From: Mobula hypostoma
Taxonomy: Eukaryota
Direction: 5' to 3'
DNA: 64,000 bases
NCBI RefSeq assembly: GCF_963921235.1
Contig: NC_086097.1
Coordinates: 134,232,001 to 134,296,000 of the forward strand
Part shown: positions 1-64,000 of the stretch, piece by piece
Position numbering within the stretch: position 1 is the stretch's first letter
How the letters are laid out: each line of letters opens with the position of its first letter
The notes under the pieces: generated by a model
What the model was told of the DNA's origin: nothing
The model's input: only the letters and a program-made list of their open reading frames with translations
Databases searched by the model: none
Translations under genes and position numbers: made by a program

Positions 1-350
1 ACTAGTGCTGTTTTCTCTGGAGCAGCTGAGGTTGAGGGGAGACCACACAGAGGTTTATAAATTTATAAGAGGCATAGATAGGGTGAATGCACTCAGCTGC
101 TACCTTTTTTCACAGGGTTGAAGTGCCCAGTACGAGAGGGTGTGCATTTAAGCTGAGAGGAGGAAAGTTCAAAGGAGATGAACAGAGAAGGTTGTTTTTA
201 GATGGAGAGTGGCAGGTGCCCAGAACATATTTGCAAGGGTAGTGTTGGGACAAGTACAATAGAAGTACTTAAGAGGCTCTGAGAAAGGTACATGAATGTG
301 CAGAGAATGGAGTGATATGGACAATGTGCAGGCTGAAGGAATTAGGTTAA
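1..350 (+). mobile_element. Degenerate CR1 LINE 3' fragment
   Basis: Decayed match to the CR1 RT C-terminus (ttttctctggagcag..ggttgaggggagac..aggtttataa..aaagttcaaaggagatg..aagaggctct); runs off the window edge. Confidence 0.75.
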
Positions 351-364
351 GTCGGCACTATTAG

Positions 365-866
365 CCACTGTGTGGCTCAGTACAACTCCAACACCATATT
401 CAAGTTTTCTGATGACACCGCTATTGTGGGACATATCTGAGGTGGTGATGACCCAGCATACAAGAGGGTGATTGAAAATCTGGCTGAGTGGTGTCAGAGC
501 AACAACCTCTCATTCAATGTCAGCAAGACCAAGGAACTGATTGTAGACTTCACGAGAGGGAAAGCAGAGGTCCATGAGCCAGTCCTCACTGGACGATCAG
601 AGTTGGAGAGGGTTAGCAACTTCAAATTCCTGGGTGTTACTATTTCAGAGGATCTGTCCTGGATTGGCACGTGAGTGTAATTGCGAAGAAAGCGTGGCAG
701 CACCTCTACTTCCTTAGGAGTTTGCGGAGATTCAGTATCACATCAAAAACTTTGACAAACTTCTGTAGATGTGTAGTGAAGAGTGAATTGACTGGCTGCA
801 CTGCGGCTGGATTGGAAAGGTACAGGATACAGCCCAGTACATCACAGGCAAAGCCCTCCCAACCAT
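365..866 (+). mobile_element. Rex/Babar-type LINE RT fragment, left part (interrupted by CR1)
   Basis: Encodes FKFSDDT..., IENLAEWCQSNNLSFNVSKTKELIVDF and KKAWQHLYFLRSLRRF, typical of Rex/Babar RT C-terminal region; breaks at ...aagccctcccaaccat. Confidence 0.8.
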
Positions 867-3646
867 AGAACATAGAACATAGAATAGTACAGCACAGTAC
901 AGGCCCTTCGGCCCACAATGTTGTGCCGACCCTCAAACCCTGCATCCCAAATAAGCCCCCACCTTAAATTCCTCCATATACCTGTCTAGTAGTCTCTTAA
1001 ACTTCACTAGTGTATCTGCCTCCACCACTGACTCAGGCAGTGCATTCCATGCACCAACCACTCTCTGAGTAAAAAACCTTCCTCTAATATCCCCCTTGAA
1101 CTTCCCACCCCTTACCTTAAAGCCATGTCCTCTTGTATTGAACAGTGGTGCCCTGGGGAAGAGACGCTGGCTGTCCACTCTATCTACTCCTCTTATTATC
1201 TTGTACATCTCTATCATGTCTCCTCTCATCCTCCTTCTCTCCAAAGAGTAAAGCCCTAGCTCCCTTAATCTCTGATCATAATGCATACTTTCTAAACCAG
1301 GCAGCATCCTGGTAAATCTCCTCTGTACCCTTTCCAATGCTTCCACATCCTTCCTATAGTGAGGTGACCAGAACTGGACACCATACTCCAGGTGTGGTCT
1401 AACCTGAGTTTTATAGAGCTGCATCATTACCTCGTGACTCTTAAACTCTATCCCTCGACTTATGAAAGCTAACACCCCATAAGCTTTCTTAACTACCCTA
1501 TCGACCTGTGAGGCAACTTTCAGGGATCTGTGAACATGTACCCCGAGATCCCTCTGCTCCTCCACACTACCAAGTATCCTGCCATTTACTTTGTACTCTG
1601 CCTTGGAGTTTGTCCTTCCAAAGTGTACCACCTCACACTTCTCCGGGTTGAACTCCATCAGCCCACTTCTGCATCTTATCAATGTCTCTCTGCAATCTTT
1701 GACAATCCTCTACACTATCTACAACACCACCAACCTTGGTGTCGTCTGCAAACTTGCCAACCCACCCTTCTACCCCTACATCCAGGTCGTTAATAAAAAT
1801 CACGAAAAGTAGACGTCCCAGAACAGATCCTTGTGGGACACCACTAGTCACAATCCTCCAATCTGAGTGTACTCCCTCCACCACCACCCTCTGCCTTCTG
1901 CAGGCAAGCCAATTCTGAATCCATCTGGCCAAACTTCCCTGGATCCCATGCCTTCTAACTTTCTGAATAAGCCTACTGTGTGGAACCTTGTCGAATGCCT
2001 TACTAAAATCCATATAGATCACATCCACTGCACTACCCTCATCTATACGCCTGGTCACCTCCTCAAAGAACTCAATCAGGCTTGTTAGACATGATCTGCC
2101 CTTCACAAAGCCATGCTGACTGTCCCTGATCAGACCATGATTCTCTAAATGCCTATAGATCCTATCTCTAAGAATCTTTTGCAACAGCTTTCCCACCACA
2201 GACGTAAGGCTCACTGGTCTATAATTACCCGGACTATCCCTACTACCTTTTTTGAACAAGGGGACAACATTCGCCTCCCTCTAATCCTCCGGTACAATTC
2301 CCGTGAACAATGAGGACATAAAGATCCTAGCCAGAGGCTCAGCAATCTCTTCTCTCGCCTTGTGGAGCAGCCTGGGGAATACTCCATCAGGCCCCGGGGA
2401 CTTATCTGTCCTAATGTATTTTAACAACTCCAACACCTCCTCTCCCTTAATATCAACATGCTCCAGAACATCAACCTCACTCATATTGTCCTCACCATTA
2501 TCAAGTTCCCTCTCATTGGTGAATACCGAAGAGAAGTATTCATTGAGGACCTCGCTCACTTCCACAGCCCCCAGGCACATCTTCCCCACTTTATCTCTAA
2601 TCGATCCTACCTTCACTCCTGTCATCCTTTTTTTCTTCACATAATTGAAGAATGCCTTGGGGTTTTCCTTTACCCTACTCGCCAAGGCCTTCTCATGCCC
2701 CCTTCTTGCTCTTCTCAGCCCCTTCTTAAGCTCCTTTCTTGCTTCCCTATATTCCTCAATAGACCCATCTGATCCTTGCTTCCTAAACCTCATGTATGCT
2801 GCCTTCTTCCACCTGACTAGATTTTCCACCTCACTTGTCACCCATGGTTCCTTCACCCTACCATTCTTTATCTTCCTCACTGGGTCAAATTTATCCCTAA
2901 CATCCCGCAAGAGATCTCTAAACATCGACCACATGTCCATAGTACATTTCCCTGCAAAAACATCATCTCAATTCACTCCAGCAAGTTCTAACCTTATAGC
3001 CTCATAATTTGCCTTTCCCCAATTAAAAATTTTCCTGTCCTCTCTGATTCTATCCTTTTCCATGATAATGCTAAAGGCCAGGGAGCAGTGGTCACTTTCC
3101 CCCAGATGCTCACCCACTGAGAGATCTGGGACCTGACCCAGTTCATTACCTAGTACTAGATCTAGTATGGCATTCCCCCTGATTGGCCTGTCCACATACT
3201 GTGACAGGAATCCGCCCTGGACACACCTAACAAACTCTGCCCCATCTAAACCCTTGGAACTAATCAGGTACTAATCAATATTAGGGAAGTTAAAGTCACC
3301 CATGATAACAACCCTGTTATTTTTGCACCTTTCCAAAATCTGCCTCCCAATCTGCTCCTCTGTATCTCTGCTGCTACCAGGGGGCCTATAGAATACCCCC
3401 AATAGAGTAACTGCTCCCTTCCTGTTCCTGACTTCCACCCATATTGACTCAAAAGATGATCCTGCTACATTACCCACCCTTTCTGTAGCTGTAATAGTAT
3501 CCCTGACCAGTAATGCCACCCCTCCTCCCCTTTTTCCCCCTCTCTAACCCTTTTAAAGCACTGAAATCCAGGAATATTGAGAATCCATTCCTGCCCTGGT
3601 GCCAGCCAAGTCTCTGTAATGGCCACTACATTATATTTCCATGTAT
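864..3646 (-). mobile_element. 5'-truncated CR1 LINE (~2.8 kb), pseudogenised ORF2 (APE endonuclease + RT)
   Basis: Collinear minus-strand ORFs: VVAITETWL, GVFYRPP, MGDFNFPNID, ILDLVL..SDH (APE endonuclease); [57 protein letters not shown] (RT). (CATAGAA)3 tail at 864-884. In-frame stops at 2281, 2968, 3271 and frameshifts near 1660 and 3540. Confidence 0.97.
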
Positions 3647-4112
3647 GCACATCTACATAATACACTGTCGTAGGAAAGCAGCATCCATCATCAGAGATCT
3701 TCACTACCCAGGCCTTGCTCTTTTCTCACTGTTGCCATCAGGTAGAAGCTACAAGAGCCTCAGGGCTCACACCACCAAGTTCAAGCACAGTTACTACACC
3801 TCAACCGTCAGGCTCTTGAACGAAAGGGGATAACTACACTTACTTTCCCATCCATTGAGATGCTCCGACAACCAATGATCTCACTTTAAAGACTCTTAAT
3901 CCTGTTATTTCAAGTTCTCAGTATTTATTGCTATTTATATACACTTACATTTGCACGGTTTGTTGTGATCTGCACTCTGGTTGATCTTTCACTGATCCTG
4001 TTCTAGTTACTGTTCTATAGATTTGCTGGGGATGCCCTAGGAAAATAAATCTCAGGATTGTATATGGTGGCATATACATATGTACACCAATAGTAACATT
4101 TACTTTGAACTT
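3647..4112 (+). mobile_element. Rex/Babar-type LINE, right part and 3' UTR
   Basis: Resumes gcacatctac..CRRKAASII..HYPG..LFSLLPSGR; ends in the family tail aatctcagg..ttactttgaacttt. Confidence 0.85.
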
Positions 4113-4184
4113 TAGTTTAATTCGGTGCAGCAACATGGATGAAGGGCCTGCTCCTGTGCTACACTATTCTATGACGGAGCATCT

Positions 4185-4260
4185 CAATGGGCTAGAGCAG
4201 CATCGATGGAGGGAAATGGTCAGCTGACATTTCAGGCTGAAACACTTCATCTGGACTTCA
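4185..4260 (-). mobile_element. Degenerate PLE 3'-end fragment
   Basis: Reverse complement agtccagatgaagtgtttcagcctgaaatgtcagctg..atgctgct resembles the PLE tail at 42441-42510. Confidence 0.55.
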
Positions 4261-5479
4261 TTTTAAAAGGGCGGTTTGTCATCACTTGTATTTTGCATGC
4301 TGCTCAACACTTCTGCCTGTTAGCAGCACAATAACAAACATGGCAACCTGTAGGCTCCTTTAGGGAGGGACAGCTGAGAATTATTACATGTCAGTGTTTC
4401 CAGAGAAGGTGATGAATGACATATTCCCTGCAATTTGTTCCCAGTCCCCACTCTATTGTCCTGTGGAATCTCTGAATGTGAAGAGGACTTTAATTGTTTG
4501 AACAGATTCAAGAAGCTGAGCTTATTCTCAGAACAGAGAAGGACCTGATGGAGGTGTGTAAAACTAGGTAGGGCATACAGGGAAACCGCACCCATTCACA
4601 GAAAAGTCAAGGACCAGAGGACAAAGAATCACAAGTAACATGAGGAAAAAATTCTTGTGCAGAAAGTAATCACGGGTTAGAATGTATTACTTGGAGCAGT
4701 GGTGGCGGTAGAGTTAAATGTAATACTCAAAGGGAGTTGGATAACTATCTGAAGGAAAATAAGAGAGCTGTGAAGAGTGAGTGTGAATGGCTGGATTGCT
4801 CTTGCAGAGAGCTGGCAGGAGCTTGATGTGCCAAAGGACTGCCTACTTAGCTGTAATCATTCAGTGAAAAGTGAGAAAAAAATTTCTGGGATGCAAAGAA
4901 ACCTTTCTGATGGTTACTGCAACATTGGTGTTTATGGACAGAGAGCTGGAATTCAAAGGAGAGCTTGCTCCAAGCTCTTTAGTTACCTACCCCAATGTGT
5001 GTTTATGCATCATCTGTATTTGGTTCAATCTCCATGACTCAATTCTACCTCCTTGGCAAGGAAACCGATGAGAATTACAAAGAATGAGGCAAGGATCAGA
5101 AGAAAACTCATGCCACCTTCAGGCAGACAGAGGTGAATTAAGATGTGAGGGGTACAGTAGAATTAATGTTGGAGGTACAATAGAAGTAATGCTGGCATAA
5201 TCATGATGGGCCGAATGGTCCTGCTCTGTGTTATACCATTGTGTGAAACTTAATCTTAGATCGGAGAAAAAATAACTGATTAACATTCCTATAGTACAAC
5301 AGTGATTAATTTTCCAAAATTATTTCATTGGCTGTGAAACACTTTGCATCAGATTCTGTGTAAGTTGCTCTATAGTGGTGTAAGCTAGGGGGAGAACTTG
5401 CTGTGAGTATCAGCTTCCAGTTCTACCCTTCTCCACACAACTAGCCTTTATCAATGAAACCCAATGAGCCAGCATTGTC

Positions 5480-6090
5480 ACAGAGTCATAGCGTGGTACA
5501 ACACAGGCAAAGGCCCTTCAGCCTATCACGTTTATCGTGTTCATCGTACCTTTCTAGTCCCATTAGAACATAGCATTTTATGCCTAACAATAGATGTGTT
5601 TGCCTAGATGCCTCTTAAATATGGGAATCTCTGCCTCCACCATTTCTTTAGACATTTCAGACTCCAACCACTACTTGTATGAAAAAAAAGACTGTGTCAG
5701 ATCCCCTGGAAACTTTGTATCTCTTATCTTAAACCCCTTGTCTTACACAACCCAACCGTGGTGAAAAATACTGTTATCCATTCAGCCCCCCGCCTCCGCC
5801 ACTCCTGGGAAAACAAGCTCAGCCTATCTACTTTCTACTCATAAATGTAATCCTTCAATCCAGGCAACATCCTCCAGCCATCTACAGTGCAGCCTCATCC
5901 TTCCGACAGTGGGGTAACTAGAACAGCACCAAGTACTACAGCTGTGGCCCAAACAGTGCTTTATGATGCTGCACCATAAACGATGATGCCATGGCTGACA
6001 AAGACAAGCACCCATGTACCTTCTCCACTATGTTACCCGCCCATGCTGCCACTTTTAGAGACCTACAAACTTCACCCAAAGTCCCTCTAT
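5480..6090 (-). mobile_element. Degenerate CR1 3' fragment
   Basis: aggcccttcagcc.., aatccaggcaacatcct, ctgccacttttagagacct match the minus-strand CR1 at 864-1530. Confidence 0.7.
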
Positions 6091-6174
6091 CCTTGAGCAC
6101 ACCTAATTCATCAACAATCCCTTGGGTCCTAGGAGTATTGGTAGCAAAATCGATAAACACACTTAGCTCATCTA

Positions 6175-6502
6175 TACCTCTGACAGAAGGTACAGAAGCT
6201 TGAAGTCCCACAACACCAGGTTCAAGAACAGCCACCTCCCTTCAACCATTCGGTTCTAAAACCAACCAGCAAAACCCTAACCACTACAGTTTAACAAAAC
6301 TATAACCACCTTGATCACTTTGCACGAACATTGACTTTGATTTCTTTGTGCTGATTGTATCCTTTCATGTAAAAATTGTATACAATTTATGTTTATGTTT
6401 TTCTTGTGAATGCTGCGACATTATGATGCTGCTACATTGCACCTGTACACACGCATACTTGTACATAACGGCAATAAACTCAACTTTGACTTTGACTTTG
6501 AA
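6175..6502 (+). mobile_element. Rex/Babar-type LINE 3' end
   Basis: caccaggttcaagaacagc; ends gcaataaactcaactttgactttgactttga. Confidence 0.7.
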
Positions 6503-7134
6503 GCAAAGTTCAGAGTATTTGCAAAAACGTACCTTTACTTCTCCAGCACACATTTTGAAACAGTCAAATTAAAGTGACCAGCTTTTTTAAGCTGTAGTCA
6601 GACTGTCCTGACATTTTATGAACAGGAGTGTCTGGGAAAAGGACATTAGGCTGCTTGCATTTCCGAATGGCTGTTGAATTGTCAGCAAGCTTTTCTGCTG
6701 GATTACAAAGACTGCATTCATTAAACAAAATTAAAACATCAACTCTGCTGAAATTGGTCGATTATCTCAAAGACACCCACTAATTTTGGCAAAATATATA
6801 TAATGTATAAAATGACTTTAACTAAAAATAAAACAATGTTAACTTTCCAGAAGGACAATGGCATTAAATGTTTTCAGGGAAAAAAGTAATTACAATTCAG
6901 GAACATTGCATATGTGAAGAAAACAGCCTGTACATTAATGTATGCAATCAAGGTAGTAAGATGGCTGTGGACAATCAAAGCGATCTTGCTTCTTCATGAT
7001 CTAAATACTCAGTTTATATGTGAAACGTACTGTGTGATGTGGTAATGATCTTTTGCACTCCAACATTAGCTAGCAATATTTATTAGAATTCTAATGTTAC
7101 TATAATTACATTATGTGTGAAAAGGAAGGATCTG

Positions 7135-7220
7135 TGCGTGAGAGAGAGAATGTAAGCGAATGAGAGAGAGAGAGAGATACAGAGACAAGAAAGATAGAAA
7201 AAGGAAGAGATAAACAGAGA
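7135..7220. repeat. (GA)n-rich microsatellite
   Basis: Directly visible gagagaga runs. Confidence 0.85.
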
Positions 7221-8535
7221 TGCAAAGGCCAACATCTACTTTTCCCCTAATGACCGGCACATTTAAACTTGAATAGGCTCCTTAAATGTTAAATTTGAAA
7301 ACAACTTTTTCATTATCCATGTAAAATTTTAAGTCATATGGGGAATGTTGATTTTAATGGAAAAATTGCTTTGTGCCGACATTTGCAGAATAAAAATCCA
7401 TGGAGTAAGGCTTCATTTTGGCACCTGCACAAGAACAGTCTTGATGAAGCAAAGGTTGTCTTCATTAAGAGCATTAATATTCATGCAGCATGGTAATTTT
7501 GACACAGTAAAGGTCTCAGTAACCTTTTCTTGTGTTAGAATTTTTTTACTTCTCAAGGAAATTACAGTCCAGCAATGACTTAATTATTGCTAGGTTTCTT
7601 CAGAAGGGTTTTGAAGACCTGTCAGTTTTGGTCTTGCTCAAGCTGTCAAACAGAGGGAAGATTCAGTCTGGGCAGGTTGAAGGAGGGGAGATGAGATGCT
7701 CGTCAAAAAAAAGTCCTCAGGCTACAGAATACTTGACACCTCCCACAAATTCTTTATTTGGTAACCAGCAGTTCTATTAGAGAGCATCATTTAAACCCCT
7801 TTTTGTCATTAATGAATCACTCAGAAGCATATCTGGTGGAAGGCTGGAGCCTGTGAGCTCCCTTTGTAGGGAAAGGCAAAGTGAACAGCAGCAAGTTATA
7901 TTCTTCGGAGATGGTAGGAACAAAGGAGGAAGCATTATGAATCCAACTGGCGTAAATTAAGTAGCTGCGATTTTATATGCTTGGAGAAAGAGCTGTGCTA
8001 CGAGCAACGGGAGATTCCTAGTCAGTGCAAAACATGTGGCAATGTGGTACAGAATCCCTGGCCATTACTTAGTAAACTATCACAGCTGTATTGACCAACC
8101 TGGAAGTGGGTACACATGCAGTTTCTGTAATTAATGGCATCATAGAACTCAACATTGCAGGTAGCCAAACCATAAGTGACCTTTAACTAATCAACGACGT
8201 CAGACACATTTCAATTTTCCTTCAAAAGACAGAGGTGAACCACAATAATATGCTGCTACAATGAATTAATGAAGGAACATTAATGCGCTGGAGGGTGGGA
8301 GGTAGAATATACGAACGCCCATATAACGTACACATACAGGTACTCACATTTCTTTCCTTTTGTATCAACGTTTCATGTATATACATAATGATTCAGATAA
8401 GAGAAATAATGCGTATGTGTTATATGATATATCGTACAAATGGTATACACAGGAACAGGCTAGAATTAATGCAGGGATTGCTGGACAAGAGTTGAAATCG
8501 AACCATTGTTAGCTGTTGCTAAATAAAGCAGCGTA

Positions 8536-8795
8536 AAAAAGCTAGTCATGATAATTATGACTACAGAACTATTAGATTATCATAAAACCCCACCTATTTA
8601 ACTTCTGTTCTTCAAGGAAGGGGATCTGCCACACACTGGCCCCCCCAGCTGTCCCAGACCCACAATCACATGGCTGACTGCGAAATTCCCTCTGAAGTGA
8701 TCCAGCAAGCTACCCTGTTAAGGGGCAATTAGAGAATGGGAATTAAATACTGGTCTGACCAGTAATAATCATGATCTGTGAGCAAATTACAAAAC
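8536..8795 (+). mobile_element. Old SINE-like repeat (related copies ~14690-14930, ~18440-18640; same tail ~36850-36930 and ~53560-53650)
   Basis: Shared blocks aaaagctag..catga..aaaacc..ggaagg..atctgcc..ccagacccac..ccctctgaa..agcaag and tail gggcaattag..aaat(a/g)ctgg recur in the window. Confidence 0.6.
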
Positions 8796-10289
8796 TATAA
8801 TTTATACATTTTATGCATATTTGGTATGAAAATATTTTATGTATACAAACATATTTAATTCACATATCATGTTGCTATATATTAATCAGGTACTGTATAT
8901 ACTGTACAGTTTACATTATGTTTACTATACTTCATATAGAAATAGCTTAGGTAGATTTATATATTTAATAATATATGATTTGTACACATAATATCAGAGA
9001 ACACACACATATATAGAGTTAGCAAGAAACATGTACAAGAGTTGACCAAACAAAAAGGATGTATCGTGCAGGATGCCATCTGTGAACTTCCTGACATTAA
9101 AAAATGTGAAGCAATAGCACCAATTCCTTTATCGTGTTTCTCAAAAATAGCAATTTGAGAAATAGCTTGTAACACAATATGGAAGGTGGTGTATTTTGCT
9201 GATAATGTATGGATGACAGATAGTTTTACAGTGAGAGGTTCAGCTCTGCCCTGCCAACAGTGTAATAAATTGCGAGCAGAGAGTGTAGCATGAAATTCTC
9301 TTCCCCCTCTTAGCCAAGCAGCTATGGCGTAGTAATTACACTGTGTGAAAATATGGGATTAATTAGAGTGGTACACTAACATGCTACAACCTCATTAAAA
9401 GCAGAGCACAATTGCTATATAAACTGCCACTCCAAGCATGACTGCTAATGTGAAAAGACAAAGTTTTATTCCTTCATACTCCTCTTACTGATTATCTACC
9501 TTAAGGTCACTTATGATAGGCACTCTGCTGCATAGACTCCTCCTCTTCATTTTATTTCACAAGGTTGTAAAAGCACCTTCCTTTCCTGGAACTTGTGCCT
9601 GTGTCCTGTTAGGTTAATCAGCAACAGAACGCCAGCCAGCCAGGCTGTTTGCTTTTTATCATACTGACTGAAGGTGTTGAGACGCCCTACTACACACCGC
9701 ATGAGATGAAATCTCTGGCATTGTAGTGCTTGCTGCATTTCCACTGCAGGGGAGGTGTTGGGAATCACCCAGAAATCTACCAGCCTTGCCTGCGTCTGCG
9801 GGCTGCAATCTCAGTGGGTCACTATTGGCACCTTATGAAATCTGCAGTCCAACACCATCGCATTGTTCTTCTGTCGAAACAGGAACAATAATGTCCTACA
9901 AATCCTCCACTGACAGGCTATTCCCCCTATCATTTTTCCTGGTCTGTGTTGCACGGTTTCTGTTCTTCACACCGGCCCCGTGTGTTATTATCAAGGCTGA
10001 GGAGTGGCCATAAATCATGACTATTTCCCTCATCGCCATGTGGGTCACTCTCTCTTCAGTGGGAAGCTGTGCCTGCTCTGCGTACTAACACCCAGCAATG
10101 CGCTCCAAGTACCTCTGGGAAGAGTTTCATGGCAAAATGAGAGAGAATAAAATAAACAAACGTGCAGCTGCAAAAATCAAAATCAGAGAGGACTTCTCCA
10201 CTTCTGTTTCCATTTAGGGGACACAAGAGACTGCAAGTGTTGGAATCTGGAGCAACACACAAAAAGCCGGAGGAACACCAGCCATGATT

Positions 10290-10583
10290 ATAGCTCAGCA
10301 GTTAGCACAAAGCGATTACAGGTCAGAATGTTGGGGTTAGGACTTCAATTCCGTTACCGTCTGGAAGGAGTTTGCACTTGCTCCCCATAAACATGTGGGT
10401 TCTGTCTGGGTGCACCGGTTCCCTCCCACATTCCAAAGGCATTATTGGTTGGTAGGTCAATTGGTCATTGCAAAGTGTCCTGTGGTTAGGCGAGGGTTAA
10501 ATAGGTGGGCTGCTGGGTGGTGAGGCTTGTTGGGCCAGTTGGGCCTTTTCGACACTGTATCTCTAAATAAAAATAAGTAAATA
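10290..10583 (+). mobile_element. V-SINE (HE1-like)
   Basis: tRNA-like head (ttcaattcc) and V-domain ggagtttgcac..tgggt..ccggttccctcccacattccaaag..ggtaggtcaattggtcattg; A-rich tail. Confidence 0.8.
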
Positions 10584-10621
10584 AGCTCAGCAGGTGAGTT
10601 AGGGAAATGGATGAACACCTT

Positions 10622-11410
10622 GAATCAGAATCAGAATCAGAATCAGGTTTATTATTACCAACATGTGACGTGAAATTTGTTAACTTAGCAGCAGCAGTTC
10701 AACGCAATACATAATCTAGCAGAGAGAAAAATAATAATAAATAAAATTAAACATAATAATAAATAAACAAGTAAATCAATTATGTATATTGAATAGATTT
10801 TTAAAAATGTGCAAAAACAGAAATACTACATATTAAAAAAAAGTGAGGTAGTGTCCAAAGCTTCAATGTTCATTTAGGAATCGGATGGCAGAGGGGAAGA
10901 AGCTGTTCCTGAATCACTGAGTGTGTGCCTTCAGGTTTCTGTATCTCCTACTTGATGGTAACAGTGAGAAAAGGGTATACCCTGGGTGCTGGTGGTCCTT
11001 AATAAAGGACACGGTCTTTCTGAGACACCACTCCTTGAAGATGTTCTGGGTACTTTGTAGGCTGGTACCCAAGACGGAGCCGACTAAATTTACAACCCCT
11101 CTACAGCTTCTTTTGGTCCTGTGCGGTAGCGCCTCCATACCAGACAGTGATGCAGCCTGTCAGAATGCTCTCCACAGTACAACTATAGAAGTTTTTGAGT
11201 GTATTTGTTGACATGTCAAATCTCTTCAAACTCCTAATAAAGTATAGCCACTACATTGATATGTTGGGACCAGGTTAGATCCTCAGAGATCTTGACACCA
11301 AGGAACTTGAAGCTGCTCACTCTCTCCACTTCTGATCCCTCTATGAGGATTGGTATGTGTTCCTTCGTCTTCCTGAAGTCCACAGTCAGCTCTTCCGCCT
11401 TACTGACGTT
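10622..11410 (-). mobile_element. Rex/Babar-type LINE 3' fragment
   Basis: (GAATCA)n tail at 10622-10645; minus ORFs LNVSKAEELTVDFRK, SFKFLGVKISEDLTWS, HPGYTLFSLLPSSRRYR. Confidence 0.85.
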
Positions 11411-11700
11411 GAGTTGAGATCCTTCTTCCGGACTGAAAGATAGAGGGGAGGTAGCCAGTATAAGGAGGTGAGTGGAAGGGTTGGCACGTGATAGGTGGAC
11501 CCAGGTTAGGAGGGGTGACAGACAGATGAAGCAGGGAAGAGTGGAAATAGACACAGAGGCTGAGGTGAGAGGTGGAGTTGACAATGGTCTACAGATAATG
11601 GCATCTGATAGGAAAGGAAGGCAAAGCAGAGAATCAAGGGAGAGAGGTGGAGAAGACAGATGGGAACAGTAGAGGAAGGGGACCAGTGGAAGGTGTGTGT
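11411..11700 (-). mobile_element. PLE 3' UTR fragment (continuation of pieces at 10218-10277 and 10584-10620)
   Basis: gagttgagatccttcttccggactgaaag followed by purine-rich tract, homologous to the reverse complement of 42200-42470. Confidence 0.6.
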
Positions 11701-11814
11701 GGATGCCTACAACTTCATGGGAAATATTGGATAATCCAGGAAATCCTTAAAGGTCAGATACCTCTCCTAACGCTCCGCATGCCGAAAATCCATGGCTCCC
11801 AAGCTCAAGGAAGA

Positions 11815-12090
11815 ATTATACAGCCTCACAACACCAGCAACCTGGTTCAGTCCTGACCTTGAGTCCTGTCTGTGCGAAGCCTGCACACTTTCTGCATGAT
11901 TCTTTCGGTTTCCTCTAGGTGCTCTGGTTTCGCCTCCACGCCCCAAAGGTGTGCGGGTTGATGAGTTAACTGGCCCCTGTAATGTGCCCCTAATGTGTGG
12001 GTGAACATTAGAACCCAGGGGCAGTGTGAAGACTGTGGGGAGAGTACAAAAGGCGTATACAACAGTGAAGGATTAAAGTGTAAATGGTGC
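11815..12090 (+). mobile_element. V-SINE
   Basis: cctggttcagtcctgacc..gtctgtgcg..ggtttcctctaggtgctctggtttc..caaaggtgtgcgggtt..gttaactggcc. Confidence 0.75.
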
Positions 12091-12579
12091 TGTACCTTTT
12101 TACTGGTTTAGCATGTCCTTCTGAACCTAAGACGCCCGCACTCACCCCTGCTTGCCGTTAAGGTGTTTAGCCGTGTCTCTGAGATGGCTGTAAAAGATTG
12201 TGTTGCACTATTTCAATAAAATGCAGAGTTATCCCTTTGTCCTGGGTAACCAGAGATACGGAAGGAAAGTCATCATCACATCCTGCGAACGGGAGTTTGC
12301 TATGTGCAAGTCTGCCGCCGCAATTCCAACTTCACAAGAGGGACCAAAGGCTGGATGGAAGGTCCGGAGACTGAGAGGTGCTAAATAGAAACAAATGTTT
12401 ATCGTGCTGCTCGATAAAACAATTGTGAATAATAAAATGACAGAGATGCTAAGTGATATTTTATGTCTGTCTTCACAGAAACCAGCAAGCTGTAAATTGC
12501 AGAGATTAAGAGGTTAATAATAAGTGAGGAATACAAACCAATTAAGAAGAATGAAGAAAATGCTGCGAATAAAAAGTCT

Positions 12580-13580
12580 TCTGGTTACGATGGTGCTACT
12601 GAACGCCTGCAATAGCTCGCTGGTAGCTAAACTGTTAAGAAATCTGATTAGAAACATCACTAACGTAAATTGTGTTAAATTATCGCCACAAAAGGTGAAA
12701 GGGACAAGCGATGGCGAGGCGAGTTCAGAAGATGAGCCAACATGGTGCAGAATTGTTGCAAATGGAGTTCCGATGCCCGTACAACTGGCCGGGATGTGAG
12801 GTTCGATCACTCTGGGGAGATGTCGGGGCCCAGGCAGAGCAGATTTGATGTATGCACAACTGGCCCGGGGTGTGAGGTTGGATCACTCTGGGTGCTGAGC
12901 TGATTTGAAGAGCTTGAGAGCAGCTTCAGGCTGGGCAGCAAAACCTGGGCCCGGAGCAAGTCATTGGGTGACGTGCTCTAGGCCCCAACCCCTTCGCACT
13001 AGCCAGGTTCTAGTGTAAGGTACAATCTGCGGTTCAAACAGTTTAAATATCGTCCCAGATCAGAGGCAAGAGCTGATTTTGCTTTCTGACTGCAATGTTC
13101 ACACCTCTCTCCAGGCTGCTGGAACCTTTCGCTGTTCCATTGTTTGGTCAATTTAAATGTCGGCCCAGAAAGGCTGAAAAGACAGGGTGTCAGGATCCGA
13201 GGCAAAACCCGATTTTGCTCGTTTTCCATGATGGTCACTCCTCTCTCCATGGCGCTGAGGCTATGAAAACTGCCCCAGCTGCTGTGCCCTGTGCAAGCTA
13301 ATATGATGAACTGATAAGCGAGGCTTTGGGCCTACTCCAGACTACTCCAGAGTTCGGATCTGAGGACTCAATTTGGTTCGGAATGTTGTTGTTCACTTCA
13401 ACTGTCTGCATGATATATGTTTTATTTTCCTTTCTCTTTCAGGTGTTGGTCTTTCATGTACAGTATTTATTTCTTCTTTAATTGGATTTTTTTTTCACGT
13501 TTCTTGCTTTGTGGCTACCTGTGAGCAAACAAATCTATAATTTATTAATTCTTTGATAATAGATGTAATTGAATCTTTGC
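12580..13580 (+). mobile_element. Putative non-autonomous retroelement ending in a Rex-like tail
   Basis: GC-rich non-coding body ending ttgtggctacctgtgag..ttgataatagatgtaattgaatcttt; similar architecture at 38190-38825. 5' boundary uncertain. Confidence 0.45.
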
Positions 13581-14369
13581 ATTTGAAGGTCTACATTGTA
13601 AGGGTTAACCTTTGTATTTCATATTTCCTAATCACATGAGGCCATTTGGACTATTAAGTTTATGTCAGTTCACAAAACAATCTTATCTCCCTTTTCTAAT
13701 TTTCCCTCTCTATTCTTCATGCATTACCATCAACTCCTGCCAGACTCTACCACTTACTTACACATTGGCGAGAAATTACACTGGCCAATCTGAAAAGGGG
13801 GATGAATCAAGCATGTGAAAAAGGACTTTGTGCTTTCCCGGCGTATATGACGCACAAACTCTTCTCGGGCTCCCAGCCGGGTCCAGGTGCACCATGCACG
13901 TAGTTACAAAGAGATCTTGCAAACTTCATGCTGATAGCACCAGAGGTCAGGATTGAACCTGCTTCTCCCAGTGACTCTAATGGTTGCACCACTGTGCCAC
14001 CCAGATTCCCTAGATTATTCAATATTCTTTACGCAGCTGTTATTTGAGAAAGGATAGAGAGAAAGTACAAGGAGCTATAGGCCAGTTAGTCTTCCATCAA
14101 CTGTAAGGAAAAGTGAAATCATCTATTAGAAGACTCAAAGCAGTCAGGCAGTGTTAACAAAGAGAGATAATGTTTAACAAATCTGCCTGAGTTTTTGAGG
14201 GTGTCATCTGGAGAGCAAATAAGGGGGGGAATGGATGCGGTGTATCTTGATTTTCTGAAGGTATTCAATAAAATGCATAACGTTAGGGCTGCGGAAAGCA
14301 TTGGGTAAGATATTAACACAGACTTACAACTGCTCATGGATAGAAATCAGAGCAGGTATCAGCAGCGCC

Positions 14370-14550
14370 ACACAAAATGCTGAAGGAACCCAGCAGGTCA
14401 GGCAGAATCTGTCGGGATTCTTTTCATGACTGCTTCGTGCAGGAAATAAGCTCTCGGCATTTCGGGTTGGGACCCTTCATCAGGACTGGAAAGATAGAAG
14501 CCGGAAGCCTGTATAAAAGGGTGGGGAAAGGGGTGGAGCAAGAGCTGGCA
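14370..14550 (-). mobile_element. PLE 3'-end fragment with hammerhead-like motif
   Basis: cacaaaatgctg..cagcaggtcaggcag..tttcgggttgggacccttcatcaggactgg, homologous to the PLE tail. Confidence 0.75.
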
Positions 14551-15504
14551 GGTGACAGGTGGATCCAATGGGTGGATGGTTGGATGGAAATCAGTGGAAT
14601 GGTGTAATGATCGAGTGTTTAATTACCGGATATTTTGAGTCAAGATTATAACAGCCAGTATGAAGGTTGGGTGACTGGAACCTAAATTGTAGACGACTAA
14701 TGTAAAGATTTGGGGATACAAGCTTAAATCATACCATGACTGCTATGAATTTAAATCACAGCTATTATATAAATTTGGAGTTAAAAGGCTTGTAGTGGCT
14801 ATGAAACTGATAGTTCGTCATAAAAAACCTTCTGGTTCACGATGTCCATCCTTACCTGGTACGGTCTACATAAGTCTAGACCCATAAAATCACAGTTTGC
14901 TCTTCACTACCCTCTGAACTGAGCTAGCAATACAATGAATAGCTGCTGTAGCAAAGAAAGCCAGGTCATCTATGATGTGAACTATTATCATAAGAACATA
15001 TGCTTAGTTTTGATGTAAGTATACGTTATGGCCACAAACATTTATACGGAATAAAATGCATCCAGAATATAAAGGGCTTGGGGGGAGCAATGAACCGCAA
15101 TACATTTAAGTACAGGGGAAGGACAGGGAAACCACCAGATAACTGGAAAATCCTTAGTGTTCTTCCAGATATTTTTAGAGTCAGAAGCAGATCTGGAGAA
15201 TTATAGGCTGTAGTCTTGATGTCTATATTAGGGAAACACTGCGATCTATTATAAAGGAAGTGATTTCAAGAGTGTTTAACTAAAGGCAATAATTCCAGCC
15301 CAGCATGGGTGTGTGAATGGCAGATCAGCCCCATCACATTTATCTGAATTTTTCTAAGCTATGAATCACAAGGGGAGGGTAAGTGATGTGCTTCTGGACC
15401 TCCAGAATGGGACAAGATGTTCTTTTTATGTTCAACAAGAAACATAACTCTTGGATATGATCTTGAAAAGGCTATTAATCTATTTACAATTTAGGAAATG
15501 TTAT

Positions 15505-15740
15505 GGTAGGGTAGCGGTTAGCATAATGCTATCACAGCGCCGGGTTCAATTCCCCGCTGCTATCTGCAAGGAGCTTGTACATTCTGCTTGTGACCGTGTG
15601 GGTCTCCTCCATGTTCCAAAGACGTGCGGGTTAGCAAGTCAGTTAGCCACGTGCATTGGGCAGTGCAGGTTTGTAGCCGGGGTGAATGTTATGGTGCTGC
15701 TTCGCTAAACAAAAATAAAAATAAAACACATGTCAAAGAT
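15505..15740 (+). mobile_element. V-SINE
   Basis: gtagcggttagc..gggttcaattcccgc..aaggagcttgtac..ccaaagacgtgcgggttag. Confidence 0.75.
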
Positions 15741-15872
15741 AAAAATCTGGGATTACTTTAATTTGATAAACAAAGTTTTGGCCTCTGTGTTAACTATGAT
15801 CACCAAACTATCGTTGTGGGTATTCTAGATCAAATGACGTGAACCGAGAGCATCATAGTACCACGGTCAAAC

Positions 15873-16298
15873 TGTCGCTACGTTCGGATATGGCCCAAGT
15901 GCGAGCCAGAGACACTGAGGCAGGGCAGTAGTCACCGACTTTAATGCAAACAGAGTTAGAGTGAAAAGAAAACAATAAACGCTAGGCCAAACAGGGACAT
16001 TAACTAAAACTCTCAAATGGAAAAATAAAGCCAACACTGCGGCTGAAAGGATTAACAAAGTATAAAACGAATACCGCTAGACTTCAGAGTCAATTGACTT
16101 GACAGTCCAATTTCTCAGGCCAGGCTGAGTGCAAGCAGGCAGCGAAATGTTGTTGCGCTTTGCTCAAGTCTCAACAAACGCTAAGATGAAAAGAAAGGAG
16201 TTAAATACCATCACAATGAAATTATAATTAGCTGACATGTGCATATTCACAAGCGCAATTGCCGTATTTGCTGCGCTGCCGAATCCGTGGTTGTGACA
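15873..16298 (-). mobile_element. Solo-LTR-like element (~426 bp)
   Basis: TGTCGCTAC...GTTGTGACA inverted termini (TG..CA), CpG-rich, minus-strand ATTAAA near 15940; imperfect 5-bp flanks caaac/cagat. Confidence 0.55.
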
Positions 16299-16559
16299 CA
16301 GATTGATACTAAATTAACAATCTCACACAAAGATAGCAGTCTGGCACTGGTAATCAAAAAATTAATCTCTGAAGTGGAGTTTGGGAACATTATAGGGCTA
16401 ATTACTTCTCCCCGACTACATTACACAGCTCTTGGAGAGCGGCACTTCTGAACATATCCTTCAATACAGACTGCACAATGCAGTCATGAAGAGGATTCTG
16501 ATCAATGCATGGATCACAGAATCTCAGAGTAGGTCACTCAACCCATCATGACAGAGACG

Positions 16560-16755
16560 GGGGGTGGGGGAAGAAAGTCGCTGTAGAGGGAATAGCAAAG
16601 AAAGGGCAAGTTGTGGAAGGGAGAGAGAAAGGGGACAAGTTATAGAGTGGAAGAAAAAGAGAGGGTGGTTGTAAAGAGGGATAGAAAAAGTGATAGGAGG
16701 ACGAGAGGGGCAGAAGAAAGGTAAACAATGAGGGAAGAAAGTAGGGAAGAGGATG
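16560..16755. repeat. Purine-rich low-complexity tract
   Basis: Almost exclusively G/A on the + strand. Confidence 0.7.
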
Positions 16756-17724
16756 GCTTTCTCGCTTTCCTTCCTTCCCCTTCCCCATCTCCGAAGACCA
16801 ATTGTGGAACTAGCACTCCACCAAGAGTTGTGAATAGAACTGAACATTGTACAACAAATGGCAAACAGCCTCACTCCCAATTGTACAACAGAACAACAGC
16901 CGTTTCATAAGTAGCTGAGACAGCTAGGCTGAGAAAAGGGCAATAATTCCTGCAATGCTTCAGGACTTTGACCGGAGTCTGATCACTACATTGACTTCTT
17001 CTGTGACTTAACTAGCTCTCAGCTTTCTTGGGACGCCTTTAGTTTATGTGGTGCTTTGATGATGAGATCACTTCTCTGACATTCAGCACTTGAATCCATA
17101 TCCAGATCGACACGTTGTTAAGTGCCAGTGTTAAAGTTGTTTTGGGATGACTTGGTTACCAGGAAGATGTAAGCTTCATGTGAGAGTTTTTTTTTAAGTA
17201 TGTGCGCTGCCTACAAGCCCAGGTTTTGTTGCCCATCCCTAATTGGCTTTGCTAAGGTGGTGGTGAGCTGTCACGTTGAACTGCTTCAGTTCAGCTGGTG
17301 AAAGTCTTCCCACACTGGGGAAAGTGCAAAATCCACGCAACACCCAACGACAGTGAAGGACCAGCGGTATATTTCTAAGTCAGGATGTTGTGTTACATTG
17401 AATACATCCTGCAGTTGGTAGTGTTTCCCTGGTTCTGCTGCCTTGGTGGTGGGCATCATTGACTTGTGAGGTGCCAAGTTTAAAGACAATTGAAAGCAGT
17501 GTCCACAGCCTTCCTCCGCTCAGCCAATTTCTAAGCATACAATGAATGTTCTTAATGGGATGAACAGTGGCTTTAGCCTTATCAACTGATTCTGGGATTG
17601 CCTTAGTACTCAATCTTTAGTGCTCTAATATTTAGCTTTACCGTGGTTCAGGATGAGGTTGTTTGTGGAACTTCCTCCCATTACTACTTGACTGGTCCTT
17701 TCTCGACACTGCCAATGATGCCTC

Positions 17725-18000
17725 AGTAGTACAGCGGTTAGTGTGATGCAATTACAGCCCAGGGTGTTGGAGTTTCGAGTCCTCTCTAAGGGCTCTTCGT
17801 ACGTCCTTCCCCCTTGGAATGCATGAATTTTCTCCAGGTCCTCTGGTTTCCTCCAAAGACGTACTGGTTAGGTTAACTGGTCATTGTAAATTTTTCCGTG
17901 ATTAGATTAAGGCTAAACCTGGGTTGTCAGAGGTTGCTGGCTGGCACAGCTGGAAGGGCCAGAATGGCCTATTACACATGGTATCTTTAAATAAATAAAC
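17725..18000 (+). mobile_element. V-SINE
   Basis: agcggttagtgtg..gtttcgagtcc..ctctggtttcctccaaagacgtactggttaggttaactggtcattgtaaatt; (taaa)n tail. Confidence 0.8.
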
Positions 18001-18009
18001 TGTATGCAT

Positions 18010-18332
18010 TAAGACCATAAGATATAGGAGCCAAATTAAGTTATCAGCCCACCGAGTCTGCTCTGTCATTCAACCAGGGCTGTTTTTTCCCTTTTCTGAA
18101 ATACATTTTATTGCCTTCTTCCCGTAAACATTGACCCCCACTTATCATTAAGAACCTATCAATTTCTGCCTTTTATTCACCAAATAATGGCCTCCACAGC
18201 AGTAAATTCCACAGATTTACCACCCTCTGTCTGAAGAAATACCTCCTCATTTCAGTTCTAAAGATACATCCTTTTATTCTGAAGTTATGTCCTCAGATCC
18301 GAGACTCTCACACCAATGCAAACATTCTCCAT
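18010..18332 (-). mobile_element. CR1 3' fragment
   Basis: aagaccataagatataggagc..aattccacagatttaccaccctctgtctgaagaaat. Confidence 0.7.
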
Positions 18333-19896
18333 AAGACAAAGGTTGGGTGCATTTCTGTGATTGCAAGGTCATAAATTCATATGGTGATTGCATGAAGCTT
18401 GAAGGCTAGACTAGTGATTCATAGACATGAGTCTAAGCTAAACGGTAAATTTAAATTTAATTAATGAAAAGAATCAAAAGCTAGCTTCAATAATGGTAAC
18501 CATGAAAGCACTACATTTGCAAAAATTCAGCAGGGCTATCAATGTCTTTTAGGGAAGGAATTCTATTGACCTTTATGTGATTCCACATCCGCAGTAATGT
18601 GATTGGCTCTTCTCTGAAATGGTCCAGCAAGCTACTCATCTTATTGCAGGAGGTATAAACTCCTAAAGCCCAGCAGCACCAAGTTCAAGAACAGCTACTT
18701 CCCCTAAGCCGTTCGTTTCTTGGATCTATCTAATCACAACAGCTTAGTGCTATGACCACTTTGATCGCTCTGCACTAAAATTCACTTTGGTCGTTTTTGT
18801 TCTAATTGTGTTCTTTCTTGCAAAAAAAACTGCGTAATTGATGTTTTTCTCCCCCCCCCCATGGATGCTGCTTATATGATTCCATGTGCCTGCGATGCTG
18901 CAAGTAAGTAAGTGCTTCATTGAACTTGTGCATACATATACTTGTGCACAAGACAATGAGCTCAGCTGGCTCTTATCAAGGCCACCACAGTGAACAGCTT
19001 GAGGTGCAGACTCACTACCATCTTCCCAACGTTGATTAGAAATAGGCAATAGATAATGAGGACAGTCTTATACTATAAATGAATAAGCAGAATATAATAG
19101 CTTTGTGTCTTTCTTTGAGGCAAGTTAGACTTTCACAGGAATGTCTCTCTATACTCTTTACTGAACTAAATAAGGAATAAACAATATGACATAAGGTGAG
19201 GTTTAACTTTGAGGATTAGGACTCAGCCTCACAATCTACTTGTCATGGTCTTGCATCTTGTTGTCAGCCTGCACTGCACTTTCTCTGTAAAGGTAACACT
19301 TTATTCTGCATTCTGTTATTGTTTTACCTTTTAATCCCTTGAGGTACTTACGGGAAGAAATGGTGTGTATGGTTAGCATGCAAAACGAAGTTTTTCACTG
19401 TACCTCAGTACACGTGACAGTAAACAACTACGTACCATCTCCTGGTTGATGAGCAGAGTATTAGCACCACATTGTACAATGGTGAGCATTCTCACAATGA
19501 CAGTAGGTGATTAATCCCACCAGTATTATCATGGACAAGATTGGCCAGTCACAGGTTACCTTAAAGCAGCTGTCCTTCCTTGGATTCCTTGGATGCAGAC
19601 TCAACCCTCTCTGTTTCCCTATCCTTCAAGACCTGGTTTGATGGTCACAAGCTTAGTCTTGTTGTAGACTTTGAATCGCACCACTTACTGCAGTCCCCAA
19701 AGTGTTGATAGTCATAAACACTTCCTTTTGTTCTGTGACAGTAGAGACTGGAATCAGTACATGAACTTCAAATATCAAGCGCCAGTCGTAAATAAACTCA
19801 AGGGTATTAGACCAAATAACTCCATGCTCTAATTCTTTGTGCAATCCCGCCAAAGGCTAATTTTACCATTAACAACTTTTGAAAAATATAAAGGTA

Positions 19897-22285
19897 CAGG
19901 TTGAGTACCCCTTACCCGAAACTCCACAATCCGAAAACGTCAGAAATCCAAATTTTTTTTGAGCACCAACATAACATCACAAATGGAAAGTTCCACAAGA
20001 CGCTGGGAAGGTTCTTCGGTAATGCACAGGTCTCTGCACACCACAGGCAGACAGAGAAGTGAACAGGAGTTAAGGAAAAATAGAAAGATACTGTAAACAG
20101 TGAAAAGTGAAGATCTCGATCGTGTCATCAGCATCGGGGTGCACATCTACCATTTAACAGTATGCTGATCATAAAACAAGAAAAGATCTATCATGACAAG
20201 CTGAAATTTGAAGGTAATTGTGAATATTCAACAGGCTGGTTGTACAAATTTAAGAAAAGGCACAGCATTAAAGTTTTTAAAGCATCTGCTGATCACAAAA
20301 ATCTAACACCAGAACAAGTCTATGATGTTGATTCTTTTTATACCTTACATAACAGCATTAAATTTTTAAAGCATCGCTGATGAAAAGCTAACATCAGAAC
20401 AAATCTACAATGTTGATTGTTTTTATAATTTACATGAAACCTAAAAAAAAGTAGAATACAAAACCTGTGTACTGTAACCTTTTCATAAAAAACATGACGT
20501 TGTAGGTGGAGACTGAAAGCCTGCCATTGTTTGTGGATGTTCAACAGCTGATTCAGGTATTCTCCTAATGCTGTTGTGCGGCTTTTGTTACCCTGCACAC
20601 ATTCTATTTTCATTATATTAATGGTATGTGAGAATTTTTACTGTGAGTAGATAGATGTGATTAACAAGTGTAAGACAAACACTGCTTACTGGTAGCTCAT
20701 AAATTCAAAGTTCAAAGTTCAAAATTTCAAAGTAAATTTTTCATCAAAGTGCATATATGTCACCATATACAACCCTGAGATTCATTTTCTTGTGGCTTAC
20801 TGAATAAATCCATAATAGAATAATAACCATAATAGAATCAATGAAAGACCGCACCAAATGGGCATGCAACCAGTGTGAAAAAGAAAACAAACTGTGCAAA
20901 TACAAAAAGAAAGAAATAATAATAATAATAAATAAATAAACAATAAATATTGAGAACATGAGATGAAGAGACCTTGTAAGTGAATCCATAGGTTGTGGGA
21001 ACACTTACTGATGGGTTAAGTGAAGTTGAGTGAAGTTGTCCCCTCTGGTTCAAGAGCCTGGTAGTTGGGGGTTAATGTTCCTCAACCTGGTGGTGTGAAT
21101 CCTAAGGCTCTTGCACCTTCTTCCTGATGGCAGCAGCGAGAAGAAAGCATGACCTGGGTGGTGGGGCTCACTGATGATGGATGTTACGTTCCTGCGACAA
21201 CGCTCTGAGTAGATGTGCTCAATGGTGGGGAGGGCTTTACTCGTGATGGACTGGACCATATCCACTAGGATTTTCAGTTGAAGAGCATTGGTGTTTCCAT
21301 ACCAGCCTGTGATCAGCCAGTCAATCTATAGAGCTTTGCCAAAGCTTTAGATGTCATGCTGAATCTCCACAAACTCCTAAGGAAGTAAAGGCAATGCTAT
21401 GCTTTCTGCATAATTGCGCTTACATGCTAGACCCTGGACAGATTTTCTGAAGCGATAACACCAAGGAATTTAAAGCTGCTGATCCTCTCCAACTCTGATC
21501 CTCTGATGAGGCCTAGTTCATGGGCCTCTGGTTTCCTCTTACTGAAGTCAATAATCTGTTCCTTGGTCTTGTTGACATTAGGCAAGAGATTGTTGTTGAG
21601 GCACCGTTCAGCAGGATTTTCAATCTCCCTCCTATATGCTGATTCATCATCACCTTTGATTTGGCCTATGGCTGTGGGGTCATCAACAAACTTGAATATG
21701 GCTTTGGAGCTGTGCTTAGCCTCACCATCACAAGTGTAAAGTGAGTAGAGCAGGGGCTAAGCACACAAACTTATGGTGCATCTGTACTGATGGAATTTGT
21801 GGAGGAGATATGGTTGCCAATCTAAACTGATGGGGTTGCAAGTGAGGAAATTGAGGGTCTAATTGCACAAGGAGGTACTGAGGCCAAGATTTTGAAGCTT
21901 GTTAATTAGTTTTCAGGGGATGATAGTTTTGAATGCCCAGCTATAGTCAATAAGGAACATTCTGATGAATGCATCTTTACTGTCCGGATGTTCCAGTGTT
22001 GAGGGAAGGGCCAATGAGATGGCATTTGCTGTGGACCTATTGCGCTGGTAGGCAAATTGGAGTGGATCCAAGTTGCTTCTCCAGCAGGAGTTGATATGAT
22101 TCATCACCAACTTTTCGAAACAAGTTCTTACTGTGGATGTAAGTGCTACTGGACGAAAGTCATTGAGGCAGAGATGGAAAGGATGGCGATCCCAAGCTTG
22201 TCATTATATATTTGAAAATTTGAAAAAGTCCAAAATCCAGCACACTTCTGTCCCCAAGCATTTCTGATAAGGGGTACTCAGCCTG
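19897..22285 (+). mobile_element. Tigger4/Zombi-like Tc1/mariner-pogo DNA transposon, internally deleted and interrupted by a LINE
   Basis: TIRs CAGGTTGAGTACCCCTTACCCGAAA / TTTCTGATAAGGGGTACTCAGCCTG, TA on both sides (19895-96, 22286-87); transposase remnant KIYHDKLKFEGNCEYSTGWLYKFKKRHSIK (CENP-B-type HTH) at ~20162-20275. Confidence 0.9.
20704..22170 (-). mobile_element. Rex/Babar-type LINE inserted in the Tigger element
   Basis: (TTCAAAG)n tail at 20704; minus ORFs LDPLQFAYQRNRSTANAI..RMFLIDYSWAFKTIIP and HPGHAFFSLLPSGRR. Confidence 0.9.
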
Positions 22286-23154
22286 TAATATCCCATGCCA
22301 CATAGCTCCAAAAATGCAAGAGTACCACAAAGCCTTAGAGCTGGAGTAGCGTCTAGGTAACATCACACCTTGCCTGTCAATGTGATGGCTCTACTTCAAT
22401 AATGAGCCACTATTTTCACAACTTGTTTGTCGTGATCTCATGGAAGGGTTGAAACATGCAGTTTCCTCAACATAAATTCCTTACAGAAAAAGAAATAAAA
22501 GGGACACGAGATTTTTCAGATGCTGAAATATTTATTTTCCTCCATAGATGCTGCCTGACCTGCAGAGTTCTACAACATATTGTGTATGTTGCTCAGAAAT
22601 AAATGGGAAATAATAGAGCATCTTATGCATTATTCAGCAGAATATTCCACACATTTTTGGAAGAATTTCTATACACAATTGGAGTGCTCCTCATGAAAGG
22701 AACAGCTCTTACTGTGTTACATACAGTGAGATGTCATTGCAAAATACAGTAGCTTTCCTTCCATTTCTTGGGCACTTGGGTTCATTTGAATGGAATTAAA
22801 ATGAGTGGCAAGTCACTCTAATGCTTTTGCATGCCTGGAGAAGGGAATTCCATTGTGAGTTAAAAAAATAAACATTTGCTTTCCAGTTGAAGCATTTCGG
22901 TAAGGACCTGCAGCCAGAAGGCACATCCCAAGAAACAGCTCTCTCCTTCCCCTGTTCTGGTACCAGAGTCAGATGAATTGGATCTCATTTCCCCCACACC
23001 TTGCTTTGAGCCACACAACTGCTTTTCGAATCCTATTGACCCTCAGCCAATCTTCCCATTGCTCAGATAATAAAACTGCACCCTTCACATACACTGTATG
23101 TACAGTGTAGAATATTATTTTCTTGCAGGAAGTGTATTACACACCCAAGCAATC

Positions 23155-24070
23155 AAATTGCCAAGTTGACTGATGACACGGCAGTGGTGGGGCTCATCAC
23201 CAAGACGATAAGACAGCCTACAGAGAAGAGGTGGAAGAGCTCAAGTCCTGGTACCAGGCAAATAACCTCTTGCTTAATATCAACATGTCAAAGGAGATGG
23301 TTATCAACCTCAGGAGAACTCGCACCACTCGCATCAGCAGCACAGCAGTGGAAACTGCAAGCAGTTTCAAACTCTTGGGTGTGCACATCACACACAACCT
23401 TGCATGGTTCAAGAACACATCCTACATGGTCAAGAAAGCTCATCAATGCCTCTGCTATCTGAGGAGGCTTTAAAGAGCCAGAGTTTGCACATCCATACTC
23501 ACATCATTCTACAGATGCACAGGTGAGAGCATCTTCCCTTCTTGGAACAGAGACTCCACTGCAGTAGACAGGGAGGTTCTACAATGGGTCGTCCAAACCA
23601 CCCAGTCCATCACTGGCACCAGCCTACCTGCCGTCAAGGACATAAATACAGAAAGGTGCTGGAAAAGGGCCAGTAACATTATGTAGAATCCTACACACCC
23701 TGATCATGTACAGTTTGTCCCTTTCCCATCATGGAGGAGGCTGCCTAGCATCCACACCAGGACTATCAGTCTCAAAAAGTTACTTTCCCAAAGCAGCAAG
23801 GCTGATCAACACCTCCAATACGTACTTTATTATTTCTCATCTGTCACCTTATGCACTGCCTACTGTCACTTTAGGGATGTACAATCAATGTATATAAGCT
23901 ATCTTATGTATTTATATTTATTGTATGTTGTTTTTAGTTTTGCTATTGTTCCTTATCTTTTGTGGGGGTTTTCTTGTGCTGCATCAGATCCAGAATAACA
24001 ATGATTTCATTCTCCTTACACTTGTGTACAGGAAATTACATTAAACAATCTTGACATCTTGACATTGACA
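23155..24070 (+). mobile_element. Rex/Babar-type LINE 3' fragment
   Basis: DDTAVVGLI, EELKSWYQANNLLLNINMSKEMVI, FKLLGVHI; tail cattaaacaatcttgacatcttgac. Confidence 0.85.
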
Positions 24071-24279
24071 TGCTGCTCCCTATATCTGTAACCTAGAACA
24101 TCTGAGATCTGCAAGTTCCTTCAATTCTAGCTTATTGTAATTAACACACACTTGGCAACTTTACCTTCCCTTGCCCAGGTTAGAAGCTCTGGAACCTTCT
24201 TTCTTTAACTCTTTCTTCTCATTTAGGATAATGTCCAAAACCTACCTCTTTGACCAAAATTTTCAATATATCTGGCCCA

Positions 24280-24740
24280 GCATCAGAATCAGAATCGGGT
24301 TTATTATCATTGATGTATGCTATGTAATTTCTTGTTTTGTGGCAGCAAAGCAGTGCAATGCATAAAACATCACTATACATTACAAAACAAAATATATAAA
24401 ATAGATTAATGTGCAAAACAAAAGCAAAATAGTGTGATGGTGTTCATGGACTGTTCAGAAACCTGATAGCAAAGAAGCTATTACTAAAATGTCGATTGTG
24501 TCTTCTCCCTAATGGTAGTCATGAGAAGGTGGCATGTCCTAGCTGGTGAGGGTCCTGAATGATGGATGCGATCTTCTTGAAGCGCAGCAAAGATGTCCTT
24601 GATGGTGGAGGCCAGTACCCATGGTGGAGGTGGCTTGAGTCTCTGCAGCTTTTTGTGATCCTGTGTATTGGATACTCCATACCAGGTGGTGGTGCAACCA
24701 CTCAGAATGCTCTCCAGGGTGCATCTATAGAAATTTAGTA
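24280..24740 (-). mobile_element. Rex/Babar-type LINE 3' fragment
   Basis: atcagaatcagaatc tail; LNFYRCTLESILSGCTTTWYG. Confidence 0.85.
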
Positions 24741-24799
24741 TCACATTTTATCAGTGGGATGTTTGACTGTATTAAAACCATTGTATATTGTACACTGGT

Positions 24800-25310
24800 A
24801 GGCTAAATCTGAAGGTATGAACATTGAATTTTCTAACTCCCCTCTGCCCCTCCCCTATTTCATGCCTTTTCTTACTGGCCCTGTCACTCGGTCTCTTATC
24901 CCTCCCACACCCTCTCCATCTGCCCATCAGGCAGACATTCCTCCCACCAGTTCCTTTCCAAGCTCCTTCCCATTATTCCTATCCTCTATCCTCTCCTAAC
25001 AAATTCTGTCTTCTTCAGACCCAACACTTCCACCTATTACCTCCCAGCAGCTCCTTACATCATTCCCATCCTCCTCCCTCACTTGTCTATCACTCCCACA
25101 CCAGAATCCACCTATCACCTGCCAGCTCTTGCTCCACCCTTTCTCCCCCCACCCCCCATTTGTTCATACTGGCTATCTTCCCTCTTTTATTAACAGTCCA
25201 GATGAAGGGTCGCAACACAGAACATTGAAAGTCCATTTCCCTCTACTGCTGTTGCAACCAGCATCTTTGTATGTTGCTCCAGATTTCCAGTATCTGCAGT
25301 TTCTCTCATG
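24800..25310 (+). mobile_element. Old PLE 3' end (ORF terminus, pyrimidine-rich UTR, decayed hammerhead)
   Basis: ggtatgaacattgaattttctaac (GMNIEFSN; compare GMNIDFSNFR at 42120-42150), then cagtccagatgaagggtcg and ccagatttccagtatctgcag. Confidence 0.8.
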
Positions 25311-26164
25311 TTTCAATAAATGGAAGTTATTGCTGTTGCCCATGATGCATAATGAAAGCACTGATTGCTATTTTCTTCAATATTTGCTTCCTCAAATATT
25401 ACTAGATTGCCATACTACGTTGTGGCTAATCAGAACATAGCATACCATATATTTGTAGGCATGTGCTTGCAAATGCTCTGCTAACAACACTTGTAGATTA
25501 TCTAGTCTCCACCGCTCCTTATTTTCTAGCCTCTCCGTCTCTCCAATTATAAACTACCAGCAGATTTTCATCAGCCATCTCCATGTCTCCAAATGGCTTT
25601 CCAGTGTCAGTTCTGTCAGGAAATTAACTCATCACATCGTGGCAGCTGCTAATTTTTTCTCCTTTCATGTCAGATGAATTGTCTACCGAAGCTAATAATG
25701 AATCACCAATCCCTGATTAGAAGGTGCTTCAGAAAGGCAAAACTGGCATCTGAGCTTTATTTAAAAAAAATAAAAAAATATTATCCCCAGAGAGTTTAAA
25801 ATGGATTATATTCCCTTCACACGATGAAACAAGGATTGGCTGCTTGAGTGAGCTGTGTTCTATTTTAAATTACAGGCTAATATTACAACCTGCAGTCGAA
25901 TATCTCTCCTTGTCTTTTAGCTACCTGCTCCTGTCAAAGATTAGACGCATCGCAGTTTATTTTTCACTGTTTTTTCAGAACTACTCACCGCTCCTTGTGT
26001 GCACATCCTTTGTTCTCAAACACCTTCTCTTCCTTTTCAGCTCATCACATTTCCAATCCAACATGTTGATTAGACACTGGACTTAAAAAGCAAATGCCTG
26101 CTCAAGCATGGCTATTGTTCGCAAATCAGAAAAGGTAAATAGCTGGGCGTCAATGTCAGAATTC

Positions 26165-27150
26165 AACCCGCATCACGTTGGAATATTGTCTTCAGTTCTG
26201 GTTGCCTCATTTTAGGAAGGATGAGAAAGCTTTAGAGAGGGCACAGAGAAGATTTACTAAGCTGCTGCCTGGACTAGAGGCATGTCTTGTGAGGGTAGGT
26301 TGACTAAGCTAGGGCTTTTCTCTTTGGAGGATAAGAGGTGACTTGTTAGAGATGTACAAGATGGTAAGAGACATAGATTGAATGGATAGCCAGAGACTCT
26401 TCCCAGGGTGGGAATGGTTAATACAAAAGGGCATAATTTAAAGGCGATTGGAGGAAAGTATAGGGGGGGTAGTCATAGACATACTTTATTGAACCCAGGG
26501 GAAATTGGTTTTCATTACAGTTGCATCATAAATAATTAAATAGTAATAAAACCATAAATAGTTAAGTAGTAATATGTAAATTATGCCAGGAAATAAGTCC
26601 AGGACCAGCCTATTGGCTCAGGGTGTCTGACCCTCCAAGGGAGGAGTTGTAAAGTTTGATGGCCACAGGCAGGAATGACTTCCTATGACGCTCTGTGTTG
26701 CATCTCGGTGGAATGAGTCTCTGGCTGAATGTACTCCTGTGCCCACCCAGTACATTATGTAGTGGATGGGAGACATTGTCCAAGATGGCATGCAACTTGG
26801 ACAGCATCCTCTTTTCAGACACCACCATCAGAGAGTCCAGTTCCATCCCCACAACATCACTGGCCTTACGAATGAGTTTGTTGATTCTGTTGGTGTCTGC
26901 TACCCTCAGCCTGCTGCGTTGCACGGTCTTTACACTGAGAGTGGCGGATGCATGGAATGCCTTGCCAAAAATGGTGATTGAGGCAGAGACATTAGAGGCA
27001 TTTAAGAAACTCTTCGTTAGGCACACAAGTGATAGAAAAATTGAGGCCTATGCAGGGGGGGAAGGGTTATATTGATCTTAGATTAAGTTAAAAGCTTGGC
27101 ACAACCCCGTGGACCGAAGTGTCTGTACTGTGCTGTAATATTCTATGTTG
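26165..27150 (+). mobile_element. CR1 3' fragment interrupted by a Rex1-like insert
   Basis: ttggaatattgt..cagttctggt..aggaaggatg..gagagggcacagagaagatttac; resumes at ~26925 with AWNALP..VIEAETL. Confidence 0.8.
26470..26918 (-). mobile_element. Rex1-like LINE 3' end
   Basis: RINKLIRKASDVVG..MLSKLHAILDNVSHPLH..RKSFLPVAIKLYN; tail gtcatagacatactttattg. Confidence 0.85.
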
Positions 27151-27159
27151 TAATTAGAC

Positions 27160-27770
27160 AAGGTGGCGCAGAAGGCATTTTGCACACTGGCATTCATGAC
27201 TCGGGTTTTGAATATAGGAGTTCAGATGCTGTGTTGCAGTTGAACAAGACATTGGTGAAACCACACCTGGGAATATTGTGTACAGCTTTGGTCACCTTAT
27301 TATAGGAAAGATGACAGGGTGCAAAGAAGACTTACAAGTACTGCTAGAGCTTGAGTGTTTGAGTTATAGGGAGAGGCTAGGCAAACTGGAACCTTATACC
27401 TTGGAATATAGGAGACTTGAGGAGTGACCTTATAAAAGTGTATAATCAATCATGAGAGGCAGAGATGAAGTAAATGTAGTCCTTTTTATAGGGAAAGGAA
27501 ACTAAAAACTAGAGGGCATGAGTTTAAGGTGACAGGGAAAGATTTCAAAAGCACCTGAGGGGCAATTCCTTCAGATAGCAGATGGCAAGTACATTACATT
27601 TCTTCTCACAAAGTGTGTAAACATTCAGAATTCTCTTTCCCAGAGGGCTGTGGAGGCTAGATTATTAGATGTGAAGCTAGATAAATTTTGGAAAAGTCAT
27701 GCATACAGAAGAGGGAATGATGACCTGGAGTACATCAGCCATGATTACACTATGGCAGGTAGAGTGGACT
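27160..27770 (+). mobile_element. Degenerate CR1 fragments
   Basis: LQLNKTLVKPHL, aaaactagagggcat..tttaaggtga, ccagagggctgtggaggc. Confidence 0.7.
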
Positions 27771-27824
27771 TCTCCTGCTTGCATTGGCTTGTGTTGTTCT
27801 CATTGTACCTGGCATGCTTCCATT

Positions 27825-28386
27825 ATTTGAGGCCTCCATCAGTCAGATTCAAACATGGATGTTGCGCTCCAGCTCTCTGCATAGGCAAGCCTGGGCAGTT
27901 CAATATGAAGAGCAAGCCCCCCCTCTCCACGCTTCTGATGAACCCAAAGTAACAGCAGAGACCAATCCAGTTTGGTAGCAGCAGCATAGCAAGAGTTTCC
28001 AGTCAGTGTTGAACTCAACGTAGGACTGCCTTAGGGACTCTAGCTCCAGAATTTTCTCTCAGGGTTTACTCACGAAGCCTTCCCCATGAGTGGGTATAGC
28101 CGCAAGGCAGTGGAGGTTTGGGACCAGTTTTCCTTCTCCTAGGTGAGCTGCCAACCTTGGCTGATGAGCCATATCTGCCCAAAGCAACTGGTTTTAAGGC
28201 GCCAGTGACCCACCTTTACCTGTCCTCCTGTCAGTAGAAACAGTTGCACCAGGTAAGCCACATGCGAAGGCCAGGTGCTGGACTTGGATGTCAGAGGCTA
28301 TTTGAGGCGCACATCATTATGAGCATTTAACAGGTAGAAGGAGCCTGTTCCCATCACCATTCCTGGCTATAACAACCTTAAGGGAT
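27825..28386 (-). mobile_element. Non-autonomous retroelement, probably RTE-derived, inserted in a Rex fragment
   Basis: Flanked by 12-bp TSD CATGCTTCCATT (27813-27824) / CATGTTTCCATT (28387-28398); the minus strand carries CTAGGAGAAGGAAAACT, which I associate with RTE 5' UTRs; no ORF. Confidence 0.65.
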
Positions 28387-28915
28387 CATGTTTCCATTGA
28401 CTCTCACCAATTTGTACAGATGCTCCATAGAAAGCATCCTATCCTGATGCTTTGCCTAAGGCTGCAGGAAATTGCAGACATTTTAGACAGTCTATCACAG
28501 AAACCATTTTCCCCTCCATTGTCTCTGTCTACATTTGCTGCTACCCCCAGTAAAGCAGCCAACATGATTTAAGACCCCTTCCATCCCAGACACTCTCTCT
28601 TCTCCCCCTATTCTATAAGGCAGATATACAAAAGATTGAAACATGTACCAGGAGGCTCAAGGATGGTTTCTATCCTATTCTTATCAGACTCTTGACCTCA
28701 TCTTTTGTACAATAAACTCTTGACTTCACATTCTACCTTGTCACAGGCCCTTGCACCTTATTGTCTGACTGTAACACTACATCTTGCATTGTTATTGCTT
28801 TTTCCTTGTACTATCTTAATGCACTTAAGTTTTCAAATGATCTGTATGTAAGCACGTGAAGTTTTTCCACTGTATCTCAGGATATGTGACAATAACAAAC
28901 AACTTACCAATTATA
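28387..28915 (+). mobile_element. Rex/Babar-type LINE 3' fragment
   Basis: ctcaccaatttgtacagatgctccatagaaagcatcct..ttttccactgtatctcagg..gtgacaataacaaac. Confidence 0.75.
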
Positions 28916-30196
28916 CTTCTTCACTCTGAATTATATTTCTACACCACAATGCCAAGGAAGAAACTAAAGGGAAAATGCAACTTCCAACAAAAGAGAAATA
29001 CTGATAATGGCCAAGGGAAAATAGCTTTTTTTTTGTTAATTTGCACATTAATGGTTAATTGTTCCCTTTCCATGTGGAAAGGAAAGTTTGGAAAAGGGAG
29101 CTCCAATAAATGAATTTGGTTTGGAGTTGGTTGATCAATACAGAAAGGATGAACAATAGGCGTACATACACGAAGGGATCGCTGATGAACTATGGGATGA
29201 AAGAGGCAATGAATTCAGATAGCAGATTGCTACCATTCACCCTCCAGAGTACAAGATATTGCCTTTGACCTAAAATGCTTCCATTTATTAACACAACAAG
29301 TTTAGTTGCTGTAAAAGTAATAAGGGTGTCGTAGCTTGCCATTATTTTGGTGCATATTGGGTACCACCTATTGCCAACCACATATGCACAGGTAAATGCA
29401 GAAATTTAAAGGCTCAAGGAGACTTTTTGTTCTTTTGCAATCCTGGCTATAGACTGAAGGCTGAAATGAATGAAACAGCTGAAATTGGAGGACTTGTCCA
29501 CCAGATTTGAACTAGTGGCAGCAGAGTTAGGGTCAATGCATTCAGGCATTCTGTGCTTTGTTAATGGTGAGACAACAACAGTGGTAACTCTCATGCCTTT
29601 AAAAAATGTGACGGAATCTCTTTTCATCACAAGAAAATTAGCGTTGAAATTTCTGGATACAAATCACACAATACAGTAAAACTCTGATGGTCTGTTGTCT
29701 GATTGTTCGGAAAGCCTGATGGTTTGGCACCTGGGTGCTGATGGGCATGTTCCTTGGAAACTCATCTGGTTACGTGTCCCGCATTCCTTGATACACACTG
29801 AGGCTTCATTTCATTGTGCTCTTGAAACTCACTGGATTCAGTTGCTTAAATTCCCTTTAATCGTACCAGGTTTGTTGGAAAATTTATTGAGATATTGTGA
29901 AACCATTTTTAAGTGAATTTAAAGGCTATTGGGAGTACTAAATAGAACAACATCCAGTCATCCAGAAAATCATCCAATTCACCACCACTTGGGTCAGGAG
30001 CAGGGAGTGGAGGAACAAGAGCTATTTTCTTTCTAAGGTCTTTGCAAGGTGAAGAAGATTACTGACAATTCTCCCAGGATGCAAGCCTTCAGTTAGTCTT
30101 TAATGTGCAATAATTTTCTGCAAATGTTTTCTTCTTGCAAATAAGAAGGCAATATTTCTGTCACACCTTTTGCAACCTCAGGATGTCTCAAACACT

Positions 30197-30313
30197 TCTC
30201 GGCCTGAAACGTCGACTGCGCCTCTTCCTATAGATGCTGCTTGGCCTGCTGCATTCACCAGCAACTTTGATGTATGTTGCTTGAATTTCCAGCATCTGCA
30301 GAATTCCTGTTGT
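30197..30313 (+). mobile_element. Young PLE 3' terminal fragment (117 bp)
   Basis: Matches 42459-42575 with only 2 differences, both at CpG sites. Confidence 0.9.
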
Positions 30314-30462
30314 TTGTTGTTTCTGAACTATATTCACATTTGTGGAAAATGTGGCTATCAGAAGTGGTATAAAAATTTCAACAGTTAGTAACAAGAATAT
30401 CTGTTTGAGTGGTGTCAGTTTTAGGATAAATATTGGTTAAAAATATTTTGAGAAGCTCACCT

Positions 30463-30640
30463 AAAATGCTGGAGAAACTCAGCAGGTCAGGTAGCATCTA
30501 TGGAGGGGAATAAACAGTTGACAACTTGAGCCAAGACCCTTCATCAGGACTTCATCTGTTTATTCCCCTTCATAGATGCTGCCTAACCTGCTGAGTTCCT
30601 CCAGCATTTTCCATCTGTTGCTCTGGATTTCTAGAATCCC
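30463..30640. mobile_element. Palindromic PLE-end-derived element
   Basis: Arm 30463-30517 is the reverse complement of arm 30556-30610 (aaaatgctggag..gcatctatggaggggaataaacag / ctgtttattcccc..catagatgctg..ccagcatttt); the spacer holds a decayed hammerhead. Confidence 0.8.
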
Positions 30641-31337
30641 TGGTGTTTATATTTTGAGAAACTCTCTGCTCTACTGTGGGATCTTATGTGGGGTCTGACT
30701 TCAGTTAAAGTCGTATCCATCAGACAGTACTACTAGGAATATTAACCTAGATTTTGTCTGCTGGATTGGACTTGAACCCAACACCAAAGCGGATCATGTT
30801 ATCCACTAAGGAACGGGGTTTGTTCTTGTACTGTCCAGCAAATCATAAGCACTCTGCAAATTCATTGGAGCAGAAGACAATAAGGGGTGATCTTATAGAT
30901 GCGTGTAAAATCATAAGTGGCATAGACATGGCGAATTTATGCAAATCTTTTCTTCAGGATTTGATTTTGATTCTCTCTAGGTGCAGGAAGACATGTTAAG
31001 TGTTTCATTTATATTAGTAATTTGTTGCTTCTACAAGGCATTGGGTGTTCTGAAAGTAACATTGCTATAACATCTTTTGTTTTACATACACTACACATAT
31101 GATGTTCCAATTAACCTTTTATTAAACAAACTTAAATATTCAAACACAACAACAGAATGAAGCGGAAAATCATAAAAAGTGAACCTGAAAATGGAAGTAC
31201 GTGACCAAGCAGGGAAAACCAAGAAGGGAATCCAAAGGGAGGAGGAGATCAAAAGGAAAGAGAAGGGAAGAGCTCCTGCATTGTGATTTGCTGCTGGCAA
31301 GCCTGGAGAGGTGTCAAACTTAGTTGCTTGCATAGGC

Positions 31338-31525
31338 GCAAGAGACAGCTAATGCTGGAATCCGGAGCAAGAAGCAAGCTGCTGGAAGAACTCAGCAGGT
31401 TGAGCAGCATCCATGGGAGAAAAAGAATTTTCAATGTTTCACACTGAAGTACTGACAAATTCTTTTCCTCCCACAGATGCTGATTAACCTGCTGAGTTCA
31501 ATCAGTAGATTGCTCTTGCTTCAGT
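31338..31525. mobile_element. Palindromic PLE-end-derived element (older)
   Basis: gaactcagcaggttgagcagcatccatgggagaaaaagaattt ... aaattcttttcctcccacagatgctgattaacctgctgagttc. Confidence 0.75.
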
Positions 31526-31799
31526 TGCTTTTATATTTCTTTTATTGGGATGACTTGCTGTGGAAATAAGCCAGAAGCAAGCTTAGTCGCCAATGTTGAT
31601 CATTTTAGTTTTCAGTGTAACTCCAACAAGGAGTATTTTTAGTTTGTATCTGGATCAGGATGGAAGCAAGAATTAGCAGCCAAAGAAAATCAAGAAAAAG
31701 ATTTTACAGTTCTGGATATCACAAAGACAGTTTACAACCAGTGTTTACTCTGATCTTTTATATTTGTTGTCTTTTTGTTCCTGCTTTCAAAGTATGCTC

Positions 31800-32070
31800 A
31801 CTGTTGTAGAGCAGGTTAACACAAAATTTAATTTCCAGGTAAGCAAGCTCCTAAAAGCAGCTCTGTCACAATGATCAGGTCACCTATTTTGAGTAAAAAT
31901 GCAAAGGGCAGGGCATTAGCTTCTTTGTTCTTTTTTCCTTGGGATCTTTTATATTTATCTAAATGGACAAATGGGGCCTCACTTCAATGTCCCACCTGAA
32001 AGATAGTCAGACCAGTCCTCCATGAGTAATGTCATTGCAAGAATCCATCTGTATTTCTGTGCATAAGGTT
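31800..32070 (-). mobile_element. DeuSINE-like ancient repeat (related remnants ~30330-30790, ~53680-53830, ~62140-62330)
   Basis: gcaagctcc..aatgatcag..tgggatctttta..ggggcctc..aatgtcccacctgaaaga resembles the reverse complement of the Deu domain as I recall it. Confidence 0.55.
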
Positions 32071-33334
32071 CTTGTGTACAGCCCAGACACATAAAGACTG
32101 TGCGATTTTCATAAAGCAGCTGCTTTGAATGAGTTCAATGTTAACTCCTTGAACGTCAACTTGAGGTACAGCAGCAATCTGGGTAGTCAAAGACATGATG
32201 ATATCTCCAAGGTCAGCTGACCTAGAGATTCAGCTTTGCATGTCAGTTATAAGTAATGCGCTCGTCTGATACAGAAGTTTGCAGCTCTTCTTGTTCTAGC
32301 CATTTATCTTGTTGTTCTTTGGCCTCTGAAATGATCTTTATATTTCCTCTACATGTCTGTTTATAATTATATCCAAACCTCTCATGTGCAAACTCCTAAG
32401 ATCTGGTACATCTTGGCAATAAATGTAAGTGTGGGATACAAGTGTTCAGACTCGGTATTACAGCCAGCATTCCAAAGAGGTGAATCTGCACAGTTTCAGT
32501 ATATTTTGATTAAAAATAGGCAATACATGTGCAGTTACCAACTTCAATGGATAAAGGCTCTAGGAAAATATATTCAAACTGCTTGCATTCGAGCTCCAGG
32601 ATAATGAACAATCGCAATGGCATTACACGACTTGATGGCCATGAGGTGAGTAGTTACAAGTGAAGCAGCAATGTTCCAGCAGCAGTATATAACCCGTGTT
32701 GTTGCTTGGAAGAAAACTCTCTCTATTAAATCAGTGTCCATGTATCCAGGTTTAAGCTGGCATGCTTTCCTCCACTAAACACTCAGAAACTGGATTCCCA
32801 GTTAACATTTGTGCTCCTGTGCGTCATTCTCAGAATGACAAGTGTCATGATATTCAGTGAACAGGACCAGTACTGCAGTTGCAAGGTAAAGTGGACAATA
32901 CAGCTGGTGGTCACTTTATTTCCTTCACTGCTTCACACACTTCTGAATGTTCCTCTTTGCAAAGGATGCAATTAATATTTTTACCACAGAATGAAACACA
33001 AGGACTTTGCAGATGCACAAAATCAAGTAGATCTGAACCTATTAAGTTGTTAAGAATGTATAAAATAATATTTATATGCATTTGACAGATTTAGGAGTGT
33101 ATTGGTTGCTGCTCTGTGTGTAAAACACATCATATAATTATATTGTTATTCACTAATTGTACATTAAAACAGGGCTTATTTTCATAATTGGTAAACATAT
33201 GAATCACTTAAAATACTGGGTTCCAGCCAAGCACCTAATTCTCTTTCTTTAAAAAAGTTTAGTCAATTTTGTTTAATTGCTTGTAGTCTTGAAAATGTAA
33301 GTGGGATCTATGAATTATAGAAATCTTTTTCTTT

Positions 33335-34497
33335 CTCTCTTTAAACAGAATTGTTTATTGGTACAAGCGCTTAACAAACAGAAAAACACAAACTTTTCCT
33401 TTTTTCCGGAGCCATATTAACGATTGTCAAATATAAAAAGCACATATTATCGTATTATCTTGCATCTATTGTACAGATAAACAGGCCACCCGAGCAGTTA
33501 AGCTGCCCCTCTCCCCACCTTCTTAAAAATAAGTACAACAAAAGAAAACAAGCGCCGGGATTGATGCATTCTTCAGAATTTATAAGTTTGGGGAGAAAAA
33601 TCAGTGTTGGAATAACCAAAATAAATAGCTAACTGCATATAGCATTTCACTGTGACTGGGTATGCAATACTTGGTTGAACCTACTTTTCTCCTTGCATCT
33701 TTGACAAAAGCCAAATGCAAAGTTAGGAAAATGCAAGGAATCCCTTCTTAGTTCCTCCACCCATGTCGTTTTGTTTTCTGACTAGGTTTTGCTCAGTTTC
33801 TGCTTTTGCCTTGTAGAAGGAAGGTAATTAAAGAAATATGTGGCTATCAGAGCTTTTGTACTGGAATCCAGAGGCGACTCTTTGGGGCTCAAGTCAAAAA
33901 TAAACACAGATCGACTGAGTCACCCAATTAAATGGTTCATCTCTTGAACCTTTCTTAACTGTGTTTCTTTCTCATCACTTTTGGTCCCCGTTCGTCCACA
34001 TCACTCCCTGAGACTGAGATAATCTCTCACCTTCCCCACCTCCCTCAAGACTAAGACTCTTGTTGAGCACTTGCCAAAGTTCCTCTCTTTCTCTCACCCG
34101 CATGCCTTCAGCTCCTCTCTCTCTCTGTTACCGCTTTCAATCTTTTCCACTTTAAATAACAGCTGAAATAAGCAAACCTGCACAGTAGAAATCATGAAGG
34201 TATATGGCAAAACGCAGGCCAAATCACACACGTTCTCCTGTGCTCCTCTTAGAGGCATTTTGTACCCATAACTTGTGGAGCTGTATCATCACAGACAATG
34301 AATTTTAAAAATTCCTTTGTTCCAGTGAAGTCATTATTATAAGCTAATCCTCGCTGAATCTGAATCTAATGAGATAGTGGGTGCTGCGACCCAATCATTT
34401 TTCCACAGCCAGGTTCTCAATCACTGACATATGCCATACTAGCCACCTTTTGTAATTACGTCTTTCTAATTAACCTTCCTCCCCTACTGACGGCTGG
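33335..34497 (-). other. ZNF407: ZNF407 3' UTR (putative)
   Basis: TE-free sequence between the TGA stop and AATAAA; distal part U/A-rich with several UGUA motifs. Confidence 0.65.
33354..33359 (-). terminator. Polyadenylation signal AATAAA of ZNF407
   Basis: Minus strand reads ..tttgtgtttttctgtttgttaagcgctTGTAccAATAAAcaattc; U-rich tract and UGUA immediately upstream, ~1.14 kb after the stop codon. Confidence 0.7.
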
Positions 34498-35876
34498 TCA
34501 CGCCTCCTGGTTCTCACCTACTTCCATTTCTTGCTCCTCCCCCGCTGGCAATTCTGTCATGACTACTTCTGACCTGCCCTCGGTGTAGCACTCCGTCAAT
34601 GCAATAGTCGTCACTGGGTGACTGAGGGCAGAAACACCCTCTGCCATCAGCTCCATCACACCGTGCGGGTAAAGCTCCGTCACTGTCCTGGAGTCCACAC
34701 TGTTCACCATGCCGTGGGGCAGCTCGGTAACAATAACGTGAGTCGCTTCCTCAGACATATGAGTGGTGGCCTCCTGAACCATGGCTTGGGCGATTTCCTC
34801 CGTGACTATTAACTGCGATATACTGCCGTCGGAGTCTATCAGCTGCACGGGGTGGCCACTGGTGGTTATAGTTTGCTCCTCGCCTTCCTGCATTATGATC
34901 TGGGAGGCCCCCTCCATCACATGAGCAGCTCCTTCTTTGGTCACTATCACCTGTGTGATGCCGTCTTTCACAATGTGGCTTGCAGTCCTTATGTCACACA
35001 TGGTAAACTGTAGGACCTCTTGCACCATGTCACTGAGGGAAGCCTGAGACACAGTCTGTGCCATGGTATCGTTGATGGCTACAGGCTGTTCGACCTCTGA
35101 TGTCACCTCCACAGTCTTCATGGCTTCATCCGCCACTTGCTCCTCGTGGGAGGCCTGAGCATCTGTCCCTAGTGGCTCACTTGGAACTGGGGTGACCTCC
35201 TCAGTGGCAGGTCCAGCTGTGCCAGCTCCCCCCTGGGCGGGTTCGCTGCCTCCCTGCTCGGTCGACCTCACCTCCACCGCACCCAGCTCTGTGATGGCGC
35301 ACAGGAGTGCGTCCAGGGCTGTTGGCATATCTGCAGGCTGCCCTACCGGCTCTTCCTGAGTCACCACATGCTCGATTACGTGACTAGGATCTCCGAGGGT
35401 CTCCATGGTCACGGCAGCTTCCCCAGCCTCCCCTCCTCTAACGGGACTCTCCACCACCACGACCTGGGTAGTGCCCGACGCCAGGTGTTGTGACAGAATC
35501 TGTCCAGGCATCATACCATCGATCTGGCTGGCACTTTGTGCAGTGGCTATAAGCTGGCCGTCCTCTGTGATGTGGACCACCTCTGCCACCTGGGCCATCT
35601 GACCAGCCATGGCCAGGGTCTGGAGAGTTGCTGCTGCTGTGGCTTCCACCGAGGCGTCAATGGGGATAGTTTCCCCATAGCTATCTTGATAGCCTTGGAT
35701 TATGATGACTTGCCCGAGTGGTTCAGCTGTTTCCTGCTGTTGAACGCAACCACTGACCGAATCGCCTGTGACCTCAGTAGAATTCGTGCTTGGAGGCGTG
35801 TTGAATGGAACGGCCGTCTCCACAAACTGTGCCCCTTGTCCTTTCAAACGACACTCATATGCCTTGGAAACTATGC
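34498..35876 (-). CDS. ZNF407: Zinc finger protein 407, terminal coding exon (acidic, low-complexity C-terminal tail)
   Basis: Acceptor tttctttatttctgaaattccAG|GC ATA GTT TCC AAG gives (G)IVSKAYECRLKGQGAQFVET (phase 1). Contains AAATLQTLAMAGQ, VVHITEDGQ, ALDALLCAITELG, VLQF..CD, VKDGITQVIV, ISQLIVTEE..QAMVQE and ends QEA*, all recognisable from the vertebrate ZNF407 C-terminus. The ORF track's start at 35847 is an internal TTG (Leu). Confidence 0.95.
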
Positions 35877-36049
35877 CTGGAATTTCAGAAATAAAGAAAT
35901 ATCAGTTATGCTCAAAGGATCTGAAAAGATAATGTACTTTATCCAATACTGATGTCTCATTGTAATTGATATAGACTTTTTCATATAAGTACCAAAGCAA
36001 TATACAGTACTGACTTATTTAAATCTCTCCATCCACCACCAGCGGACAA

Positions 36050-36490
36050 GAGTGGCGAACGGCTTTCAGCTCAGATAAGTGTGAGGTGTTGCACTTTGGG
36101 AAGTTCAACTAGCGTAGGACTTCCACAGTGAATGGTAGGGCCCTGAAGTACTGTACATAGTCCACTGAAAGTGCTGTCACAGACTGGGTGGAGACGATAC
36201 TTGGCACTTTGGTCTCCATCGGTCAGGGCAACAAATATAGAAATTGGTGTATATGTTGCATTTGTATATTTGGATAAGTACATGGATAGGAATGATTCAG
36301 AGCAGGGGTTCCCAACCTGGCTCCACAGACCCCTCGGATAATGATAAGGCTCCACAGCATAAATAGGTTGGGAACCTCTGGTTTAAAGGGATTATGGGTC
36401 AAACATGGGCAAACAGAACCAGCTGAGGTGGGCATCTTGGTTGGCATGGATGAGTTGGGCTGAAGAATCTTTCTCTCTGCTGTATTATTC
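36050..36490 (+). mobile_element. Degenerate CR1 fragment
   Basis: ataagtgtgaggtgttgcactttgg..; ttggttggcatggatgagttgggctgaag..tgctgtat. Confidence 0.75.
36303..36380. mobile_element. hAT (Charlie-type) MITE, 78 bp
   Basis: TIRs CAGGGGTTCCCAACCT / AGGTTGGGAACCTCTG; decayed 8-bp TSD attcagag / gtttaaag inside CR1. Confidence 0.8.
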
Positions 36491-37583
36491 TATATATATA
36501 TATATATTTTTTAACTATAGTAATACTTGTGGCCAAAAGATTGTGGATTGCAGAGATTCAAGAAATTACTTCCATTTTTGGGGTACACAAAACTAAAGGC
36601 CATCAATAAGAGAGTTTCTAATAAATCCAACAAAGAAAAATCCCTTATCTAGAGGAATGATCAAGATTGGAATTTGCTACCACCTTTCACACCAGCATCT
36701 TCTATCCCCAAAAAGGACATAGGCTTCTGGTGCAAGGGATCACTGCCATCTGCAGGACCCCTTCCCAATCACTGATTTGGTAATATATCCCTTTCCTTTA
36801 TATCTGCAAGTTGTAAGTTCTGGATCTGCCTACTCAAGGTGGCTGCTCATTGTCAACTGCTTAAGAGCATTAGAGATGATCATTAGATGCTCACTATGCT
36901 GGTGCCACCACATATTGTAAATAATTAAAAAGAAACTATGAGACAACTAGCACTGAAGCATGCTAAGACAAGGTAGATTAATCTATGAGGAAGAAAGGAA
37001 GGATAAGATGTACTACTATGATTAGTTGAGAATGAGCCCTTGGGGGACATAAAACCTGCATTGACTAGATGGGTTGAAAGGCCTGTTTCTCTGTGGTAAA
37101 TTCTCTAAATTACCAATGCAATGGCAATGTCCAATTAGGACTTTTTACAGATTATCAATGACTGCCCCAGAAGCAGTAATTTTAGGGCTGAAATAAAATA
37201 ACTTTAGGGTCAAGGTTATTTGGAACTTTGAGAAGTGCTGGGAAAGGTCACTAGTGTGTGTGTCTAAACTCTTTTCTCCATTAAGTGGCCTACATTGTAT
37301 CATTACTTCCATACAGTCTGTGTGATGCAGCTCACTGCCCATGGTGTTCTCATCATGCCAGGACTCAGCTCCAAATCTATGCAGAGCCACAGCTGATCTG
37401 TAAACTTACACCTTGCACTACCAACACAAGTAAAGTTTCCCAACTCAGACAGGATGACAAAAAGCAACATAAACATCTGACACTTTCAACTGAAACCATT
37501 GCATTGTCTCCTTAAACATGTCAGTGTCTCTCAAATAGCTTTAATTGAACCAGTGCTCTTTCTTACTGACTAAGGAGCAGTAA

Positions 37584-37831
37584 GGAAGAACAGGTACGTC
37601 GCATCCGGAGTTTCTCCGGTTAATGGACGATTTCCTTCCACACCTCTCTGACGTAGTGGGGAATCGCGTACGAGGCAAGTTACAGCAGTGGTTTGCCATT
37701 GCCTTCTGCCAGGTGAATTTCCAAAGAGATCACCAGCTCGTAACCCAGCACGGATGGAAAACGTGCAGGGGAGATGGCTGACTGGATTTGAACCTGGGAC
37801 CTTCCATCCCAAACGCTGATGCCACTACGCC
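37584..37831 (-). mobile_element. tRNA-derived SINE with perfect 12-bp TSD
   Basis: TSD AAGGAGCAGTAA at 37572-37583 and 37832-37843; minus strand has A-box GGCGTAGTGG, B-box GGTTCAAATCC and core GAAGGCAATGGCAAACCAC. Confidence 0.9.
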
Positions 37832-38189
37832 AAGGAGCAGTAAAGCTAACAGATTTAAGAGGTGGAATTCTTAAGTCTCCAAGAATTTTCCTTCTTCTGC
37901 ACTCCCCACTTTATTTTCTCCCTCCTCCCTAGTCAGATGGCAATTGGCTAATAATGGCTGGGCTACCAAGTCCACAGGGAATCAGCAGTTTCTATATAGG
38001 AGGGAAACAGGAACCTTCCACAGGAATGGCTGTAGCACTGCACAAATTAAAACAATTTAAGATAGCGCTGGTGAAGCACAGTGACTTCTTGTCAGAAGCA
38101 ATCAAAACTATTAACTACTTTATTAATTACCCTTTTTATCTGGACAATTATCACAGTAACCAGTTGCCTGTAACTTCCCTTTTGGAGTT

Positions 38190-38825
38190 GAGCTTTTGAA
38201 CCGCCTACATGACCTGCCATTTTTGCGGTGTGTGAACTCAAGGCTTTAAGTTGCAGAACAGCTGCGGCATGGGATGTATGGGCTGAATCGAGGCAGTGGG
38301 GCCCGGACACAAGAGCAGGGAATGAGCCAATGTTTGGCCATTGTTGGAGTACGCAGAAGCAATGTGATGCGGCTGAACTGAGGGGAGCCCATGAGCGAAG
38401 AAAGACGCAAGGTTTGATCGACTTAAGCACTGGGCTGAATTGAAAAGGTCAGGTATGGGCCTAATAGAGGGAGTGGGGCCCAGGCCCAAGAGTGAGGGAT
38501 AGGACTGTTTAGCTCAATACTCTGCGAGGTTCACTCACCTCTGCATTGAACTGAGGCTGTGGCCCCTAACTAACGAGATACTAGGTTGGCTGCAGTGATA
38601 ACTGGCTTCGCGGCTAGAAACTCACTTTAGTGAGCTTCAGTTGTTCGTTTGCTTTTGTTGTTTGCACGATTTGATTTTTTTTTTGCATATTGGGTGTTTG
38701 ACAGCCTTCTTTTTTTAAATAGGTTCTAATGTTTTTTTCTACTAGATTTTGTGGCTGCCTGTAAGACGAATCTCAAGGTTGTATACAGTATACCTACTTC
38801 GCTAATAAATAAACTTTGAACTTTT
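38190..38825 (+). mobile_element. Putative non-autonomous retroelement with Rex/Babar 3' tail
   Basis: Non-coding GC-rich body ending gaatctcaaggttgtatac..aataaataaactttgaacttttga, like the Rex tails at ~4100 and ~44380. Confidence 0.6.
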
Positions 38826-39194
38826 GAAATTTTCATTGCAAGGGGATAGCATTTTAACAAAATCTTAACTAGTGACAATGTGCTTCAATATAACGAGCCA
38901 GATCACGCAAGTTTGGGCAAACTCTCTGCCTTTACCTGGACCAGGCATCCACAGACTCAAGTTGGTGAGTGAGGTCCCAATAATGATAGGGCCTCGGGCT
39001 GGTGTGGACATAGCTTTGCCTTCTACCAAAGCTGCTGAGGGGTTTTAATTAATAACCTGATGCTAGAATATTTCAAAACTATTACAATTCAAATAATGAA
39101 TGTTTAAAAACATCTAATCCGCTTGTAATAATTAAAAACTCTAAATTAAATAAAAATAACAACAAATTAGGAATATACCTTTCACCCCTCCTTC

Positions 39195-39790
39195 CTCAAT
39201 GTCAACAAGACAAAGGAGATGGTTATTGACTTCAGGAGAACTCAAAACCACTCATGCCCCCCTTTACATCAGCGGCACAGCAGCAGAAACTGCCAGCAGT
39301 TTCAAACTCCTAGGAGTGCACATCTCACACAACCTCTCATGGTCCCAGAACTCATCCTGCACAATCAAGAAAGCTTACCAATGCCTCTGCTTTCTGAGGA
39401 GGCTGAAGAGAGCTGGAATATACGTAACAATACTTATGACCTTCTAGAGAAGCGCAGTAGAGAGCATCCTAATATATTGCATCAATGTTTGATATTGAAA
39501 CTGCAATGCAACGGACAGAAGGCTCTACAATGGGTAGTCATCACTGGCACCAGACTACCCACCGCCAAGGACATACATACAGAAAAGTACCAGAAAAAGG
39601 CCAGCAATATCAAAGGATCCCACCCACCCTGCTCGTGAACAGTTGGTCCCACTCCCATCGGGGAGGAGGCTACTTAGCAACCACACCAGGACAACCAGAC
39701 TCAAAAACAGTTCCTTTCCCCAAGCAGTAAGGCTGATCAACATCTCCACCCACTAACCCACCCCTCCACACCTCCCACATCAACTCCTGC
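39195..39790 (+). mobile_element. Rex/Babar-type LINE fragment (same subfamily as 23155-24070)
   Basis: ETASSFKLLGVHISHNLSWSQN..KKAYQCLCFLRRLKRAG. Confidence 0.85.
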
Positions 39791-40626
39791 CTGAGGAGTG
39801 ACTTGGTTCCACTCCAATTTACCTACCATCATAAAAGATCAAAAGCAGATGCCATTTCATTGGCTCTTCACTGGAACATCTGGACAGTGAAAATGGATAC
39901 ATCATTGACTACAGATCAGCATTCAACACTATCATCCCCTCCAAACTAATGAGTAAGCTCTAAGACCTACTAGGTCTCAATACCTCTTTGTGCAACTGGA
40001 TCCTTGATTTCCTCACTTGCAAACCCCAGTAAGTTCAGATTGGCAAAAACATCTCCTCCACAATCATCATCCGCACAGGTGCAACACAAAACTGCGTACT
40101 TAGCCCCCGCTCTACTCACTTTATACCAATGATTGTGCAGCTTTATACAGCTTCAATGCCATACTTAAGTTTGCTGATGACATCATTGTTGTAGGCCAAA
40201 CCAAACGTGGTCATGAACATAGAACATAGAAAATCTACAGCACATTACAGGTCCTTTGGCCCACAATATAGTTCAAAGTTTACACTAGAAGCTGCCTAGA
40301 ATTTCCTTACCGCATAGCCCTCTATTTTTCTAAGCTCCATGCACCTAAGAGTCTCTTAAAAGACCCTGTTGTAGCCGCCTCTACCACCTTAGCTGGCAGT
40401 GCATTCCATGCACCCACCACTCTGTGTGAAAAACATACCTCTGACATCCCTCTTGTACCTAGTTCCAAGCGCCTTAAAATTATGCCCCCTCGTGCTAGCC
40501 ATTTCAGCCCTGGGAAAAAGCCTCCGGCTATCCACACAATTAATTCCTCTCATCATCTTATACACCTCTATCAGGTCACCTCTCTCATCCTCCGTCGCTC
40601 CAAGGAGGAAAGGTCAAGTTCACTCA

Positions 40627-42152
40627 CCTCCTGCCCCTGCTCCTGCCCCACCGAACTCGTTTCTGCATACCTCGACACTGTTTTATCACCCCTTGTTCAA
40701 TCCCTTCCGACCTATGTTCGTGACACTTCTCACGCTCTTAAACTTTTCGATCATTTTAAGTTCCCTGGCCCCCACCGCTTTATTTTCACCATGGATGTCC
40801 AGTCCTTATATACTTCCATCCCCCATCAGGAAGGTCTCAAAGCTCTACGCTTCTTTTTGGATTCCAGACCTAATCAGTTCCCCTCTACCACCACTCTGCT
40901 CCGTCTAGCGGAATTAGTCCTTACTCTTAATAATTTCTCCTTTTGCTCCTCCCATTTCCTCCAAACTAAAGGTGTAGCTATGGGCACCCGTATGGGTCCT
41001 AGCTATGCCTGCCTTTTTGTTGGGTTTGTGGAACAATCTATGTTCCGTGCCTATTCTGGTATCTGTCCCCCACTTTTCCTTCACTACATCGACGACTGCA
41101 TTGGCGCTGCTTCCTGCACGCATGCAGAACTCGTTGACTTTATTAACTTTGCCTCCAACTTTCACCCTGCCCTCAAGTTTACCTGGTCCATTTCCGACAC
41201 CTCCCTCCCCTTTCTAGATCTTTCTGTCTCTGTCTCTGGAGACAGCTTATCCACTGATGTCTACTATAAGCCTACTGACTCTCACAGCTATCTGGACTAT
41301 TCCTCTTCTCACCCTGTCTCTTGCAAAAACGCCATCCCCTTCTCGCAATTCCTCCGTCTCCGCCGCATCTGCTCTCAGGATGAGGCTTTTCATTCTAGAA
41401 CGAGGGAGATGTCTTCATTTTTTAAAGAAAGGGGCTTCCCTTCCTCCACTATCAACTCTGCTCTTAAACGCATCTCCTCCATTTCACGTACATCTGCTCT
41501 CACTCCATCCTCCCACCACCCCACTAGGAATAGGGTTCCCCTGGTCCTCACCTACCACCCCACCAGCCTCCGGGTCCAACATATTATTCTCCGTAACTTC
41601 CGCCACCTCCAACGGGATCCCACCACTAAGCACATCTTTCCCTCCCCGCCTCTCTCTGCATTCCGCAGGGATCGCTCCCTACACAACTCCCTTGTCCATT
41701 CGTCCCCCCCATCCCTCCCCACTGATCTCCCTCCTGGCACTTATCCGTGTAAGCGGAACAAGTGCTACACATGCCCTTACACTTCCTCCCTTACCACCAT
41801 TCAGGGCTCCAAACAGTCCTTCCAAGTGAGGCATCACTTCACCTGTGAGTCGACTGGGGTGATATACTGCGTCCGGTGCTCCCGATGTGGCCTTTTATAT
41901 ATTGGTGAGACCCGACGCAGACTGGGAGACCGCTTTGCTGAACATCTACGCTCTGTCCGCCAGAGAAAGCAGGATCTCCCAGTGGCCACACATTTTAATT
42001 CCACATCCCATTCCCATTCTGACATGTCTATCCACGGCCTCCTCAACTGTAAAGATGAAGCCACACTCAGGTTGGAGGAACAACACCTTATATTCCGTCT
42101 GGGTAGCCTCCAACCTGATGGCATGAACATTGACTTCTCTAACTTCCGCTAG
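40627..42152 (+). CDS. PLE reverse transcriptase + GIY-YIG endonuclease (partial, N-terminus missing)
   Basis: TMDVQSLYTSIP, QTKGVAMGT, YIDD, LPFLD, YYKPTD (PLE RT); CKRNKCYTC linker; VIYCVRC..C..LYIGETRR..RFAEH..VATHF..GMN (GIY-YIG). The first ~48 aa of the predicted ORF (from 40482) are antisense CR1 read-through. Confidence 0.92.
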
Positions 42153-42443
42153 GCCCCACCTCCCCCTCGTACCCCAGCTGTTACTCATTTTTATGCACAC
42201 ATTCTTTCTCTCACTCTCCTTTTTCTCCCTCTGTCCCTCTGAATATACCTCTTGCCCATCCTCTGGGTCACCCCCCCCGTCTTTCTTCCTGGACCTCCTG
42301 TCCCATGATCCTCTCGTATCCCCTTTTGCCTATCACCTGTCCAGCTCTCGGCTCTATCCCTCCCCCTCCTGTCTTCTCCTATCATTTTGCATCTCCCCCT
42401 CCCCCTCCAGCTTTCAAATCCCTTACTCACTCTTCCTTCAGTT

Positions 42444-42479
42444 AGTCCTGACGAAGGGTCTCGGCCTGAAACGTCGACT
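42444..42479 (+). ncRNA. Minimal type I hammerhead ribozyme motif (PLE-associated)
   Basis: AGTC-CTGACGA-A-GGGT(CTCG)GCCT-GAAAC-GTC-GACT: conserved CUGAnGA and GAAA boxes, stem I AGUC/GACU, stem II, palindromic ACGU stem III. Confidence 0.75.
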
Positions 42480-42890
42480 GCACCTCTTCCTATAGATGCT
42501 GCTTGGCCTGCTGCGTTCACCAGCAACTTTGATGTATGTTGCTTGAATTTCCAGCATCTGCAGAATTCCTGTTGTTCAAGTTCACTCAACCTATTTTCAT
42601 AAGGCATGGTCTCCAATCCAGGCAACATCCTAGTAAATATCATCTGCAGTCTCTTTATAGCACCCATATCCTTCCAGTAATGAGGTGTTTTATTGCAGCA
42701 GCTTTGAGCATCCTAAGAATATAGACCCCAAGATCTTACTGATCCTCCACACTGCCAAGACTCTTACCATTACTATTATATTCTGTCTTCAAGTTTGACC
42801 TTCCGAAATGAACCACTTCACACTTATCTGGCAACACACACAAAATGCTGGTGAATGCAGCAGGCCAGGCAGCATCCATAGGAAGAAGCA

Positions 42891-42932
42891 CAGTCGACGT
42901 TTCAGGCTGAGAACCTTCGTCAGGACTAACTG
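42891..42932 (-). ncRNA. Minimal hammerhead motif, sense to the ZNF407 pre-mRNA
   Basis: Reverse complement cagttAGTC-CTGACGA-AGGTTCTCAGCCT-GAAAC-GTC-GACTg. Confidence 0.6.
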
Positions 42933-43109
42933 AAAGAAGATATAGTAAGAGATTTGAAAGTGGGAGGGGGAGGGGGAGATCCGAAATGATAGGAGAAGAC
43001 AGGAGGGGGCGGGATAGAGCTAAGAGCTGGAAAGTTGATTGGAAAAAGGGATACAAGGCTGGAGAAGGGAGAGGATCACAGTTTGAGTTAGTTACAGATT
43101 CTTTCAGTT

Positions 43110-43145
43110 AGTCCTGACGAAGGGTCTCGGCCCGAAAAGTCGACT
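43110..43145 (+). ncRNA. Hammerhead motif with mutated stem III
   Basis: AGTC-CTGACGA-AGGGTCTCGGCCC-GAAAAGTC-GACT (C>A in ACGT). Confidence 0.5.
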
Positions 43146-46100
43146 GTGCTTCTTCCTATGAATGTTGTCTGGCCTGCTGCGTTCCACCAGTACTTTGTCT
43201 GTGTTGCTTGAACTTCCAGCATCTGCAGATTTCCTCCTGTTTACACTTATCTGGGTTCAACTCCATCTGCCACTTCTCGGCCCAGTTCTACATCCTCTGA
43301 CAACCCTCCAGCCTATCCACAACATCCCTCAACTTTTGTATCATCAGCAAACTTACTAACCCCCTCTTCTACTTCTTCATCCAGGTCATTTATAAAACTC
43401 ACAAAGAGGAGGGGTCCCAGAACAGATCCCTGCGGAACACCACTGATCACCGTTCTCCATGCAGAATACGAGACATCCACAACCACCCTTTGCCTTCTGC
43501 GAATCAGCATAAAGGAGGGAGATTGAAAATCTGGCTGAATGGTGGCACAACAACAACGACCTCTCACTCACACAAGAACCAGAGAGCTGATTATTGACTA
43601 CAGGAGGAGGAAACCAATCCTCATCAGGGGATCAGAGATGGACAGGGTCAGCAACTCCCCAGTGTTATCATTTCAGGAGGTCTGTCCTAGGTCCAGCGCA
43701 TAACCGTCATTACAAAGAAGACAAAGCAGTGCCTCTACTTTCTTAGAAGTTTGCACAATTTTGGCAAGTCATCTAAAATTGTGACAAACTTTGGCAGATA
43801 CGCAGTGGAGAGTATACTGAGTGGCTGAATTACAGCCTGGTATGGAAACACCAATGCCCTTGAACAGAAAATCCTACAAAAAGTAGGGGATACAACCCAG
43901 TTCATCACAGGTAAAACCATCCCCACCACTGAGCACATTTACAAGGAGCACTGTTGCGGGAAAGCAGCATCCATCATCAAGCACCCCCACCACCCAGGCC
44001 ATGCTGTCTTCTCACTGTTGCCATCAGGAAGGAGGTACCAGGAGCCTCAAGTCTCACATCAGTTTCAGGAACAGTTAATGTCCCCCAGCCTTCAGTCTCT
44101 TGAACCAGACTGGATAACTTCACTTATTCCCAACACTGAACTCATTTAACAACCTATGGACTCACTCTTAAGGACTCTGCAACTCGTGTTCTTGATTTAT
44201 TGCTAATGATTTTTTATATTTGCTCAATTTGTTGTCTTTTGTACTTTGGTCATTTGTCGGTCTTGTGTGCAGATTTTCATTGATTCTATTGTGTTTCTTT
44301 GTGTTTACTATGAATGCCCGCAAGAAAATGAATCTCAGGGTACCATTAGTGACATATATGTACTTTGATAAGAAACTTACTTTGAACAGGTGTATTGTAA
44401 ATGACGTCAAATAATCTAAAACATTTTGCTTCTTAATCCTGTAAATCAATTGTATCTGGGATCTTAAGCCAGATATAACCTGGTATAAGATAGGGAAAAT
44501 AACCACTCAAGTCTGTCAGTGAGTCTTAAACTCTTGGCATTTGTGCACAAGTAAATTAATAAATTGGTTTATCTTTGTCACATGTACCAAAGTACAGTAA
44601 AAAACTGTTTTTCATGCCATTAATACAGATTACTTTATCACATCAGTGCAGTGAGGTAGTACAAGGGAAAACAATAACAGAATGCACAATAAAGTGTCAC
44701 AGTTACAGAGTAAGTGCACTGCAGGCAGAGAATTTCAACGTAGAATTTGAGGTCAGAAGTCCATCTTATTGTATAAGGAGATGTTCAAGAGTCTTACATC
44801 GGTGGGATAGAAGCCGTCTTTGAGCCTGCAGATGCACTGTGTAACAAGTGATTCTGCCGCTGAATATCAAGTCAACATTCACACACAAGCAAAAAGGAAT
44901 GGAGAAAACCCTCTTCTCTTGGCACTAAATTTTAACAAAGAGAGGAGGGGAAAGAAGAAAAAGAATTTACTCAAAATTAACTTGCATTTGTGTCTGGGAT
45001 ACTCTTAAGGAGTTGTCTTTGTAAATTTCACTGAGATCACTTGACAGTAGAAAGATAGGAGTAAAGCATCTTATTGACCATATACAAGAGGTTATTCTTG
45101 GTAGTTGGTAAAATCATTGGAAATATCTCTATACCCTCTCCTAACCAGAAAAATAATCTCTGGAGATCGAAAATGATAAAACACAATTCTTTGTTCTTGA
45201 TCTTCACTCTAAAAATTAATGTTTCCCAACGTAGGATGTGACCTTAAATCTTGTCATTCAAGCACTGTGAATAACCATTGAAATAACTGACAGTTAAAAA
45301 TCTCGTAGCCTATGATCACATGTTCACTGTGGATCTTTTAAGAATCTGCACATCTCCATTCAGCACACGATGATTTAATGTAAAGTCCCTAGGGTTTGGA
45401 AATATCTGGTGAATCCTTTTCAAAGCGGATAATTGCGGGATGCAATCTGCTGACTTAATCTATTCCGAAACCAGAGGTGGGCTAAGTCACTTCCCTGACC
45501 ATTAAACCAAGATGCTCCTGTAAATACTGTCATCACTAAGGGGGCGATGAAGCTTAACTGCATCAGGATCTTAACCTTTGCACTGAACATGACTCAAGCT
45601 TTTCTATCCTAGTTCATAAATGTGATTGCGGGTCCATCTTTTGATGCTGCAATTTAATAACTTGGAGTGCTGTCAGTACTCCTTTGAAAAATGGCTCCTA
45701 TAAAATGTAATGACCTCAATCAGATTGTAAAGATTCACCCACTGAAGATTCTTTCATTTCAACCTAGATGAATTAATGTGAAGCTATGCAAAAGTTCAAG
45801 TGGTATTACAACTAATGTAACACGATGGTGTAACTGCAATTCAGAAGAGTTTTTGCCCTGCAATAAATTGGAATTAAATACAATACGATCAAGATTTATT
45901 CTTTGAGAAGGGTTGCTTCACTGAGCTAGAGTATGATAAAAACTACTCTTAGAGGGAAGGGAGGAGTCATTCCACAATGGGGTGTTAAAGAAACAGGACA
46001 AGTGTTCGTCACCTTTCATAAATGTGGTTTATTTTAGTATGAGTCAGCCTGTTAATTCTTCTCAGTGATTGAACTGGGTGTGTGGAGAGCCCAGCCAGAA

Positions 46101-46489
46101 GGTTGCTTGGATATTATTAACAATGATCAGTGCACTGCACTTAGAGTAAATATGGCCAAGAATGAATTAATAGGTGAAGGCTGATATTAGACCTTCTGAA
46201 AATATATCACTGCCAATAGATATAAACTTGAAAGAGGAAACATTTACAAAGCTATAGCAAAACAGCAAGGGACTGGGTCTAATGAGAGAACTCTTTCAAA
46301 GAGCCCACATAGGCATATCAGAAACAGAAGTAGAAGGCTGCCATTCAGACCCTCCAGCTCCACCTTTCAATAAGATAATAACTGATTCTTTACATCAGTC
46401 CCACTTTAATGCACTAACCCAAAGGTCCTTGATTTGTTGATTATATAAAAATCTACTGCTCTCTCTCCTGAATGCACCCGGTGACTGAG

Positions 46490-47100
46490 CCTTCATACAA
46501 CACAGGAACAGGCCCTTCAGCTCACAATGTCTGTACTGAATGATACTGATGAAACCAAGTTTCTTCTGCGTGCACATGATCCAGATCTGCCATTCCATGT
46601 TTATTTATCTAACAGCCTTTTTCATCGTATGACTCTCCAGGCACCTACCAACTTCCACATGAAGAAACTTGCCCACATCTCCATTAAACCTTTCCCCTTT
46701 CAACTTTAACCACAAGTGCTCTGGTGCCGGACATTCCTACCTTAGGAAAAGGATTTGACTGTCTACCATATCTATACCTCTCACAATCTCATAAATTTCC
46801 ATCATGTCTCTCCTCAGCCTCTGTTGCTCCAGAGAGAGCCTAATCCAGGCAGCATCCTGGTAAACTCCCTCGAGACCATTTCTAAAGCCTCCATAATCTT
46901 CCTGTAATGGGGTGCCCAGAATTCCACACAATATTCTAAGGCTGGCCTAACCAACGTTTTATATACTGTAGCTGCAACATGGCTTCCTGTCTCTTATCCT
47001 CATTGTCCCATCCAAGAAAGGCAAGCGTACCATATGCATTCTTCACTAGCCTATCTACTTGCCTGGCCACTTTCAGAGAACTGATGGACGTGGACCTCAA
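46490..47100 (-). mobile_element. CR1 3' fragment
   Basis: gaacaggcccttcagc..aatccaggcagcatcctggtaaa..ccactttcagagaact. Confidence 0.8.
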
Positions 47101-47879
47101 GACTCCTTGGCGATGATATCATAGTTGATTCTTTATTTACCTCAGCCCCGCTTTCCCCTGCATCAACCCCATGTCCTTTCCATATATTCAGTGCCTAAGT
47201 CTGTGTCATTCCCCTTGATAGAGGATTACATAGACACACTGTCCTCACGGCCAAGCATAGGTTAAATGACTATTTCCTGTGCTGTAAGACAGCATGGTAC
47301 ATTGCTAAGCTTGTTTGCATACTGATTCAGGGGAAAATATTCTATTTTCCAAATTACTCTTGAAACCCTGCACCAGTGGTGCCTGGAAGTGAGAAGCACA
47401 TCATAGTGAATTCTCAACAAGGATCAATGTAAAAACATAGCAAATTAAACTGCCACAAGGAAAGCACCATTACACGCAGCTGACAAATGTCCTGCTCATC
47501 CTTAAATAGGCCATCATTCTCATTCACAGCAACCACGGCAGCATTAGATTAATACTCTAAGCACAGAGAACAAAACTCCTCACTGCATTTAATGTGAGAA
47601 CGCATGAGAATTAACTTCACAAGGCTGTGTCGTCAACAGTCAATTTCTCACTTGAGTAGCAGGTGGCATGGTTTGTTTCTGCAGTAAGTTAGTTGCAACT
47701 TTTAGTGGGGCACAGTGCACAGTGAGGTAAACAGCGCATGATTCTTCCCTGCCTCTCTTTCCACTGAAGCACCAAAGGAGCTATAAAAATTAGCAACGTT
47801 TACAAATGTCAAGCAAATTTGAAGTTTAAAACAACAAATATCACTTATTTTAACACACCCTGTTCAATTATTGAGCATG

Positions 47880-48240
47880 AACAGTTCAGTCCCTTTAAGC
47901 CCATGATATCTGTACCAATCATGATGCCAAATGAAACTAATCCCATCTGCCTGTATATGATCTAAATCCTTCCATGTTTATATGTCTGTCTAAATGCTGC
48001 TCAAACACCACTGTCATATCTGCTTTCTCCAGCATTCCAGGCATTCACCACTCTGTGTAAAAAAATACTTGCCCCACACATTTCCCTTAAACTTTCTCCC
48101 TCTCACCTTAAAGCTGTGCCCTCTAGTATTTGACACCTCTACCCTGGGAAAGAGGCTCCAACTACAAGGCCTCTCATTATTTGATACACTTCTATCAGAA
48201 CTCACCTCAGCCTCTGATGTGCCACAGAAAACAATCTAAG
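47880..48240 (-). mobile_element. CR1 3' fragment
   Basis: LFPRVEVSNTRGHSFKVRGRKFKG. Confidence 0.8.
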
Positions 48241-49369
48241 CAGGTTCACCAAAATGCTTACAATACGATTTCCAACTCAGTATTTTGTGGACACACAATA
48301 AAATCGTACAGCATTACCATTGGGCCCATCATGCCTTTTCCAGTTCTCTGTAAGTGCTATCAAATTTATTCCACCTCCATGTCCTTTGCCCAGAGTCCTG
48401 CTAAAATTTTTTTCGACTATATCTGCAATTCCCTTCTGAAAATCTCAAGCTTGTTCCTTCGAGGTGGTGGAGTCAGGATCGCAACAACTCACCAGGTTAA
48501 AATGAAATCTCATCTCTAGCCCTTCTTCGCCCACTCATTTTTAAGAAATTAAATCTGATCTGTGTAGTCTGCTTACCAATACTTCTGCTGGTGAAACTGT
48601 TTCTGATATTTACGGTTTAAAACTCCTCATGATTCTGAGGCATAGAATCTAAGTGGTTTGATCACAGAGCTTAATAGTCAACTGGGCTTGTAAAACAATC
48701 AATGTTCCAGAAAATGATGCATTTATCAACTGCGAGGCTCCGGTGATCACTGGCGTATGACATTGTAGGACTGTGTGCTTGTGTCATTCACCAGAAGACC
48801 AGCGTAACACACGCAGAGGCTACCAAACGACTTCATCTCATCTATGTCAGGCAATTTGTTGTGAGCTTAGCTTAGGTGTAAGAAACTTCTAATAAAAATT
48901 CATGGAGTTGCTGAAGAAACGAGATGGATGGCAGATGAGAGGTCACCCTGCCTCTGTGCTAGAAGTCAAGGGGCCGAATCTTACTCTGCACTAGGCTCTA
49001 TATTTCAGGTTTCACCTAAGCAGATTAAATTTGTGCTGATGCAATCTGTCTTTGTCCAGTAACCTTTCTCCCCAACCCCCTCAGTATGTTAGAAACATCT
49101 CAAGTGATAAAACCAGTGGTCTGGTTCTTTTAACTGGTTACCACATTTCCTAGAGTACTGAGCTTGCGGTGTGATATTAACCCATATGTAAAAAACCCCC
49201 TTCAGCTGCTTGTACTGAAGGTTCATTATAGTGGTGTCTGTGGGCTTTACTCTGCTTCCCTTGTTGAAATCATAGTGGCCAAATTTTGGAAATGAGCCAA
49301 ATTTTGGAAATGAACTTCATCAGCCAACCACTAATTTAATGGACTATTAAACAAAGAACCTGAAACATA

Positions 49370-50200
49370 GGAGATTGAGGGATTATTTACCAGAGGGGAA
49401 CAGACAAGATGAGTCACAGTCTTTTGCCTAGGGAAGGGGTGTTCAAAACAAGAGGCCATAGGTTTAAGATCAGGGAGAGATTCTAAAGGGACATCAGAGG
49501 CAGTATCTTGAAACAAATGCAGGCGTGCATTTGGAATGAGCTGACAGAAATAATGGTTGAGGTGGGCATATTAGCAACATTTAACAGCTACTTAGATATA
49601 TAGATAAGAGATGGTTAGCAGGCTATGGGCCAAATGCCAGTGGACGGGAGTAGTTTGCATGGATGAGTTGGGCTGAAGGGCCTGGTTCTATACTGTATGA
49701 GTCGAAAAGAATTTATTCCTACCTCTGCTTCTTTTGCAGCTAAGAACTAAACTGTTACAAACATAAAACAGATTTGGGCAGTTTTCTCTGGAGCAGTAGA
49801 GGCTGAGCTGAGACCTGAGAGAATTTATAGGATTATGAGAGGTGTAGGTAGACAGCAACTTTTTTCCAGGGTCAAAATGTCTAATACTAGAGGGCATGCA
49901 TTTAAGGTGAGAGCAGATAAGTTCAAAGCAGATATGGACAGAGTAAGGTTTTTTCTCCCCAGACAGAAAGTGATGGGTGCCTGCAATGCACTGTCGGGGA
50001 AGTTAGTGGAGGAAAAGATGATAGGGGCATTAAGATATTCCTAGATAGGCAGAGCCATGTGCAGAAAATGGAGGGATATTGACATTGTGTAAGCAAACAG
50101 GATTTCTTCAGTTAAGCATTTAATTACTAGTTTAATTAATTTAGACCAACATTGTGTGCTGAGGATCCTGTTCTCATCCTTTACTCTCCTATGTTCTAAA
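49370..50200 (+). mobile_element. Two adjacent CR1 3' fragments
   Basis: aaaacaagaggccataggtttaag.. and SNTRGHAFKVR..GACNAL; second ends ctatgttcta. Confidence 0.75.
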
Positions 50201-50889
50201 GCAACTAAGTGAAGAAATAAAGACAAGCATGAAAGGAAAAGCAAAATCAGTGGGGATGGTGTGAAATAGGCCTTCCTTAAACTTGTACTCATAAATCGCA
50301 GCTTTGCTACTGAAAGTTATATATATTATATGTCTTGAGAGAGAATAATCTCATGGCACCCTCTAGGTTCTGAATATTCAAAGTAGCGAAGCAACACAGA
50401 GCAAAACACTAAGCTTTGGAAAGAACATTTGGTAAAGTAGCACTTTCATGCTTTACAACCACGGTAACTTGTTAGAGCAGAGTTCTGATGCAAAAGGACA
50501 CTTAGCTGGACTTACTTGTGGAATGGTGGAATTAAAATTGCATTTAACAATAGACCACTATAATTCCAGAACTACCAACACTAGTTAAGTTATAAGGTCT
50601 AGCTAGATAAAACTGTAAAATACACTAGAACGCATAAAATAGAAAATGTCTAGTTGTGTATCCATAATCTGAATACATCCAATATCAGAGCACTAGCACA
50701 CTCATTATTTCTGAAAGAGACCGTGAGTTTCCAGAAGCTGTTACAGTATAGTACTATGTTTTCCATGTACAGCGAATGTATAAGTTACAAAACAACACCG
50801 CTTTTAGATGTACAGTGAAATATTACAAAAAGTAACACTTAAACATGATGTTGAAAAACCATCAAGAATTAATATTCTCTAATAGTCCA

Positions 50890-51935
50890 CCTGGTATGGA
50901 AACACCAATGCCTTTGAATTCAGAATTCTACAAAAAGTAGTGGATACGGCCCAGTCCGTCATGGGTAAAGACCTCCCCACCACTGAGCACATCTACTTGA
51001 AACAATGTCACAGGAAAGCAGCATCCATCACCAGGAACCCCCAGTCATCCAGGTCATGCTCTCTTCTTGCTGCTGACATCAGGAAGGTGGTACAGAAGCC
51101 TCAGGACACACACCACCAGGTTCAGGAACAGTTATTACCCCTCAAACACCAGGCTCTTTAACCAAAGAGGATAACTTCACTTGCCCCATTGGTTTCCACA
51201 ACCAATGGGCTCACTTTCAAGGACCCTTCATCTCAGGTTCTCAATATTTATTGCTTATTTATTTATTTCTTATTATTATTTCTTTCTTTTTGTATTTGCA
51301 CCATTTGTTGTCTTTCGCACACTGGTTGAACACCTAAGTTTGTGTGGTCTCTCATTGATTCTGTTATGGCTACTATTCTATAATTTTATTGAGTATGCCC
51401 ACAGGAAAATGAATCACAGGGAAGTATATGATGCTATATGTTAGAGTGATTTTTGGGTTTAGGACATATACATTTAACAATTGACTTTGGCTACCAGTCT
51501 TCACATCTAAAAATGTATTGTGGATTTAATTTGGAGTGCAGCTCTGAACAATGGGTTCCGAAAAGCTGTGAATCCCAGACCAGACAATGCTTAAAATTCA
51601 TTTGGATGACTGTGGCGTGGATGTGAATCAGGAGGTGTGAAGGTTGAACAGGGAATGTCGTTTCGAAGAAAGTATTGTCCATACATTGTAAATATGAAGT
51701 TGTCCTTTGATGTTTGGCATACAAAATATCGAGCCCCATGTTGGGCCGACAGACCTTTCCACCAAAAGTGTCTCCGTATGATGCTGTTGTACCTTGTTTT
51801 GTTGAATAAAGGAGCTGCTTCGTATCTACCACTAATTTTCTCCTGTGACTTCATTCACACAACAACGCTGAATCACAGGGATGTATATGATGACATATAT
51901 ATATTTTAATAACAATTTACTTTGAGCTTTGAATT
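50890..51935 (+). mobile_element. Rex/Babar-type LINE 3' end with an LTR-like insertion in its tail
   Basis: cctggtatggaaacaccaatgcc..aggaaagcagcatccatca..; tail tttactttgagctttga at ~51920. Confidence 0.85.
51439..51864 (+). mobile_element. Solo-LTR-like element (~426 bp)
   Basis: TGTT...AACA termini, AATAAA at 51805-51810; no clean 4-6 bp TSD. Confidence 0.55.
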
Positions 51936-54900
51936 TCATAATCTGAATACATCTATTATCGAAATACTGCTTGATCCTTAGGAATTTGGACTGGATATCT
52001 ATAGTTGGGATATGTCTTTAAAAAAGGATGCTAAAGAGAATTAACAGAAAAATAAACTTTTGATGACACCTGCAATGATGAGTGAAAATACATTATTATT
52101 GCAAAACAAACATGAATATTGCTCACAGCATGGACAGATGTTATCAAGTTTGACCATATGCATCACCTGCCTTTTCTCTGCCATCTCTAACCACTGAGGC
52201 AAGCTTCATTAAAGGGAACACAATCACACACCAAGAATATTTATAGAAATATAGATTGAGGCATAGTGCTTAAAGTCAATATTGGTAAGCCAGTCTCTCC
52301 TGTAGCTTAACCTATACCTGTAAGGTAGACATGAGTAAGTAATCTCCCTAACCTTAAGCAGTATATAATGCATCAGATTTTGACAGTCGTATACAGTCTT
52401 GGTTGAGAAAGAACAAAACTCTATACACATCTGGCAGGCAAACTGATGAGCCTGTCTCTGCAGAACTTGAGCAAATAATAAGCATCTTTCAGAGGACTGC
52501 ACTGTTACCAGTCGACTGCTATCTTGCCAGCAGTGCTTAAGAAATAAAGAAAGGGTACTTTGAACACTTAAAGCACAACTAAATCCATCCTGCATACGGT
52601 GCCAGTCACAGCCAGTTACTTCTCATATTGATCAGCATGACGAGGCGTAGGCTTGCATGACCATCAATCAGCGACTCAGTGGGATATCCATCTCAGGTTT
52701 TCCACTGTATTTTTTATAATTACTCAGACTTAATCCATTTTCTTTGTCCACTTACATCTGGCATTTCGCCACTACAGCAGATTACAATGTGAATTACAGT
52801 TTCTTGGGCTCATATTCAATGATTTTCTAAACATGGAGAAACAGTTCCAGAACTTTCTGAACTTTGCTCCATATTCCAGTGCGGAAGATCATTAATGTGA
52901 TGAAAGACAATATAATTCTATCAATATGTTTGAGAACAATTTAACTAGCCTTTTTAAGGCTGCACCATTCTAACTCTGCATATATACCTGACTCATAAAA
53001 CCAAGTTGCATTTACTGTATATGGTCCCTCCAAGCCCCACTGAACTGTTCGATAGCCAATGAAATAACAACTGTGATTCAGAAATGCAGCAACCAATCTG
53101 TACACAGCAAGAATCCCCCCCTCACCAAACTAGGTCATAAATGTGACAATGTGCGTTTTCACTATCCACAAGACAGAGGTGTGCTGGTACTCTATGCACT
53201 TGCCTGAGGTAGTGTAATTTCAATAGAACTCAAGAAACTCAAAACCATCCAGAAGAAGGCAGTCCCTTTTATTGATACTGCTATCAGAAGTGTTAGTTAC
53301 CTCTACCAGATACACTATGGCTGCAATCACCTCCAAAAATCCACAGCAGTTCTTCGCCTAAGTTGATTCAACAGCACCTTCCAAACCCATGGCCAAGTAG
53401 AACAAATGCATATGGTGTAAGGAGACATTACCTGTGGTTTCTCTTCATGTTCCATACCATCCTGACTTAGAAATAGCTCATTCCTTCACCACAGCTGGAC
53501 CTAAATTCTTAAACAACAGCACTGTGTGGTATCTTCACCAGAAGAACTGCAGTGCTTCAAGAAAGCATCTCACCAGCACCTTATCAAGAGCAATTAGGGA
53601 AGAATAATAAATGCTGGCCTAACTCATTATACCTAAAATCAGAAAAAAATGAATAGATTAAAAAATCTATTTTGGTGGTCCTAGTTGAGGTATGAATGTC
53701 AGGGTCAGGACAAAGGAGAACTCCCAAGGAAACACATCCACCAAGAGGGAATCTCATCTTAACACGTTCTCTGAAAGATGGCACCTTTGACAGTGTGGTA
53801 CTCCCCTAGAATAACAACAGATTGCAGCAAAGCACTTACTTGTGTTTTGAGATTTCAAGTGCTCACTTGAGTTTCCTCTTGCAATCTGACTGCAGAATTA
53901 AACTATGCAATTTAATTGGCTCTTTTTATAAGTTAGTAGGTTAGTACAACACACTTACATGGATTTCAGTTGGATGCTGCAAAAGTTTATCAATGGAAAA
54001 GTACAATTATGATCAGATCATTTTCTTCAAACAAATGTTTCAGACGACATGGAACTATAGCAATGAAATAAAGTGTTCAATTCCAATTAACATCATGTTA
54101 ATTAACCAACAGAGCACATCATAAATATCAACTTTATTTTAATAGTTTGTGTACACAAATAAAATAAGCTTTTTCCTCTGGCAGAGGAGATTCTGCCCAA
54201 AGAAAAGGGGGTACATAACCCTAAAGAGGGGTTTGGCACAATACCACAGAGCACTTCTTCATACAAAAAGGACTGGAATTTGGAATTCTTTGTCCATTAA
54301 ATTCTTCAGGGGAAGGAGGGGTTACCACTGAATTTTTGTTACTGAAAGATGAATGAAGCCACAAGACACAGATGTTATTTCATTGTTTTTGTTATAATTC
54401 TGGAGGGGTGCTGCAAGGGTGGAGGTGGTGTCTTTCAGATAGTTTCCAAGCCGGATTTTAGTTGGGTCTACCTGTGCTTTGGGTTAGACTCCTGTAGTCA
54501 GTGTCATCCAGCATAGAAACAAGCCCTTCAACTACAGCTGACAGCCAACTATCTACACTAATCCTACTTTTCTTCTTGTTTCTCCATGAACTTTCTCCTC
54601 CACCTATCTATTCTCTTGTCACTCATAGCAGCTGATTAACCTACCTGCAGGCAGGTTAAAGTACGTGGCAGTCAATTAAGTGGCTTGGAAATGTTGCACT
54701 TTGGGAGTTTCAGGCTGAAAGGTTCTATACAAATACAAGGTCTTTTTAACATACCGTTTTTGTTTCACAAAGGTGCTAAGGGTGACACAACTAAAGAACT
54801 AGAGCAAACAAACAGACTAATGACAATCTAATAAAATTCTACCAGTGGCTTGAGGGAGTGAACCCCCTTTCTGGATAAAAGGGCATACCTAAACCTGTAG

Positions 54901-55191
54901 AGTTATTGATAAGAGACTTATTCTATTGCTTAACTCAGATCTTCTTTAACATTGAGATTTCAAAATGCACGATAGCAAGATCAAAATAATGTAATTTACA
55001 ATGCTGTACAGCACGATATGCTATCAGATTAGTCTACACAAGTGATTTATGGGCCACCCCAGCAATAGTAGGCACACAAAAAATAATGGCAGTACATCTA
55101 TTCCTGCTCTTCTGCCACGGTCCTGTAGAAGGCACAGATTTAAGTTACTGATGGGAAAGTTCAAGGGAGATGCGCAAGGTAAGTTCTCTTA

Positions 55192-55706
55192 AGACTGATT
55201 TATACTTCTGCGTCAAATGGACGCCGTAACCGACGCAAGTGGGCAATACTGTTGTGAGCATTTATACTTGTGCGTTGGTGTGTCCACATCACTCTGCAAT
55301 TCGCGCACGTACACGCATGCGCACACACCTGCCCGTGCAAGGCTTCACGGTCATGGTAGTCTTTCTCGGGGTAAACAAGTTTAAAGCGAGCGTCTTTTTT
55401 TGTAAAAGCGAAACGTGTCCTCCATAATTTCCGAGGTCTGTAAAGCTTTATGGAAAGCATTGCAGCCAGAGTTCCTTCCCTGCCCTTCAGTCACCCAATG
55501 GGAAGCTATTGCAGCATAGGAGGAAATGCGATGCTATGAAGCAGACCAATCACAGTTGTTGCAGTTTGCATTGCCGCGACGCTTTGTTACATTTTGGGAG
55601 AGGTGTGCGTCAGGCTATGGAGTAGGGATCCGCGTAGGCTCTGCGTAGGGTTCATGGCGATGCTGTACCTACGGCATCGATTTGATGCAGAAGTATAAAT
55701 CAGCCT
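55192..55706. mobile_element. PIF/Harbinger-type MITE (515 bp)
   Basis: 37-bp TIRs AG(A/G)CTGATTTATACTTCTGC(G/A)TCAAAT(G/C)GA(C/T)GCCGTA, TTA TSD (55189-91 / 55707-09); sits inside a CR1 3' fragment (~55150-55925). Confidence 0.9.
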
Positions 55707-56099
55707 TTACTTTGCACATCCTCAGGTGGGTGCCTGGAATGGTGGTGGAGACAGTTACAAGAGAGGCATTTAAGAGGCTCTTTGAGAGCACATGAATTTG
55801 CAGAGTATGTTAGGATTTGGATCACATGCCGGCAGAAGGCATTAGGTGCCATTAACTTAAATTGGTTCACCACAACATTGTTGTCTGAAGGTCTGGTTCC
55901 TATGCTGTACATTTTGTTTGATGTTAAGACATTGCATTGTGCTTTATTGACCATCCTATCACAACACAAAGTCTGTCCATGTAAAATGGCGGCTTTCCTG
56001 GTTGAGATCCAACCCGTTTGCCAGTGAGGTGTCATGATCCAGTGCTACATCAGTGATGTTGAAACTATGTTGCACTGTGTCTTCCACCTGCAGGTGAGC

Positions 56100-56670
56100 C
56101 ACAGATCAGGCCCTATGGCCCAATGAGTTCATGCTGACTGCATTGTCCACCATGTTCATCCCCATTACCTTCATGTACCTATCCAAGTACTTCTTAAACG
56201 ATACTATTGCATCTGCCTCAACCACTTCCTCTGGCAGCTCATTTCATTATTCATCGCTCTCTGTGTGAACAAGTTGCTCCTCAGGTCCTTTTTAAATCTT
56301 TCCTTTCTCATTCTAAATCTATGCTCCCCCGGTTTTTCAACACAACTACACTGAGGGAAAAACCTGTTATCACCTATATTATCTATACCTCTCATAATTT
56401 TAAACTCTTCTATAACGTTACCCAAAACTCTTCCTAAAACGCAGGCCCCCTAGTTCTGGCAACATCTTTGCAATTTTTTTTTCTTCACTCTGTCTAGTTT
56501 AACCACATCATAGGGCAATCAAAACTGTACATAGCACTTCAAGTGCAGCCTCACTAACAACTTATGTAACTATAACATAATGTTGCAGCTCCTATACTGA
56601 GTGCTCTGATTAACGAAGGCCAGCACCATCCTCTCTACCTGTGATGCTGCTTTCAATGAACTATGCACTT
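56100..56670 (-). mobile_element. CR1 3' fragment
   Basis: FKIMRGID..RFKKDLRSNLFTQR; cctgcctcaaccacttcctctggcagctcatt-type block. Confidence 0.8.
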
Positions 56671-58499
56671 GTGATATGGAGTGCACGATACAAAATTCCA
56701 CTACACTATCCTTACTAAGTGCTGATCATACTTTGCAATCAATTTTACACTTCATTTGAACTCCCCAGGCCAGTCAAAAACTCAAATCATCAATATGCTT
56801 GAATCATTTCTTGGTAAACAATCATTTGGGGGAAATTAACTACAACAGTAATCAATACTCCAATGTTTAACATAGCAAAAGTAAATGTCAGGAATATCAA
56901 TACACTAAAAGAAGTTCTTTATGAAGGACTGGTTAATAATATAAAACTTTAATTTGTAATCTTCAGTCTTGCCCAGCTTACAGGTGACAGGCAGTCTAAT
57001 ACAGAAGTCTATCATAGTGAGGGCTAGTGGAGGCTTTGGGGTCAGTGATTATGAAGTCAGTGCTTGCCTAGCCCGATGGAATAAGGTGCTGGTTAGTTAA
57101 AGTCTCAATTAATTTCGGCAAACCTACAGGACTCTGGTAGATGAACTAGCTAGTGTGGAAAAGGGTTGGGGCGGGGGTGGTTTGGTGTTAATTGTGCACA
57201 TTATTGCTTAGGGGAGTTGTATGGCATCCTTAAATTTTAAACTAACTGCCTATTGTTTGGCTGGAGTTAATAATCAATCAGTCATTTCTGATTCAATTTG
57301 AAATTCCAATCACTGGTTTTAATTCCAGGTTACTTCCACTAATGTTTCCAATGGAATTATTACACTGAGGTTTTCATTGGCAGAAAGGCATGGGGAACTC
57401 TTGAATTTTTCTCTCAGTGTTTCCTTACCTACTGAAGAGGGAGACAGCAACCTCATTGTGTGGAGGTGCCTAAGCAAACAGAGAGCAGGGCAAGATTCAG
57501 GTCTGTGCTAGTGCTATAAGGTACTGTGACTCTGACCGTACTGTCAAACATGAGAGCATTCTGTATAATAGCAAACCTGAAACACAAAGCAGGCATGACG
57601 TTTGTTGCCCCAATGTTAAATTTTGTGACTGCCTATTGTAGAATCCATCTACAGTTTAACCTGTTGATGAAAGTTGGGTGGGTTCCATATGTGGCATCAG
57701 ACACCAGCAAACTGCCAGCTGGTGAAGGTGAAAGGCGCCCCCATTCCCTTCAGTTACAGAATGAAATATATGCATATGCTTTGGCATCTTGTTAAAATAG
57801 GTGGTACATTGAATATGACAGAGGTTGTGGGGTGTGGGCACAATGATAGTAGAGGTGATAATGAAACAGGAGTTGCTGATGTAGCATCAGAAACATCTAC
57901 AATGGTGACTGTAAATACACACCGCCCTGCTCCATAAGCCAATTACAATGAAATACAGAGTATAGCAATGGCCACTGTTGGCAGTGAAGAGCAAGATAAC
58001 TCATCTTCTTGACTGAATTAACATACTTACATATTTATAATTGGTGCCCTTCAACTTGTACTCAGTTAGAATAAAGTCTTTTAGATTCTGGCACAGTTTA
58101 GAAGTTGTACAGTAAATGAGCAGCACACAAACACGGGGTAAACATTAACTGTAAGGTTTTAATTATCAGCTACACAGCTCGAATACTGTACGAACAGCTG
58201 TTGTTAGCCAAATAATGGCAGATGCTCATATATATTTAAAGGGGAGTCTGTAGACTGTGTCGGCAATTTTGCTCCCCCTCAGAAAAATGTCTTTGCTATT
58301 CAACAAACTGTCTGCCCGTTTTGCGTTATTTAAATTTTGCAAAATTCCTGAGCGCTTTGTGTCACGCCCTGTTCCTTCCAAAGCAGAAGCACCAAGGCAG
58401 CAGTGTTGTGATTGAGGAATGGTAATACATGACACATGGTGTTAAGAATGGGATTGGCGTGTGAACAATATTTATTCATGTTTGTGTGTGTGCCTATGC

Positions 58500-58960
58500 A
58501 AGTTGGGGAGAAGGGAGATGAGGGAGGGAGGGGGGGGTTGGGAGAGAATGGAAGAGAGAGGAAGAAAGAATACTGTAGTAGATATTCCTGCCCCACAAAG
58601 TTAAGAATTCCCTAAATCACACCATGTATTTTGAAATTAGCAGAAAAAATAATGAATTTCAGAAAGAAAGCATACTACCAAAATTACAGAGCATAATTAA
58701 TGCTACAGTGATGCTAAAATGTAGGCAATGTTCTTTTAAAGCTTAGAGATGAAAGTGAAGAGGAGGAGGAAGAAGCAGAGGGAATGAAAGTGGAAAAAGG
58801 TTAAATGTAGGAAAAAGGAAGGGAAGGAGATAGTAAAGTGAATAGGAGGGAGAGGTGAAAAAAATGAACTGGGGAGAGGAGAAAGATAAAGAAAAGGTAA
58901 AAGAGAAGTTGAATAAGCAAAAGAGGAGGAGAAAGAAGATGAGGAAAAAGTGTGTGTGGG
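58500..58960. repeat. Purine-rich low-complexity tracts (58500-58570, 58745-58960)
   Basis: G/A-rich runs, including ggggagaagggagatgagggagggagggggggttggg. Confidence 0.7.
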
Positions 58961-60919
58961 GTAAAAGAAATGGCTTGGCTACATGTTAATTCATCAAGCC
59001 AAAAATGAAGTGAGTGTAAAATGGTTTTTCTTAAGGTGTTCCCAGTTAATGTTCAAGATCAGAAAGGAATGGGCTTTCTGTCTAAGAGTGGGAAGATTTA
59101 TTCACTCATCTATTTCCTTTAGTTTGGACATTTTTCCTCATCATGAGATTAAATCTGTGCTAATAAGCCTTTCCTACACAGTGTTATAATTCCTTCCACC
59201 ATTATCGTTCAGAATCAACTTCATCAAAAACATCGATGTCAGGCAATTTATATTTTTGCCAAGGTATCAAATCCCTCTATTTTCTCTACAGCATCACTCG
59301 GTCGTATATCACTCTGCCAGTAAAGGGCCAGTGATGTACTAGTGGGTGTCCCATGTTGCGATTCTGAGCAGCCTGCTGATTTGTCTTGTCGCCTCTCCTT
59401 TGGGATATCACATGGTCCACTTACATTGCAACAGCACAGCTGAGATCACTAACTCACTAGTATGGGGCGGCTAAACTCTGGGTTCCGCTGATGGAAGCCA
59501 GTTATTCTATGAATGCATAAGATCCCCATCAAATCCAATCATTGGAACACAACATTTCCTAAATGGTAAACGTATGACAACTTTTCAAAAAAAAAGGACA
59601 TATAGCAGATGATCCAATTGGAAGAAAATGAAAAGAAGACACACTGGTTGTTAATTGATTATTCAAATATTTTCAGTCACACTCACTGCGATGTTTGAAA
59701 ATTAATGTTCTTCAGACACGTTGACTGTGAAATGCAATTAGTACAAAATGCATTCCCCGTGCAAACAGCAAGGAGATTCTCCTTCCCTCTCTTGAAAATT
59801 CTGTCATTTATCAGTGAAGATGTCATTAATTTGAGTGCTTCTGGTGGGATCTCACTGAGTAGTAATTCTTACTTGATAGTGGGACAGATCTTCTAACCCC
59901 AAAGCCAACATCTAGCTCCATTCCTCAACAATTAACTCCTGGTGCTGCCTTAAGCTGCCAGTGGAATCTTCCAGTCTGCGATTGCAGATGCTGCATCACT
60001 GTAGTCGTCAATGAACTTCTGGTACAGCAGGAACTTCCACAGGCTTCTTCGCACCTAGGCAAGCGCAGCAGCCCCGGTCCAATGAAGGAGAGAGAATAGC
60101 TGGGTTTCATTATTAGCTTGGACGTATTTAATTGCAGGTCTGGAGTGCACAGTAGTGCAACTGAAGCAGCCGCTGCCTCAAAGTGCCGGAGACCTGAGTT
60201 CAGTCCTGACCTTGGATGCTGTCTGTGCAGTTTGTACCTTCTCTCTGTGTCCATGTAGGCTTTCTCTGGGTGCTTCAGCATTAAAATTAAGGTGGGAGAC
60301 CAACTGAGCAAGAGATTTAGATTTGTGAGATACAATGAGAGAACGTCATTGAGTCAGATGGCAGTAAGATCAGGCTCTACCCAAGAGATTTAATTTCCAA
60401 ATCTAGATCAACACCCCATGCAAGGAGCATGGCAGAATTGGAGTCGAGCATTTTGATTGACACATTAAACATAACTCATTTGGAGAGGAGAACAAGTAAT
60501 ATAATTCCAGTGTCCTACCTACTGATTATCTCTCAAGCATTACACCAAGAAGGTTGACTGGTTAGTACTGTTCCTTAAAATATATGAGGCCATTCAACCT
60601 ATTGAGTCTATGTTGGTTCATTGAGCAATCACACTCCCCCACTTCACCCTAATGCAATGGCATTACAGGTACCAATGCTGCTGGCAAGTCCAGAAATCCC
60701 TACCAACTTCATGACAGCTGGGGAAACAAAATCACAGAATGTGAGGTGGGGAGGTGGTACAATTTTATATCTACTTCCATATACCCTCCTTATTTTCTAT
60801 TAAATGATGGAACTTGAGGAACAGACTGGCAGTCAAAAGTCATCTGAATGTATAAGAAATAGCCCCTGGGCTCTCCAATTGGCCATGGGAAAATGTGTTA
60901 TCTTGAGAATTGACGAGTT

Positions 60920-61135
60920 TTATTTATTTTTTTATTTTCAGATACAGCATGGTAGCAGGTCCTTCCAGCCCAACGAGCCTGCGCACCCAGTAACACCCCT
61001 GTGACCAATTAACCTACTAATCCGTACGTTTTTGGAATGTGGGAGGAAACCGGAACATCCGGAGGAAACTCTCGCAGTCATGGGAAGAACATACAAACCC
61101 CTTACAGACATGGGTGGGGATTAAACCCAGGTCCG
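60920..61135 (-). mobile_element. V-SINE
   Basis: gaccaattaacctactaatccgtacgtttttggaatgtgggaggaaaccggaacatccggaggaaac is the reverse complement of the V-domain. Confidence 0.85.
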
Positions 61136-64000
61136 ATGTTCCCTCTAATATTTCTTTACAATTGCACAGACCAACCATGACACTGAGAGGAAATTTTTAC
61201 ATGACTTGAAACTGTGAGGCACTTCAGTAAAAAGTTCTATCAAAGAAAATTCCAGCTGCACAGCAACAAAGGCTATGTGCATGGGAGCACTGCAGCTACT
61301 GTGCAGCTTAGAGAGAACTGTGCCCACATCACTGGCCATGTAAAGCACTACCGTAACCACTATGCTACCATACTGTCCTGCGCCATTGGATCAGGAGGAG
61401 GCAGCCGTGTAACTAATTATGAAATTGTTCAGTCAGATTTTTTGCCGAAGCAATGAAGAACTTTAAACACAAAGCCATCAGTATCTGGAATAGCTAACTA
61501 GGTTAGTATTTCAGAATCATCCCTTCACCGCAATGCTCTCTGCCTCCTATTTTCATAAATTTCACTATTTTTATGACTATTATGGATATCCTTTCTTTAT
61601 TTTCCTCTGTACTGAATGCTCGATTTAAAGGTCTATTAAGATCAAACATGAATTCTATGCAAACCTCTTGCTTTAGTAGTCCTTTACACTGAAGCAAAAA
61701 ATATAATACTGGCCTTCTGTAATTTATTATTCTAGTTGAGTACTCAAAATAGCTTTCAGCATGTCAGAAGTAGTTTGAGATCAAGTGGAGATTATAAAGG
61801 TAGATTACTCACCTTTAGGTAAGTAATCAATCTTACGATAAATGCATCCTCCTCTTTTAACTGGTATGTTAGACAATCTAATGGAAAAATCAGAATGATG
61901 TCCAACTTTCTTTGTTATTTTTAGGCCCTCCTAAATTTAGCTGTAACCTTTAATCTGCAACCTGTAACATCTCTGTAACCATCATTTTGCCATGATACAG
62001 GGCAGAGGAAGGCATCTGAAAGCCAGTAGCCTGCTAAAATTCTTCTCTAAGTTTTATATCAGCTTCCTAAAGATGAGGAAATTAGAGACAAGATTTCACA
62101 TTAGTTTCAGAAAGTCCCAACAAGATTTATATACAATGCAGCACTTTTGATGTGTTTCTATTGTGGTGATATAGGAAATGGAGCAATCATTTTGTGCATA
62201 GCAAATTCCATAATGCGATAACAAGCAGATAATCTGTTCATATCAATGTTGAATAAGGGATAAATATTGCACAAGTAAGTCTATAATTCTGGGACCCCAA
62301 TGACAGAAGTGATCGGGTCTTATAGCCAAAGGTATACCAAGCAATGCCTTCCACGTTCATTTTTGTTTTGTTATTGTTTTGAGTCAAACTATTTGCAAGA
62401 GCTCATGGCACTCACTGAGTGGTTTGAGCATAGGAGGAAAGCACCCATGTGCAGCATACAAACGCCAAGTCAACACATCTTCTTCTGTGAAGCTCAAAAT
62501 AAAAATGTTTCCACTGTTTTTTTTTCACAACTTTACATCTAAGAACATTTCTACAACCAACCTAATAGCATTAAGATGTGCTTACTGCTGCAACACCTCA
62601 AATGAGGCAGCAACTGTGCACATATCAAGATCCTAGAAAGGAAAGTGATCATAGTCAGACTATTTCAAACAACCTCATGACCACAGTAGGTGGTTATTTA
62701 GTCCATCATATCTCTGAATCCAATTCTTCTTTGAAAGTACCCGCTGAAACTACTTCCATCACCCTTTCAAGTAGCATGTCCCAAATCACAGCAAACGTCC
62801 CAGAAAATATGTTTGTTTTCAAATTTCCTTTGACTCTTCTGCCACTCACCTCATATTTGCGGCTCCCTATTTCCTCTCTTAAAACCTTTTAGTGAATTTG
62901 ATCACTAATAAAATCAGTCAAGTGGCAAGGAAATAACCCAGCTTCTCCAGTTCCTCAATGATATTGAAGTTCCACAGACCTGGGACAATATATTACTCAT
63001 CTTCTGAGCTATTCACAGACAGAGCATCAATATGCTTGGACCATTTTAGGTCCTGATCAAAGCAACAGGTGAGGATGAAGGAACGATGACAGTAAAACTT
63101 TGAGGATGTTACTGCCTGACTCTTATTTGGCATAAATGTTGCCAGGCACTTGTCAATCTAAGTGTAAGTGTTCTCCGAAAGCCCATGTAGTCCTTCCTGG
63201 TGCGATGAGGGCAGAACTGGACAGAATGTTCCTGGTATAGAGATAAATAGTGGACATGACAATACTGGTGTGAACTCCTTATCTCTTCTGTAAATCTAGA
63301 ACCTTAAACTTCAGAGGACCTTGATTTAGTACCTCATTTTCAAATTGGACTTCTCACAGAGGGACATTCTTCCTTAGAGTATCAGCCTGGATCATGCAAT
63401 CAAGTCTCTTGTGGAACTTCATCTCAGATTTTATCTGCTTAAAAATGCTACTGAAGCTTGACTGACATAAGTGCCCCCGAGAGATCCCAAGGTCGTAAAG
63501 ATGCTATATAAATGGATGTTTTACATTTTTTTGCATTCATAGATGTGTTTTGAGGGATTAGGAGGCGGACAGATATCAGCGTACCCATCTCTGACCTACT
63601 CACAGGATATGGCTAAACAAGGTCGGCTGCTGATCAAAGCAACAGGTGCTGATAATAATGTCCAAAACAACAATGCTTTAACCTCAATTTGGGTGATTTC
63701 TCTCCCTAGCTAGCTCTTAGTCAAAATGAATGTGGCCTGTCGCTAACAAGCACAGAACTGGATTTTACACAAATCCCGTACTTCTTTCCATCAGAGTACA
63801 ACCGGCTACGTGGTACTTTGTAGGGCTGTGTAGCTCAGTTCACTAGGACTATTTTTAACAGCCCAACAATCTCCATCATTTGGAAGATGAATGGCTAAAA
63901 CTGCACTGGAGCACCATTACCTGCATGTTCCCCTCCGTTATGTTTGTGGTACTGGGAAGCTGGGTGGCTGTAAATAACACAGTTGAGAGACAGAATTGAG

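Follow-up and report, generated by a model that had tools for sequence, protein, structure and literature searches.

The parent element and its hammerhead motif

The window, a 64,000-nucleotide stretch of the Mobula hypostoma genome, carries at 40638-42576 on the forward strand what its sequence and its homology to sister copies identify as one 5′-truncated insertion of a Penelope-like element (PLE). A 12-bp target-site duplication (TSD) encloses it, at 40615-40626, followed by an 11-nt filler (40627-40637), and, in identical form, at 42577-42588. The truncated ORF (40638-42152, stop codon at 42150-42152) encodes a reverse transcriptase (RT) with a YIDD motif, a C-x4-C-x2-C linker, and a GIY-YIG endonuclease (EN); the open frame itself begins at 40272, with PLE homology only from 40638. 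Pfam matches to RVT_1 (E = 1.6e-5) and GIY-YIG (E = 3.6e-4), both under the gathering score, agree with the single ORF of EN+ PLEs, in which the RT is joined to a C-terminal GIY-YIG domain. The partial-tandem pseudo-LTR (pLTR), inverted 5′ copies, 30- to 40-bp tail, and TSD of EN+ PLEs are likewise present. In the available part of Craig et al. 2021 (PMC8557442), a CX2-5CxxC linker between RT and EN defines the Neptune and Nematis clades, whose EN+ members resemble our element in domain order as well as in partial tandems, inverted 5′ copies, and tail length. The linker in our translation points to one of these two clades, and it is lacking in Penelope/Poseidon elements such as PAc of the anole.

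Sister copies supply the missing 5′ part. Open frames of more than 1000 aa were found in at least 8 of 60 near-full loci, so the family appears to be young. Tandem units with two intact motifs ∼3.5 kb apart exist, and in one such partial tandem, locus L097, the ribozymes are spaced by 3510 nt, with an in-frame ATG first appearing 169 nt after helix I. In PAc, in contrast, the ORF starts in stem II according to the accessible text of Frangieh et al. 2024 (PMC11167929). An upstream ORF of 16 codons with a TGA stop (42495-42545, + strand, and also in L097) spans the region from ribozyme to tail in most translated copies. The insertion itself sits in another abundant repeat (40200-40626) that is common to many fetched loci.

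Downstream of the ORF, the pyrimidine-rich 3′ UTR part of the pLTR (42153-42443) leads into the hammerhead motif. It is followed by a further pLTR segment (42480-42544), near whose end lies the first class of copy 3′ ends (∼42538-42548), and by an optional tail (42545-42576), whose last position, 42576, marks the second class (44/100 copies). Two signal-like sequences overlap the start of the motif. One resembles a 3′ splice site (42424-42445), with a branch-point-like TACTCAC (TACTAAC in sister copies), a pyrimidine tract, CAG, and TAG, as in the splice consensus, and ends inside helix I. The other, TTAGTCC (42442-42448), is initiator-like (consensus YYANWYY); its +1 would be A42444, and copy 5′ ends peak at 42444-42445.

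The motif occupies 42444-42479 (+), starting 292 nt past the stop codon in the frame for RT plus GIY-YIG, and matches both our descriptor and the published PLE consensus for a minimal type I hammerhead (min-HHR). AGTC (42444-42447) and GACT (42476-42479) form the 4 bp of stem I, to which U42443·G42480 can be added. The CUGACGA box (CTGACGA, 42448-42454, from C3 to A9) is followed by an extra A at 42455. Stem II pairs GGGT (42456-42459) with GCCT (42464-42467) across a CTCG loop, giving 4 bp that begin with the wobble between G10.1 (42456) and U11.1 (42467). GAAA (42468-42471) runs from G12 to A15.1, and the CGTC that follows it completes the ACGU palindrome (42471-42474) and the GUC triplet (42473-42475), with C17 at 42475. 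It has the CUGANGA and GAAA boxes of the min-HHR class, an NUH cleavage triplet (GUC), a palindromic 15.1-16.1 stretch with no or a tiny loop 3, a helix I that is open and within the 3- to 5-bp range, and a helix II that is closed. We hold the motif to be almost certainly a minimal type I hammerhead of the PLE kind, with cleavage predicted after C42475. The preliminary description had proposed just this class, with a palindromic stem III (here ACGU), and core and element context bear it out; the letters it gave and its predicted cleavage position at 42475 were confirmed.

We further examined the predicted fold. In a folded 38-mer, the stem II register that leaves the extra A unpaired had a pairing probability of 0.96; the shifted register, in which this A pairs with U11.1, reached only 0.02 and was rejected. 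The monomer as a whole is predicted to form a rod, computed at −11.0 kcal/mol against −7.0 kcal/mol for the open monomer, by pairing of G5-A6-C7-G8 to C15.2-G16.2-U16.1-C17; these core-sequestering pairs have probabilities of 0.98-0.99. For two free copies, the corresponding values are −30.3 for a long duplex versus −11.5 for the double hammerhead, as secondary-structure energies that leave out tertiary contacts. The fold z-score of the motif was only −1.24, and among the 8 matches to Rfam covariance models at E ≤ 5 there was no hammerhead family, so the evidence for the ribozyme lies in its core match, copy number, and location rather than in folding energy.

The lone RNA is predicted to be an inactive rod that pairs GACG with CGUC, which would make any cutting slow and dependent on conditions. 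Lunse et al. (RNA Biol) reportedly describe dimer cleavage of PLE hammerheads, possibly including a close variant. In the available portion of Cervera and de la Peña 2014 (PMC4209133), a motif on its own failed to cut and cleavage of dimers was weak; given that loop 3 is absent, we infer from that work that two copies paired through ACGU would be needed to form an active core. The behavior of anole PAc, as far as the accessible text of PMC11167929 describes it, fits the predicted inactive rod: its ribozyme required protein to cut, and RNA that had stayed uncut served as the main template. Cleavage after C42475 is accordingly predicted only for two copies held together by ACGU pairing, likely aided by the element's own protein.

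The extra A and the copies in window and genome

The A after the CUGANGA box had been described as a noncanonical core insertion worth testing. This proved wrong, since the published PLE min-HHR consensus is CUGANGAH. A conserved residue sitting between 9 and 10.1 is a family trait of PLE hammerheads in the consulted part of PMC4209133, whose supplement gives the CUGANGAH consensus with A in most vertebrate rows. In our data, the extra nucleotide is A in 158 of 163 nontruncated copies from four groups, and it is the normal form of this PLE family. The same A between A9 and G10.1 is found in the (+) hammerhead of CChMVd, a viroid ribozyme that is not associated with PLEs; there, according to the available text of a review (PMC3705267), it lowers the cleavage rate only moderately. 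The motif and its extra A are thus of a kind already described in 2014 (PMC4209133, as seen in part).

Beyond the core, the motif shares with the min-HHRs described in the accessible sections of that study a short helix I, a loop-less palindromic helix III (ACGU), a U-rich upstream flank, a pLTR position, mostly solo truncated copies, and opposite-strand pairs 100-700 bp apart. It differs in its helix II of 4 bp, compared with 5-8 bp in most of the published rows, and in abundance, with one pattern present here in at least 45,642 copies against ∼4,000 in coelacanth and ∼9,000 in Xenopus. The searched portion of the supplement returned 0 matches for shark, skate, Callorhinchus, and Leucoraja.

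The 10.1-11.1 pair differs among subfamilies. It is G·U in 78/80 copies of the youngest subfamily and G-C in 8/11 copies of subfamily B; in the tail-selected sample (see below) G·U was found in 48/56 copies, far exceeding CpG decay. C-G at 15.2/16.2 is kept in 71/80 of the youngest copies. The stems showed one-sided changes and an altered loop, and no two-sided compensatory change was found among the close subfamilies compared. We considered whether the motif of the youngest subfamily is a catalytically dead relic, kept as an RT-binding or promoter region. The prevalence of the G·U pair and the predicted 4-kcal/mol preference for the inactive rod would suit such a relic, as would the Naiad PLEs, which spread without canonical hammerheads (PMC8557442, seen in part). 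However, core positions are all retained across groups, CpG decay excepted. Moreover, G10.1-C11.1 is conserved above 80% and is not invariant in the available rows of PMC4209133, several of which have G·U. We consider a dead relic highly doubtful.

In a search of 3.48 Gb of genome sequence, one 34-nt pattern that allows eight variants gave 45,642 exact matches (22,781 and 22,861 on the two strands) and its reversed control gave 0, which bears out the expectation of very many copies genome-wide. With the descriptor, we obtained 110 matches in 777,511 enriched bases, and once more the reversed control gave 0. Two matches in the genome sample belong to a second hammerhead family, in which the box is followed by an extra U, stem II is longer, and stem I reads GCA/UGC.

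Within the window, the preliminary description had listed eight related sites, at a density of roughly one per 7 kb. All eight are homologous to the motif, but only those at ∼42900 and ∼43110 pass the descriptor, decay or truncation having affected the remaining six. The density accordingly counts relics, and descriptor-positive motifs number 3 in 64 kb. Most window copies are decayed: an old relic at 4189-4261 (−, ∼4230) that starts at helix I and one at 25085-25310 (+, ∼25200) have decayed cores in which CAGATGA replaces CUGANGA, and a third, at approximately 11400-11434 (−, ∼11420), is decayed and interrupted, with a damaged box. The old copy at 14370-14574 (−, ∼14460) has intact boxes but is missing stem I's 3′ strand, and the young copy at 30196-30314 (+, ∼30200) is truncated at its 5′ end inside stem II and is without the CUGANGA box. 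Near 30520, an old inverted pair (30552-30458, −; 30571-30646, +) has a damaged box, and its longer arm starts at helix I. The two descriptor-positive sister copies are the arms of another inverted pair, with the ∼42900 arm at 42825-43056 (−) carrying its hammerhead at 42927-42890 and the ∼43110 arm at 43098-43241 (+) carrying one at 43110-43147, in which 15.2 is A and the ACGU palindrome is lost. This latter arm is the nearest same-strand partner of the motif, 666 nt downstream. Because there is no ribozyme upstream and this neighbor is without the palindrome, the copy at 42444-42479 is probably inert, and the insertion that carries it is probably dead.

Other features of the window were noted in passing. 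In Rfam, the inverted pairs of PLE ends at 31346-31507 and 30458-30646 match plant microRNA precursors with scores below the gathering threshold; these matches are hairpin artifacts. On the reverse strand, 34498-35901 holds an open frame of 467 aa in which Q, E, and V are frequent. This frame, which likely represents a host gene's last coding exon, had no Pfam match and an Atlas match of only 0.75, and it may resemble the C terminus of ZNF407. If this gene extends upstream, the hammerhead would lie antisense to one of its introns. A frameshifted LINE RT remnant, presumably CR1-like, lies at 933-2967 (−; RVT_1, E = 3.8e-28).

The 5′ ends of copies

We mapped where copies end on their 5′ side, giving positions relative to A42444. 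In a sample of 100 of 29,705 copies, chosen by tail pattern alone, 22 of the 78 at risk end within 42435-42446 (0.0235 per nt), compared with 4.9 expected from the neighboring rate (p about 1e-8); across 41400-42399, the background rate is 0.0008-0.0017 per nt. Genome-wide, junctions with nonelement sequence upstream numbered 12,610 at 42435-42448, 3,111 at 42422-42434, and 1,162 at 42471-42484, counts that are rough since the anchors differ and each set includes some mutated, deleted, or nontruncated rows. By eye, the first 100 rows of the 42435-42448 set, 5 of them set aside as other subfamilies, gave 20 ends at 42444, 19 at 42445, and 9 each at 42443 and 42446, with the rest spread. The first 100 of 656 matches in subfamily B, with 4 rows set aside, gave 33 at +1, 12 at 0, and 10 each at −1 and +2, again by eye. 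The accessible parts of PMC4209133 and PMC11167929 yielded nothing on where 5′ ends of copies fall.

The predicted cut site leaves little trace in this map. Among tail-selected copies, 2/98 end at 42475-42477, solo rows ending there number ∼5-7 among the first 100 matches listed (by eye), and none of the 63 copies at risk does so in a sample of 90 of the 698 copies that carry 5′ body. As a cleavage footprint, the 5′ ends thus show a weak bump at most. This is in line with PAc, for which no RNA reads end at the cut site in the available text of PMC11167929, and we consider it very probable that the template is mostly uncut RNA. That text also describes, for PAc, extension from both target strands and two internal RT starts that define the tail. 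The two classes of 3′ ends here form a similar pattern, which PMC8557442 shows to be the signature of a PLE tail, and RT would start at the two tail boundaries, ∼+100 and +132; the likely starts are a proximal one at ∼42538-42548 and a distal one at 42576.

As the cause of the 5′ pile-up, we put forward an RNA start at the initiator-like TTAGTCC, a proposal that we regard as evenly balanced. Many templates would then begin at A42444 or G42445, and run-off synthesis would yield the thousands of 100- to 135-nt copies. Several observations bear on this proposal. The peak base is G (+1), not the initiator A (0), and a G preceding the junction, as might derive from a cap, was seen in 13 of 33 subfamily B rows at +1 (by eye) compared with ∼10 expected, which is no clear excess. 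Of the tail-selected copies, 56/100 reach upstream of 42435, which implies either more distant starts for many templates or jumps by RT. Among 45 long copies, 1/29 end in −9 to +2, as against 22/78 tail-selected copies (p = 0.007), and over the wider span of −19 to +15 the figures are 4/32 and 39/89 (p about 0.001). Since long copies barely stop at helix I and many short ones pass it, a plain model in which the mRNA starts here is incomplete. In four contig sets, no RNA ends were found; the helix I joints in them have unknown letters between, in a probable DNA run. An HDV-like fold starting from G42445 was also looked for, by eye, and no P1 partner of the expected layout was found.

The pile-up could instead mark a roadblock, where a protein-bound ribozyme or a hairpin formed by the new cDNA stops RT or undergoes trimming as far as helix I. 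A roadblock would account for the location of the pile-up, close to the RT start and absent from the distal ribozyme in long copies. It would also accord with the self-complementary rod form of the motif and with several inverted junctions in which the complementarity of its GACT or CGTC is used (by eye). Yet no stop is seen at the 3′ foot of the hairpin, where RT would meet it first, and the peak in subfamily B remains at G42445 even though 1-2 bp can be added to stem I there, so that it does not follow the outer edge of stem I. We judge a roadblock rather unlikely.

Alternatively, a 3′ splice site overlapping helix I could set the 5′ ends, either because splicing factors at the AG block RT or because an exon start is released and gains a G. 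In young and older groups alike, a pyrimidine tract and (C/T)AG end at 42445, with TACTAAC in some copies, so that the peak base G42445 would be the last base of the intron; in the consulted part of PMC4209133, a Drosophila virilis intron ends at helix I. Against this, solo short copies mostly adjoin 8- to 13-bp target duplications directly or via short fillers (28 rows, including ∼8 from other subfamilies or from inverted pairs that had been missed), which rules out an upstream exon spliced onto the ribozyme in solo copies. Moreover, junctions at the predicted branch point form only a mild bump (by eye), the first AG (42440-42441) has few ends, and the published min-HHR consensus already includes U-rich sequence upstream. 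A splice site as the determinant is, in our view, improbable.

Fusions, inverted pairs, and a possible replication cycle

Among the 5′-body copies, the body ends before +1000 in 45, and 41 of these are head-to-tail fusions to a 5′-truncated 3′ piece; of the remaining 4, 3 meet flanking sequence and 1 meets an inverted copy. Body ends at +200 to +340 had been considered as further RT starts and were shown to be such fusions. The joints fall mostly at +196 to +340 on the body side, and on the other side at −1 to +3 in 7/41, upstream in 33/41, and at +44 in 1/41. One target duplication encloses the whole composite in 20/33 fusions tested, and 32/33 have no further body downstream, so the fusions look like single events, which suggests that they arise by template switch or from end-joined RNA. 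In 5/33, the inverted arm carries the same joint. In L269, L281, and L247, one or more extra A residues precede the fusion joint at A42444, as nontemplated addition or an oligo(A) RNA end would leave.

The fusions place two ribozymes ∼200-440 nt apart and include the start of the ORF (L285, L303, L289, L301, L266, L269, and others). We regard these short composites as candidate template-switch products and retrozyme precursors. They resemble animal non-LTR retrozymes, described in bioRxiv 10.64898/2026.07.22.740005 (in the part available) as short tandem units with pLTR-related type I hammerheads. That preprint proposes local amplification of terminal sequence, whereas the units here arise inside single insertions and include the ORF start. 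The window copy is not such a retrozyme, being the single 3′ end of an ORF-bearing element. By analogy with the anole template, whose minimal 3′ extent is the first 172 nt of the ORF (itself beginning in stem II), the lower edge of the landing zone may lie near this extent.

Inverted pairs were analyzed in parallel. In 44/45, one arm belongs to each of the two 3′ end classes, and arm ends correlate (rho 0.62; 23/45 within 20 nt versus 11.9 permuted), although locus selection and palindromic junctions have possibly inflated this correlation. Simple cDNA fold-back as the source of the arms was unsupported, since the tail-less arm is the longer one in 20/45 pairs.

A further proposal, taken from the accessible text of PMC4209133, is that ribozyme-cut, unit-length RNA is circularized and copied as a rolling circle. 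The ∼3.5-kb tandem units with two intact motifs would be expected from such copying, long copies continue through the 5′ ribozyme, and a seamless circle would leave no junction. But circles leave short copies that start before the cut site unexplained, none of the 41 fusion junctions lies at the cut site (+32), and ribozyme mutants left insertion in vitro unaffected (PMC11167929, as seen in part). A rolling circle thus seems quite unlikely.

Taken together, these data favor, as the probable overall reading, a minimal type I hammerhead in the 3′ pLTR of a PLE whose template is mostly uncut and whose RNA starts near helix I. An extension of this reading, which we offer as an unlikely possibility, would combine ribozyme and initiator in a cycle like that of LTR elements. 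With an mRNA that started at A42444 and was cut at the downstream C42475, a terminal repeat of 32 nt would remain, and priming of RT at 100-132 nt from the 5′ end would produce a strong-stop cDNA. This cDNA could insert as a mini-copy or jump seamlessly to the cut 3′ end, copy the entire unit, and rebuild the pLTR, and jumps landing at +196 to +340 would give the short two-ribozyme units. If true, such a cycle would be a direct birth route for retrozymes.

The literature searched, seen in part and with most subscription journals outside its scope, gave no account of the 5′ pile-up or the fusions, and the available text of PMC8557442 describes the role of PLE hammerheads as still open. As a young and very large family, the present PLE records where reverse transcription starts, stops, and switches template. 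Its end map argues that the short copies are not derived from ribozyme-cut RNA, and it supplies the exact positions that CAGE, in vitro TPRT, and assays of the ribozyme could address.
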